From: Mobula hypostoma
Taxonomy: Eukaryota
Reading direction: 5' to 3'
Length of the DNA stretch: 64,000 nt
Assembly: GCF_963921235.1 (NCBI RefSeq)
Contig: NC_086097.1
Coordinates: 51,028,001-51,092,000, forward strand
Part shown: positions 1-64,000 of the stretch, piece by piece
How positions within the stretch are numbered: the stretch's first letter is position 1
Layout of the letters: each line of letters begins with the position of its first letter
Made by a program: the position numbers and the translations under genes
The notes under the pieces: generated by a model
What the model was told of the DNA's origin: nothing
Seen by the model: the letters and a program-made list of their open reading frames with translations, nothing else
Databases searched by the model: none

Positions 1-436
1 TTTCCCATTCATAACATACTGAAAACATGAATGCTCTATACTTGAAAATAATTTGTCGTTTATTGTAATGTAACAATTCTAAACAAAAACAATATAACCA
101 CTCTTTATTAAGTTTCAGACAAGTCCCTTAAGACTTTACAGTTGAGAGCAGCTACAGCATTTTCATCACAATAACACTAAACCAGCCAGGAAAGAAATAC
201 CTGTCCCTTGAAATCCCTAATATGGAACATTCTCATTTGAGAAATCAAACTAGCAAAATGTTAATACAGATTGTTTAAAGATGATTCGTAACAATAAACA
301 AAAATGCACCTTTCTTGGAGCAGTTCTATTCTCAACCAGGAAAATAAATTTCAAGAACTTCAAATGTTAATATTTAATTATGTGCTATCTTACCAGTATT
401 TTCATACCCAAATTCTTTTGGTATGAAAATATCCTC

Positions 437-660
437 ATAGGTGTACTATTGGAAGTATCCTGACAGGCTGAATCATGGTCTGGTACAGCAATTCAAATGC
501 ACAGGAACACAAGAAGCTGCAGAGAGTCGTGAGCTCAGCCCAATACATCATGGGCACATCCCCCATCACCATTACTATAGGAGGTACTGCCTCAAAAAAT
601 CAACATCCTAAGATCCCCAGCATCCCAGCCATTCCATATTCTCACAGCTACTATTGGGCT
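437..660 (+). mobile_element. Rex1/Babar-type LINE 3' ORF fragment
   Basis: Peptide VWYSNSNAQEHKKLQRVVSSAQYIMG matches the C-terminal region seen in the other Rex-like copies in this window. Confidence 0.65.
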
Positions 661-709
661 GGTGATAATCTACCAATTACAGCTGCCTTGCTCATTCCTC
701 AATTCCACC

Positions 710-840
710 TTCCTTAAGAAGGGCCGCAGCCTGAAATGTCAACTGTTTATTCATTTCCATGGATGCTGCCTAACTTGCTGTGTTCCTCATTATAGTGTGC
801 GTTGCCCTGGATTTCCAGCATCTACAGGATCTCTTATGTT
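710..840 (+). repeat. Penelope-type short repeat with a degenerate hammerhead motif
   Basis: CCTTAAGAAGGGCCGCAGCCTGAAATGTCAACTG...GATGCTGCCTAACTTGCTG aligns to the copies at 20300, 30200, 40528 and 58070. Confidence 0.6.
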
Positions 841-931
841 CATGAAACTACATTAGTAATTAATAAAATTCTCTACCATGAGAACAAAAGTATAAAACAT
901 TATGTTTGAAATGAGCCAAATTTATAATTAC

Positions 932-989
932 CTGGTTCCAACTTAATAATTTTAACTGCAGCGAGCTCTCCAGTCTGCAGATTCCTAGC
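932..989 (-). CDS. MAP4K5: MAP4K5 second coding exon (kinase subdomain II, ARNLQTGELAAVKIIKLEP-G)
   Basis: Minus strand reads ...ttcatttacag|GCT AGG AAT CTG CAG ACT GGA GAG CTC GCT GCA GTT AAA ATT ATT AAG TTG GAA CCA G|gtaatt. 58 nt, canonical AG/GT, in frame with the exon at 12122-12235, and contains the AVK catalytic lysine. Not in the ORF track. Confidence 0.93.
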
Positions 990-1414
990 CTGTAAATGAA
1001 AACCAGAAGATGTTTTTAGAAAGAAGTCATAACTCACTTCACAATTTCTGAAACAAAGCTGTTATCAAGGCAGGGTATATGCCATGAAATGCTAAAACTG
1101 ATTTCTATTCTTTAGATGGTTAATTTATAAAGAAATGAAAATAACCACAAATTTAAAAGCAGCGCACAAGCAGTTTGTAAAATATGTCTTTAAAATGTGG
1201 CCTTGAGGATACTTATGAAAGAAATACAATGGGTGCTGTACACATGCATTTTCAAAAAATAAAATTCACTGCAAGATTAACAGCTGCATAGCATTCAAGA
1301 TTGTGTGGCAACATCCAAGTGTGTGTCTTCTAGATCAAATGTAAGCAAATAGCAAAGATGTATGTCATTGACTACATGTTTCTCTCCCTCCACAGATTAG
1401 ATCTAATCTGAGTT

Positions 1415-1670
1415 ATTTATTTATTTGCCATGCCACCCAACAGCCTCCAATTTAACCCTAGCCTAATCATGGGGCAATTTGCAATGGCCAGTTAGCCTAC
1501 TAACTGGCACGTCTTTGGACTGAGAGGAAAACCGGAACACCAAGAGGAAACCCACATGGTCACAGGGAAAATGTACAAATTCCTTACCGACAGACAGCGG
1601 TAGAAATTGAACTTGGGTTACTGATACTGTAAAGCTTTGTGCTAACCACTATGCTAGCATGCTGCTCCAT
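1415..1670 (-). mobile_element. V-domain SINE (HE1-like)
   Basis: Reverse complement contains GGGTTTCCTCTTGGTGTTCCGGTTTCCTCTCAGTCCAAAGAC (V-SINE core) and has a (TAAA)n tail; homologous to 21162-21445. Confidence 0.7.
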
Positions 1671-1674
1671 CACC

Positions 1675-2160
1675 TTCCTCTCTCTGGTTCCTACCTCCTG
1701 ACATTATTCCATTGTCCACTCCTATGAGATTCCTTCTTCAGACCTTTGCCTCTGCCCTCTATCACCTTCCAACTTCTCACATCATTCCCCTTTTCCCACT
1801 CCCCCAGCCACCTGCATTCTCCTGGAGTGCAATGCACTTTTCGGTAGCTGCTTGACTTTATTACTACACTCTGTTATCATTTTACCAAGTTCTATCTCAA
1901 TGCACTGTGTACTGATTTGATCTGTATAAACAATGTGCAAGACAAGCTTTTCACTGTACCTTGGCACATCGAATAATAATAAATCTATTCCAATTCTAAA
2001 CATACCACCTGCCAACTCACGCTCCACCACCTCCCTTTTTATTCTGGCTTCTACCTTCTTTCTTTCAAGTCTTAATGAAGGGACAGCCTAAAATGCCTAA
2101 TATTTCAACATTTTGTGTGTGCTGCTCTAGATTTCTAACATCTGTAATCTCTCATCTATG
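1675..2160 (+). repeat. Longer degenerate Penelope-type LTR-like repeat (pyrimidine-rich) with a decayed hammerhead motif near 2066-2100
   Basis: AGTCTTAATGAAGGGACAGCCTAAAATG followed by ATTTTGTGTGTGCTGCTCTAGATTTC; interrupted by a LINE-tail fragment at about 1820-2000. Confidence 0.45.
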
Positions 2161-4000
2161 TATCCCCTGCGATCTGAATATTACTTACCTTTCAATTAAA
2201 ATGATTAGAATCGGATTATTTGGTTATTGCCACACTGCTATGTGCATTGGTCATAACGTTATCTGCAACGTGGATTGCTAACTGGCTCAAACAAAAAGAC
2301 AGACAACCTGAAACATTGAAATGAATTGTACAAATATTTTTTCCAATTTTAAAATGGCAATTGACCAATCTTGAAACACTACTGCATCACTTTTCTGTTG
2401 GGTTCCTTCCAGATTTCAGAATGCAAAAGTATTCTCTTCAACCAAGTTCGCAAAAATTACCCACTTCGGTCTGAGACAAGGACAAAGCTTCAGAGAATTT
2501 TGATTTCAAGGGAACATGAACTGCTGCAAAACAGTTCTGCATAAGATCTATTATTGATTTGAATAGCAATTTAATTGTTGAAGTCATAAATTTACTTGAA
2601 AAGCAGTTATATACATTGCTTGTTATTCTTCAGGTAATAAATATTTGCAAGGCCTCACTCTCCAAAATCCCATTATTTTAGCCAACACTAAAAACCAGAA
2701 GAGCATTATAAACTTTCTTAGCTTCAACCAATAAACAAAGGCAAATTCACAGAAACCCATTTAATTCTGTAATTGCCATGCATTTAACTAGGAAACTCAA
2801 AAATTGCAAATAGTTCCAAGCCTTTTTACCTCAACCCAGGCATAGTAGAACCATAACTCATTCCTGAGACTCAAATGCAAAGGTCTGCATCTATTATTTT
2901 GAACTTCTCCTGCTACTATATATGCCAGAATACATATACAATGTACTCTTCCATTCCTTCCTTTCTTTGTGTGAACAAAGTCCAGAAAATTCAATGCCTG
3001 CCAGCAGTCTACAATTATCTGTTTTGAACGTTTATACACCCCACCCCACTCTCAATAACATTCATAAGCTTCCAAATTTAAGGGACTACAAGCCAAATTC
3101 ACATTAACTGCAAAGAAAACTACAAAAATGCTAGAAATAGTCAGGAAGTCATCAGCAATGGAAAGAGAAACATAGAAAACCTATAGCACAATACAGGCCC
3201 TTCAGCCCACAAAGCTGTGTCGAACAGGTCCTTACCTTAGAAATTACCTAGGGTTACCCATAGCCATCTATTTTTCTGAGCTCCATGTACATACCTATCC
3301 AGGAGTCTCTTAAACGACCCCACCATATCCGACTCAATTGACTTTTTGGTTGAATAACCTTCATTGGAAACAGTTCTCATATACAAACCTCTTAAGCCCC
3401 AGCATCATTCTCATGAATCTCAATAATAAAAAATTAACAGTAGATTTTTTGGAGGTGTAATTGATACAAATAAGGGAGTCAGAATTATGTTTATTATCAC
3501 TGACAAATGTCGTGAAAATTGTTGTTTAGTTGCCGCAGTACAAGACAAAAAAATTACAAGCTACAATAAAAAATAAAATAAATAATGACATTCAAACCAA
3601 GGAATGTTATGTATTTGGACTATCAGTAGGTCTTTAAGAAGATCCTCTTAAAGGAGCTATTTGTAAAATTAAAATAGAAGGGACTGAGGATATTCTACAG
3701 GCATGGATTGAAAATTTGCTGGCAACAGAGGAAACACAAGTATGAATCAACAAGTCTTTTTTCCTGGTGGCAGGCAGTGACTGATGAAATGATGCAGAGA
3801 TCATCAGGGGTTGGACACATGCTTGTCACAATATATAAAATGAATAAATAATTTCAATGAGCAAACTAAATGTAACACAGAAATACGAGTTGCAAAAAGA
3901 CTACAAAGTCTGAGTATACGGCACAGATAAAGCACTTCAACCCAATGCCAACCACGGCACCCACCCAGCTAGTCCCAATTTCCTACGTTCAGCCCATATA

Positions 4001-5707
4001 CAGCTGCAAGAAAAAGTTTGTGAACCCTTTGCAATTATCTGTTTTTTTGCATTAATTACTCAAAATGTGGTCTGATCTTCAATAACAATAAATAAGCAGT
4101 AAATATCAAGAACATAAGATGAAAAGTCCTTGAAAGTGAGTCCATTGGTTGTGAGAAAATTTAAATGAAGGGGCAAATGAAGCTGAGTGAGGTTATAGCC
4201 TCTGGTTCAAAAGCCTGATGGTTGAAGGGTAGTAACTGTTTCTGAACCTGGTAGTACAAGTCCCAAGTCACAATAATAGACAAGCGCAATCTGCCTAAAC
4301 TAATAACACAAAAACAATTGTACTTCTCATTAATACTGAATACACCATTTAAACAATCACAGTCTGAAGTAATGCCTTCTACGAAAGCTATTTGGAATCA
4401 GGTATAATTGAGATGAGATTGTAGATGTGGGTTGTAGAGGTGTCTTGCCCTATAAAAAAAACAGTCAGGGTACTGACAGAGCCTGCTCTTCTCAAGAAAG
4501 ACCTGTTTATGTGCACCATACCTTGATCTAAACAACTTTCAGAGGACCTTAGAAGAATTGTACAGATACATTAAGCTGGAAAAGGCTACAAAAAAAAAGG
4601 CATTTCTAAAGACCTGAGTGTTGATCAGTCCACAGTAGGAGAAATTGTCTACAAATAGAGGAAATTCAGTACTCTTGCTACTCTCCCTAGGAGTGGGCAT
4701 CCTGCAAACACACAACGTACAATGCTGTTAGGAAGTGACAAAGAACACAAGAAAAACAGCAAAAGACCTACAGACATCACTAGAGCTTGTTAGTCTCTGC
4801 TCATGTGTCCACTATAAAGAAAAACACTGAACATGAGTGGTGTTCGTGGAAGGACACCAAGGAAACCACTGCTCTCCAAAAAAAAACAACGCATTGCTGC
4901 ACATCTCAAGTTTGCAAAAGCCTACCTGGATGCTCCACAATCCTTCAATGTTCTGTGGACAGATGAGAGAAAAGTTGAACTTTTGTGCAAAAAAAAATTG
5001 GAAGAAAAGAAGGGCACTGCACACCAACACCAAAACCTCATTCCAACTGAAACATGACGAAAGAGCATATGGTTAGGGTCTGCTTTGCTGCCTCTGGACG
5101 TGGAATTGCTGAGGGAACAATGAATTCAAAACTGTATCAAGACATTTTACAAGAGAATGGCAGGGTAGCAGTCCATCACCTGAAGCTTAATAGAAGTTGG
5201 ATGATGCAACAAGACAATGATACAAAACACAAGAGTAAATCAACAGCAGAATGCTTTAAAAATAAGAAAATTTGTCTTTTGGAATGGCCAAGTCAGAGTT
5301 CACACCTTAACCCTATTGAGATGCTGTGGCTGTTCATGCAAGATGTCCCATAAATATTGATGAAATGAAACAGTTTTGTATGGCGGAATGGTCTAAAATT
5401 CCTGCTCACCATTGTGCAAGTCTGATCAGCAGCTACAGGAAACATTTGGTGGAGGTTGTTGCTGCTAAAGGGGGTTCTATCAGTTAGTAAATACAAGGAT
5501 TCACATACTTTTTCTAGCCTGCACTGTGAATAATGAAGCAATATATTCAATAAAGACATGAAAAGTACAATTGTTTGTGTGTTATTAGTTTATGCAGATT
5601 GTGTTTGTCTATTATTGTGACCTAGATGAGGATCAGATCACATTTTATGAGTAATTACTGCAGAAATCCAGGTAATTGTAAAAGGTTCACAAACTTTTTC
5701 TTGCAAC
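4001..5707 (+). mobile_element. Tc1/mariner DNA transposon with long TIRs and a pseudogenised DD34E transposase
   Basis: TA|CAGCTGCAAGAAAAAGTTTGTGAACC... versus ...GGTTCACAAACTTTTTCTTGCAAC|TA. Motifs WTDERKVELL, QQDNDTKH and WPSQSSHLNPIEMLW lie in broken frames. A LINE fragment (about 4081-4260) interrupts the left TIR. Confidence 0.92.
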
Positions 5708-5709
5708 TA

Positions 5710-6765
5710 TCCCTCTAAGTCCCATTATGCCATGTACCTTTCTAAGTGACTCTTCAATGATACTATTATACCTGCCGCAACCATTTCCTCATGCAACTTG
5801 ATCCATATATTCACTACCCTCTGCATGAAAAAGTTGCCCCTCAACTCTCATAAATCTTTCCGTTCTCACCTTAAATCAATGCCACCTAATTTTGGACTTC
5901 CCTACCCTTAGGAGAAGATTACTACCGCCCACCTCTCTAAGGTTACCCCTCATTCTGCTATGCTCTAAGGAATAAGGACGTAGCCTGGAAATTCAGACCC
6001 TCTAGTTCTCAAATCTTTTCTGCATTCTTTCCAGTTTAATCACATCTTTCTTATAACAGGGTGAACAATACTAAACAGTATCCAACATGATGAAGGGTCT
6101 CAGCCCAAAACATCAACTATTCCTCTCCACAGATGCTGCGTAACCCGAGTTCCTTCAGCATTTTGTGTACGATACTCCAACTAGCCTCACAAACAACATA
6201 AATGCAACATGAAGCCCAACTCCTATAGTCAATGCCCTGAGTGATGAAGGCCAGTGTGATATGTACCTTTTGCACCATCCTGTCTACCTGTGAAAAACTT
6301 TCAATAAACTATGCACTTGTACTCAAAGGTCCTTCTATCCATTACACTCCAAAGTGCCTTACCATTCATGGTACAAGTCCTACATTAGTTTGACTTTACA
6401 AAATGCATCACCTGACACTTGACTTGAAATCCATTTACTACTCCTCAGCCCACTTCCCTAACTCATTAAAATCCCCTCTGCAATTCACTTTAGTATCAAT
6501 CAATACATCTAATTTCACATCATTTTGAAAACTTACTGATCAAGCCTTGTGTATTTACATCCAAATCATTTATATAAGCAACGAACAACAAGGGTCCCAC
6601 CACCAACCCTTGCGGTAAACTACACAGCAGCCACCAATCAAAGAAACAATCTTCAACTACCTTCTGCTTCCAGCCTCTGAACTAAGCTTGAATCCACTTA
6701 ACTAACTCTCCCTGTTTTTCATGAGACCTAACCTTCTAGACCAGCATACCAGAGGGTCCATGGTG
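5710..6765 (-). mobile_element. Degenerate CR1 LINE 3' portion (its 3' end continues at about 3895-4000, split by the Tc1)
   Basis: Reverse complement is similar to the 3' part of the CR1 at 27400-28400. Confidence 0.7.
6087..6170 (+). repeat. Penelope-type short repeat with a degenerate hammerhead motif, nested in CR1
   Basis: ATGATGAAGGGTCTCAGCCCAAAACATCAACT...AGATGCTGC...CAGCATTTTGTGT. Confidence 0.7.
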
Positions 6766-7354
6766 ATTGAGATAAGCCGTGCGAGTACATCAATACACAC
6801 AGATGAAGTTTAATGTGAAAAGATATGAGATTCTAAAAAAAAATTGACTGATTTGCTAAACGGTGATAGAGTGAGAAAGAAGGAAGAGTAATGAAATCAG
6901 GGTACACCAGTCAACGGCAAGTGCTCAGATGCAACATGTAATTACGAAAACGAATATGTTGTACTGAATCCCTCTTGCAATGAAGGACAAGAGCAAGGAT
7001 GTCTTGCTACAAGGGTATAATGGCTTGGCAATAACCCATCTGGAGTTGTGCATGCAATAATGGCCTTTTAAAGGAGGATATTTTTGACATAGTGGAAGTG
7101 CAACAACCCAACTTTCATTGTGAAGTTTTGACCATCTGTAGAAAAATTGTTTTCTCTTTCCAGTTTAATCAAAAGGTCTTTGACCTGACTCTTTACCGTT
7201 ACTATGATGCTGCCTCAGTTCAGTATTTCATCCATTTTCTGTTTTTATTGCTGTTGCTTTTGATTAACGCTTTATATCATTACTCAAAATAATGAGGCAT
7301 TGGTTAGAAAATGTATATTAGTTTTGGACAGCAGAGATTCAGCAAAATAGGGCT

Positions 7355-7589
7355 GTTCCGTACCCTCCAAATATCCGGACCTGCCTCTCAGTTTTTTTGC
7401 ACTACCTTACTTCCCATTTTTCTATTTTCTATTTATGATTTATAATTTAACTTTTTAATATTTACTAATTTTAACTATTTTTAATATTTAATATTTGTAA
7501 TCCAGGGAGTGTAAAGCGCAGAATCAAATATCGCTGTGATGATTATACGTTCTAGTACCAATTGTTTGGCGACAATAAAGTATAAAGTA
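7355..7589 (+). mobile_element. Young Rex-like LINE 3' UTR fragment with an (AAAGTAT)n tail
   Basis: Nearly identical to the reverse complement of 50852-51090. Confidence 0.8.
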
Positions 7590-7601
7590 CTGTCTAGAGA
7601 A

Positions 7602-8267
7602 TTAGATTATGAGAACACTCAATCCTCTTTTATTGTCATTTAGAAATGTATACATGCATTAAGAAATGATACAATGTTTCTCCAGAGTGATATCACAGAA
7701 AACAGGCCAAACCAAAGACCAACACTGACAGAACCACATAATTATAACATATAGTTACAGCAGTGCAAAGCAATACCATAATTTGATGAAGAACAAACCA
7801 TGGGCACTGTAAAAAAAAGTCTCAAAAGTCGCCGAGTTGATCGACTCCCGAGTCACCAATAGCAGGCGGCAAAAGGGAGAAACTCCCTGCCATAAACCTC
7901 CAGGCACCGTCAACTTGCCGATGCCTTGGAAGCAGCTGACCACAGCCGACACTGAGTCCATCCGTCCGAAAACTTCAAGCCTCCGACCAGCCCCTCCGAT
8001 ACAGCCTCCCGAGTGCCATCGACCTAGCCCCGGCCGCCGAAACAAGCACAGTCGATGATTCGGGGCCTTCTGCTCCGGAGATTCCGGTTACCACAGAGTA
8101 GCAGCGGCAGCGAAGCGGGCATTTCAGAAGTTTTCCAGATGTTCCTCCGCACTCTCACTTCCGTCTCCATCAAATCAGAATTGTGCACAGTCCCCTACTT
8201 GGCAGATAACAGATATTTATCACCGGAGAGGCTGCGCATGCTGCCGTCACGCAGCCATCTTCTCTTC
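7602..8267 (-). mobile_element. Non-coding, CpG-rich retroposon beginning AAGATGGC with a LINE-like 3' tail
   Basis: GCCATCTT at 8254-8261 (AAGATGGC on the minus strand); sharp compositional boundaries; AATAAA and a short repeat tail at about 7602-7635. Confidence 0.55.
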
Positions 8268-9004
8268 ATTATAGACAGATTGCAAAAACTAATAATATAG
8301 TTGGGCAATTTATGGTAATTTAATTGACATTTAAGACCACAAGATCCATTAAAAGGGAAGATAAATAGAAAAAATGTTTCTGCATGGTTGAAAATTCAGG
8401 ACAAAGTGCATGGTCTAAAAATTGGAAAAATTACTTTTAGAAGTTATGAAACATTATTTGCAGAAGTGATAGAAATTTGAAGCTCTCCATGCATATCATA
8501 CTTGATAACAACTCAAAAGTTAATATTAAATTGGACTTTGAAAGACTTTTGATAAATAAAGTTAATGACTTACTCCTGTTCCCAATTTCCAAAACATTAA
8601 GACAGTTTGAAAAAGTTTTCCACAGGATCATTAACGGAAAGATAACCAAGTTAAAATTTTGAGTAGACAGGTTTATGGCACAATTGTCCATAAATATCAA
8701 ACCTATGGTCAGTGCAGTTAGAGTCAAATAGCATGGAAACAACCCCTTTGCCCCATCAAATCAGCACTGATCATTTTAGGACCCAAAATAGGGAAAATTA
8801 ATGAATCTTTAATACTGCTTTTTGAAATTCTTCAAGTTACTGAAAACATGAACAAAATTGACTCCCATCTTCATAAAGATGACTTGATCAATCAGAATAC
8901 CTTGAATGCAAATCTGGGTTATTGATAAATTGGTCAAATCAGGAGATTTGCTGGCACACGATTGTTGAGATGACAATAGGAGAGTCAGAGGAAGGCTACA
9001 ATTA

Positions 9005-9220
9005 GGTTTGGAATGTTGTTGCTTGCTTGCATTGTTTGCATGATTTGTGTGTGTTATTTTTCTCTTCCTCTGTGCATTGGGTGTGAGCCTTTTTTATTAA
9101 ATTGGGTTCTTCCGGGCTTCTTGTTTTGTGGCGGCCTGTAAGCAGACGAATCTCAAGGTTGTATAATTTATACATACCTTTATGATAAATGTCCTTTGAA
9201 TCCTTGAATTCTTTGAAATT
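9005..9220 (+). mobile_element. 3' end of a non-autonomous retroposon (tail similar to that of 61543-62313)
   Basis: ...GTAAGCAGACGAATCTCAAGGTTGTAT...ATAAATGTCCTTTGAA resembles 62250-62313. Confidence 0.5.
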
Positions 9221-11989
9221 AGTCTGACACATAGATAAATAGTGCTCAGTATTTTGCTGATAGTGAAACTTGCAAAACTACTTCAGAATTTATCAAAGAA
9301 AAAAAGACAGATGAGGGTCTTTCATCATCAACCTTGCCTTACTCATGGCCTATGAGATGCATCACAGTATCAATATGCCCAGTGAAAGCAGGGGCTTTTT
9401 GCCCACCTGGGGAAACCAAAGTTCTGGAAGATTTTTAAGCCCTTCCAGGCACAATGACTGTATATTTTGATTAGGTCCACTTCCAAAATCACCAGTGGGC
9501 TGAATGGAACATACAAACTGGGATTAAGGTCCTTAACAATTTGAGAGCTGCATGATTGATTTCATCATATTACTAATCATTTGGGAAAACAAAAAGATGC
9601 ATGGTTTACATATACTTCAGAAGCACAAGATAGATACAGAATTAAAGGAAACACTAAGTATTGAATACATAGAATTTAAGAAAGCACAGGGCAAAAGCAA
9701 AGGCAACACAAAATTGATCATGTTTAAACTATTCATTCATGGAATGTGGCTACTGTTAGCAGGGTAGATTTCTTGCCCACCATCTTGAAATCCATTGGGG
9801 CTAAATTACTTTCCTGAATCAATACAGCATATGAAGTCAATTTACTTCCATAGTAAGATAGTTCTAGAATTTTGACTCAATGGAACTAAAACAATGGCAA
9901 TATTTTTTCAAAGTCAAAATCATGTTTAAAATTCTTGTTGAAAATACAAGGTGGTAATTGTTAACTGGTTGATGCTACAGAGAAATATCAAATCAGAGAC
10001 CAGGTTACCATTGATGTCAATTTATTTGACTATTTATTATTCAGATTTTAAGTAATTAAAATTATTTGCAGCAATAGATTAAAATTTCACTTTCTCATAT
10101 ATAGTAATATGACTATATTTTGGTTTGAAGCAAGGATTGCTAAAGCCTAGAAAGTACTGAAAACTCAAGTAACAATTACAGTCCACTCATAAAACTAATG
10201 AAAGCTATAAATGCTTACGAATGCTAATATACTACCCAAATCAGTATTACTCTGCACCTTAGAGTAGAAAAACTAGACAGCCCTTACAATTTTAGAAATA
10301 GCAGAAAACTTGTGCACCCATGTAGATGCACTTAAGCTAATAGCAGATGCAGAAGATAGAAAAAGCAAAAACAGTAAAACCATTTTGCCAAGATACTAGT
10401 CACACTTCACCCTTATCTTTACAATCTGTCTCTCCTTCCTGTCCAAAGATACAAACTCATCACCTCACAAATCTATACACAAGTTTCCCCACAGCGCCTC
10501 AAATCAGGTTTTCTCCTAAAAGTAACTCGAATCTAAGCTGAAAGTATGTCATGATAATGCATTATAATGCCCATAATGGTTATACCCTTAGTAGAACCTC
10601 ACAAGGACCACTTTTTTTAAGGTTTCATTCCAATCTGTCCAATTTGAGTGACAGAATTGGTTTTCCATCTCATTTTTATACTCCTTGATCCTTTCCCACA
10701 TCTACATGCCTGATGCTCAATTATATCAGCAACAAACATGCCAGGTCCATGTATACTTGTGCAAACAGTTCTTTGCTATCTGTTAGGTTGCTTGTCTGAC
10801 ATCCTGGCTTGGACAGGCCACAATTTCCTGCAGTTACTTACTGAGCAGACCAAGACAATTTTTCAGCCCCACCCACAAAATTTAAGATTTTGTCTCAATT
10901 GTGTAAGAATATGACTAAGTGATTGAACCTGTAATATAATAGCAGAAACTGGTTATTCCAGCACTATGTTTACAATTTAGGGGGAAAAATCTTTAATTAA
11001 CTTTTCAAAATACTCCATCCAACACACTTGACAATCAGTAAGTGTTCTTAAAGCTTAGTCATTGCTGTAGCATTTGCAGAGGACGAGCAATCTGAAAATG
11101 ACCGAATAATCTGTATTTTTTTGTAGTGAGCACGGAGACATAACTACTGTCCAGTACAACAGTGAGTGATAATCCGAAAACAAAACCCACCTAGGAATTC
11201 AGATAAGTTTAAGGTTTCTTCCAAAGTACAGAATAAAATTCAATACCAATACGCAAAACTAATCTCTATGCTAGAACAGAAGTAACCATTTACTATTAAA
11301 ATTCATCTGATCATCTGCCAAGTTTTTAACGATGTACAGACTAAGCACAAGACAAAAATGTTTTCAATAGACAGAGCATCTACTTCATTTGCTAAAGGAG
11401 GAAAATAATTCCAGAAGTAAAGAGTTGCTCAATGCAACTTTTCCTAAAGATTTCTCTGCAATTTAGACGCTTTGTATCAGTATATTCTGTTCCCCAAAAC
11501 AAAAGGAGAATGACGTCCCGCGCGAAAATTAGACAAGAAATACCTGTTGTGGTTAAAACCGGCAACAAGTTTGGGTGGAGGATATGGTTCAAAAGCGATT
11601 TGCTCGGAAACACAAGGCTTCCCAATATATCGATGTAGTTACTTTACTCTGTATATTTCTTCCTGAGACTTACTAGGTGCCCGAGCGTGTGAACTTTTAC
11701 AAAACCATTTGCATTTAGCTGCTTCATAACGCAAATATGGGTTAACTTTCTGCCAAACGGAATAACGTCAAAATTTACTCTGTAATTCAGTACACTATTG
11801 ATCTAGTAAAGAACTGTCGATTGCTAAATGAGTACTCCTTAATAACTTAGTAACTCCTTCATAACTTTTTTTTTGCAGCGCCGGCACAAAATGAGCAGTT
11901 TTCAGCTGAAGCCGTTTTAGCGGACTGTTGATTAATGGACCAAGGGAAGCAGAATTAGTACACTTTAATCCCACTTCCCTCTGGTGATC

Positions 11990-12540
11990 CCGTCTGGTTC
12001 AAAACACTGAATCTTCAACCCCGCGACGGACGGCTCGTCACCCTTCACCAGTGGCAAATTGGTGTCTGGAAAGGCCACATGCCCAGTCCCAGGATCCACA
12101 CAAGAGTAACTCAACACAAACCTTGTACACATCGCCATAGGTACCGCTGCCGACCCTCTGGATCAGCTCGAAGTCCAGCTGCGGGTTTTTCCTCAGAATA
12201 TCCCCGCCGACGGTCGCACGGCCCTGAGGGTTCATCGCTCACTCAGTGGCGGGAGCGTCCTCTCCTCTCCTCGGACTCCTACTTCTTTCCGAGCACCCGC
12301 TGCCCGTCTCTAAAGGCGAATATCCCTCCGAAAGTGTTCGTGTGCGTGTACTCAGCTACGTCCGCCCCAGCCGTCACTTGGTAAACTGTGCACTGCCTCC
12401 AAATATGGCTCCCGCTCCATTTCCTGCCCCACAGCTCCTGCGCGTTTCCTCGAGCGGCTGCGGCGGTGGCGACGGCGATGAGGAGCGGTGGTGCGGGCCT
12501 ACAGCGGCGCCCTGCACAGCCTGTCTCTTACTCCATGCTC
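11990..12540. promoter_or_regulatory. CpG island / probable MAP4K5 promoter
   Basis: Locally GC- and CpG-rich in an AT-rich, CpG-depleted background. GC box CCGCCCC at 12362-12368 and CArG box CCAAATATGG at 12399-12408. Confidence 0.75.
12122..12235 (-). CDS. MAP4K5: MAP4K5 first coding exon ([38 protein letters not shown])
   Basis: GxGxxGxV glycine-rich loop; phase-0 donor AAG|GTTTGT at 12121. [20 protein letters not shown] resembles MAP4K5 more than MAP4K3, and the head-to-head position with ATL1 supports MAP4K5. Confidence 0.9.
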
Positions 12541-13964
12541 CTCTTTACAGTCCCCCCCCCCCACAACTTATGCTTAAAAAAATTATTTCCACAAGGGTGC
12601 ACACTAATGGGTGCACAGTGATTTGATTGTTACGTTTTCAACTGTGACTTGTATGTCATTTCCTTCTGATGAACATTGAAATCAACTGCAGTTCAAACGT
12701 TAACAATTGTTCTTTTCTTTCAGTAGATGAAAATATAAAAATTCTCACTTCGACTCGAAACGTTAACTGTATTTTTCTTCACAGATACCGCTTGATCTAC
12801 TGAATGATTTACATTACTTAGTTTTTGATTCAATTTTTAACTGCCATTCGTTTAGTTTAACGATATTTACTGTTCAAAATATTCTTAAGATTTATGTACT
12901 CTGCAAAAAAAGGCTGACAAGCTAAGTTGATTCAATAAACAATTTAACGATTATTAATATTGATGTATGTATTATGAATGTCCACTAATCCCTGAATGTT
13001 GCCACCTCGTGACTTCGCTAGGAATTACAAAATATGTCAACTTTATGACTGTAAATAAACAAAGCGAGAAATGACGATGAAGCTTATCTTAATAGGGCCA
13101 GTAACTTAAGTTTTTCGGTTCAAGTGTGTGTGTGTGTATGTATACAGTTGATAATCTGACCAGGTCTGACATAAGTAATTCATTTTCCATTACAATGTTT
13201 CTTCATTTTGTGCTAAAATACATAAATAATATATTAACAGCTAAATTCTGCAAATACTTCCTGTAAATATATTTCACATTAGATGTTATGTAGGTTTTGC
13301 ATAATGATGTGTGATAGATATTTTCTTGTTGTTCTGTTTGGAATGAATGAAATTGTGTACCCTGCCAACAACATTATTGATGGAAAAATATTTTCCATTA
13401 CAACGTAAGTATCCAGTGAAAATACAAAAATAAAGACAGGATGAGGGAAGAATTTTAATTAGTAGAAAGGTGAACTGTTTTTGGTTTGTGCAATCAAAAT
13501 TTAAAGATAGAAGAATGCCTTCAGCAGTATATAAGTAACCAGCTTACCATAGTTACCACAGTCATTTGTTCATGTGGGTGTTTAATAAGCAGTAGTTTCA
13601 ACTCAAACTGAATAAAAGTTCAAATCCTTTTAATGCTTTGCCAGCATCATATTAAAAATGCTAACATAGCTGCATTAATGCACATCTACTTGCAAAGGTT
13701 TGGAGAAGCTTAAATAGAAGCATCCATGCTCCCAGCAGACATCACTCATATATAAAGGTGGAAAGCCAGAGAAACATTGTTCTTGAAACTTTGTAAGGAG
13801 TTGAGTTTGGGGACCTGGGATGGCTGCAACCTTCTGGAGGAATATCAGATTCATGCTAGCCCAGCCATTTCTGCACTACCAGTCAATATGAAGGTCAACT
13901 ACTTTTTCATTTTACTTTTTACTTCTATTTTTATTTCCCCCAGGGTGAATAAAAATAAGGCTGG

Positions 13965-16900
13965 GGCAACTAGAGCAGCCATTGTTGGAGTGGGCCAGTG
14001 TTAGAGTTGGGAGGCTTTGGTTTTGGCTGATCAGGCTTGTGCGAGATAAGTATCTGGTAAGTTTCTTCTTCTTTATTCTTTATTCCTCGCCTGTTAGGAC
14101 AGAGAGAAGTGAGAATGACTCCATGGGCTGTGGTATGTTCTTCGTGTAAGATGAGGGAATTCTGGGAGACCTCCAGCCTCCCAGGTATCTGCAGCTGCAC
14201 CTTCTCAGAGAACATGTCATGGAACTGGAGCTGCAGCTTGATGACATTCTGCTCATACGGAACACTAAGGAAGTGATAAATAGGAGCTACAGGGAGGTTG
14301 TCACCCCTAGATTGCAGGAGTCAGTTAACTGGGTGATTGTCAGGAGAAGGAAGGGAAATTGGTAGCAAGTACTGAGGACCCCTGTGACCCTTCCCCTCAA
14401 TAATAAGCATACCGTTTTGGATACTGTTGAGGGAAACAACCCGGGGGGGGGTGGGGGGAGGGGGAGCTGCAGCGACCGGGTTTCTGCCACTGAGTCTGGT
14501 ACTGTAGTTCAGAAGAGAAGAGAGGTGAAGAGGATTTCAGTAGTGATAGGAGATTCTACAGTTAGGTGAACAGAGATGAGATACTGTGGGTGCAATAGAG
14601 ACACCCAGATGGTATGTTGTCTCCCAGGTTCCAGGGTCAGAGATGGCTCGGATCGACACCATGGCATTCTAAAGGGGTAGCGTGAGCAGGTAAAAGTCTA
14701 GGTACATATCAGCACCAATGACATAGGTAGGAAAGGCGAGGAAGTCCTAAAGAGAGATTTTAGGGTGCTAGGTTCAAAGCTGAAAAGCGAATGGCCAGGG
14801 TAGTAATCTTTGGATTGCTACCTATGCTACGTGCCGGTGAGGGTAAGAATAGGAGCATTTGACAGATAAATGCATGGTTGAGGAACTAGTGCAGGGGTCA
14901 GGGGTTCAGATTTCTGGATCACTGGGATCTCTTCTGGAGAAGGTATGACCTGTACAAAAAGGACAGCTTACACCTGAACCTGAGGGGGACCGATATCCTT
15001 GTGGGCAGGTTTGCTAGAGTTGTTCTAGAGGGTTTATACTAATTTGGCTGGGGAGGTAGAGCCATAGGGATGAGGATGGGGCAGTTGGTTTACAAACAGA
15101 GGCAGTGTGTAGTGAGGCTGCTAGCAAGGAGAGGTTGATGATAGGATAGATTTGCAGTCAATGGAATGAGTTGCAATGTAAGAGGGGGATAAAGTTAAAA
15201 AGGGTGATGAATATAGGACAGAAGGAGATATATTTGAATACACGCAGTAGACAGATGGACGATCTTATAGTGCAATTAGAGATTGGAAGGTATGACAATA
15301 TGGGCATCACTGAGTTGTGGCTGAAGAAATATTACAGCTGGGAACTTAATGTCCAAAGGTACACATTGTATCTAAAGGACAGGCAGGTAGGCAGAGAGAG
15401 GTAATGCGGCTCTGTTGGTAAATAATGAAATCAAATCCTTAGAAAGAATTGAATTGAATTGACCTTATTATTTACATCCTTCATATACATCAGTAAAAAT
15501 CTTTACGTTACATCTTCGTCTAAATGTGCAATGTACAATTTATAGTCATTTATAATAAATACTATGTAAAACAGGCTAGTCAATATAACATAGAAATACA
15601 GTTGTGCCAGCATAAATTAAGCAGTCTGATGGCCTGGTGGAAGAAGCTGTCCGGGAACCTGTTGGTCCTGGCTTTTATACTGCGATACCATTTCCCAGAT
15701 GATAGCAGTTGGAACAGTTTGTGGTTGGGGTGACTCGGGTCCCCAATGATCCTTTGGGCACCTGTCGTTGTAGATGTCCTGAATAGAGGGTATTTCACAT
15801 CTACAGATGCTCTGGGCTGTCTGCACCACTCTCTGCATAGTCCAGCGATTGAGGGAAGTACAGTTCCCATAATGCAGTAATGCAGCCAGTCAGGATGCTC
15901 TCAATTGTGTCCCTATAGAAAGTTCATAGAATTTGAGGGCCCATACCAAACTCGACCATCTGAGGTGAAAGAGGCGCTGTTGTGTCTTTTTCACCACACA
16001 GCCGGTATTTACAGACCACGTGATATCCTCAGTGATGTTAATGCTGAGGAACTTAACACTGAGGAATTCAACCCCCCCCCCACCAGATCCATTGATGAAA
16101 TAGGATCATAAGGTGAATCCTTGTGGGTAGAGCAAAGAAATTGCAAGAGAAAAAAAGACCCTGATGGGACATATATACAGGCCTCCGAGCAGTAGCTATG
16201 ATATGGGCTACAAATTATAATGGGAGATAGAAAAGGCTTGTCAAAACAATGTTATGATAGTCATGGGGAAATTCAATATGCAGATAGATTGGGAAAATCA
16301 GGTTGCTGCTGGATCCTAAGAGGGGGAGTTTATAGAATGCCCACAAGATGGCTTTTTAGAGCAGCTCAATGTTGACACCACTCGGGGATCAGCTATTCTG
16401 GATTAGGTGTTATGCAATGAACTAGAACTGATTAGAGAGCTTAAAGTAAAGCAACATTTTAGGGGTCAGCTATCTTAATATGATAGAATTCACCCTGCAA
16501 TTTGAGAGGAAGAAGCTGAAGTCAATTGTATCAGTATTACAGTGGTATAAAGGAAATTACAGTGGCATGAGAGAGGAGCTGGCCAAAGTTGTTTGGAAGG
16601 GGACACTTGCAGGATGATGGCAGAGCAGAAATGACTGGAATTTCTGGGAGTAATTCAGAAGATGCAGCATAGATACCCCCCCAAAAAAAGCATTCTAAAG
16701 GCAGGATGGCACAACTGTGGCTGACAACGGAAGGCAAAGCCAACATATAGCAAAAAATTAGTGGGAAGTCAGAGGGTTGGAAAACTTAGAAACCAGCAGA
16801 AGGCAACTTAAAAGTCATAAAGATGGAATATGAAGGTAGGCAAGCCAAAATATCAAACAGAATACCAAAAAATTCATCAGATATATAAAAAGTAAAAGAG

Positions 16901-18685
16901 AGGTGAAAGTAGATATACTGTTGGAAAAAGATGCTGGGGAGATAGTAATGGGGGACAAGGAAATGGCGGACAAACTGAGTAAGTATTTTCCATCAACCTT
17001 CGCAGTGGAGGACACTAGTAGTTTGTCAGAAGTTTGAGAATGGCAGGAGGCAGAAGTGAGTGAAGTTGCCAATAGTAGGGAGAAGGTGCTTAAGAAGTTG
17101 AAAGATCTGAAGGTAGATCAATCACCTGGACAAGATGGTCTACACCCCAGGGTTCTGAAAGAGGTGACCAAAGAGATTGTGGAGGCATTACTAATGAACT
17201 TTCAAGAATCAATGGATTCTGGTATGGTTCTGGAGGCCTGAAACATTGGAAATGTCACCCCACTGTTCAGGAAAGGAGAGGTGCAGAAGAAAGGAAATGA
17301 CAGGCCAGTTAGTCTGACCTCAGTGGTTGGGAAGATGTGTAAGTCAATTGTTAAAGATGTGGTTTTGTGGTACTTGGAGGCACATGATAAAACACCCAAA
17401 GTCAGCATGGTTTCCTTAAGGGAAAATCCCACCTGGCAAATCTGTTGGAATTTTTTGAAGAAATAACAGCAGGATAGACAAAGGAGAATTGGTGGATGTT
17501 GTGTACTTGGATTTTCAGAAGGCCTTTGACAAGGAGCCACACATGAGATTTGCTTAACAAGTTAAAAACCTATAGTATTACAGGAAAGATACTAGCAATC
17601 GCTGATTGGCAGGAGGGAAAGAGTGGGAATAAAGGGGAGCCTTTTCTGGTTGGCTGCTGGTGACTAGTGGTGTTCCACAAGGTTCAACGTTGGAACCGCT
17701 TTTTTTTACGCTATATGTCAATAATTTGGATGGCAGAATTGATGAATTTGTGGCTAAGTTTGTGGATGATATGAAGATATGTGGAGGACAGTAGTGTTGA
17801 AGAAGCAGAGAAGCTGTAGAAGAACTTCCACTGATTAGGAGAATGGGCAAAGAAGTGGCAGATGAAATACAGTGTTAGGAAGTGTAAGGTCATGCACTTT
17901 GGTAGAAGAAATAAAAGCATAGACTATTTTCTAACTGGAGAGAAAATTCAAAAATCCAAAGTGCAAAGGGACTTGTAGTCTTCGTGCAGGATTCCCTAAA
18001 GGTTAATTTGCTGGTTGAGTCTGTGGTGAGCAACGCAAGTGCATTGTTAGCATTCATTTCAAGAGGACTAGAATATAAAAGCCAGGATGTAATGTTGAGG
18101 CTTTATAGGGCACTGGTAAGGCCTCTTATGGGGTATTGTTAGTGGTATTGGGCTCCTTATCTAAGAAAGGATGTGCTGACATCAGCGATGGTTCAGAGGA
18201 GGTTCACGAGAATGATTCTGGGAATGAAAGGGTTACCAAATGAGGACCAATTGATGCCTCTGGGCCTGTCATCACTGGAATTCAGAAGAATGAGGTGGGG
18301 GGGGGCGGAATCTCATTAAAACTTTTTGAATGTTGAAAAGCCTCAATACAGTGGCTGTGGAAAGGATGTTTCCTATGGTGGGAGAATCTAGGACCAAAAG
18401 GCACAGTCTCAGAATAGAAGGATGTTCATTTAGAACGGAGATTAGGAGGAAATTCTTTAGCCATAAAGAGGTGACCCTGTGGAATTTGTTGCCACAGGCG
18501 GCTGCGGAGGCCAAGTCAATGGGTAGGTTGATAGATTCTTGATTAGGACATGAAGGGTTATGAGAAGAAGGCAGGAGATTGATGCTGAGAAGGAAATGGA
18601 TCAGGCATGACGAAATAGCAGTGAAGACATAATGGGCTAAATGGCCTAATTCTGTTCCTATACCTTATGGTTCAATGGTCTTATG
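13965..18685 (+). mobile_element. Near full-length degenerate CR1 LINE (ORF1 Zn-finger + SGNH/esterase; ORF2 EN + RT pseudogene)
   Basis: ORF1 remnants VCSSCKM, VVIGDSTVR, HISTNDI and DSLHLN; ORF2 remnants DQSPGQDGLHPRVLKE and RPVSLTSVVGK; many stops and frameshifts. Confidence 0.9.
15447..16100 (-). mobile_element. Rex1/Babar LINE 3' fragment nested in the CR1
   Basis: QRVVQTAQSI and DPSHPNHKLFQLLSSGKWYRSIKARTNRFPDSFFHQAIRLLN; (AATTC)n tail at about 15449-15462. Confidence 0.85.
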
Positions 18686-19179
18686 AAGATGGAGTATCCA
18701 CTGCTAGATCAGAACTAATCGCTTGAAGGTTTAGTAGTGATCTTTCACAGAGGAAGCAGAACATGAAATCCATCATTTCACTTTCCTTACCAAAGTGAAT
18801 GAAATTGTACTATTACAAATCTTTACATCCTGAGAAAATTTATACTAAGAAGGAGTAAGATCCTCTCAGAAACCATCCGAGAAATCATCCAAAACGCATG
18901 TGATTCAACACACTACATGTGAGAAAGCTCCAGGAAGTCAAAAGACGGAATGTGAATTAGTTGCAGTCAAGTAACAACAAAGTCAACCACTGCCCAATCA
19001 TTAATGAAATGAAGGTACTCTCTGTGTGTTAAGAAGATGAGTAATTTTGTTACTCGCTAACCATGAGCTCCTCATCTCCTCAATCAATTGAGAGGGACAT
19101 GGGTGAACAATGTGTTGCCAAGCTATCGCTCCTCTTCCTCTGTGAGTTGTAATATTGGTAGCAACCTTGCATCGGGTCA

Positions 19180-19645
19180 TTGGGGTCTGTCTTCCACCCA
19201 TCCAGGATATTTATCAGGAGCACTGCATATGTAGCGCCCCTAGCATTTTCAACAATCGCTCCCATCATCCCAAAATCATTTTGACCCCTACCATCAGGCA
19301 GGAAGTACCACAGCATTAGGGCAAGGACTGGTAGAATGGGAAACAACTTATTCCCCAGGCTGGGAGATGACTGAACTCCCTGCCGCCACCCAGGATTCAT
19401 CATTTATGAAGTGCCACTAGTGTTACTCTGTTTACTTTTTAACTCATGCTATAAATGCACCTTATGCTAAATGTCAATCTTCTGGAATACATTTTATTAT
19501 TTGTTAAGTTATTTGTGGTAATATTACTTTATGTGTTATATATGTGAGTTATATGTACTGTGTTATGCATCTTTGTCCAGAAGAACATTGTTTCATTTGG
19601 CAGTATACATGTATACAGTTGAATGTCAATAAATGAACTTGAACA
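19180..19645 (+). mobile_element. Rex1/Babar LINE 3' fragment
   Basis: CCATCAGGCAGGAAGTACCACAGCATT...CAATAAATGAACTTGAAC tail. Confidence 0.7.
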
Positions 19646-20090
19646 TTTCTCTCTTGCAAGCAAAGGTGATTATAAAACCTCTGAATATGTGAGGATTAGG
19701 AAACATCTGGGTGCAAGGCATTCAGTGATGACAACTATGATACAGATGTATTACATCCGCTTTTTCAGTCGTGTGAGAGACTTTGATGGTTGCAGAAATG
19801 AGGGAGGTGATGAGGTGCATAGAATTTGTTGATTGTGTTGAGAAGCTTAATACTGTGTGGGTGCGTTGAAGTACATTTGGCAAAGTGAAGAGAGAGCTGT
19901 GGGTGGGTGGATCAAAACACAGGATGTGGGTGAAAGAGCAAATGTACTCACTCTTGCCAAATTAGTTACGTCAATATATTTTTCTGACACTTTCCAAGAC
20001 TAGCACACAATAAAAAATTAAAATAGAAACAGGAATAGGTCACATACACTCAGGCTTGACCAGTTTTGTGATGTCATGGATGATCCTAAA

Positions 20091-20160
20091 CCTTGTCCAT
20101 TTTCCCGATGATTTCCCAAATCCTACCTTGTCCATTTTCCCAATGATTTCCCAAATCCTT
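20091..20160. repeat. 35-bp tandem duplication (2 copies)
   Basis: CCTTGTCCATTTTCCC(G/A)ATGATTTCCCAAATCCT repeated twice. Confidence 0.9.
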
Positions 20161-20289
20161 CCACTCCATTAATGTTCAAACATTGATTAATCTCAGGCTT
20201 GAATTTACTCAATGACTGAGTATCCACAACCCAGCTGGGTGGAGAATTCCAAATCCAAATTGCAAACTACTAACTAATTAGCAAATATG

Positions 20290-20417
20290 AGAAAATCTTC
20301 ATATGCTAGAAATCCAAAGCAACACACACAAAACACTGGAGGAACTCAGCAGGTCGGGCAGCATCTATGGATAAAAGTACAATCGACATTTCGGGCCGAG
20401 ACCCTTCGGCAGGACAG
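20290..20417 (-). repeat. Penelope-type short repeat carrying a hammerhead-like motif (20380-20417)
   Basis: Minus strand: CTGTC CTGCCGA A GGGTCTCGGCCC GAAA TGTC GATTG, then AGATGCTGCCCGACCTGCTGAGTTCCTCCAG... Confidence 0.8.
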
Positions 20418-21161
20418 GCCAGTATTTCAAAAGCATTTCATGTGTGTTGAAAAGTAATCTTGAGAAATGTTATCTCATTTGAGTACACTGTAGCTCATGA
20501 TACTCAATTTTGTTTTCAATGATATCAGACAACTTACCTATTAACTTGTGAAGGAACTGGACAGTTCATCAGTTTCTCTGTCTCCACTATTGCTGTGTAA
20601 TCTGCAAGTAATTTCTAGTATTCCCTTTTGTTTCCAGTTTCAACCATTGCTGTGTTCCCTATCTTACAGTTCCAACATATTCTTTTGTTTTTAATTGCCT
20701 TAATTCATTTATTAACTCAATGACACTAAAAGCTTTCCATCACCTGGATAACCCGATTCCTCACTCTAAAATAGACATTGTTTTCTCCACTCTGCCCTCT
20801 CTGCAACATAATACAGTCTTCTCACTTTTCCAGTTTGGATGGAGGGACACTGACATGAAGTGTTTATTCTGTCACATTCTCCACAGAAACTGCCTACCAA
20901 ATCTTTGCCTTCCTAATTGTTTTCCATATTTGTATGCTTTCTTTTGTAGAAACTTATAATGGAACTTGTTGACATCGGGCATTTAATTACTGTATTCACC
21001 ACCTAAAGCTACTAGCTTTAAACTTCTCAAACTATTTAACACAGCCACATACATTTGTTGAAGTGCCATTTGCCAGCAGTGACTCTAGACCTGCTTTGGG
21101 GGGGATGATGACTCTCAGTTGAGGAGGAAGGAGTTGATCTTGGAGGGTGATCTGCAGAGGG

Positions 21162-21445
21162 CACTATGGTAGAGTAGTGGTAGGTGCAACCCTATTAAAG
21201 CTTGGGGAATCGGAGTTCAGAGTTCCATTCCGGCATCCTCCGTAAGGAGTCTCTCTACATCCTCCCAGTGGAACTTGTCAGTTTTCCCGGGGTGCTCTGG
21301 TTTCCTCCCACGGTCCAAAGACGTACTGGGTAGGTTAAGTAGTCATTGTAAATTGTCACGTGATTAGGTTAAGGTTAAATTGAGGTTGTCTGGGCCTGCT
21401 GGGCTGGAAGGGCCTACTTGCATTCTATCTCTAAATAAATAAATA
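21162..21445 (+). mobile_element. tRNA-derived V-domain SINE (HE1-like)
   Basis: A-box-like TGGTAGAGTAGTGG, B-box-like GAGTTCCATTCC, V-core GGTGCTCTGGTTTCCTCCCACGGTCCAAAGAC, LINE-like tail and (TAAA)n. Confidence 0.8.
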
Positions 21446-22984
21446 ATCTTTGATAGAGCTGGACTTGGAAAGGCTGGCTTTGGGCTGCACCCTGTTCTCA
21501 GGGAGGCAGTAATCTGCTCTAATTGGATGGCAAGAGAGGCATCTTACTGTGGCATGACAGCAGATTTGTGCTCCATCGTGCTGTTGCCACTCACCTGGGT
21601 GCCACTTCAGCAATCCTGTTAACTGAGAGGAGGACAGATTGCTGGACTGCAACAATGCCCTCAAATCCCTTTGCACACTGGTATCGGGAACAATACTGAC
21701 ATTTGAATATACAGTGTATTTCCATTGTAACAACCAGAGATTATGTGGGCTGTAATGGAAGATAAGATATTGGACAAGGGGGAAGTATGATGTTTGGGTC
21801 CATGAAAGATTTAACTCCAAGCTCTGTGAAACTGTGTGTAGTATTTGTACCAGGCATTGTGCAAGTAGAAACCACCAAATGATTAGCCACTGTTGTGGAA
21901 GCTCAGACTCCCCTCTCCATGGATGGTCATTTGTGCTAATGCATCTCTTGAAGGATTTTCAACGCACTGCACCTGTTTCAACATCAGCTTTTGCTGCAAA
22001 TTATCTATGAGTACAGCCTTAAACAAACCAGAGAGTGAGGCACAGGGCCACAGAGCTGTATGGCTCAGAGATATTATGGGAAAAAATTCTAACTATCTAC
22101 TTTACTTTATATAACTCCATCAGGTTGCCTCATTCCTGGACAACACAAACACAGCCTATTCAAGCTCTCATCATGACTAAAGCCCCTCCAATCCAGGCAA
22201 CATTCCAATGACTACTTTCAATTTATCTCTGGTTGCAACTCCAAACACAATGAAGAACTTTTCTGAGCTCTGAGTGCAGGTCTGGACAGATCAAGGAGTG
22301 CTTTCCACTTGTTTCCACAAGTACATGCTCAAGCACATCAACAAAATCTCCTCCTTTGCAACTACAGGTGCAGCCCCAAACACAATGAAGAATATTTTAA
22401 ACTGTACATTTCAGGGCAACACACTGCACTGTCTTTCCCATGAATCACCCAATGTAAATGCAATGGCTGAAATATGTGATGCTTTCTAATTGGGTTGCAG
22501 GAACACATGCCCTCCTGCTTACCATCATGTTAAGAAAGTGTAAAGCAGTGGCAAAAGTGAACCCCAAGTCACAGAACATACTTGAAAAGTTACCCTCCTC
22601 TTCCTGTGCGCTCCCCTATTTACTATATTAATGCTGTCCACATAAAAATGCAGTTGGACTTCTCATATAACAAACACTGTAACAGATTAGAAAACTTTTT
22701 ATCATTACTTACATACATACATCCAAAAGTACCCATTTTGGATGAACAATCATTGTCAGTCTCCCTATAATACATATTTTTGAGTGCTAATGAACAAAGT
22801 GATCCTGCTAGTGAAAACACTCTATGTTTCCATATCCTGTTACTGGTCACCTCTTGTGAACGTATCATGAAACGCAGAATTGAGCAAATCAAAGAACAGT
22901 AAGTAGATTCAATTATTGATTAGATGCTCTTGGAAACTGTATACTGAAGTAGGATTTTTGAGCTAATCTACAAAACATTGTACA

Positions 22985-23910
22985 TCATGTCAAATCAAAA
23001 GAAAAATTCCAAAACATAAGAGTATACAACCATCTCAAAGGTACTGAATATACCTTATAGCTCAGTGCAGCTCCCATGAAATACTGGGAAAATATGAAAC
23101 CACAGCCACATTCCCTAGGTTAGGCTGCCCCCCCCCAAAAAAAAACTTAGTTGCAAGAGAAGAATGGCACTTGTAAGAGAGGTTACTGTGATGCCAGCAG
23201 TCACTCTGAGTGAGGTGCAGAAGTCAGTGGCTGTAACTGGAGATGAATTTCATGGCCCCACAATCTCTAAGGCCTTGCACATAAAGGTATTTATGGAAGA
23301 GTGGCAAGGAAGAAGCCCTGGCTGGAAAAAAAACATATCCCTGCCCATAACAACTTTGCAAAGTGTCACTTAATGTGGAAGAAAGTCTTGTGGTCAGGTG
23401 AGACTAATGTGGAACTTTTTGGCCTCAATACTAAGCGGTACATGTGATGTAAATTTAATATTGCACATCAGCCAGTTAACACTACCCCTACTGTAAAGCA
23501 GTGACTGGAAATCTGGTCAGGATTGATGGGAAGAGGAATGCTGTTAAAACAGAAAGATCTGGAATAAAAACCTGCTAGCCTCTGCCAGAAAGCTTAAACT
23601 GGGAAAGAAGTTTGTCTTTCGGCAGGACAACAACCCAAAGTACACTGCCAGAGCAAGCACTGAGTGGCTTCAAATGAAGAAAGTTGATGTCCTTGAGTGG
23701 CCCAGTCAAAGACATCTCTGGCAAGACCTCAAGATTGCTATCCATCTAACCTGGCACAGCTCGAACAATTTTGCAAGGCGGAATAAGCAAATCTTGCTGC
23801 ATCAAGTTGTGCAAAGATAATAGAGTTATCCAAAAATACTAGTTAAATTGATCAAAATCCCTGGTTATAATACTCATTAATGTGAACAAAGGGCTAGGGG
23901 CTGATAACTT
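22985..23910 (+). mobile_element. Degenerate Tc1 transposase remnant
   Basis: WSGETNVELFG, QDNNPK and EWPSQ motifs in broken frames. Confidence 0.8.
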
Positions 23911-24112
23911 GTAAAATCCTAGTATATCCTAGTGTCAGTCTTCTAAATGCTTTTATCCTCTATTCTATTCCTACACTCTTTGCAAAAGGGCTTCACTCAA
24001 GTTAGTAGATGGTTGTTACCATCAGGCAGGATGTACAGAACTCTGAGTCCACCTTCCCCGACACCACCAGGTTCAAGAATAGCTACTTCCTTTCAACCAA
24101 CCAGAAAAACAT

Positions 24113-27100
24113 TTGTTGTTGTTCAGTGGTTAAGTCAAGTCTGACTCTTCATGACCTCATAGACTCCTGCACACCAAGCCTGCTTGTTAGAAACTGCCGC
24201 TCTAAGATCCCCCAAGGTCATACACATTGTCTGAGTAATATTATCTATCCATCGTAGCCTCTGTTATCCTCTCCTTCTTTTTCCTTCTGTTTTACCTAAC
24301 ATGAGAGTCTGCTCCAAGGAATCCTGTCTTCTCACGATGTGGCCAAAATATTTGGGCTTTTGTATCATAATCATGCCTCCTAGTGAGCAGTCTGACTATT
24401 TCTTCAAGTACTGACTTGCTGGATTCCTGCTGTCCAACAAACTCTTAACACTTTTCTCCAGCATCCGAGTTCAAAGGCATCGATTCTTTTGTATTCAGCC
24501 TTACTAATAGTCCAGCTCTCACAGTCATACATCACAACTGGAAATACCATAGACTTGACTATACGGATCTTTGTAGACAATGTTATGTCTCTGCTCTTCA
24601 GTATTTTATCTAAATTTGCCATTGCTGCCCTTCACAGAAATAAACGCCGTACAATTTCATGGCTGCAGTTACCACCTATAGAAATCTTTGAACCGAGGAA
24701 GACAAAATCCATCACTGCTTCCAATTCCTTTCCATTTATTACTACTGAGTTAATAGGGTTGGTCAACATAACCTTGATTTTCTTAATATTCAGTAACAAG
24801 CCAGCTTTTGCATTTTCTTCTTTTACTTTGATAAGAAGCTTCCTCCAATCCTCCTCACTTTTAGCCATTAGAGTAGTATCAACTGCATATCTGAGGTTGT
24901 TGATATTTCATCTGGTAATTTTGATTCCAACATTTGAGTCCTCTAGACCAGCATTCCTCATGATGTGTCCAGCATATAGATTAAATAATTAGGGTGACAG
25001 TATGCAGCCTTGTCGTACTCCTTTCCCAATCTTGAACCAGTTTGTTGTTCCGTGTTCAGTTCTGACTGTTGCTTCTTGATCTTTGTACAAGTTTCTCACA
25101 AGGCAGATCAGATGTCCAGGTATCCCCATTTCTTTAAGGACTTACCATACTTTATTATGGTCCACACTGTCGAAGACTTTAAAGTAGTCAATAAAACATA
25201 GATAACTACTTTTCTGGAATTCCCTTGATTTCTCCATTATCCAGCATAGATTAGCAATTTGGTCTCTGGTGCCTCTGCCTCTTCTAAAACCAACTTGTAC
25301 ATCTGGCAGTTCTTGTTCAATATATTGCTGTAGTCTTGCTTGCATGTCTTTAGCATTATCTTGCTAGCATGTGAAATTAGTGAAATTGTTTGGTAATTTG
25401 AACATTCCTTTACATTTCCCTTCTTGGGGATTGGGATATAAACTGATCTTTTCCGGTCTAAAGGCCATTGTTGGGTTTTCAAGATCTGCTGGCAAATTGC
25501 ATGCAACACTTTTACAGAATCATACGTTTGTATTTTAAATTTTTAAACAATTCAACTGGAATCCTGTCACATCCTGCAGCCTTATTATTGCCAAATCGTG
25601 AGCCTTATTATTGCCAATATTTTCTATGACCCATTTGACTTCACTTTCCAGAATGTCTGGCTCTAGATCGATGAGGGGTCATTGCAGGTGTCTTTGCTGT
25701 TGGAATCTTTCCTGTACAATTCTTCTGTGTATTCCTGCCATCTCTTTGATGTCTTGCTTGTTAGGAAAAATATTACAGCAGTGCTCAGGCAGGACAGATT
25801 AGAGGGCTTGTCTACTGAGTCCTTATGGGTGGAGCTGAGAAACAGGAAAGGTATGGCCACATTAGTGGGATTGTATTACAGACCACCCAATAGTCAACGA
25901 GAATTGGAAGAGCAAATCTGCAGAGAGATAGCAGGCAACTGCAGGAAACATCAAGTTGTGGTGGTAGTGGATTTTAATTTTCCATATATTGATTGGGACT
26001 CCCATACTGTTAGGGGTCTAGGTGGTTTAGAGTTTGTAAAATGTGTTCAGGAAAGTTTTCTAAATCAATATATAGAGGGACCAACTAGAGGGGATGCAAT
26101 ATTGGATCTGCTGTTAGGAAACGAGTTAGGACAAGTGACGGAAGTCTGTGTAGGGGAGCACTTTGGTTCCAGTGATCATAACACCATTAGTTTCAACTTG
26201 ATCATGGACAAGGATAGGTCTGGTCCTAGGGTTGAGGTTCTGAACTGGAAGAAAGCCAAATTTGAAGAAATGAGAAAGGATCTAAAAAACGTGGATTGGG
26301 ACAGGTTGTTCTCTGGCAAAGGTGTGATCGGTAGGTGGGAAGCCTTCAAAGGAGAAATTCTGAGAGTGCAGAGTTTGTATGTTCCTGTCAGGATTAAAGG
26401 CAAAGTGAATAGGAATAAGGAACCTTGGTTCTCAAGGAAATTGCAACTCTGAAAAAGAATAGGGAGTTGTATGACATGTATAGGAAACAGGGAGTAAATA
26501 AGGTGCTTGAGGAGTATAAGAAGTGCAAGAAAGTACTTAAGAAAGAAATCAGGAGGGCTAAAAGAAGACATGAGGTTGCCTTGGCAGTCAAAGTGAAGGA
26601 TAATCCAAAGAGCTTTTACAGGTATATTAAGAGCAAAAGGATTGTCAGGGATAAAATTGGTCCTCTTGAAGATCAGAGTGGTCGGCTATGTGTGGAACCA
26701 AAGGAAATGGGGGAGATCTTAAATAGCTTTTTTGTGTCTGTATTTACTAAGGAAACTGGCATGAAGTCTATGGAGTTAAGGGAAACAAGTAGTGAGATCA
26801 TGGAAACTGTACAGATTGAAAAGGAGGAAGTGCTTGCTGTCTTGAGGAAAATTAAAGTGGATAAATCCCCGGGACCTGACAGGGTGTTTCCTCGGACCTT
26901 GAAGGAGACTAGTGTTGAAATTGCAGGGGCCCTGGCAGAAATATTTAAAATGTCGCTGTCTACAGGTGAGGTGCCGGAGGATTGGAGAGTGCCTCATGTT
27001 GTTCTGTTGTTTAAAAAAGGATCGAAAAGTAATCCGGGAAATTATAGGCTGGTAAGTTTAACGTCAATAGTAGGTAAGTTATTGGAGGGAGTACTAAGAG

Positions 27101-30007
27101 ACAGAATCTACAAGCATTTGGATAGACAGGGACTTATTAGGGAGAGTCAACATGGCTTTGTGCGTGGTAGGTCATGTTTGACCAATCTATTGGAGCTTTT
27201 CGAGGAGGTTACCAGGAAAGTGGATGAAGGGAAGGCAGTGGATATTGTCTACATGGACTTCAGTATGGCCTTTGACAAGGTCCCGCATGGGAGGTTAGTT
27301 AGGAAAATTCAATCGCTAGGTATACATGGAGAGGTGGTAAATTGGATTAGACATTGGCTCAATGGTAGAAGCCAAAGAGTGGTAGTAGAGAATTGCTTCT
27401 CTGAGTGGAGGCCTGTGACTAGTGCTGTGCCACAGGGATCAGTGCTGGGTCCATTGTTATTTGTCATCTATATCAATGATCTGGATGATAATGTGGTAAA
27501 TTGGATCAGCAAATTTGCTGATGATACAAAGATTGGAGGTGTAGTAGACAGTGAGGAAGGTTTTCAGAGCCTGCAGAGGGACTTGGACCAGCTGGAAAAA
27601 TGGGCTGAAAAATGGCAGATGGAGTTTAATACAGACAAATGTGAGGTATTGCACGTTGGAAGGACAAACCAACGTAGAACATACAGGGTTAATGGTAAGG
27701 CACTGAGGAGTGCAGTGGAACAGAGGGATCTGGGAATACAGATACAAAATTCCCTAAAAGTGTCGTCACAGGTAGATAGGGTCGTAAAGAGAGCTTTTGG
27801 TACATTGGCCTTTATTAATCAAAGTATTGAGTATAAGAGCTGGAATGTTATGATGAGGTTGTATAAGGCATTGGTGAGGCTGAATCTGGAGTATTGTGTT
27901 CAGTTTTGGTCACCAAATTACAGGAAGGATATAAATAAGGTTGAAAGAGTGCAGAGAAGGTTTACAAGGATGTTGCCGGGACTTGAGAAACTCAGTTACA
28001 GAGAAAGGTTGAATAGGTTAGGACTTTATTCCCTGGAGCGTAGAAGAATGAGGGGAGATTTGATAGAGGTATATAAAATTATGATGGGTATAGATAGAGT
28101 GAATACAAGCAGGCTTTTTCCACTGAGGCAAGGGGAGAAAAAAACCAGAGGACATGGGTTAAGGGTGAGGGGGGAAAAGTTTAAAGGGAACATTAGTGGG
28201 GGCTTCTTCACACAGAGAGTGGTGGGAGTATGGAATGAGCTGCCAGACGAGGTGGTAAATGCAGGTTCTTTTTTAACATTTAAGAATAAATTGGACAGAT
28301 ACATGGATGGGAGGTGTATGGAGGGATATGGTCTGTGTGCAGGTCAGTGGGACGAGGCAGAAAATGGTTCAACACAGCCAAGAAGGGCCAAAAGGCCTGT
28401 TTCTGTGCTGTAGTTTTTCTATGGTTTCTATGGTCTTCTACTTCTGTAAGGTCCTTCCCTTGTTTGTCTTTTTCTATACTCATTTTTTAAATGCAATGTG
28501 CCTTTGATTTGTCTAATCTTCTTGAATAGATCTCCTGTTTTTCCAATTCTGTTGGCTCCTTCAGCTTCTTTGCATCATTCTTTTAAGTAAGTTTCCTTAT
28601 CATTCCTTGCTATCTTCTTGAACTTTGCATTCAGTTGGAGGTATCTCCACTAGCCTTCACTTCTCTTCGCTGCTCAGCCACTTGTAGAGTCTCCACAGAA
28701 AGCCATTTTGATTTCCTGGTCTTCTTTTTGTTTGCAATATTTTTTGATGCCATCTGTTGTATAATGCTCCTTACTTCTATCCATAGTTCTTCTAGCTTCC
28801 TCGCTACCAGGTTTAATCCATTGAATCTGTTCTTCACCTCCACAGCATATTCTTGAGGGATGCTATCAACATCAAACTTTGCTGGTACATTGGTTTTCCT
28901 GATGCTCTTCAGTTTCATTCTGAATATTACAAGAAACAGCTCATGGTATGAGACACAATCTGCTCCTGGTCTTGTTTTAGCTGACTGTATAGAGCTCTTC
29001 CATCTCTGATTGCAGAGTATATAGTCAATCTGGTTTCAAGTTGACTGTCTGGTCATGTCTATGTATAGAGCCGTCTTTTAGGCTGTTGGAAGCGGGTATT
29101 TGCTATAACCAGAGAGTTAATTTGGCAAAAATCTACCAGGTGATGTCCTGCTTCATTCCATACTCCAAGGCTAATGTTGCCTATTACTCCAGGTATTCTG
29201 TGACTTCCAACTTTGGCTTTCCAGTCTCCAATGATAAATGTAACATCCTTTTTTGGTGTCATATCCAGGAGGTACTGCAGTTCTTCATAAAACTGGATAA
29301 TTTCATCCTCTTTGGCATATGTGGTAGGAGCATAAACATCACTGTGATGTTGAAAGATTTACCTTGAATCATATTGTGATCATTCTATCATTTTTGTATC
29401 CAATCACTGATTTTGATACTTTTTTTGACAATTAAAGCCACTCCATTCTTTCTGCACATTTCCTGCCCACAGTAGAAGATCTGGTAATTGTTTGATGTAA
29501 AATGACCAATTTCAGGCCACTTTAGTTTGCTAATTCAAAATATGTTAATGTTTAGTCTTCCCATCTTGTTTTGGACCACATCTAGTTTACCTTGACACAT
29601 GGATCTTACATTCCAGGTTCCAGTGGTGTATTGATCTTTACAACATTGGACTTTCTTTTCATTTCCAGGCACCTCAGCAGTTGGACGTCCTTTTGGCTTT
29701 AATCCAACCACAGCATTAGTTCTGGTACTACTCATACTTATCCTCTGTTCTTCTGCATTAGCATGTTCGTCACCTTCAGACCTGCGGGGCTTATCTTCTG
29801 GTGTCATTCTCATATATCTCTGGTTACTTTTATCCATAAGGTTTTCTTGTCAAATTACTGGAGCGGGTTGCCATTTCCTTCTCCAGTCGGACCTCTCTGC
29901 CATGACCTGTCCATCTCGAGTAGCTCTACATGGTGTAGCTCATGGTGTTACTGGAATACACAAACCCCCTTATCATGGCAGGGTAACAGTCCACGAGGAG
30001 GTCCATG
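24113..30007 (-). mobile_element. Roughly full-length BovB-like RTE LINE (pseudogenised), interrupted by a CR1
   Basis: Peptides GTWNVRSM, FIIGDWKAKVGS, QVGFRRGRGTRDQIANL, NINNLRYAVDT and MANLDKILKSRDITLSTKIRIVKSMVFPVVMYDCESWT; (CAA)n tail at 24113-24123; about 3.2 kb once the CR1 is removed. Confidence 0.9.
25756..28432 (+). mobile_element. Young 5'-truncated CR1 LINE; ORF2 in two long frames (EN 25682-26452, RT 26425-28413)
   Basis: YYRPPNS, DFNFP, SSDHN, PQGSVLGP and KFADDTK motifs; one frameshift near 26440; (TTTCTATGG)n tail; candidate TSD GTCTT (25751-25755 / 28433-28437). Confidence 0.95.
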
Positions 30008-30189
30008 ACCTTATTCATACAGTTTAACAACACCTTGACCAACTTGATCACTTTTCTCTAAAATGCACTGTTATGTTTTGTTCTAAATGTGTACTTGTAA
30101 AAATTGTGTGTAATTTATGTTTAAAGTTTTTAATGAGTGTGTGGCTTATATGATGCCTATGATGCTGCTGCGAGGAAGTTTTCCATTTC

Positions 30190-30300
30190 TCCACAAAATG
30201 TTGGAGAAACTTATCTGGTTAGCATCAATGGAAAAGAATAAACAGTCGATGTCTCAGGCTGAGACCCTTCATCAGGACTGGTAAGGAAGGAAAAAGAAGC
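30190..30300 (-). repeat. Penelope-type short repeat with the best-preserved hammerhead stem I and CTGATGA box (30243-30280)
   Basis: Minus strand: CAGTC CTGATGA A GGGTCTCAGCCT GAGA CATC GACTG. Confidence 0.8.
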
Positions 30301-30857
30301 CAAATGTTTTTTTTTATTGTACCTGTACATACATATACTTGTGCATATAACAGTAAACTCAATTGTGACTTCGACAACATAGAATGATGTAGGAATTCAA
30401 AGGTATATGTATTTATTTCACAACATGAACTCAATATATTGTGTCTTTAACAGAGTAAAAATTCTTTCAAAATCAAACAAAAAAGCTGACCCAAATCCAT
30501 GTAATGAGATATTAGGTGATTAACCAAAAGCTGGATGAAATAGAGATGTCATAAAGAAGCATAGAGAGAAGAAAGAGCAGTGGGGATTTGGAATGGAATT
30601 TCAAGTCTGATGGCACATTGCCTAATGAAAGAGTGACTGAAGCATTCTCTTGTATGGTTCGGTGACAGTGTCAGTGATAGTTTCAAGCTCAGTCCCAGAG
30701 TGTTCACACACACAAGGATCATCCACATACTTCAGGTTGACTAATGTTATTGTGGCTTGACTAGAATTGAAGAATTACAGGCTTTTCAGAATGTCAAAAG
30801 CCGGAGGAGATGACAGCAGTTGGAAAGCATAAGAACATGGAAGGATTTGAGATGATA

Positions 30858-31565
30858 AGCAGAGGGATCTTGGGGTCCAGGTTCATAGCTCCCCAAAAGT
30901 GGCTGCACAAGTAGTTAAGGAAGCATATGGCATGCTGCCTTTATTAGTCAAGGCTTTGAGTCCAAAACTCAGGAAATTTTATTGCAGTTTTATAAAACCC
31001 TCGTTCAGCCTAAGCTGGAGTACTGCATACAGATCTGGTCTCCCATTTACAGGAAGAATGTTGAGGCTTTGGAGAGGGTGCAGAAGAGGTTTACCCAGAT
31101 GCTGTCTGGATTAGAGGACATGTGCTATCACAAGAGGTTGGACAAACTTGGGTTGTTTTCTCCGAAGCAGTGGAGGCTGAGGGGAGATCTGTTAGAAGTT
31201 TATAAGATTATGTGAGGCATAGATGGAGTAGACAGACAGTATATGTTTCCCACAGTTGAAATATCTAATATCATTGAAGATGAGGGGGTAATTTCAAAGG
31301 AGATGTGAGGGGAAAGATTTTTACACAGGGAGTGGAGGGTGCCTGGAATATGCTGCCTGGGTTGGTGGTAGAGGGAGATACATTAGGGACTTTAAAAAGA
31401 TGTTTAGATAGGCACATGACCTGTGAGGAAAATATAAGGATATGGATATTGTGTAGGTTAAAGAGATTAGTATAGTTGTCCATTTGATTACTAATGTAAT
31501 TGGTTTGACACAACATTGTGGGCTGAAGGGCCTGTTTCTGTGCTGTATTGTTCTTTGTTCCACGT
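30858..31565 (+). mobile_element. CR1 LINE 3' fragment
   Basis: YKTLVQPKLEYCIQIWSP...LERVQKRFTQML...RLRGDLLEVYKIM; CR1 3' hairpin/tail GGGCTGAAGGGCCTGTTTCTGTGCTGTA. Confidence 0.9.
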
Positions 31566-31729
31566 TCAATGTAACAAGGATAAAACTTTTAGAAGTGAGG
31601 CATTGCTTACCCAACAGCTGGTGCAGATAAAACCGTAGGAAGTATGGGAAACACAGGATTTATTGTGAGGTGAGACATGAGCAGCAGAGATGTTTTGCAG
31701 CGTAGAATGAAATGCTTTTTATCAGCCTT

Positions 31730-32560
31730 TGGCCATCCAAGATAAAATGACTGCAAAGATCAAACCCAGCACCATGACCTCCAGGGCAGCAATGATGCTT
31801 GAACTCCTGAAGACTTTGGAGGCACTTATTGTTGACAACTGGCACTTCAGAGTATTGCAGAGATCCTACCAATGTGACCTCTGCAAAATCGTCCAAGCCC
31901 ACTGGCAGAATAAACAAACCTACATCTGCATCCACTTCCAGGCCAACTGACTCCCAAAGCAGATACTCTCTTCCATGTCCTGTCAAGGAAGAGATTTACA
32001 GAAAAGAAAAAAAAAGCTTCAAGGATATTTTCAGATCTACTTGAGCATCTATAACTTTCTTATTGGCTAATTTTCATCAGTGATTGCATAAAATGGATTT
32101 TTGTATAGTTTTTTAATTCTTGGCTGCGAAAAACTGTTAAAATGCATTTAATTCTACTCTGTAAACCACTTCTGCTATCCATGTCCCAATTTACATTAAA
32201 TCCTGCTTTTCCTCACACTTCCTGTGTTTCTTTTTTAATCTGTTGGTTAAGGAATACCTCAATTCTAAAACATTTTATCCTTGTTCTTAAAAGACATTTA
32301 CATTTAATTTCTTCAAAGAGAATGTGCAAATGTCAAGTGAAAAGCACAAGAGTGAAGGGCCTTCAAAAGTCCTCCCCTGTCAAGCATCTCCTCTCACAAC
32401 TGTAGCAGGGTCTACAGATCCCCCACTTTGGAGACATAGATAACTTATAACTGGCACCTCAGAGCACTGGACAGATACCACCAATGTTACCTCTGGCTGG
32501 GCAAGCAAATCCATATTTACCCCTCCCCAATCTTTCCTAGTCAACATTCCCAGCGTTAGG
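31730..32560 (+). mobile_element. Two ancient RTE-type LINE fragments (about 31730-31960 and 32400-32560)
   Basis: Peptide HFRVLQRSYQCDLCKIVQAHWQNKQTYICIHFQAN resembles the RTE C-terminal HLKALERYHQRCLRKILQIHW..RRTN.SVL.QAN region; the two segments resemble each other. Confidence 0.5.
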
Positions 32561-33176
32561 GGTGTAATATCGCTCTTTTTAGACAGTGCCTTGCGACTGG
32601 CAATGATTTGCTCCCACTCTCTGTTAATTCTTAGCAAAAGCAAACCATCCTCAGTCACAGAAGGGCTGGGTAAGGAGAAGAAAGAGTCAAATTAGGTTGT
32701 ACAAAGGAATGAGTTAAGCTTTTGTTAACAAGTGAGCCAAGGCAGAGGCAGATTCGAGCAATATTATAGATTTGGAAATAAATGGATTTTCATTCTGAAG
32801 CAATTAAACATGGTAAGATATTTGGTAAGTACCTGTTGTGGAACCTAGTTCTACTCTTTAACCAATTTCGGTGCAGCCATTCCAGTATCAAAATAAATTG
32901 AACGAACAATCAATGTATAAATTATAATTCATTTTTAAACCAAAGCGTGCGCGATTCACATCTACATTCTACTATGCGTTTTATAGCGGACATTTGTTTT
33001 TGAATTTTCATGGACCTGAAAATAAACGTTGATGAAACATTTTACTTGCTCGTTCGGTTTATGTGTTGACTGTGGCATTTTTATGTCAGACCACATTGAT
33101 CTTTTCTATCCTAGTATTTTCTTGCAGCAATTTGTAATTTAAATATATTACAGAATCTGTTTCAGGTAATTTCTGC

Positions 33177-33178
<2 letters not shown>

Positions 33179-33228
<50 letters not shown>

Positions 33229-33244
33229 ACACACCCCCCCCCCC
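33179..33244. repeat. (AC)~24 microsatellite followed by a poly-C tract
   Basis: Direct reading. Confidence 0.95.
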
Positions 33245-33329
33245 GGAATTAGTCCAATCCCCTCCGTCGAATCTACATGTAGATAAAGAAGATGTTCCTC
33301 TGTGCACCCTTTGTGTTAATGTCAATAAA

Positions 33330-34110
33330 TCAGTCGGAACTCTAACGTGTGCGCGCCGCAGTCCCTTGCTGCTTTTCAGTACGTGGTTTCATCGGGATCC
33401 GAGAAGGCTCCATCCTCGCAACTCTCATTCTCGCGGAGAGAGACGCCCATTCGAAAGGGATCCTCCTCCGATCACGACTTCACTGTGCACACGCCAACAA
33501 AATGGCACAGAAAAACACGACGAGAAATCGGAAAGAAAGAAATAGCTGGGGTAAGTCAGAGATCTGACTGCGGTCGACAAAGAAATGCTGCACCTTCAAG
33601 GAGGCAGCGAGTGCAGGAGGCAGGACGGGAGCACTTGGAGCCATTCTGTCCAAGTGCAGGCTGAACAGGGCGGCTGAAAGACCTGCTTACTGCTGGGTAG
33701 AGTTCAGCTATTAGCTGGTTGTTGCACCTTAATGAATATTCAGCCGAGCGTTGCGTTCAGTCTTTTGCATTATTTTTGCAGAATCGGTGTTCTGTTTCGA
33801 AAGCTGGCCTTTGCATTTTCACTGCAGACTTGCTTTTGGGGGTTGTGGTTATTCAGACAGGCCCTGCCTAGACTGTTAGCTATCTAAACATAAAAAAAGG
33901 AAGACTGTGTACCACCCGGACGGCATCTCAGAAACACAAATGCCTTAGCGCAAAGGAATTTAACGGCGGAACTGCTAGAAATGCCCCTTGTTTTTGCAGA
34001 GATACGCCCTGAGGCAAGAGTGAAGCGGCTCTGTTTATAATGAGGTCGCCGAGATCGAGATTCTCTTCCCGAGCCTCCCATACTGTACACACGTTACTTA
34101 AGGGCGGATG
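33330..34110. promoter_or_regulatory. CpG-rich region around ATL1 exon 1 (promoter, 5'UTR and start of intron 1)
   Basis: Dense CpGs compared with the flanks, spanning the ATL1 start codon. Confidence 0.7.
33502..33550 (+). CDS. ATL1: ATL1 (atlastin-1) first coding exon (MAQKNTTRNRKERNSW-G)
   Basis: ATG in Kozak context AAAATGG; ends TGG G|GTAAGT (consensus donor). The peptide resembles the ATL1 N-terminus ...RDRNSWG, and phase 1 matches the next exon. Confidence 0.9.
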
Positions 34111-34994
34111 CATTTCACCGTATCTTTATCTCTAGCATTGCCAATATACACTGCACTAGGGTCCAGAATAAAACAGGTTTAATTTTAAGCAAAGAGTTTC
34201 TGATGTATTAACGTACATAAAGATAGTTGGCTCACAAATCAAACCAGTTAATAGACGAACATCAGATTGTGATTTTTTAAAAAATTTATAGTCATTCAAA
34301 TGGACTCTGCTCATTTCAACTTCACAATATGTTTGCTCTCTTGTGATAACTCTCCTGGTGTAAAGATCAGATTGGGTTGGGTGGTCAGAGATTTTGAAAG
34401 TGTCAGCAATCTAGTGTTCTTTCAGCATGGATTCAAGGTTTTTTTTTAAATAGCTGAGAGAAGGACATCATTGACAAGGCCATCGTTTTCTGCTCTTGAA
34501 CAAACGACAGTAGTGAATGTATTCCCAGGGTAACAACATAAAACACCAGAGCAGTTGAAGGCCATATGAACATGTGACTCCCCTGTACAACAAAAATGTG
34601 CGTATCTCCACCTTAAGTAGATTCAGTGATAGACTCTCGATAGCTCCCTGGGATAAAGAATTGCAATGATCCTAATCCTCCAGGGGAATGTGCCTCCTCG
34701 CCTGTGTCTTAAATGGGCAACACCTCATACTGACCTTGAAGAACTGGGAAGTTCGTGGGGAATATTTAGTGGAGGGTAATAAAAGCCGGCTTTATCAACA
34801 ATGTCCAGATCACAATGAGGAAAAATTCTACCCAAGAGTGTCAAAAACTGGCCAAGTATGTCCACAAAAATAGAGTAAATTATTCTGTCTGCCCTACCTG
34901 CCTTCTCTGAATCATTCCTAACTTGTGTCTTGTGCTTGGGGTTTCAGGAAGTGAATCTCTTACAACAGGACACCCAGCCTCCAACCTGTATTCA

Positions 34995-35890
34995 TAGAAC
35001 ATAGCACGGGAACAGGCTCCTCAGCCTATCATGTTGGCACCAACCACAATGCCAAACTAACTAATTCTATTTCCTTGCATGTGGTCCAAATCCCGCTATT
35101 GTCTGCTTGTTCTGTGCTTCTTAATGTTTCTTAAACTATGCTACTGGACCTGCTTCTGTTACCACCCTATTCAACGTGTTCCTGGCACATACCACTTTGC
35201 CTTGTAACTCTTACTTAAACTGTCACTTGAAAGCTATGCTCTCTAGTGTTTGACTTTTTTCCACCCTAAAGATTTACTATCTACTCAATCTATGCCTCCC
35301 ATAAATTTATTTACATCTGTCAGATCGCCTCCTCAGCTCTTGATGTTTCACAGAAAACAGTCCAAGTTTGGCCAACTCTCCTTGTCGCTAATGCACTCCA
35401 ATCCAAACAGCATCCTGGTGAACCTCTTCTGCATCCTTTCCAACATTTCCACATTCTTCCTATAATGTGGTGACCATAACTGCACACAACACCCCAGTGC
35501 ATCCTAACCAAAGTTTTATCAACTGCAACATGTCTTGTCAACATTTATACCGTTTAAGCCGTGAATGATGAAGGCACACAGATTTACTTGGTTGCCACTT
35601 TCAGATCACCACACAATGATTCTAAGAGTCCTCTTTCATTCTGCAATGTACTCCTAAATTGTATCACCTCATACTTGCCCAAATTAAACTCCATCTGCCA
35701 TTTCTCTTCCTAAATTTTCAGCTGATCCATGCACTGCTGTATCCATTGACAACTTTCCTTAATAAACACAACTCCACCAATTTTCTTGTCATCCAGCAAA
35801 CTTAATTATCAAACCACCTACATTTTCATCCATATTTTTAATTATTGTAAACAATAGAGGTCCCAGCACTGATCCAGGTGGGACACCACT
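34995..35890 (-). mobile_element. Degenerate CR1 LINE 3' portion
   Basis: Reverse-complement similarity to the CR1 RT and 3' region (DKTLVRMH, FAG.DKKIGGV). Confidence 0.75.
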
Positions 35891-38467
35891 CTTGCGGCTG
35901 ATCCAGTTCAGTTTCATTGGTGTCTCCATCCCAGATATTAATGGTGTGGAACTTGGTGACTCCTTTGGGACAGCTTAGCAAAGTACACAGCTGGACTGAT
36001 GTAGAAGTCCTCAGTTCTCAGGGCACCCATCCTTTGCTGTAAACAGTGCATTCATTCTGTGTATTGTTCTCCATGGTGTGAATCAAATTGACTAAATAGT
36101 GGCCTCTTGTGATGCTGAGGACCAAAGAAGGAGACCAAGATGGAATATTTGCTTGGCATTTCTGAGGATGGTTGTAAATGTTTCAGGCTTGCCCATTTCA
36201 CTCACCAGCTGATCTGTGCTGTTGCTGAAACTAAACATGTTAATTGAGTCTTTCTCATCCATTGACTGTATAGTTTTCCATTAGCAGTTATGCCTGGATA
36301 GGGCTGAACTGCCGACCTTAGTTGAACTTTGTTCCTTTTCTTGTTCTAATTGTGTTCTGTTTTGTAAAAATTGTGCTTAATTTATGATTGTTCTTCTTTC
36401 GAATGCTGTTTGCCAGTGATGCTGTTAACACATAATTTTATCATTGCACCTTTGCATACATGTACTTGTACATATAACAATAAATTCAATTTTGATTTTG
36501 CCATTGCTGTATGGCATGTATATAATCAGAATCAGGTTTATTATCACTGGCATGTGACGTGAAATTTGTTAACTTAGCAGCAGCAGTTCCATGCAATACA
36601 TAATATAGAAGAGAAAAATAAATAAAATAAAATATTAAATAAACAAACAAATATATAGCAAATATGTAATCGTGTGCTCACTTGGATTGCACCTTGGCCT
36701 TCAGTGTAACTGGTAACATTGAAGCTCCTCAATGGAACAAAGTTGTTCTTCTGGCTCAGTGATAATGATAAGGGAGGGATGCAAAGACCACTAACTTGCA
36801 CATTATGGAGGAATATGGTTGCTCATGGTCCACATTGCCTCAGGGATACCCAGTTTTGAGTTGTGTCTGTTCTGTGTTTACCCTATTCAGCATAATTTCC
36901 CTTGTACTCGTGCACACCAACTCCAGAGTCCTATCTAGCAATTCTATCTTTCTGGACTTGACCATCCCTGTCAAGAGTGCTGTCATCAGGCACTTTTTTG
37001 ATGAATGCTGAATATATTCTGTGCTCTTGTTTGTCTTGGTATTTCTTCTATGAAGAGGACAAATTCAACAGCTGAAAAAATCAGAGGGTTCCCTTGAATT
37101 GTTTGATCTGATGCCCTGAGACCTAACAGGGTGTGAGTCAATGTTGAGAACTCTCAGTGTCACTCTGTTCCTGCACCCTCGACTTCAGAGTGTCTGTTCC
37201 AAAGACCATGATGGAAGAGTGACAGTCACTGACTGTAAGGTACGCTATTTGTAAATGTTTCTGCGTAACGCTTGACAAGCCTCTGAAATGGTTCTTCATT
37301 ACAAGTCCCCAGTTGTTTGTAAGGAGAACATTGCAGGGTTGGCTGGACAGGGTGTGCTTTTTGTTGGTGACAAGGTCAGTATAAGTGGCCCATACACTTT
37401 GATTCTTATTGCAATTTGTTTAGTGACTTGATACAATTGAATGAATTGTAAATGTATTTCAGAGAGTAGGTAAGAGTTTTTACTATATTGCCAGGAATCA
37501 CATACAGCAAGGTAAGAATGTTGGATTTTTCTCCCTAATAGACACTGGTGAATCAGATTGTTTTTATGACAAGCTGTTTCATAGTCACATTACTGACAAT
37601 ATCTTCTTATTTCAAATTATTTGGTGATTTTAAGAATCTCTGATTATCTGTTGGGACAGAAAACCCATCCCTAGACTATTGGTTTGCACTTCTCATTGAC
37701 TGATCCAGTGTTCATAACACCTGTTCTTCTTTCTCATATTTTTTTACAAAGACCAAATTCCACCATTGTAATATGAATGTATAATGTGGACAAATACTCC
37801 AGTGCAAATCTACTTGAATGCTGCATTACATAAAATGCTGAGATCTTGTATGTTGGTCCAGGTAGATGTTAAAGCTCCCATAAAGAAGATGGCCTGGCTA
37901 AGCAAAGTATAAAAACACAAAACACACACACACACACACACACAAATTTGGTGGAACGAACAGTGATGAAGAACTGCCAATTTTGTTTGGTTAGTCTCTG
38001 AACTTCAAAAGTAATTTATTATTCAAAATATATTAAAGCATTTCAATTGTGATCAAGTGCCAAAATAAATGCCGGTATTGCTTTGAGATTGAGCAACCAG
38101 AATATCTCAACAACTTTCTCTTTAAGTATATTTTACAGCTCAGAAATGTATTAATACTAAATTAAATAATTCCACACTGAATGTAGTCCAGTGAAAAATA
38201 ATTGCCCCAACTCAGTACTAATAATAATTTAATGTGGATCATTGAATTATATGAGAAAATGCTGGTTAGTAAAAGTCAACAAACTTCTGGGTGTGGCCCT
38301 TTTCTGTTTTGGGAATGATATGTATCTGAAACCTATTCATTTCCTGAGCAGGGTTTGGATTGACTCAGTATTTCCAGCGTCATCTACCTTTGTTTTCAAA
38401 CTTCTTTTTTCTTTTTCCTTACCTTATTGAGCTTGTAGGTATTTGGCTCAGTGGCAGCATTTTCATC

Positions 38468-39690
38468 TCAAAGTCAAAGTAAAGTTTGTTGTCATATGCA
38501 CAAGTATAAACAACATTCACTGAAGTTTTACAAGACAGAACACAATTGAACCAAAACAAAAATCCATTGTGGGAAGAAGTGATCAAAGTCAGCATCGTGT
38601 CACTAAACTCAAGCGTTTTGGGTTGTGCTGGTTGATTCAAGAACTGAATGGTTGAAGGGTAAGTAGCTGTTCTTGAGCCTGGTGATGTGTGAGGGACTTC
38701 ACGCTTCTGTACCTCTTGCCCAGTGGTAGGTACGAGAAGGTGACATGACCTGAATGGTGCAGATCTTGATGGATGCTCCTCCCGGAGGCAGCGCTTTCTG
38801 TAGGTGCCAATGATGGTGGTGAGAGATGTGCCTATGATGTTCTGGGCAGAGTCCATTACTCCCTGCAGCTTCTTGCATCCCTGAGCAATTGAATTTCCAT
38901 ACCAGACAGTCATGCAACCAGTGAGGATGCTTTCAACCATACATGTGTAGAACTTTGTTAGTATTTGGTGACAAACTGAACTTCCTAAGAAAGTAAAGAC
39001 GTTGGAACACTTTCCTAGTGGTTGCATCTACGTATGTGCTGGGTCCATAAGACCATAAGACCATAAGACACAGGAGCAGAATTAGGCCATTCAGTCGATT
39101 GAGACTATTCCGCCATTCCATCATGGCTGATCCTGGATCCCACTCAACCCCATACACCTGCGGTCTCACCAGATCCTTTGTTACCCTGACTGATCAGGAA
39201 ATGATCAACTTCCGCCTTAAATATATGCACGGACTTGGCCTCCTCTGCAGTCTGTTGCAGAGCATTCTACAGATTTACTGTTCTGTGGCTAAAAAAAAAA
39301 TCCTCCTTACCTCTGTTCTAAAGGGTCACCCCTCAATTTTGAGGTTGTGCCCTCTAGTTCCGGATACCCCTACCATAGGAAACATCCTCTCCTTTCTAGT
39401 CCTTTCAACATTTGGTAGGTTTCAGTGAGGTCCCCGCCCCCGCACTCTTCTAACTTCCAGTGAGTACAGGCTCAAAGCTGCCAAACACTCTGTGTGTTAA
39501 CCCCTTCATTCCTGGAAACTGCTTTGTGAACCTCCTCTGGACAGGACAGATCATCCATATGTTACTGTCCAGGAATTTAAAGCTGCTGACTCCCTCCACT
39601 GCCAGTCCTCCTATGTAGACTGGTTTGTGTTTGCCCTTTTCCCCCTACCTGAAGTCAAAAATCAGCTCTTACTTTTATGACATTGAGCAA
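38468..39690 (-). mobile_element. Rex1/Babar LINE 3' fragment with a nested CR1 3' fragment (about 39045-39542, minus strand)
   Basis: FYTCMVESILTGCMTVWYGN...KKLQGVMDSAQNIIG; the CR1 insert has a (TCTTATGG)n tail at 39045-39069. Confidence 0.85.
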
Positions 39691-40269
39691 GAGGTCATCA
39701 CACCACACAAGCAGGTGCCCTATTTTGTTTTGGTAAGTCACTTGGAGTTAGTTTCTGGGTTTAAGTCACTTTTGCCCAGCCAAATGTTGTCAGGTACTTT
39801 TTGGATGGGGCTGTAAAATAGCAGCTACAAAAGTTACTAAAGTATCAAAATGTCAGTATATTTCTCTCTGAGTCCTTTTATGTACTTGGTTCATGTATAC
39901 TTTAAATTGGTTTGCTCAAACCTTTGGAAGGTCCAAGCAGATTATTGACTAAAACTGTTTTCATATTTGTGCACACGTGTGATTCTGGAGGTCCTTGACC
40001 ATGTACAGTGATGTGATATATGCCAACAGAAGATCTGTGAAAACACAATCTAATCTCAAATGAAAAGTTGGAGCTTACTTTATTTACAGAGCCAGAACCT
40101 TCTCAGTTCCCTGCCAGGGACACTGATCTACTCAACTTCCTCTAGCAGATATGTCCTTTGATCTTCCATCACTTAAGGGTGCTGTACTACTGATGTTCTT
40201 AACCCCTCTAGTCATCTCCATGACACAGTGCCCCCGATTATCTGGTTGATCCCGCCCTCAAATCTTCAT

Positions 40270-41125
40270 TACTCAGATAAGTGTGAAGTGGTTCATTTCG
40301 GTAGGTCAAATTTGAAGACAGAATATAATGTTAATGGTAAGACTCTTGGCAGTGTGGCAGGTCAGCGAGATCTTGGGGTCCTTATCCATAGGACACTCAA
40401 AGCTGCTGTGACACTGTTGTTAAGAAGGTGTATGGTGTATTGACCTTCATCAACTTTGGGAATGAATTCAAGAGCCATGAGGTAATGGTACAGTTATATA
40501 AGACCTTAATTAGATCCCACGTGGAGTCACGAAGGGTCTCGGCCCAAAACGTCGACTGTACTTCTCCCTATTGATGCTGCCTGGCCTGCTGCCTTCCACC
40601 AGCATTTTGTGTGTGTTGCTTGGAGTACTGTGTTGAGTTCTGGTCACCTCACTACAGAAAGGATGTGGATACTATAGAGAGAGTGCAGAGGGGACTTACA
40701 AGGAAGTTGCCTGGATTGGAGGGTGTACCTTATGAGAATAGGCTGAGTGAACTTGGCCTTTTCTCCTTGGAGCGACGGAGGCTGGGAGGTGACCTGATAG
40801 AGGTGTATAAGATGATGAGGGGCATTGATCATGTGTATTGCCAGGGGCTTTTCCCCAGGGCTGACACGAGGGGGCACAGTTTTAAGGTGCTTGGAAATAG
40901 GTACTGAGGGGATGTCAGAGGGAAGTTTTTCACGCAGAGTGCTGGGCGCATTGAATGCACTGCCAGCGAAGGTGATAGAGGTGGATACAATAGGATCTTT
41001 TACTAGGTAGGTGTATAGAGCTTAGAAAAATAGAGGGCTATGCAGTAGAGAAATTCTAGGCAGTTTCTAGAGTAGGTTACATGGTTGGCACAACATTGTG
41101 GGCCGAAGGGCCTGTTATGTGCTGT
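40270..41125 (+). mobile_element. CR1 LINE 3' fragment
   Basis: DKCEVVHFGRSN and LEYCVEFWSPHYRKD...GDLIEVYKMM. Confidence 0.9.
40528..40620 (+). repeat. Penelope-type short repeat inserted into CR1 with TSD TGGAGT; 5'-truncated hammerhead motif
   Basis: TGGAGT(40522-40527) | CACGAAGGGTCTCGGCCCAAAACGTCGACTG...GTGTGTTGCT | TGGAGT(40621-40626). Confidence 0.85.
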
Positions 41126-41403
41126 AGATTTTGATGTTCTATGATCCAAACCTCAACAGATGACCATCTGCTCTGAACATCTGTATGACTTTTCCCATTC
41201 CATAATCGTCTCTCCAAATCCACCGAAAGGCCCTAACTCTCTCCCAGACTGCATTTCCCTTGCACTAGTACCATTTTGTTCATTGTGTCATGCACACTCT
41301 TTATAATTTGTTAACATTTATGTAATGTACGTTCATCATGTTTATAATATACTGTGCTGCTACTGCACAATCTTGATTTTCATGGCATTTGTACCCTGTG
41401 TGT

Positions 41404-41484
41404 CAGGGTTTCCCAACCTGTGGTCCAAACACCCCTCAATTCATGGTGGGACTTCACGGCATAAAAAAAGGTTGGGAAGCCTTG
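41404..41484. mobile_element. About 80-bp hAT-type MITE
   Basis: TIRs CAGGGTTTCCCAACCT / AGGTTGGGAAGCCTTG; homologous to 43564-43643. Confidence 0.6.
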
Positions 41485-41609
41485 TTGTTTATGTATGGCT
41501 ATGGCGATAAACTTGAACCTGTACACGGAGCTATGGCTCCACATCCTACTTTCAGTGCCATCTCCACAATAACAGATGATTGCAAAGGAAATGCTGCCTT
41601 TAATACATT

Positions 41610-43080
41610 GGTATATTGGTTTATCATTGTGTAAGAAGGCACAACGAAGAGATTGTATTGCATATTGTTTGTATAGATCAGTGCATTGAGGTACTTCAAG
41701 GTAAAACAATAAAAGAGTGCAGAATAAAGTGTTACAGTTGCAGAGAAAGTGCTCTGCAATAGACAGTAATGTAATCTTATATAGATAACAGTGAAATAGA
41801 AGCTGTCCTTGAGCTGGGTGGTGTGTGGTTGAGGATTTTTGTATGTTCTGTGGTTGGGAGGGGGAATGGAAGAGAGAATGACTGTGGTAGATATGGTCTT
41901 TGATTATGCTGGCTGCTTTACCAAGGCAGTGAAAAATACATCACTTGCATGACATAGTGAACCAAAATAACAGAACTGTATTCGTGCAAGTCGAGTCCAT
42001 AAAGAGAAAGCTGATTTCAGTGAAATACTGGACTGTGTCCACAACACTCTGCAGATTCTTGCGGGTACAGGCGGAGCAAGTGTCATACCAAGCGATGGTG
42101 CATCAATAAAAATTGTTAAGGGTCAAAGGGGACATGTCAAATTTCTTTCGGCTTCTGAGGAATGAGAGGCACCAGTGAGCTTTTATGGCTGTGGCAAAAG
42201 TGTACTCGCACCAGGACAAGTTATGGTAATGTTCACTCCTAGGAACTTGAAACTCTCACCCTCTTGACTTTTTCACCATTGATGTAAACAGGATGATGTG
42301 CATCACCCCCCACCCATCCCCCGAAGTCAATAATCAGCTCTTTTGCTTTGCTGACATTGACAGAAAGGTTGTTATCGTGACACCATGTCGATTAGGCTTC
42401 CTATCTCCTTCCTGTACTCCAACTCATCATTATTTGAGATACAGCCCACACACAGTTGTATCATCAGCTAACTTGTAGTTGGAGTTAGATCAGAATCTAG
42501 TGAGAATATATCGAGTAGCTAGGGGGATGAGGGCGCAGCCTTGTGTGGTACCACTGTGAGCATAATTGTGGCAGAAGCATTACTATCTACCTTTACTGAT
42601 TGCGGTCAGTTGGCCAGGAAGTCAAGGATCCTGTTGTCAAGCCCCACGTTTGGAGTTTGGAGAAGAGTTTGGTTGGAACTATTGTATTGAATGCAGAGCT
42701 GTAGCCAATAAACAATAACCTAACATAGGTGCTTTTACTGCTCAGATGTTCCAGGGATGAGTATAGGGCCAGGGAGAAGGCATCTGCCATAGACCTGTTT
42801 TGGTGGTAGGTGAATTACAGTGTCTGGGAGGATGGAGTTGATGTGCACCATAACCAGCCTGTCAAAGTACTTCATGATGGATGTCAGAGCCCACCAGGCA
42901 ATAGTTGTTAAGGCACATTACCTAGTTTTTCTTAAATACTGGAATGATTGTAGCCTTCTTAAAGCAGGTGGGAATCACAGATTAAAGCAGGGAGATTGAA
43001 AATGTCCGCAAATACCCCCACCAGGATCTAAGCACACAAAAAGGAACATCATCTGTGCCACGTGATCTCTGTGGGTTCAA
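41610..43080 (-). mobile_element. Degenerate Rex1/Babar LINE (RT region to 3' end)
   Basis: ADAFSLALYSSLEHL...YVRLLFIGYSSAFNTIVPTKL; KLADDTTV. Confidence 0.85.
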
Positions 43081-43563
43081 CAAACCGTAAATTCTCCCTA
43101 GTTTGTTAGTTAGGTGGCAGAATATGGGAGGAGTTGACGGGAATGTGGTAAAAGTAAGAGATTAATGTAGAGTTGATGTAAATGGGTGGTTGATGGTCAG
43201 CATGGATTTGACGGTCAGAATGGCCTTTTCTATGTTGTATCTCTTTATGAATATGACTACATGAACCCTAGGCAGGTGTGCTGTAGAGCAGGTAACCCTC
43301 TGTGAGTGCTCACAATCAGGAGGCAAATCCAGGAGGTAAATCAGACCTCTAGGTTAATAATTGGCCACTTACTTTCAATTACTTTTCTTACTTATGACAT
43401 AGTTATATCTCTAGAGGGTAGATTAACATTATAAACATTTTCAAACTTGGACACTGAACAAGATCATGGCTGATCTTCTTCAGAAACTTTCCTGCTCATT
43501 CTGTATATCTTGTGTTCTAAAATTCAAAATACTTAACAGCTGACCATTGACAGCTCTCTTGGA

Positions 43564-43643
43564 TGGGTGTTCTCAACCCGGGATCCATAGACCCCTTGCT
43601 TAATGGTATTGGTCCATGGCATAAAAAAGATTGGGAACCCCTG
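43564..43643. mobile_element. About 80-bp hAT-type MITE (second copy)
   Basis: ...GTTCTCAACC...CATGGCATAAAAAAGATTGGGAACCCCTG. Confidence 0.55.
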
Positions 43644-43767
43644 CTGTAGGGTATAAACATTGGGAGATTCTTGAAACTCCTAGTAAAAAAATTTCTCTGA
43701 ACTCTAAATGTTTAACCACTTATTTGATACCATATGTCATTCTAGACTCTTCAATATTCATCCCACC

Positions 43768-46377
43768 CAGGGCCGGATTAAGCTAGTGCGGGGCCTGTAG
43801 CGTATGTTATAAAGGGGCCCTAAATTTTAAAAATGCACTTAATTATTAAAACATAAATTATTTACTTGCATAGTAAAGTAATTAAATTTTTTCATTTGCT
43901 ATACAGCGAGATAATACGACAATTGACATTTCAGTAATAGTATTACTTACATGTAGGTATCAATTTCAAGTGTCAAAAGTAACAAAGCTACAATTTGAAA
44001 GTTAGATTTTCTGTATTTAGCATGAGCAAATTTGTTGATGGTACTGGAGATGTCTATTTTACGCAGAAGTTCATCTTCAATGCTCATTAGAGTGAGATTG
44101 TTCAATCTGTTTTGACCTATAGTGCTCCTTAGTTCAGTTTTAATCATTTTCAGTTTTGAAAATGAACATTCTCCACTGCAGTTGGTAACCATGATTGACA
44201 AATATATGCGCAAGGCATTTTCTACATTTGGAAACATGACTCCAAAGAATTGTCAGTTATCAAACGGTACAACTGTGACTCTACAAGGTCTTTTTTGGTG
44301 CCAATATGAGAAGCAAGATCAGTTTTCAACAGTTTAGTAAACTGCACAAATTCTTCATTAAGACTTTCTTCCAGATATGATTTAATAAGATTTGATGACC
44401 TCTTTATGATCTCTTCAGGTGTAAACGACTGTAACTGATGAAGGAATCCAAAAACACCATTCACCTTTAGATAAGCTTTCTGCCTTTTTGACAGGGCAGA
44501 AAGTAAGTTGTCAATATGGCAAGAAATGTTCGGCTTTTAAACTTCTGAGAAGGTGTTTGAGATTCAACAAGTGGATCAAGAGTGCTGGAGCTACTGAAAT
44601 CACCATATGTGCAATTTTGCTTGTGTTTTCTTCGAGTTTGCTGTTGGTAATCTTCACAGTCAGATCCCTGGCTTTTTGCTCAATGTCTGAAAAAGTAGAT
44701 CGCATAGCTTGAATATATCCATGCAAGGGTTCATAGAGTGCACAAGCTGTGTTCAAGTCTTGGCCAGAAGATTGCAAAGAAGCACTGGTCATTTGAAAAC
44801 GCTGTAATACTTGATCCCACAATATGATCATTATTCCTGTTTCCAACTTCATCATGGTTGAAAGTAGTCCACGAGCCTGTTGTCGACATTCTGCCTTCTG
44901 ATCATTGTTATTTGAAGTGTCATCCAAGACTTGTTTTATTGCAGCAAAGCTGTGTAAAAGTGCTTTAGTTGCATCTGCACGAGCTGACCACCTGGTATCT
45001 GACATTCTTTTCACAATGGACAAATGAGCACCACCATCAGATAATGCAGCAGAAAGGAGATCCCACCGATAAGTAGAAGCAGAAAAAAATGTGTACAGGC
45101 TTTCTACAAATTGAAAGAAAATTAATGCTTCTTGACAACATTCAGCAGTCCATTTTCCAACCAAATTTAGTGAATGTGCAAAACATGGAATGTAATCTGC
45201 AAACTCATTCAGCTCTTTAATTCGTGCTTGTAAGCCACTATACTTGATGGTATTGTCATAACTTCGACCACAGCAGTCTTTTATATCAATGTCATTTTCC
45301 TTTAAGTCAAGTAAACTTTGAGCGAGCTGTTCAGCACTATGACCCTCCATATCCAAAAACTTCACAATTCTTTCATCTGGTCCAGACAGCAAAACATAGC
45401 GCACAGTCAAAGTCAGCTGGTCCACATTAGATATATCTGGAGTAGAATCCAATGAAACAGAATAATACTTGTATTTCTACACTTCACCGATAATGTGATC
45501 CAATATGCTGGATCCAATCAGATTGATGAATTCTTCACATGTTGTTTTAGATAGGTATGATTTATGTCCCCTTCCTTGGTTTGCATGAGCATTTATACCA
45601 TGAAAACAGCAATGATCCAACACACGCCTGCACACACATACTGTACCATGCAGCATGCAGCTCCCCTGACATGAAAACAACAGCGTTGCCAGATCATCGT
45701 CGTCGTGGCGTGGATGAAATCAGAGTGTTGCGTTACCGGTAGGTACAAGGCAGTTTCTCTATTCGACAAAACAAGGTTACAGCAGGCAGAGACCCCTGGC
45801 AGAACAGGTCTAACCGCCTTGTGATTGAGGCTCGATATTTATTTGCTAGGCACAAAGGACAGTTCATAGTTACAATTATAGACAATTCTTTGAAGTTTTC
45901 ACATCTTTTGATTAAATTCATTCTACTGGCGCCAGTATGCCTAAACTGGAATTCATGGCCTTCAGGAATGCAAGTTACAATCCATAATACATTATTTGGT
46001 ATGTTACGTGCTAACACAGAGGACAATTCATATTCAAAAGCATAGATATGGTGTCTTCACAACTACCTGTAAACTTAGCATTCTTGTCTCAGAGGTGCCA
46101 GAGATACATTGTTACAAATGAAACTGGGTTCACAAATTTTAGGAAATGCATTGTTATGAACTCAATCCACAGTATTTTGTCAAAGAACAGAAGACTGATG
46201 GCTGGAGTCATTTATTATTTAAGTGTAAATGAATCGTCTACCCAAAACTCACTCTAACAGTCGTGAGAATACGATTTCACCAGACTGCTGCTTGCAAGCA
46301 TTTAGTGCGGGCGGGGCCCTTGAAAATGCGGGGCCCGTAGCATTTGCTACTTTTGCTACTAGGTTAATCCAGCCCTG
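43768..46377 (-). mobile_element. hAT DNA transposon (Tip100/Zaphod, ZMYM1-like transposase pseudogene) with TIRs and an 8-bp TSD
   Basis: TIR CAGGGCCGGATTAAGCTAGT / ACTAGGTTAATCCAGCCCTG; TSD ATCCCACC at 43760-43767 and 46378-46385; motifs DSTPDISNVDQL, CFAHSLNL, SDTRWSAR and VTNCSGECSFSKLK. Confidence 0.95.
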
Positions 46378-46694
46378 ATCCCACCTTTCCTCTTTAAAAT
46401 CCAATGTGTTTCGATGAGGTTTTGTTTTGTTCATAAGATATGAACATTGATGGTAAGACCAGAGTTAATTGTTGGTCCATTACTATTGTTACATACCTCG
46501 TGGGTATCTTGTAACTGCCTTATGACCATGATGTAATGGTCTTGTGATGGTGGGGTGATGTAATTTTCCCGCCATTGTGAGGTCACGTGATGACATGCTC
46601 TCAACAGGTATATAAAGGGAAACCCCTGGTGTGACGCAGTTAGTTTCGTTAGTTCATCAGTAACTCCGTTATGCTGCGTATTCATCTTATTTCA

Positions 46695-49600
46695 ACGTGT
46701 ACACCTCCGCCGTGCGGAGCGAGCAGCTAGTTGTCTTCGAGCAGCTCCCACAGCTGCTGGTGACGTCCCAGCCGATCGTTCTGGCCAGAGACTTCAACTG
46801 TACCATTGACTGCACCAAACGGTGAAGACAGCCAAGCTGTGCGACGCCTTTGGCACCCCCACAGGTGGAGCACAGCCACAAGCCACCTGGACACGATTGG
46901 ACGGCTCAGCCCGCTCCCGGATCGACTTCCTCTTCCTGTCAGAGCCCCTCACGGTCAGGTCCACCGACGTCACGCCGGTGTTCTTCTCTGACCACTGCCT
47001 TCTGAGAGCCACCTGTCTCTTACGGGAGGACCAGAAGGCAGGCAGGGGGACTTGGAAGCTGAATGTAAAGCTGCTGACCCCAGAGAACATCGAGGAACTA
47101 GAGAAGGAGTACACAGGTTGGAGAACCTTGAAAGCCTTCTTTGATTCCCCGGTTCACTGGTGGGAAGCCACCAAGGAGAACATCAAGAGGTTCTTCATTC
47201 GCAAGGGTATCCAGAAAGCAAGGCAGGAGCAGGGGGAACTGCGTAAACTCCAGACAGAGTTGCAGCAACTCCTCCTTCTGCAGTCGAAGGGGGTGGATGT
47301 CAGGGAGGAATTACGACAGGTGAAGGGCCGGCAAGCCCAGCACCTCGCCGCCGAATCCTCCAAGATCATCTTCCGATCAAGGGTCCAAACCGTGGAGCAG
47401 GACGAGACATGCTCACGCTTCTTCTTCCAAAAGGTGCACAGGGGGAGTTCTGTGATCCACAACCTTAAGGAAGAGGACGGCTCAGTCGCATCCTCGCAGA
47501 CCGACGTACTGAGGATCTGCAAGTCCTTCTATGCCGGTCCATACGACGAAAAGGCCACAGAATCCACAGCCTCCCGCAACTTCCTGTCGTCTATCACGCA
47601 GGTCTTAGACGGCGGCAAGCGGGAGAGTCTGGATCAGCCACTGACCCTGGACGAGTTGACAGGCTCCATCCGTTCCTTTGGATCAGGTAAGACTCCTGGA
47701 GACGACGGCTTACCGGCTGAGTTGTACTCGGCTCTGTGGAATTGGATGGGCCCAGACCTGCTGGAAGTGTACAACGCTATGCTTCTGGCCGACAGTATGT
47801 CTGAGTCCATGAGGAAGGGCATCATCACCCTCATCTACAAGCAGAAGGGGGAAAGGGAGGACATTAGAAACTGGAGGCCCATATCACTCCTGACCGTGGA
47901 TTATAAGATCCTGTCCAAGGCTATCGCCAACAGGGTCAAGTCTGCTCTGGGACAGGTGATCCACCCGGACCAAACCTGTGCTGTACTGGGCAGGAAGATC
48001 TCAGACAGCCTCGCGCTGCTGAGGGACACCATCGCCTACGTGCAGGACAGGGGGGTGAATGCCTGCCTAGTCAGCTTGGACCAGGAGAAAGCCTTTAACC
48101 GGATATTGCACACGTACATGGTGGACGTGCTCTCCAAAATGGGATTTAGGGAGGGAATCCGGAATTGGATCAGACTGCTCTACACAGACATCCGTAGTGC
48201 AGTCCAAGTCAACGGGTGGGAAACAGACAGCTTCCCCATCAGGTCTGGAGTCAGGCAGGGCTGTTCCCTCTCCCCTGTCTTGTTCGTGTGCTGCATAGAA
48301 CCCTTTGCCGAAGCCATCAGGAGGGATGAGGGCATAAGAGGGGTGACGCTGCCAGGCAGTGGAGGGACCCAAGTGAAAACCTCCCTGTACATGGACGATG
48401 TCACCGTCTTCTGCTCTGATACGAGGTCAGTTCGCAGGTTGATTGGCATCTGCGAACAGTCCGAGCTAGCATCGAGGGCCAGGGTCAACCGCACGAAGAG
48501 TGAAGCCATGCTCTTCGGCAACTGGCACGACAGACCCAGTGTCCCCTTCACCATCAGGTCTGATCACGAGAAGGTGTTGGGGATCTGGTTCGGAGGGGCT
48601 GAGGCATGCAGAAAGAACTGGCAGGAATGGACTGCCAAGGTGAAACAGAAACTGGGACTGTGGGGAGGGCGCTCCCTGTCGATAACGGGCAAGAACCTGG
48701 TCATCAGGTGTGAGATGCTCTCAGGGCTGCTGTACTTGGCGCAGGTGTGCCCCGTCCCCTGCTCCTGCAGCTCGGAAATCACCCGAGCTGTCTTCAGATT
48801 CGTCTGGGGATCCAAGATGAAGCGGGTGAGATGGACCGTCATGCACAAGGCCCTGGACAACGGGGGCAAGAACGTCCCCAATGTCGCCCTCACCCTGATG
48901 GCCAGCTTCGTGTGTGGCTGCATCAGGCTGTGCATAGATCCCAGATACGTGGGCACGAAGTACCACTATGTGCCCAGGTTCTACCTGTCGCCCTGGCTAC
49001 GAAGGATGGATCTGGCCCCTTTCCCGTGCAACACCCCTGTCAGCTGGTCGTTGCCTCCATACCTGTCCTTCGTAGAAAAATTCTCCAAGACCAACGCATT
49101 TGACCACAAGGCCATAAGACAGTGGTCAGCACGTACTGTCCTGCAGGCACTGCAAGAGAAGGACGAGGTGGACACAGTGGGGTGGTTCCCTGAGCAGACT
49201 GTCCAGTTCATCTGGCAAATTGCCTCATCGCCAGATCTCACCAACAGGCACAAAGACCTCGCCTGGCTGGCAGTGAGAGGGGCCCTCCCAGTCAGATCCC
49301 TCCTGTACGCCCGGAATGTCGTCTCCGTACCCCACTGCCCACGGGAGGACTGCAGTGAGGAGGAATCGGTGACTCACCTCTTTGCACACTGTGGGTTCGC
49401 AAAGAAGGTGTGGAGGAGATTGGAAGGGACAGTGCTAAGATTCATGCCCAGCAGCTGCGTTACCGAGGACTCCATGATCTACGGGCTGTTCCCGGAGATG
49501 CACACGGAGACAAACATCCGGTGCTGCTGGCAGATCAACAATTCAGTGAAAGACGCGCTTTGGTCTGCCCGAAACTTGGTGGTCTGCCAGCACATGGAGA

Positions 49601-50096
49601 TGTCCATGACTGAATGCTGCCGACTGGCTCACTCTCACCTGCAGGAGTACGTGCCGAGGGACGCACTCAAGCTTGGTGCAGCCACCGCCAAGGCCCGGTG
49701 GGGAAGGACCACAGTTCAGGGTTCATCACCCGTGGGAGTGGGAGGGTTCGGGTGGGGAGAAAAACCCTCATCAGCGGTGTGGACAGATGAATCAACATGG
49801 TGCCCAAGGAGAAGGTGGAATTGTTAACTTGGAAAAGGAATTAGAGCCAACGCCTGCCTTTATTGTTGATAATTTTGTTGTAAATAAGTCTTAACTCTCG
49901 ACCAAGGGTTGAGAGTAAATGAACGATTTATTGTAAACATCTTTCATTTGTATATGAACAGAGTCAACGCATAATTTTATGGTAAATAACTTTATTTATT
50001 GAATAAGGACTCAGGGTCAATGAATGTTTTTTTTTATATGTATATAACTTTATTTTGTAATACTTCTGAATAAAGTATTTTTGGAGGAAAAAAAAA
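46695..50096 (+). mobile_element. Young 5'-truncated Tx1-like (L1-clade) LINE
   Basis: 13-bp TSD TCATCTTATTTCA (46682-46694 / 50097-50109); AATAAA at 50069 and A9 tail; GC-rich compared with the host. Confidence 0.92.
46822..49827 (+). CDS. Tx1-like ORF2 (C-terminal part of APE endonuclease, RT, CCHC zinc knuckle), 1001 aa open frame
   Basis: SRIDF..FSDH (EN); KTPGDDGL, WRPISLL, LDQEKAF, GVRQGCSLSP and YMDD (RT); CPREDC..ESVTHLFAHC. Confidence 0.9.
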   Translation: MKTAKLCDAFGTPTGGAQPQATWTRLDGSARSRIDFLFLSEPLTVRSTDVTPVFFSDHCLLRATCLLREDQKAGRGTWKLNVKLLTPENIEELEKEYTGWRTLKAFFDSPVHWWEATKENIKRFFIRKGIQKARQEQGELRKLQTELQQLLLLQSKGVDVREELRQVKGRQAQHLAAESSKIIFRSRVQTVEQDETCSRFFFQKVHRGSSVIHNLKEEDGSVASSQTDVLRICKSFYAGPYDEKATESTASRNFLSSITQVLDGGKRESLDQPLTLDELTGSIRSFGSGKTPGDDGLPAELYSALWNWMGPDLLEVYNAMLLADSMSESMRKGIITLIYKQKGEREDIRNWRPISLLTVDYKILSKAIANRVKSALGQVIHPDQTCAVLGRKISDSLALLRDTIAYVQDRGVNACLVSLDQEKAFNRILHTYMVDVLSKMGFREGIRNWIRLLYTDIRSAVQVNGWETDSFPIRSGVRQGCSLSPVLFVCCIEPFAEAIRRDEGIRGVTLPGSGGTQVKTSLYMDDVTVFCSDTRSVRRLIGICEQSELASRARVNRTKSEAMLFGNWHDRPSVPFTIRSDHEKVLGIWFGGAEACRKNWQEWTAKVKQKLGLWGGRSLSITGKNLVIRCEMLSGLLYLAQVCPVPCSCSSEITRAVFRFVWGSKMKRVRWTVMHKALDNGGKNVPNVALTLMASFVCGCIRLCIDPRYVGTKYHYVPRFYLSPWLRRMDLAPFPCNTPVSWSLPPYLSFVEKFSKTNAFDHKAIRQWSARTVLQALQEKDEVDTVGWFPEQTVQFIWQIASSPDLTNRHKDLAWLAVRGALPVRSLLYARNVVSVPHCPREDCSEEESVTHLFAHCGFAKKVWRRLEGTVLRFMPSSCVTEDSMIYGLFPEMHTETNIRCCWQINNSVKDALWSARNLVVCQHMEMSMTECCRLAHSHLQEYVPRDALKLGAATAKARWGRTTVQGSSPVGVGGFGWGEKPSSAVWTDESTWCPRRRWNC

Positions 50097-50541
50097 TCAT
50101 CTTATTTCATCATTTCGTTTTAGAGTTTTATTTTCTATTGTAAGGTAAAATCATTGTGCTGGCAGTTTCACCAATCGCTGCCAGTTTTGTTTGGGGTATC
50201 TTCTGTTTATCTTTACAGTCTAGTGTTGGAGAGTGAAGACCTTACTGAAATATGGGAACCTGGAGGATTGAGTAAAGTTGGTATCGTTTGGCGGTTTCAT
50301 AAAGGATCGACCTTCTTGAATCTTCATTCAGAAATAGTAACTTGCATCTAAGATAACCCCTGTAAGATCAGGAAGGTTTTTTGCAGTGTTCATTCACCAG
50401 GAGAAGGTCAGTTCCTTTAAGCCGTTTTATTTCCTTCGTCCTGAATCCTTTGGACAGAATTAGCAGTAACGTCACGTCTTCGAAGAAATCCGTTTCCAGA
50501 GAAGTCTCTCCTTATTGACTGTGTAAATCACTTGGACTTTT

Positions 50542-50612
50542 GAATTTACCACTTTAAGCGCTGTGTTCGAATTTACCACTTTAAGAACTGTGGTGGAATT
50601 TACCACTTTAAG
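50542..50612. repeat. 3 x 27-bp tandem repeat inside the LTR
   Basis: GAATTTACCACTTTAAG at 50542, 50569 and 50596, with related 10-nt linkers. Confidence 0.9.
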
Positions 50613-50851
50613 AATTGTTCCAGAGTTGCCGTATAGCAGTTAACTTCCGGTTAAGTTAGTTGTTTGAATTCTTTTCGCTATTGTTGAGCAGAGTTTAATA
50701 AATGTTTATGTTTGTTTTTTAAAACCTGACTCAATTCTGTATTCATTGTTGCTGGTCACTTGACACTATTTCTGGAGCTAGGACTTGATAATCTATTTTA
50801 GAGAGCAGTTAAGTACCAGCAACATAATTTATTATGGAGAATGAAGGTCCA

Positions 50852-51244
50852 TACTTTATAATTTATTGTCGTCAAACAATTGGTACTAGAATGTACAATC
50901 ATCACAGCGATATTTGATTCTGTGCTTCACACTCCCTGGATTACAAATATTAAATATTAAAAATATTAAACATAGTTAAAATTAGTAAATATTAAATTTT
51001 TAAATTATAAATCGTAATTAGAAAATAGAAAAGGAAAAGTAAGGTAGTGCAAAAAAACCGAGAGGCAGGTCCGGATATTTGGAGGGTACAGCCCAGATCC
51101 TGGTCAGGATCCGTTCAGCAGTCTTATCACAGTTGGAAAGAAGCTGTTCCCAAATCTGGCCGTACGAGTCTTCAAGCTCCTGAACCTTCTCCCGGAGGGA
51201 AGAGGGACGAAAAGTGTGTTGGCTGGGTGGGTCGTGTCCTTGAT
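50852..51244 (-). mobile_element. Young Rex-like LINE 3' end
   Basis: Encodes the end of the ORF (THPANTLFVPLPSGRRFRSLKTRTARFGNSFFPTVIRLLN) plus a 3' UTR almost identical to 7355-7589. Confidence 0.85.
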
Positions 51245-51464
51245 ACATATTATTTGCTCAAAGAAAAGTCATCTCTGGGATGAATTCATTACTTCTTCAC
51301 TGCACTGCTCACTAAGCCCAGATATTCATTATAAGACAAGGAGGCTAAAACGATACGTACAACCCTGTGTTGTAGCAAATGTCCTTTTGAGAGTCATACC
51401 GCTTGGATATAAACCCTTTAGCCCACCAAATCTATATCCATCATCAATATCCCAGGATTCTCCA

Positions 51465-51665
51465 ACAAACCCACTCAGGGCAATTTACAATGGCCAATTC
51501 ACCTACCGACAGGCGTACCTCTGAGATTTGGGAGAAAATTGGAGCACCCAGAGAAACCGTGTGGTGAGAGGGAGGATATGCTTAGTCCATAGAGACAGCA
51601 CTAGAAGTCAGTGTTGAATCTGGGTTGCTGGAGCTCTGAGCTAGCAGCTTGACTAGTGCCACAAT
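51465..51665 (-). mobile_element. Degenerate V-domain SINE
   Basis: Reverse complement of GGTTTCTCTGGGTGCTCCAATTTTCTCCC; similar to 21162-21445. Confidence 0.6.
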
Positions 51666-53909
51666 TGGGAAGGATAAGTAAAGGCTAGCAAACAATTTGC
51701 TTTCCTTATCATTAGCTACACCTGCTCGCTAACTTCATGCGATATATGTAAAATATCCACTTGGATCTCTCTAAACAGTAACCTCTAACAGTTCCTTACA
51801 ATTTTAGAAAATTCTTTCACTTAACTGAGGAACGTTGTGTTTGCTGATTTTTGTACATATTTGCGCAGTAGTCTACATTCCTCTGCAGCTTCTTAGCATT
51901 CCTCTTGCAGATTACTTGCATGCCCAGATTTATATAAATAGCAGATATGGATAAATTAGTTTCCCACATTTAACTCATTATTGTCAACTGGAAATAGCTA
52001 ATTCTCATGGCATCCTAAAATTTGCAGCTAGACCTTCTGAAATTCAGCAGTTTATTCCAGCTGTATTTGTTAGCCATTCCTTTGTCTAAGTATAGTATCA
52101 ACTTGTCCCATGAGTCCTGATCTTGACCAAATCTACTGTAATTGTTCCTTTTGAAAGCAGCAATACAGTGATTTTTAGCTCATAGATAAATTTGGATGGT
52201 TGCCTCATTGCTTACTAATTAAATAAGTGTTTGTTACAATGAACAGGTAAAGCAGAATTATTTAAGATTCAAAATAGTTGACTGCCATTCTTCAGTACAC
52301 AAGTGTAAAGGAAAATGAAGTGATTGTTACTCTGGATTTGCATAAAAATTATGCGATATTTTATTATTAATACAGAACCTTCATAATTCCATACATGATT
52401 TGTACTTTTCATAATATTGTGAATGATTTAAATTTTTTATTTTGTAGAAACTTTGTTTTGACTTTGATACATACCAGCTCATACTTTCATGAAGCTCTGT
52501 TTTGCCGTTCAACAGAAGATAATCTGAAGTCAGAAGTCAGTGATGAGTTGCAGAAGAATAACTAAAAATCATGTGAACTTTTAGTTCAATTGATCCCACT
52601 TCTTTGTTGAACCCAGAAAGGGGTTCAGACCAGTTTAATCTTAGTTTGTATGAGAAGAAGATAACATTACTAAAACATAAACTTCTGCTATTTTGACAAT
52701 TAGTAATCTAACACGACAGTTTTCAATGTTGAGTATTTTGTTTCTTGTGAACTAAAGCCATGTTTTGGGTGAAGAACTTTTGGATGTTTCAGTAATGAAT
52801 TTCAAGAGTAACGGCAATGCAATAATGTCAGAACAATGCGATAATGTCAGAACAATGGAAGTAAGTGTGTCTGAAGAAATGATTGGTGCTGCCAAATAGT
52901 CAGTCAGCAGGAGGCCATGAATTAAGATTAAAAATGTTCTCGCAAAGCGAATGTGTAGAACAAGTTGCAAAGAAGCAGCATAAATAGGTTCATTTCTGCC
53001 TGTCCAGTGAAAAGCCTATTTCCTCGGCTTTTGTTATTTCAGTTTTGTGTGCTTGAATTAAATGGTCTTTGTTAAAAAATCAAAATTTGTTAAGATCTCA
53101 CAAACAGTAACACAGCTGAACCCAGTGTGCAAGTCAAAACACCAGTCATAAAATGATCCTAAATTTCTTAAGCAATGAAGTTGGTGCATAACAAGTTTCA
53201 ATTTGCAGAAATAGGATAGAAAAATTAACCCCTAAATTTTGGACTATATTTGAATAGGCATCTAATCCAGATACTGCACATGGGCTTAACGATGGCAGAG
53301 CACAAGCAATTGGTCAAACTACCTGCCTTACTGGGTAACACTGATGAGCTGTAGGCACCATTGCAGCCTTGTGCCTTGTATTGGGGAGGAGGCCCACAAT
53401 ATGGTACCTATGGAAGAATCCTAGCTAATGTGACAAATGGTATACTTCAACACAGAAGGTGCTGCTCAACAGGTTGGAACATGCCTCATAAATTTGTTGG
53501 AAAACTGGAAATCATAGGGCGTTTCTGATCGAATATCATATGTGTAAAAGTATACAACAACTCAAAACTGTAATTTTTGATTATATTAATTACTCTTAAA
53601 TAGAAATAATGTGTAAAGATTTGTGCGATTACAACTTTTGCCATGCATGCTTCTGCCAATAGAAAAGAACAACTTACATATTAAATACAGTATCTTATAA
53701 CCTGTTTTTTTGTTTGAGATTTTTAATGTAATACGTTTTTAAGTAATGAGGAATTTGGTCCCTCATTTGTAATGTGAGGGCTTGCTGAAATTATTTTTCA
53801 GATTTGATGGTGAGCACTCTACAGTACATTGCTCTTGTAAATTGCATGTGAGCATTAAATGGATGAATCTGCATTGTACTTTATTAATGTTTGGAAACTT
53901 TGATTGCAG

Positions 53910-54154
53910 GAGGATTTTCAGAGGAAAGCTTCAGCTGGACTCCAGAAAATGACACCGTCCAGCAGGCTCGACCAGTTCAGATCCTCGTTGTTAATGATGA
54001 TCATACGTTTGAACTGGATGAAGCGGCTCTGAACAAGATTCTTCTCTCGGAAAAGGTTAGGGATCGAGAAGTGGTAGCCTTGTCCGTCGCTGGTGCCTTC
54101 AGAAAAGGAAAATCATTTCTCATGGACTTCATGCTGAGATATATGTATAGTCAG
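53910..54154 (+). CDS. ATL1: ATL1 second coding exon, GTPase domain with P-loop (GFSEES...[24 protein letters not shown])
   Basis: Acceptor ttgcag| at 53909 and donor CAG|GTAAAG at 54155. GAFRKGKS is the atlastin Walker A motif; G+GA rebuilds the WGGFSE junction. Confidence 0.95.
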
Positions 54155-57100
54155 GTAAAGTAAGAATTAAACAACCATGCTATTCTGTTGCCATTTACAG
54201 TGGGGAAAGCTGCTGCTTTCGAGATTGAATGCTTGACTCTCTATATCTATTTTTCCAAGTTCTTTATTGGGACAGCAGAGTGTAGATTCACTAATTCATT
54301 CTCATCTCTTGGAGAATGAGGTAAGATTTCTTCTGTGAAACTGAAGTGCGTGCCAAACGTGTTCATACACCATAATTCATTTCCCACAAGAAGTAACCGA
54401 AGGTTTAGCTGAAGAATAATGACAGAAATAGGAAATTTAATGAAACTTAAAAAAAAACTGGAGGAAACCCGGAAATACAAAGCTTGTATTTTTGAATGCA
54501 GAACAAAAAAAAAATGTCACTGAAATGCTCCTTAATTTTTATGCATCAAGACCCAAGAATTTTAACTATGAAAAAAATGCAAACCATTTTACCAACAAAT
54601 TCCTGAGTCCAATGTGTGTCTGAAGCAGAAGACTTTCATCTCACATATATGTACTTTAAATAGGTCAGTGACATAATGCTGCTCAAATTCCTTTCCCTTC
54701 ACATAATGATTTTTAAAAATGTTACAGTTTGTGATCATCTTGGCCAAGAAGGAGCACTGTTCTGGTTTGAATTATCCATAAAGCTCATACTCTGTTACCT
54801 GGAAGCAGTGACTTGTCATGGTATGCTTTTATGGTATGCTTTTACAGTCAATGGCAGCTGTCTCGAATCTTGCCCAAGTCTCCTCCTCCATGTCAGAATT
54901 TCCACAATGAGTATCAACATGTTATTTTGCTGTAGGAAGCACCACAGACATGGCTAACATCTGTAATGCACTTCCATTAGGATCACTGGTTTGGAGTTAG
55001 AACGAGTTATTTTGCCTGATCGTATTTTCCCATGTCAGTTTCACAGCACCCAAATTGTAGTTGTAGTCTGCACTGAACAAAAAAATGGGATCTTGTAACT
55101 TCCTGCCACATCATTAGGTGCCACAATTCTTTTGCTGCATCAGCTATTTTAAAATGCGTTATCTCTTGATAGAATTATACAGAAAAATTGCTCATTTAGA
55201 GCAAGTAGAGTGAGTGGGCTCATATGACAAGTTAATGGGGGCCAGAAGAGATAGAATGCAACCAACAGGTATTCTTGATGTTTTACTCTTTGAACGGATA
55301 TATTTATTTCTGCATTCCAATGGCATTATCATCATTTAGCTTTGGAGTGCAATTCCACGGCAAGTAAAACTTGGAAGTGTTACACTGGGAAAAGATAGCA
55401 ACTGTTGCATGTAGATAAACTTCGACCAGTCCACAATAGATTCTGGTTGTTTTTCATATAGGCAGCCATAGTGTAGGCTGTAATTACAGAGGAAGAAAAA
55501 AATGTTGCCAAAATTATATATTTTTTTATTCACTTCAATTTAGAAGTGGGTGTAAGTTGAGCAGGAGCTTCTCATTGTCCAGGACATGATTTTCTGAAGT
55601 TGTAACTGTCTGGATTTTAGACATTTTGTACACAAGATATCTGAATATATACAAGATAAAGCCAGTGATGAGAAAATAAAAACCAAAGATTTGGATCCCA
55701 TTTAAAATATGTGAGTTCTTTCACTGAGAAGTTATAACTTTGTTCTTGGGAACCAACCTAATGTTTTTACTTCTATTATTCAGCCAGTAAGTTAATCTAG
55801 ATCCTCAATAAATGTTTTGTTTTTATTAATTTATGCTTATGCATGTCTTCTGGTCTCATTTAAAAAAATTTTCTTTAAAGTAAAACCCTAAATTTACTCT
55901 GATAAACTGCAAAGTAATTTTTTTCAATCTATGAATCTTGAGCTTCTTTCACCAATGCTGATAACTCAGCAGTCATGATCAGGGTTACCGCCTGCTACAT
56001 GCTCTATTTTTTTGTTTTTGTCTTAGATGACCATTGCAAAGTCTTAGCATTGCTTGTGTAGACTTGCATTTTCCTATTTTTGGCTCTGTGGTAGAGTATT
56101 ATGTTAAATTCTTTTCACTGGAATTAACTCAACAAATTGGCCAATAAACTTTGCCTTTCCACAGCTCCTTCTAGTTCTCTTGACTCAATTTGTTTGTATG
56201 CTTGTTACCCATGTTTCAATTTTACTTGCTGCAGAGTTGCAGAATCTCATAGCCCAGAAGGATAAAAGCATTGTGTTCATCACATGCCAATTCTCTGAAA
56301 AAAAAATTTCTGTACTCTTTTTCTTAGCTTTTCCTTTTTTCAAAGTTTTCCTTTTCCATATTTCCCTTTTTTAAAAGCTCCACTGGACTTCTTTTTCACT
56401 GCTGTTTCTTATAAAGTTCTCCTTAACTATGCTCAGTATGTGTAAACAAAAAAAACCTAATTTTTAAACCTCTCTCCATTGTTTTGGTGTAAATCTTAAT
56501 TAGTGCTTTTTGGTTATTGAGTCATGATTAGTGATAATACTTATCAGTTTACCCTATCAAAATCACTAATTGGGAACATCTTTGTCTAATGTCTGAAATT
56601 TCTGGTTTTAATAAAAATGCACCAATTCCTTTTGTCTTGACTCATAGTTGAAAACTCCCTTCCTTGTGAATTTCCTTTGGAATTGTTCTGTAGGTTTGAG
56701 TGTAAATTGTCTAAATTTGATTAAAACTATCATCGATTGGATTGGGGATAACTGTTAAGTGAACAATGTACCTTTGTTACCTTCACTGGTCGGTGACAAC
56801 TGCGTTTTATTCCTGGGGTCCTTCCTGTTCAACCGCTCCCTGCTTCAATTTGCAAATGAAGTTTCATTTGGAGAATACCATTGCTGATGACTATCTGTGG
56901 CCGTTGTGATAATATTCAGTTGCCTTGTGAAACCATTCTGCAGCCCACCTGATACTAAATGAGTACTTTAGAGTCATTGATTGTGATGTATATCTAGTGA
57001 ACACTGCAATCTGCAGAGTCCCAACTAGTGTTAACTGATAATATCATTAATATTTTTATAGCTATTCAAATGGAACTCCACAGTTCCCCTTGCTTAATTT

Positions 57101-58069
57101 GCTTCCTGTAAGTGATGGCAGTGGGTGGGGTGGTAAGAGTGGAGAGCAGTCCCTAGACTCTTGGGTAAACTCTCTGTAGTTTTGTTGTCACAGGTTGCAT
57201 CGTACATTAAATCCTTGTTGGAAATCATCTAACTTGTGTTTCATTTTTAGGTCATAGTGATTGGTTTTATACTCGTTGTACTATTTCCAAAAATATCAAA
57301 AGTACATTGGGGATATAACTCCCAATTAACCTTGTATTCACTATATGCTATACTAAGAAAATCTGGTCTCAGGATGGGAGAATCCAGGTAGAAATACAGT
57401 TATTTTTTATTCTGTTTTGAATTAGAATTGTTCAATTCCAGTGTACAGGATCATCTTTTAAAATTATGCATTAAAATAGAAGAAATAAGAGTAGGTCTCA
57501 TCCACTAAGTCCCTTTAGCCTGCTCCACCACACAATAAAATCATAGCTGATCTGATTTTGGCCTCGCCTCTCTTCCCTATCTCCTGCCAATAATCCTTTA
57601 TTTTCCAGTTATGTAGGTTATGATTACATTAGAAAGGAAACCATTTGCCAAAACTATTCCTGCCCCTCCCCCACACACACACATTAAATTAGAAGAGGGT
57701 GTAACTTGAACAAAGTTATAAATAGCCTAAAAATCAGTCTCCCTTAGACTTGAACCTATTTAGTAAACCGACCCACAGCTCTTTGGACTAGGAAATTCCA
57801 AGGGTTTACAATTCTGAGAGGAGAACTTGCCTCTCATCTCCATTCTAAATGGGCAACCTTCTTACTTTGAAACTACAGCCCCAATTCTACAATGCTCCAT
57901 ATAGGGATCATCTTCTGAACTCCCACTCTGTCAAACCTCAGGCTTCTATGTTTCACACCTTTCATTTTTAACATCTGTACGTCTAAGCTGTTTCATTTGT
58001 TCTTCAACCAAAGAATTACTCTAGTTTTCCTTCTTGGAGCTGCTTCTAAAACAAGTATGTCCTTCCCTT

Positions 58070-58196
58070 GCAACACACAGAAAATGCTGGAGGAACTCAG
58101 CAGGCCAGGCAGCATCTATGGAATAAAGTACAGTCAATTTTTTTCCATAGATGCTGCCTGGCCTGCTGAGTTCCAACAGCATTTTGTGTGTGTTGC
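58070..58196. repeat. Inverted pair of Penelope-type repeat tails (54-bp arms, 3 mismatches, 19-nt spacer)
   Basis: 58070-58123 is the reverse complement of 58143-58196. Confidence 0.92.
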
Positions 58197-59264
58197 TTGG
58201 ATTTCTAGTATCTTTCCTTGGGTGGTTCCTTAAGGATTCAGCATGAATTATTTCTACTTTCCACATAGTCCTTTATAGGATCTGTGGGCTGTCACAGATA
58301 GAGAAGGTGCTGCTAGATAACTAGGTTGACTGAATAATTGTAGGCTCTTACTGTTTATGCTTGACATCTACACAATCCTATTGGAGAGAGATTCAAAGTG
58401 GTCAGTCTTCTTGCACGCTCTTCTTCCTGTTTGAGGTGTTCCATTTTCTTTCCAAGGACGTTTTGGGAACATTCATGAACTCTTATTTTTTTCTTCTCTG
58501 TCTCCAGAAATCATTTTGGTGCAACAAATCTCAGTTTAGGTTGCTTTCTTCAGTTGTGTGGCCTGTTCACTGAAGATGGTTGCACATGATCAGAACTTTG
58601 GGGTGGGGGTTTTTGACATCAGCGAGGAAGCTGGTTTTGTAGATGCTGTATTGCTGTATTGGCTCCAGTTCCCCAATCCATTGCTTGCAATAAGTCGTCC
58701 ATGTGTCTAAATCAAGCAGGGATGCCAGCTGCTGACTAGTCCAAGAGCAAGGGCGTGGTCTGAGTTTGAAGTCTTGGTCATCAACAGTTCTCTTTTGCAG
58801 ATGGCTAAAGGCCATTTTGGCAGATTGGTAATGGTGTATCCATTATCCAGATAGGATGTGATCCATCAATGATCCTGATTGTTGGGAGATTATGCTATGT
58901 GGTGCACTGGACAAGTATGGTATCTTTGTTTACAAGATGTTTAAAACAAGGCCCCCTCTCTCACAAACTTGAGAAATTGACAATGGTTGGAGCCTGGTCT
59001 CAATGAGTGTGCAGGCCATAGCCACCTGCATATTAGAAGCCGATGAATGAAGATGGGCGATCTTGATTCAAGAACTAACATGGTAAAGGCCGAAGGATTT
59101 CTTGCTCATCTTATAGATTAACTCTGCCTCATCAAGGAGCTTGTTAGAGGCAAGCTGAGACATTTCAGAGAATAAGTGAGAGATTCTTTATGACAACACC
59201 GTTTTGCTGAGGAGGTCTATATACAGAATGAGGCTGTGGTGGATCCATTGGTTAGCATCATGGC

Positions 59265-62200
59265 CCATAATAATAAAAGTATAATTTACAATAAGTATTT
59301 AAGAAAGAAGACTAATTAGATAAGTAATGCAAAAAAGAGGGGAAAATATGAAGGAAGTGTTCATGGATTCATTGTCTATTCAGAAATCTGATGGCGGAGA
59401 GGAAGAAGCTGTTCCTGAAATGTTGAGTGTGTATCTTCAGACTCCTGTACCTCCTCCTTGATGGTAGCAATGAGAAGAGGGTACGTACTAGGTGATGGGC
59501 AGTCCTTAATGAAGGATTTTTCCTTTTTAGGACATCGTCTTTTGAAGATATCCTCTCTGGGAAGGGTAGTACCCATGATGGAGCTGGCTGAGTTTGCAAC
59601 TTTCTGCAACTTTTTCTGATCTTCTGCAAGGGCCCCAATATACTAGGTGGTGACGAAACCAGTTAGAGTGCTCTCCGCAGTACATCTGTAGAGGTTTGTG
59701 AGTGTCTTTGACTACCGAGATCCTACAAACTCTTAATGAAATATAGCCACTGTTGTGCCTTTGTAATTTCATCAGTATGTTGGGCCCAGGATAGATCCTC
59801 AGAGATGTTGACACTCAGGAACTTGAAACTGCTCACCCTTTCCACTGCTGATCCCTCGATGAGGACTGGTACGTGTTCCCTTGACTTCCCCCTTCTGAAG
59901 CCCACAATTGATTCCTTGGTCTTACTGATACTGAGTGCACGGTTGTTGCTGTGATACCACTCAACCAGCTGATCTATCCTGTACGCCTCCTTGTCACCGT
60001 CTGAAATTCTGCCAACAAACATTGTGCTATCACCGAATTTATAGGTGCTGTGCGAGCTGTGCTTAGCCGCACAGTCATGATGGTAGAGAGTAGAGCAGTG
60101 GGCTAAGCACACATCTTTGAGGTATACCAGTGTTGATTGTCAGCGAAAGGGGAGATGTTATTTCTGGTCCGCACAGATTGTGGTCTTCCGGAGAGGAAGT
60201 CAAGGATCTAGTTACAGAAGGAGGTACACAAGCCCTGACCAGGTTTTGTTGATTAGAGCTGAGGGTATGATTGTGCAGCTATTACTATTGTGCAGGCCGA
60301 GTGGAGAGCCAGTGAGATTGCATCTGCTGTAGACCTGTTGTGGTGATAGGCAAATTGTAGTGAGTCCAGGTGTTTGCTTAGGCAGGAGTTGATTCTAGTC
60401 ATGACCAACCTCTCAAAGTACTTAGTCACAGTAGAAGTGAGTGCAAATAGGCAATAGCCATTGAGGCAGGTCCCCCTGCTCTTCTTAGGCATTGGTATGA
60501 TCTTCACCCCTGTAGCAGTGGGAAATTGAAAATGTCCTGACAGTCCTGTCAATTGGTTGGTGGGGGTTTTCAGAACCCTACTAGGTACACCATCAGGACC
60601 TGATGCCTTGCACCCTCTTGAAGGATGTTCTGACGTCAGCCTCCGAGACAGAGGTCACAGGGTCACTGGATGCTGCAGGAATTCTCACAAGTGTAATTTT
60701 ATTCTCCCTTTCAAAGCATGCATAAAAGGCATTGACCTCATCTGGGAGTGAAGCATTCATGATGTTAGGTTTCGGTTTATAGGAAGTTTTGGCCTACAAG
60801 TCCTGCCAGAGCTGATATGTATCCGATTCCATCTCCAACCTCAATTGGAATTGTTTTTTCATTCTAAAAATAGCCTTTCATAGGTCATACCTGGACTTCT
60901 TCTGCAGTCTGGATCAACATTTTTGAATGCCACAGATCTAGCCCTCAGTAGACTACGAATCTCCTGGTTTATCCACGGCTTTTGGTTTTGGTATGTCCAT
61001 TATGTTCTTGAAGGCACACACTCATCCACACAGGTCTTGATAAGGTTGGTGACAATTGTAACATAGTCATTCAGACTCAAAGATGAATCCCTGAATATTA
61101 TCCAGTCCACCAGCTCAAAGCAGTCCTGTAATCATTCCTCTTCCTCCCTTGATCATACCTTCTTGGTCCTCACCACTAGTGCTGTGGTCTTTATTCTCTG
61201 CCTATATACTGGGAGTAGAAGTACAGCCAGATGATCAGACTTTCCAAAGTGTGGGCATAGGATGGCACGGTAAGCATTCTTGATGGTGGTATAACAGTGA
61301 CCAAGTGGGTTGGCTCTTCAGGTTCCACAAGTGATATGTGGGTGGTAGTTGTTCAGAGACTTCTTCAAGCTGGACTGGTTGAAATCACCTGCAATGATAG
61401 GGAAGGCGTCAGAGTGCACAATGCATTGCTCAGCTCCTCCAGTGCCTGCCTGACATTGGTCTGAAATGGAATATACCCCCCCACCAGGAAGATGGCGGAA
61501 AACTCCCTCAGCAGATAAAGTGGATGACATTTGATCGCTAGAATCTGGTCAAGATGGCACCAGCGAACAATGATTCTTCGGGCAACATCTTCCAGATAGT
61601 GAACAATTTCAGTTTTTCTACATCTTCTCCTTATCCTTTTTATCTTAATTTTGTTCTTGAAACTGTTGGAGCCTGTGATTTACAGTCTGTAGTTCAACTG
61701 AGTGAGCTGGCGCACTGCTGTCCTCGAGAAAACTCCAAGAAAATCGCATGAGCACAAGCTGCCATGAGGAGAATCTCAGAGACAAGATGAAGGGCCATGA
61801 TCGACTCCATTTCTTGCCATTAAAATGTCGGGGAAGATTGAAACATCGAAACAAATACAGAGGAGAGCTAATAGTTCTGAATGGGACTGCTGTCATTGCC
61901 CTTGGAGGGGCTGCTGGTCCCGATGCTCTTGGAGATGTTATCGAAATTCTGAGATTCATGGATTGGACTGTAGTTCAACCTATTGGCCTTTTTCGGTTCT
62001 GTGTATTTTTTCATGTTCTCGCGCATTCTTTCTTGTTGCCGACTGGTGGGTTGGGGTTTGATGTTGCTTTTGTTTCTTCATTTGGGTGATCTGTTAGTTT
62101 TTGTGTGAGGGAGAGGTTGGGGGGGTTTGGGGGTTTATGAGTTTTTGTTTCTTTTTCTTTTCATGCGGGAAGATTACAGCTAGAGGGCACAGGAAGGATT

Positions 62201-62852
62201 GATGTCTTTCTTTCAACTACTTCTATAGTTTTCTGTACTTTATGGCTACCTGGAGAAGAGAAATCTCAGCATTGTATTGTGCGTACATACTTTAATAAGA
62301 AAATGAACTTTTGAGATGCTCCAGATAAGGTGAGCAGGGCATCTGTGCACCAGGATGAATTAATCATAAAGCATACTCCACCTCCACTGCCTTTAAAAGA
62401 TGGAGCTGCTCTGTTTATGCAGAAATTGATGATGCTGTCGAGGTGCAGCTCTGCGTCTGAAATGGCAGGGGTTAGCCATGTTTCCCTGAAGCAAAGTACA
62501 CAGCAGTCCCTGATGTCCCTCTGGTACTGCAGTCTTGCTCCGAGGGCTTCATTTTTATTTTCTGGAAGTGTATATTCACCAGCAGGATAGTCAGAAGTGG
62601 AAGTATAAAGCCTCTGCATTTCAAATGAATTTGTAGACTGGCTTGGTGTCCATAAGGGAACCAAGTCTGCCGTCTGAGGTTTGTCAATTTTGAGTATCGG
62701 TAGATTTTTTGAACATCTTAAAACAATGTTGATTACTGAAGTACCCATGGCTGTGACAGTGGATTTCATCAGCAGTAGTCCTAAGAAGGAATATTTGATT
62801 ATTCCCATTGGAGCAGCATGCAAACAGGCACCACATAATGGCACCATCTCTG
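59265..62852 (-). mobile_element. Near full-length degenerate Rex1/Babar LINE (EN + RT + C-terminal domain)
   Basis: CCVLCFRETWL, GGGVCFMINSSWC, IIAGDFNQ, LDSLQFAY..NRSTADAISL and YKFGDSTM; 5' end GAGATGG at about 62850. Confidence 0.9.
61543..62313 (+). mobile_element. Non-coding retroposon beginning CAAGATGGC, nested antisense in the Rex LINE
   Basis: Interrupts the Rex EN coding region; starts AAGATGGC at 61551; ends AATAAGAAAATGAACTTTTG; possible TSD AGA. Confidence 0.6.
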
Positions 62853-63644
62853 GACCTGCTTGCAAAAGTGCTCTTTCCACTGGGAATTGATTGCTTTATT
62901 GCCCCAGCTGTCAGTAAGGTTGGTCCAAGAATGGATGAGAGCCATCTATTCTAAAAATTGAATTGGGATTATAAATTACAGGCCTGATCAAAATTTAAAA
63001 ACACTGCCAACATACATTTAAAGGATAATGGTGTAGCCAAATCAGTTGACTTGTTGTCTTTAAAGAGGATGTGAATGGAATGTTACTTTGTTTTCCAGAG
63101 GAATTTCACTCATTTTGTTTATAATACTGTTGAGGGTCCTGCCAGTCATTATTTTCAGTGGAATGATGCAGAGATTATTATTTATAATATTTTTCAATTC
63201 TTCAGTATTTAGTTATTTTTCTCTGTTATGTACTGACCTATCAAATGATGCAGCTAATTCAAATTATGCAAATTTTCAAATGACCAATCTTCATTTCTTT
63301 GTTCAGCAATGGATTACAGTCAGTTTGACATTGTGGTGATTCACAGCCTCACCCGACGATCGTGAGCTCATTCTCCAGGTGAAGTCACTGGTTGGCTCTG
63401 ACTGGTTTTTCCTCATCCTTTGTCTTGATACATGCAAACCAGGCAGACTTGTGTTTTGCACAAAGCTGCACAAGAAGCAACCTTTCTGACACGCCCTCTG
63501 GCATTTTATATGTTATATTCAATGTTTCATATAAAGCTTGTGTTTAAAATTATGTTAGTGATACACCACATTAAAAAAATAATTAATAATAATAGAAGGA
63601 ATTGGAATAACTCATCAATCAGCATTGTATTTATATTCCTTATT

Positions 63645-63770
63645 TGATCCAAAACATCAATGGCCCCTCTCCCCCCCCCGACCCCCACCACCAGATGCTG
63701 CTCAACCTGCTGCGTTCCTCCAGCAGATTGTTTGTTGCCCCAGATTCCAATCTCTGCACTCTCTTGTGAC
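63645..63770 (+). repeat. Degenerate Penelope-type repeat tail
   Basis: AAAACATCAA...CAGATGCTGCTCAACCTGCTGCGTTCCTCCAGCA. Confidence 0.6.
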
Positions 63771-64000
63771 CCACAGACCATTTTGTCCATTCTTTACAAT
63801 GTACAACATTTTCCACAACAGAATGTTTTCCAGAACACACCCTTTCATAAATTGTGAAACACCTGTACTCCCTTCATAGAGTCAGGATTTTGCCTTTGGA
63901 CAAATTTTTAATTCTCTTCCACTGGCCAAGTCAGTATTAGAATCTTCCTGCTTATGATGCATTGACCAAGTTGTTAGTAGTTCAGTAATTCAGCATTCAA

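What the first reader, a model, noticed from the sequence alone, without database searches (positions are those of the whole stretch)
30243..30280. Dispersed short repeat family whose consensus is a minimal type I hammerhead ribozyme (Penelope/retrozyme-like)
Seen: at least six copies (about 712-745+, 2066-2100+, 6087-6118+, 20380-20417-, 30243-30280-, 40529-40558+) align to CAGTC CTGAYGA A GGGT CTCG GCCC GAAA CGTC GACTG. This has stem I CAGUC/GACUG, the core box CUGANGA, a 4-bp stem II with a tetraloop, GAAA, and a palindromic ACGU instead of a stem III. Cleavage is predicted after GUC. Established: minimal type I hammerheads lacking a stable stem III occur in Penelope-like element LTRs and are thought to cleave as dimers. 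Inference: this is an abundant, possibly non-autonomous ribozyme-bearing retroelement in this genome. Caveat: every copy here has at least one core change (GAAA to GAGA/AAAA, CTGATGA to CTGCCGA), many of them compatible with CpG decay, so activity is predicted only for the consensus.
Basis: partly seen in the sequence, partly recalled or inferred. Interest (0 to 1): 0.8.

Follow-up and report, generated by a model that had tools for sequence, protein, structure and literature searches.

The report
Decayed Penelope-element hammerhead ribozyme copies
The short repeat is the tail end of a Penelope-like jumping gene that litters this ray-like genome (an estimated half a million copies), and its consensus fits the published minimal hammerhead ribozyme pattern, which is predicted but not shown to cut RNA; every copy in this window is worn out, so this is an ordinary new member of a known kind.

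Summary
All six reported copies exist, and there are four more partial ones. They belong to one dispersed family.

The family is the last ~100-140 nt of a Penelope-like retroelement (PLE). Reverse transcriptase, a Cys linker and a GIY-YIG endonuclease lie about 250-300 nt upstream. The copies show the PLE hallmarks:
- heavy 5' truncation
- head-to-head inverted pairs
- an optional ~38-nt 3' "tail"

That consensus satisfies the published min-HHR descriptor for PLEs (Cervera & de la Pena 2014):
- CUGANGA plus one extra base
- a G10.1-C11.1 pair
- GAAA
- a palindromic CG
- UH

No window copy passes the descriptor. Genome-wide, one intact 37-mer occurs 4,745 times and a second variant 933 times. 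The youngest subfamily keeps a perfect core. An older lineage carries A6C.

Rfam hammerhead models do not detect the motif. The stems show no covariation within this genome because they are invariant. No RNA evidence was obtainable, so cleavage is inferred, not shown.

Verdict: a correct reading, and a new (elasmobranch) member of a known kind. This scan noted the same kind of stubs earlier in another genome (e1-7788996).

The parts
30192..30285 (-). Focal copy: a 5'-truncated PLE tail of the older CTGATGA type. The HHR-like 38-mer is at 30243-30280. The box CTGATGA is intact. GAAA has become GAGA, the 15.2/16.2 CG has become CA, and C11.1 has become T.
   Evidence: (nhmmer E 7.7e-18, profile positions 9-104)
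20277..20424 (-). Complete short tail copy of the A6C lineage (S2), with the optional 3' extension. The HHR-like 38-mer is at 20380-20417, with box CTGCCGA and a stem I mismatch.
   Evidence: (E 6.4e-44, profile 7-153)
40524..40628 (+). Tail copy truncated inside the CUGANGA box (HHR remnant 40529-40558). It ends at ...GTGTGTTGCT without the extension. It is inserted in a CR1-like LINE reading frame, with TGGAGT on both sides.
   Evidence: E 3.1e-30, profile 17-121
709..847 (+). Decayed tail copy with the 3' extension. HHR remnant at 712-745 (box CTTAAGA).
   Evidence: (E 1.6e-25)
6086..6175 (+). Decayed tail copy. HHR remnant at 6087-6118 (ATGATGA; GAAA changed to AAAA).
   Evidence: E 1.9e-18
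2066..2160 (+). Strongly decayed copy. HHR remnant at 2066-2100 with a deletion in stem II. The tail part is at 2106-2160.
   Evidence: E 2.5e-4 for 2106-2160
12750..12803 (+). Tail fragment starting inside stem II (profile positions 32-85).
   Evidence: E 5.9e-7
58066..58213 (.). Head-to-head inverted pair of 5'-truncated tails: 58066-58143 on the minus strand and 58137-58213 on the plus strand. Both arms have lost most or all of the hammerhead.
63693..63758 (+). Tail fragment without the hammerhead part (profile positions 65-132).
   Evidence: E 6.3e-8
18018..18203 (-). Remnant of the PLE reverse-transcriptase C-terminal region. It is not linked to any of the tails above.
   Evidence: tblastn with the L037 RT-C ORF, 58% identity over 62 aa, E 8e-11

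Best explanation
The repeat is the 3' tail of a Penelope-like retroelement, and its 38-nt block matches the published minimal type I hammerhead (min-HHR) pattern. In intact source copies that block is predicted to cleave the element's RNA after GUC.

Shown:
- Anatomy of the element: ORF (RT, CX4CX2C linker, GIY-YIG), then ~250-300 nt, then the 38-nt block, then ~65 nt to a first 3' end, plus an optional ~38-nt extension to a second 3' end.
- The 38-nt block reads stem I CAGUC or UAGUC, CUGANGA, a bulged A, stem II GGGU/GCCC with loop CUCG, GAAA, CG, UC, and stem I GACUG.
- Most copies are 5'-truncated, and many are joined head to head.

Inferred:
- There is no helix III. An active fold therefore needs two motifs pairing through the ACGU palindrome, or help from the element's protein, as proposed for other PLEs.
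- Cleavage would process multimeric or read-through PLE transcripts.
- All copies in this window carry core or stem lesions, mostly CpG transitions, and would be inert relics.

My odds: about 0.9 that this is a PLE min-HHR, and about 0.5 that intact copies cleave in vivo.
For: PLE context:
- ORF remnants upstream carry a ...YIGKTRRRLGDRFAEHL... GIY-YIG motif preceded by CKRNKCYTC, and RT-thumb-like sequence.
- Pfam GIY-YIG scores E 3e-4 on L043.
- The nearest named proteins come from rays and a shark. One of them (P0008) has RVT_1 followed by GIY-YIG above the Pfam cut-off.
- In 8 of 16 loci fetched for an exact intact motif, EN remnants end ~250-300 nt upstream on the same strand.

PLE hallmarks:
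- 10 head-to-head pairs among 68 tail hits.
- 3' ends are bimodal: 44 of 132 hits end at profile positions 109-122 and 51 of 132 at 146-157. This fits the optional 30-40-bp tail described in PMC8557442 and PMC11167929 (passages).

Motif:
- I implemented the published descriptor (PMC4209133, suppl. fig. S7). It gives 6 hits in 464 kb, and 5 of them are at the same place in the PLE tail. First-order Markov simulations give a mean of 0.07 (30 runs).
- 18 of 75 motif-covering copies that were not chosen by the motif pass the descriptor.
- The bulged A is present in 43 of 43 copies, A13 in 50 of 51, and A14 in 49 of 51. N7 is the one freely varying core position (T 17, C 15, A 7, G 2).
- Exact intact 37-mer: 4,745 copies, with 0 for the reversed control. 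CTGATGA variant: 933 copies.
- The youngest cluster (n=24, 5.2% divergence) has CTGACGA in 19 of 24 copies.
- Contigs of four coded organisms hold the block. The listed variants inside it are all C>T or G>A, and 5 of 6 are at CpG sites. Loose ends sit exactly at both borders of the block.
Against: - No Rfam hammerhead model matches, not even at E<=10 on a 201-nt stretch holding two intact copies.
- No stem covariation: 85.1% of cells are paired against 85.2% in shuffles.
- The lowest-energy monomer fold pairs the core bases GACG with CGUC (-12.9 kcal/mol, against -8.9 for the hammerhead-competent fold). Its energy is not unusual compared with shuffles (z = -1.27).
- The trans helix III is only ACGU/ACGU (-1.7 kcal/mol). 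The overlapping GUCGAC palindrome pairs better.
- Insertion 5' ends do not pile up at the predicted cleavage site: 2 of 132 start within one base of it.
- A sister lineage with A6C (box CTGCCGA) still multiplied: 5 of 33 motif-covering copies in the unbiased sample, and about 19 of 75 in the larger set.
- No run on record as RNA was available.
- Published work on other PLEs reports low in vitro activity (PMC4209133). It also reports that hammerhead mutants insert normally in vitro, and that no RNA-seq reads end at the cleavage site (PMC11167929, passages).
Confidence: 0.72

Rival explanations
1. The block is hammerhead-shaped by descent, but it is kept for a reason other than cutting. It would act as a folded platform next to the reverse-transcription start sites that the element's protein binds, and catalysis in vivo would be negligible.
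For: - The A6C lineage amplified.
- There is no excess of insertion 5' ends at the cleavage site.
- The monomer prefers a rod that pairs the core.
- The rest of the tail (GATGCTGCC...CAGCAT...) is at least as conserved as the block.
- In the anole PLE, hammerhead mutants do not change insertion in vitro, and cleavage needs the protein (PMC11167929, passages).
Against: - Every invariant hammerhead core base is retained in the youngest subfamily and in contigs of four coded organisms: the bulge, G10.1-C11.1 and the CG palindrome as well.
- Among core positions, only N7 varies freely.
- A mere protein-binding hairpin has no reason to keep exactly this pattern.
Confidence: 0.22
2. The copies are a non-autonomous retrozyme-type element: tandem units with hammerheads that propagate through small circular RNAs.
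For:
- Many copies are short (100-140 nt) and begin at or near the motif.
- A 2026 preprint links animal retrozymes to PLE pLTRs and reports retrozymes in its one chondrichthyan genome (10.64898/2026.07.22.740005; abstract, passages and section 14).
Against: - There are no tandem arrays of the unit in the window.
- The 464-kb sample has only partial tandems, and none holds two complete motifs.
- Among the first 100 listed exact sites, only one same-strand pair lies within 2 kb, and that locus is a mosaic.
- Half of the loci fetched for an exact intact motif continue upstream into EN and RT remnants.
Confidence: 0.04
3. The resemblance is chance: an ordinary SINE or LINE tail that happens to contain CUGANGA and GAAA.
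For: The generic core pattern alone is not above chance in the window. Rfam finds nothing.
Against: The full descriptor is expected 0.07 times in 464 kb, but it is found 6 times, and 5 of those are at one place in the PLE tail. The element is a PLE, the class in which such motifs are reported to be universal (PMC8557442, passage).
Confidence: 0.02

Closest known systems
Minimal hammerheads (min-HHR) in the pseudo-LTRs of metazoan Penelope-like elements (Cervera & de la Pena 2014, PMC4209133)
   Same: - Same layout: a short helix I, CUGANGA plus one unpaired base, helix II opening with G10.1-C11.1, GAAA, a palindromic 15.2/16.2 pair, UH, and no helix III.
- Same place: the terminal non-coding region of a PLE.
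- Mostly found as widespread single motifs of truncated elements, some on opposite strands close together.
- The core strings match some listed examples, for instance Ixodes scapularis(1) with CUGACGAA...GAAA CGUC (supplement).
   Different: - Helix II here is only 4 bp with a tetraloop, whereas the Schistosoma families described in the main text have 7-8 bp; the examples in the supplementary alignment range from 3 to 8 bp.
- The host is an elasmobranch. No cartilaginous fish is in the supplementary alignment I could read (file 2; file 1 was not searchable).
- All subfamilies in this genome share the same stems, so the covariation the authors report within genomes is not seen here.
- The load is larger: at least 5,678 exact intact copies of two variants alone.
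Poseidon PLE of Anolis carolinensis (PAc) and its hammerhead (PMC11167929)
   Same: - The hammerhead lies some tens of bases upstream of two alternative reverse-transcription start sites, and the spacing of those sites gives the optional 30-40-bp tail. Here the 3' ends are bimodal and about 38 nt apart, starting about 65 nt after the motif.
- Both DNA strands are cut and extended in vitro, which would explain the head-to-head pairs seen here.
   Different: - In PAc the motif overlaps the start of the ORF. Here no ORF continues through the tail.
- The linker here (CX4CX2C) is of the kind attributed to Neptune PLEs (PMC8557442, passage). I did not test the clade by phylogeny.
Non-LTR retrozymes of animals (PMC7229834 from the search listing only; 10.64898/2026.07.22.740005)
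   Same: Type I hammerhead, related to PLE pLTRs, non-coding, very abundant.
   Different: Retrozymes are tandem arrays with complete hammerheads in successive units. These copies are dispersed single stubs or inverted pairs.
Earlier finding of this scan, e1-7788996 (another genome)
   Same: Retroelement stubs of 90-130 bases that begin with a minimal hammerhead motif and often sit head to head. That agent also judged them a known PLE kind.
   Different: A different genome. No sequence look-alike of this family was found in the scan's index.

Membership tests
min-HHR of metazoan PLEs (Cervera & de la Pena 2014) | Fits the published RNAmotif descriptor: h5 3-7; ss 7-8 ^cuganga; h5 3-7; ss 3-10; h3; ss 8-9 gaaannuh$; h3; GU pairs allowed. 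| tested here: met
   Descriptor read from the supplement and implemented in a script.
- 5 PLE-tail hits in 464 kb against 0.07 expected.
- 18 of 75 copies pass.
- Exact intact 37-mer occurs 4,745 times, and the CTGATGA variant 933 times.
- Not met by any of the copies inside the window (0 hits).
min-HHR of metazoan PLEs (Cervera & de la Pena 2014) | One unpaired nucleotide between A9 and 10.1. | tested here: met
   A in 43 of 43 copies that cover the column.
min-HHR of metazoan PLEs (Cervera & de la Pena 2014) | Conserved G10.1-C11.1 pair. | tested here: met
   G in 42 of 46 copies. C in 32 of 52, with T in 16 of 52 at a CpG, which gives G-U. Pair counts: GC 34, GU 26 of 72 distinct rows.
min-HHR of metazoan PLEs (Cervera & de la Pena 2014) | Palindromic positions 15.2-16.2, so that two motifs can form helix III in trans. 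| tested here: met
   The majority is CG (C in 31 of 53, G in 36 of 53; the remaining copies mostly carry T (19) or A (17), the CpG transitions), giving ACGU. The duplex is weak, -1.7 kcal/mol.
min-HHR of metazoan PLEs (Cervera & de la Pena 2014) | Lies in the terminal non-coding repeat of an element encoding RT and a GIY-YIG endonuclease. | tested here: met
   No full-length copy was recovered, and no copy flanked by two pLTRs. All four EN-linked copies that I extended are truncated within the RT.
min-HHR of metazoan PLEs (Cervera & de la Pena 2014) | Consensus families within a genome show covariation or compensatory changes in the helices. | tested here: not met
   Observed values equal the shuffles on every measure. 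The subfamily consensuses share the same stems apart from C versus U at the first pair of helix I.
min-HHR of metazoan PLEs (Cervera & de la Pena 2014) | Self-cleavage (low, as dimer or multimer) at the H17 site. | not testable with these tools
   No run on record as RNA and no raw reads were available.
Rfam hammerhead families (canonical type I/II/III, HH9, HH10) | A match to a curated covariance model, which includes a helix III. | tested here: not met
   No hit at gathering score in the window. None at E<=10 in four loci with intact copies, nor in a 201-nt stretch holding two.
Penelope-like elements (canonical EN+ PLEs) | RT followed by a C-terminal GIY-YIG endonuclease. | tested here: met
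   All copies examined are broken by stops and frameshifts.
Penelope-like elements (canonical EN+ PLEs) | Strong 5' truncation, adjacent inverted 5'-truncated copies, and an optional 30-40-bp tail at the end of the insertion. | tested here: met
   Variable 5' starts and two classes of 3' end about 38 nt apart. 10 head-to-head pairs among 68 hits. A 133-nt inverted pair with 96% complementarity and a 5-nt spacer in L108. Features as described in PMC8557442 (passages).
Non-LTR retrozymes | Tandem repeats with a complete hammerhead in at least two consecutive units. | tested here: not met
   There is one same-strand pair within 2 kb among the first 100 listed exact sites.

The most novel reading that the evidence does not exclude
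This genome holds a natural knock-out experiment. One PLE lineage (S2) lost the invariant core base A6 (box CUGCCGA) and weakened helix I, yet it multiplied to an extrapolated tens of thousands of copies, with its own RT-EN remnants. Beside it sits a younger sister lineage (S1) that keeps a perfect core in thousands of identical copies. If this holds, hammerhead catalysis is dispensable for PLE proliferation, and the block is retained for another reason or only intermittently. The function of PLE hammerheads is an open question, and this would make it testable with natural sequences.
Probability: 0.4. Interest if true: 0.55.

Novelty: new member of a known kind. Interest (0 to 1): 0.33.

Why it matters
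It extends the PLE minimal hammerhead to a cartilaginous-fish genome, at a very high load. I estimate about 5x10^5 tails, extrapolated from 68 hits in 464 kb. At least 5,678 motifs are exactly intact, counted from two variants alone.

Anyone scanning such genomes for ribozymes will meet thousands of these. They should be annotated as PLE tails, not as independent ribozyme genes.

An intact young lineage sits beside an A6C lineage, so natural test sequences are available for the unresolved question of what PLE hammerheads do. For this window itself, the copies are dead repeats with no expected function.

Tried and rejected
- **Rfam.** Gathering and E-value scans found no hammerhead. They returned only hairpin miRNA models, triggered by the inverted pair.
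- **RNA evidence.** No RNA holder was listed. The four runs I laid are contigs only, so they give no starts or ends.
- **Full-length element.** Extending four EN-linked intact copies upstream gave only RT-truncated elements. Loci chosen for longer open frames were also broken. The 5' end of the element and its upstream pLTR are therefore not described.
- **Tandem or pLTR pair.** I examined the pair at G000:C1:11077234 and 11078522. It is a 168-nt duplication 1,288 bp apart inside a mosaic of repeats, not a clean pLTR-ORF-pLTR unit.
- **Pfam on broken RT pieces.** Only a weak RVT_1 match (E 0.043).
- **Covariation.** The test was uninformative.
- **SINE idea.** I first thought of a V-SINE or Deu-type SINE tail, from memory. 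I dropped it once the upstream ORF remnants turned out to be PLE RT and EN.
- **Literature.** 'Penelope' + 'retrotransposon' + 'elasmobranch' returned 4 papers and 'hammerhead ribozyme' + 'Chondrichthyes' returned 5. None of those I opened describes this family. The 2026 preprint samples one chondrichthyan for tandem retrozymes only. Either could list cartilaginous fishes.

Full report
**1. The observation**

The focal 38-mer at 30243-30280(-) reads CAGTCCTGATGAAGGGTCTCAGCCTGAGACATCGACTG. The other five reported copies are present at the stated places, in various states of decay.

The family-specific 14-mer GAAGGGTCTCRGCC occurs 5 times (up to 2 mismatches) against 0.48 expected. The bare core pattern is not above chance.

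Self-comparison and a profile search add four partial copies, for 10 window hits in all.

**2. What the repeat is**

The 38-mer is followed in every copy by a conserved stretch, roughly ...CCATAGATGCTGCCTGGCCTGCTGAGTTCCTCCAGCATTTTGTGTGTGTTGCT. This is often followed by GGATTTCCAGCATCTGCAGATTTTCTCTTGTTTG. There is no poly(A).

The window is part of a 3.48-Gb genome. Longer copies continue upstream for up to about 1 kb. There they carry broken reading frames with an RT-thumb-like region, a CKRNKCYTC linker and a GIY-YIG motif...LLYIGKTRRRLGDRFAEHLRSV...HFNS...EEQHLIFRLGSLQPDGMNIDFSNF.

Support for reading these as a Penelope-like element (PLE):
- Pfam finds GIY-YIG at E 3e-4.
- The nearest named proteins are from Hypanus sabinus, Mobula hypostoma and Rhincodon typus. 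The host is therefore an elasmobranch, probably a ray.
- One of those proteins has RVT_1 followed by GIY-YIG above the Pfam cut-off. That is the PLE architecture.
- A 66-aa piece of the endonuclease end has 136,080 first-look candidates in the genome.
- In 8 of 16 loci fetched for exact intact motifs, EN remnants end ~250-300 nt upstream on the same strand.
- All four such copies that I extended are truncated within the RT. I found no full-length element.

**3. Unbiased census**

I took forty 10-kb stretches at round-number coordinates, plus the window, 464 kb in all. They hold 68 tail hits. That extrapolates to about 5x10^5 copies in the genome.

- 33 hits cover the motif, and 10 of the 33 keep CUGANGA, GAAA and UH.
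Most departures are C>T or G>A at the CpG sites.
- N7 is the one core position that varies freely. The bulged A is invariant (43 of 43).
- 10 head-to-head pairs occur among the 68 hits.
- In the larger set of 132 hits not selected by the motif, 3' ends fall in two classes about 38 nt apart, 44 and 51 hits.

Strong 5' truncation, adjacent inverted truncated copies and an optional 30-40-bp tail are the published structural signature of PLEs (PMC8557442 passages; PMC11167929 passages). The latter paper also reports that the anole PLE cuts and extends both DNA strands in vitro. That would explain the head-to-head pairs; this link is my inference.

**4. Is it a hammerhead?**

Cervera & de la Pena (PMC4209133; I read parts 1-2 of the main text and supplement file 2) define the min-HHR of PLEs by an RNAmotif descriptor. 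They add four emergent traits:
- an extra base between A9 and 10.1
- a G10.1-C11.1 pair
- a palindromic 15.2/16.2 pair
- families within genomes

The consensus here meets the descriptor and the first three traits. It reads CAGUC|CUGANGA|A|GGGU-CUCG-GCCC|GAAA|CG|UC|GACUG.

- My implementation of the descriptor finds 6 hits in the 464 kb. Five are at the same position of the PLE tail and on its strand. Thirty first-order Markov simulations give a mean of 0.07.
- No hit lies in the window.
- 18 of 75 motif-covering copies pass.
- The exact 37-mer AGTCCTGACGAAGGGTCTCGGCCCGAAACGTCGACTG occurs 4,745 times, with 0 for the reversed control.
- The CTGATGA form occurs 933 times. The CTGCCGA form with otherwise intact sequence occurs 56 times.

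**5. Subfamilies**

Clustering on the non-motif part of the tail gives two groups:
- A younger group (n=24, 5.2% from its majority) with CTGACGA in 19 of 24 copies. I call it S1.
- An older mixed group (n=30, 8.8%).

The older copies include forms with CTGAAGA or CTGATGA, and a lineage with CTGCCGA/CTGCTGA that I call S2. S2 changes the invariant A6 and often has a mismatch in helix I. That A6 changes greatly reduce cleavage is recalled, not from a call.

S2 makes up 5 of 33 motif-covering copies in the unbiased sample. It is also found downstream of EN remnants.

**6. Evidence from other organisms**

Contigs of four coded runs, from four coded organisms, hold the S1 tail.
- Inside the 37-mer, the listed variants present at 10% or more are at six places. 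All are C>T or G>A, and five are at CpG sites. 13 rows of that table were not shown.
- The flanks show several non-CpG subfamily differences.
- Loose ends sit exactly at both borders of the block. Other subfamilies therefore share the block and diverge on either side.

The kind of these runs is a guess, and contigs cannot show RNA ends.

**7. Evidence against, or missing**

- Rfam hammerhead models do not match.
- Stems do not covary within this genome: 85.1% paired against 85.2% in shuffles. This is expected for neutral decay of one family with fixed stems, and it says nothing either way.
- The monomer's best fold pairs the core (-12.9 against -8.9 kcal/mol) and is not unusually stable.
- The trans helix III is weak.
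- Insertion 5' ends do not cluster at the predicted cleavage site, 2 of 132.
- Published work reports low in vitro activity for such motifs (PMC4209133) and no effect of hammerhead mutations on insertion in vitro (PMC11167929).

Catalysis here is therefore inferred from the pattern alone.

**8. Verdict**

The thing is a known kind, the PLE minimal hammerhead, in a host group for which I found no explicit description. All copies in this window are relics.

It is not a retrozyme-type tandem element. This scan has described the same kind of stubs in another genome (e1-7788996). No look-alike of this sequence was in the scan's index.

Noticed in passing
L090-L099, about 10-35 nt upstream of the motif (for example L092:1465-1500): In the young S1 subfamily the bases just 5' of helix I read ...CTTACTAAC (or TACTAGC) TCTTCCTTCAG|TT-AGTCC. 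That is a branch-point-like heptamer, a pyrimidine tract and CAG. Cervera & de la Pena note that the Drosophila virilis Penelope intron ends at the 5' end of helix I. The whole UTR is pyrimidine-rich, so this may be chance.
   Followed up: no
L001-L030, for example window 20417-20424: In the S2 lineage, 11 of 46 copies begin at the same bases (TGTCCTGCCG...) next to unrelated flanks. They have T where longer copies have A. This is a sharp, recurrent 5' end at the foot of helix I, not at the predicted cleavage site. I have no explanation for it.
   Followed up: partly
window 40380-40720: The tail copy at 40524-40628 interrupts a CR1-like LINE reading frame (...LIRSHVE / LEYCVEFWSPHYRKDVDTIERVQR...). 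TGGAGT is present on both sides and may be a 6-bp target duplication. The LINE family name is recalled, not tested.
   Followed up: no
window 18018-18203 (-): An isolated remnant of the PLE reverse-transcriptase C-terminal region (tblastn E 8e-11), with no tail downstream of it.
   Followed up: partly
L095:1397-1638: The S1 copy in L095 (1404-1637) sits inside another repeat. Contigs of several coded runs join 1397 to 1638 with about 8 other letters between (CACCAGCT and variants), that is, the uninterrupted form of that host repeat.
   Followed up: no
L108:1031-1301: A near-perfect head-to-head pair of intact S1 tails: 133-nt arms, 96% complementary, 5-nt spacer. On either strand the transcript would be a long hairpin. 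Rfam miRNA-precursor models match such pairs, so they could be mistaken for miRNA genes.
   Followed up: partly
whole genome (G000): The nearest named proteins of the element are from Hypanus sabinus, Mobula hypostoma and Rhincodon typus. Some of them are annotated as isoforms of host genes (mucin-2, a protein kinase domain protein, a chitinase-domain protein), which suggests PLE remnants were absorbed into gene models.
   Followed up: no
window 33179-33234: An (AC)28 microsatellite. Ordinary.
   Followed up: no
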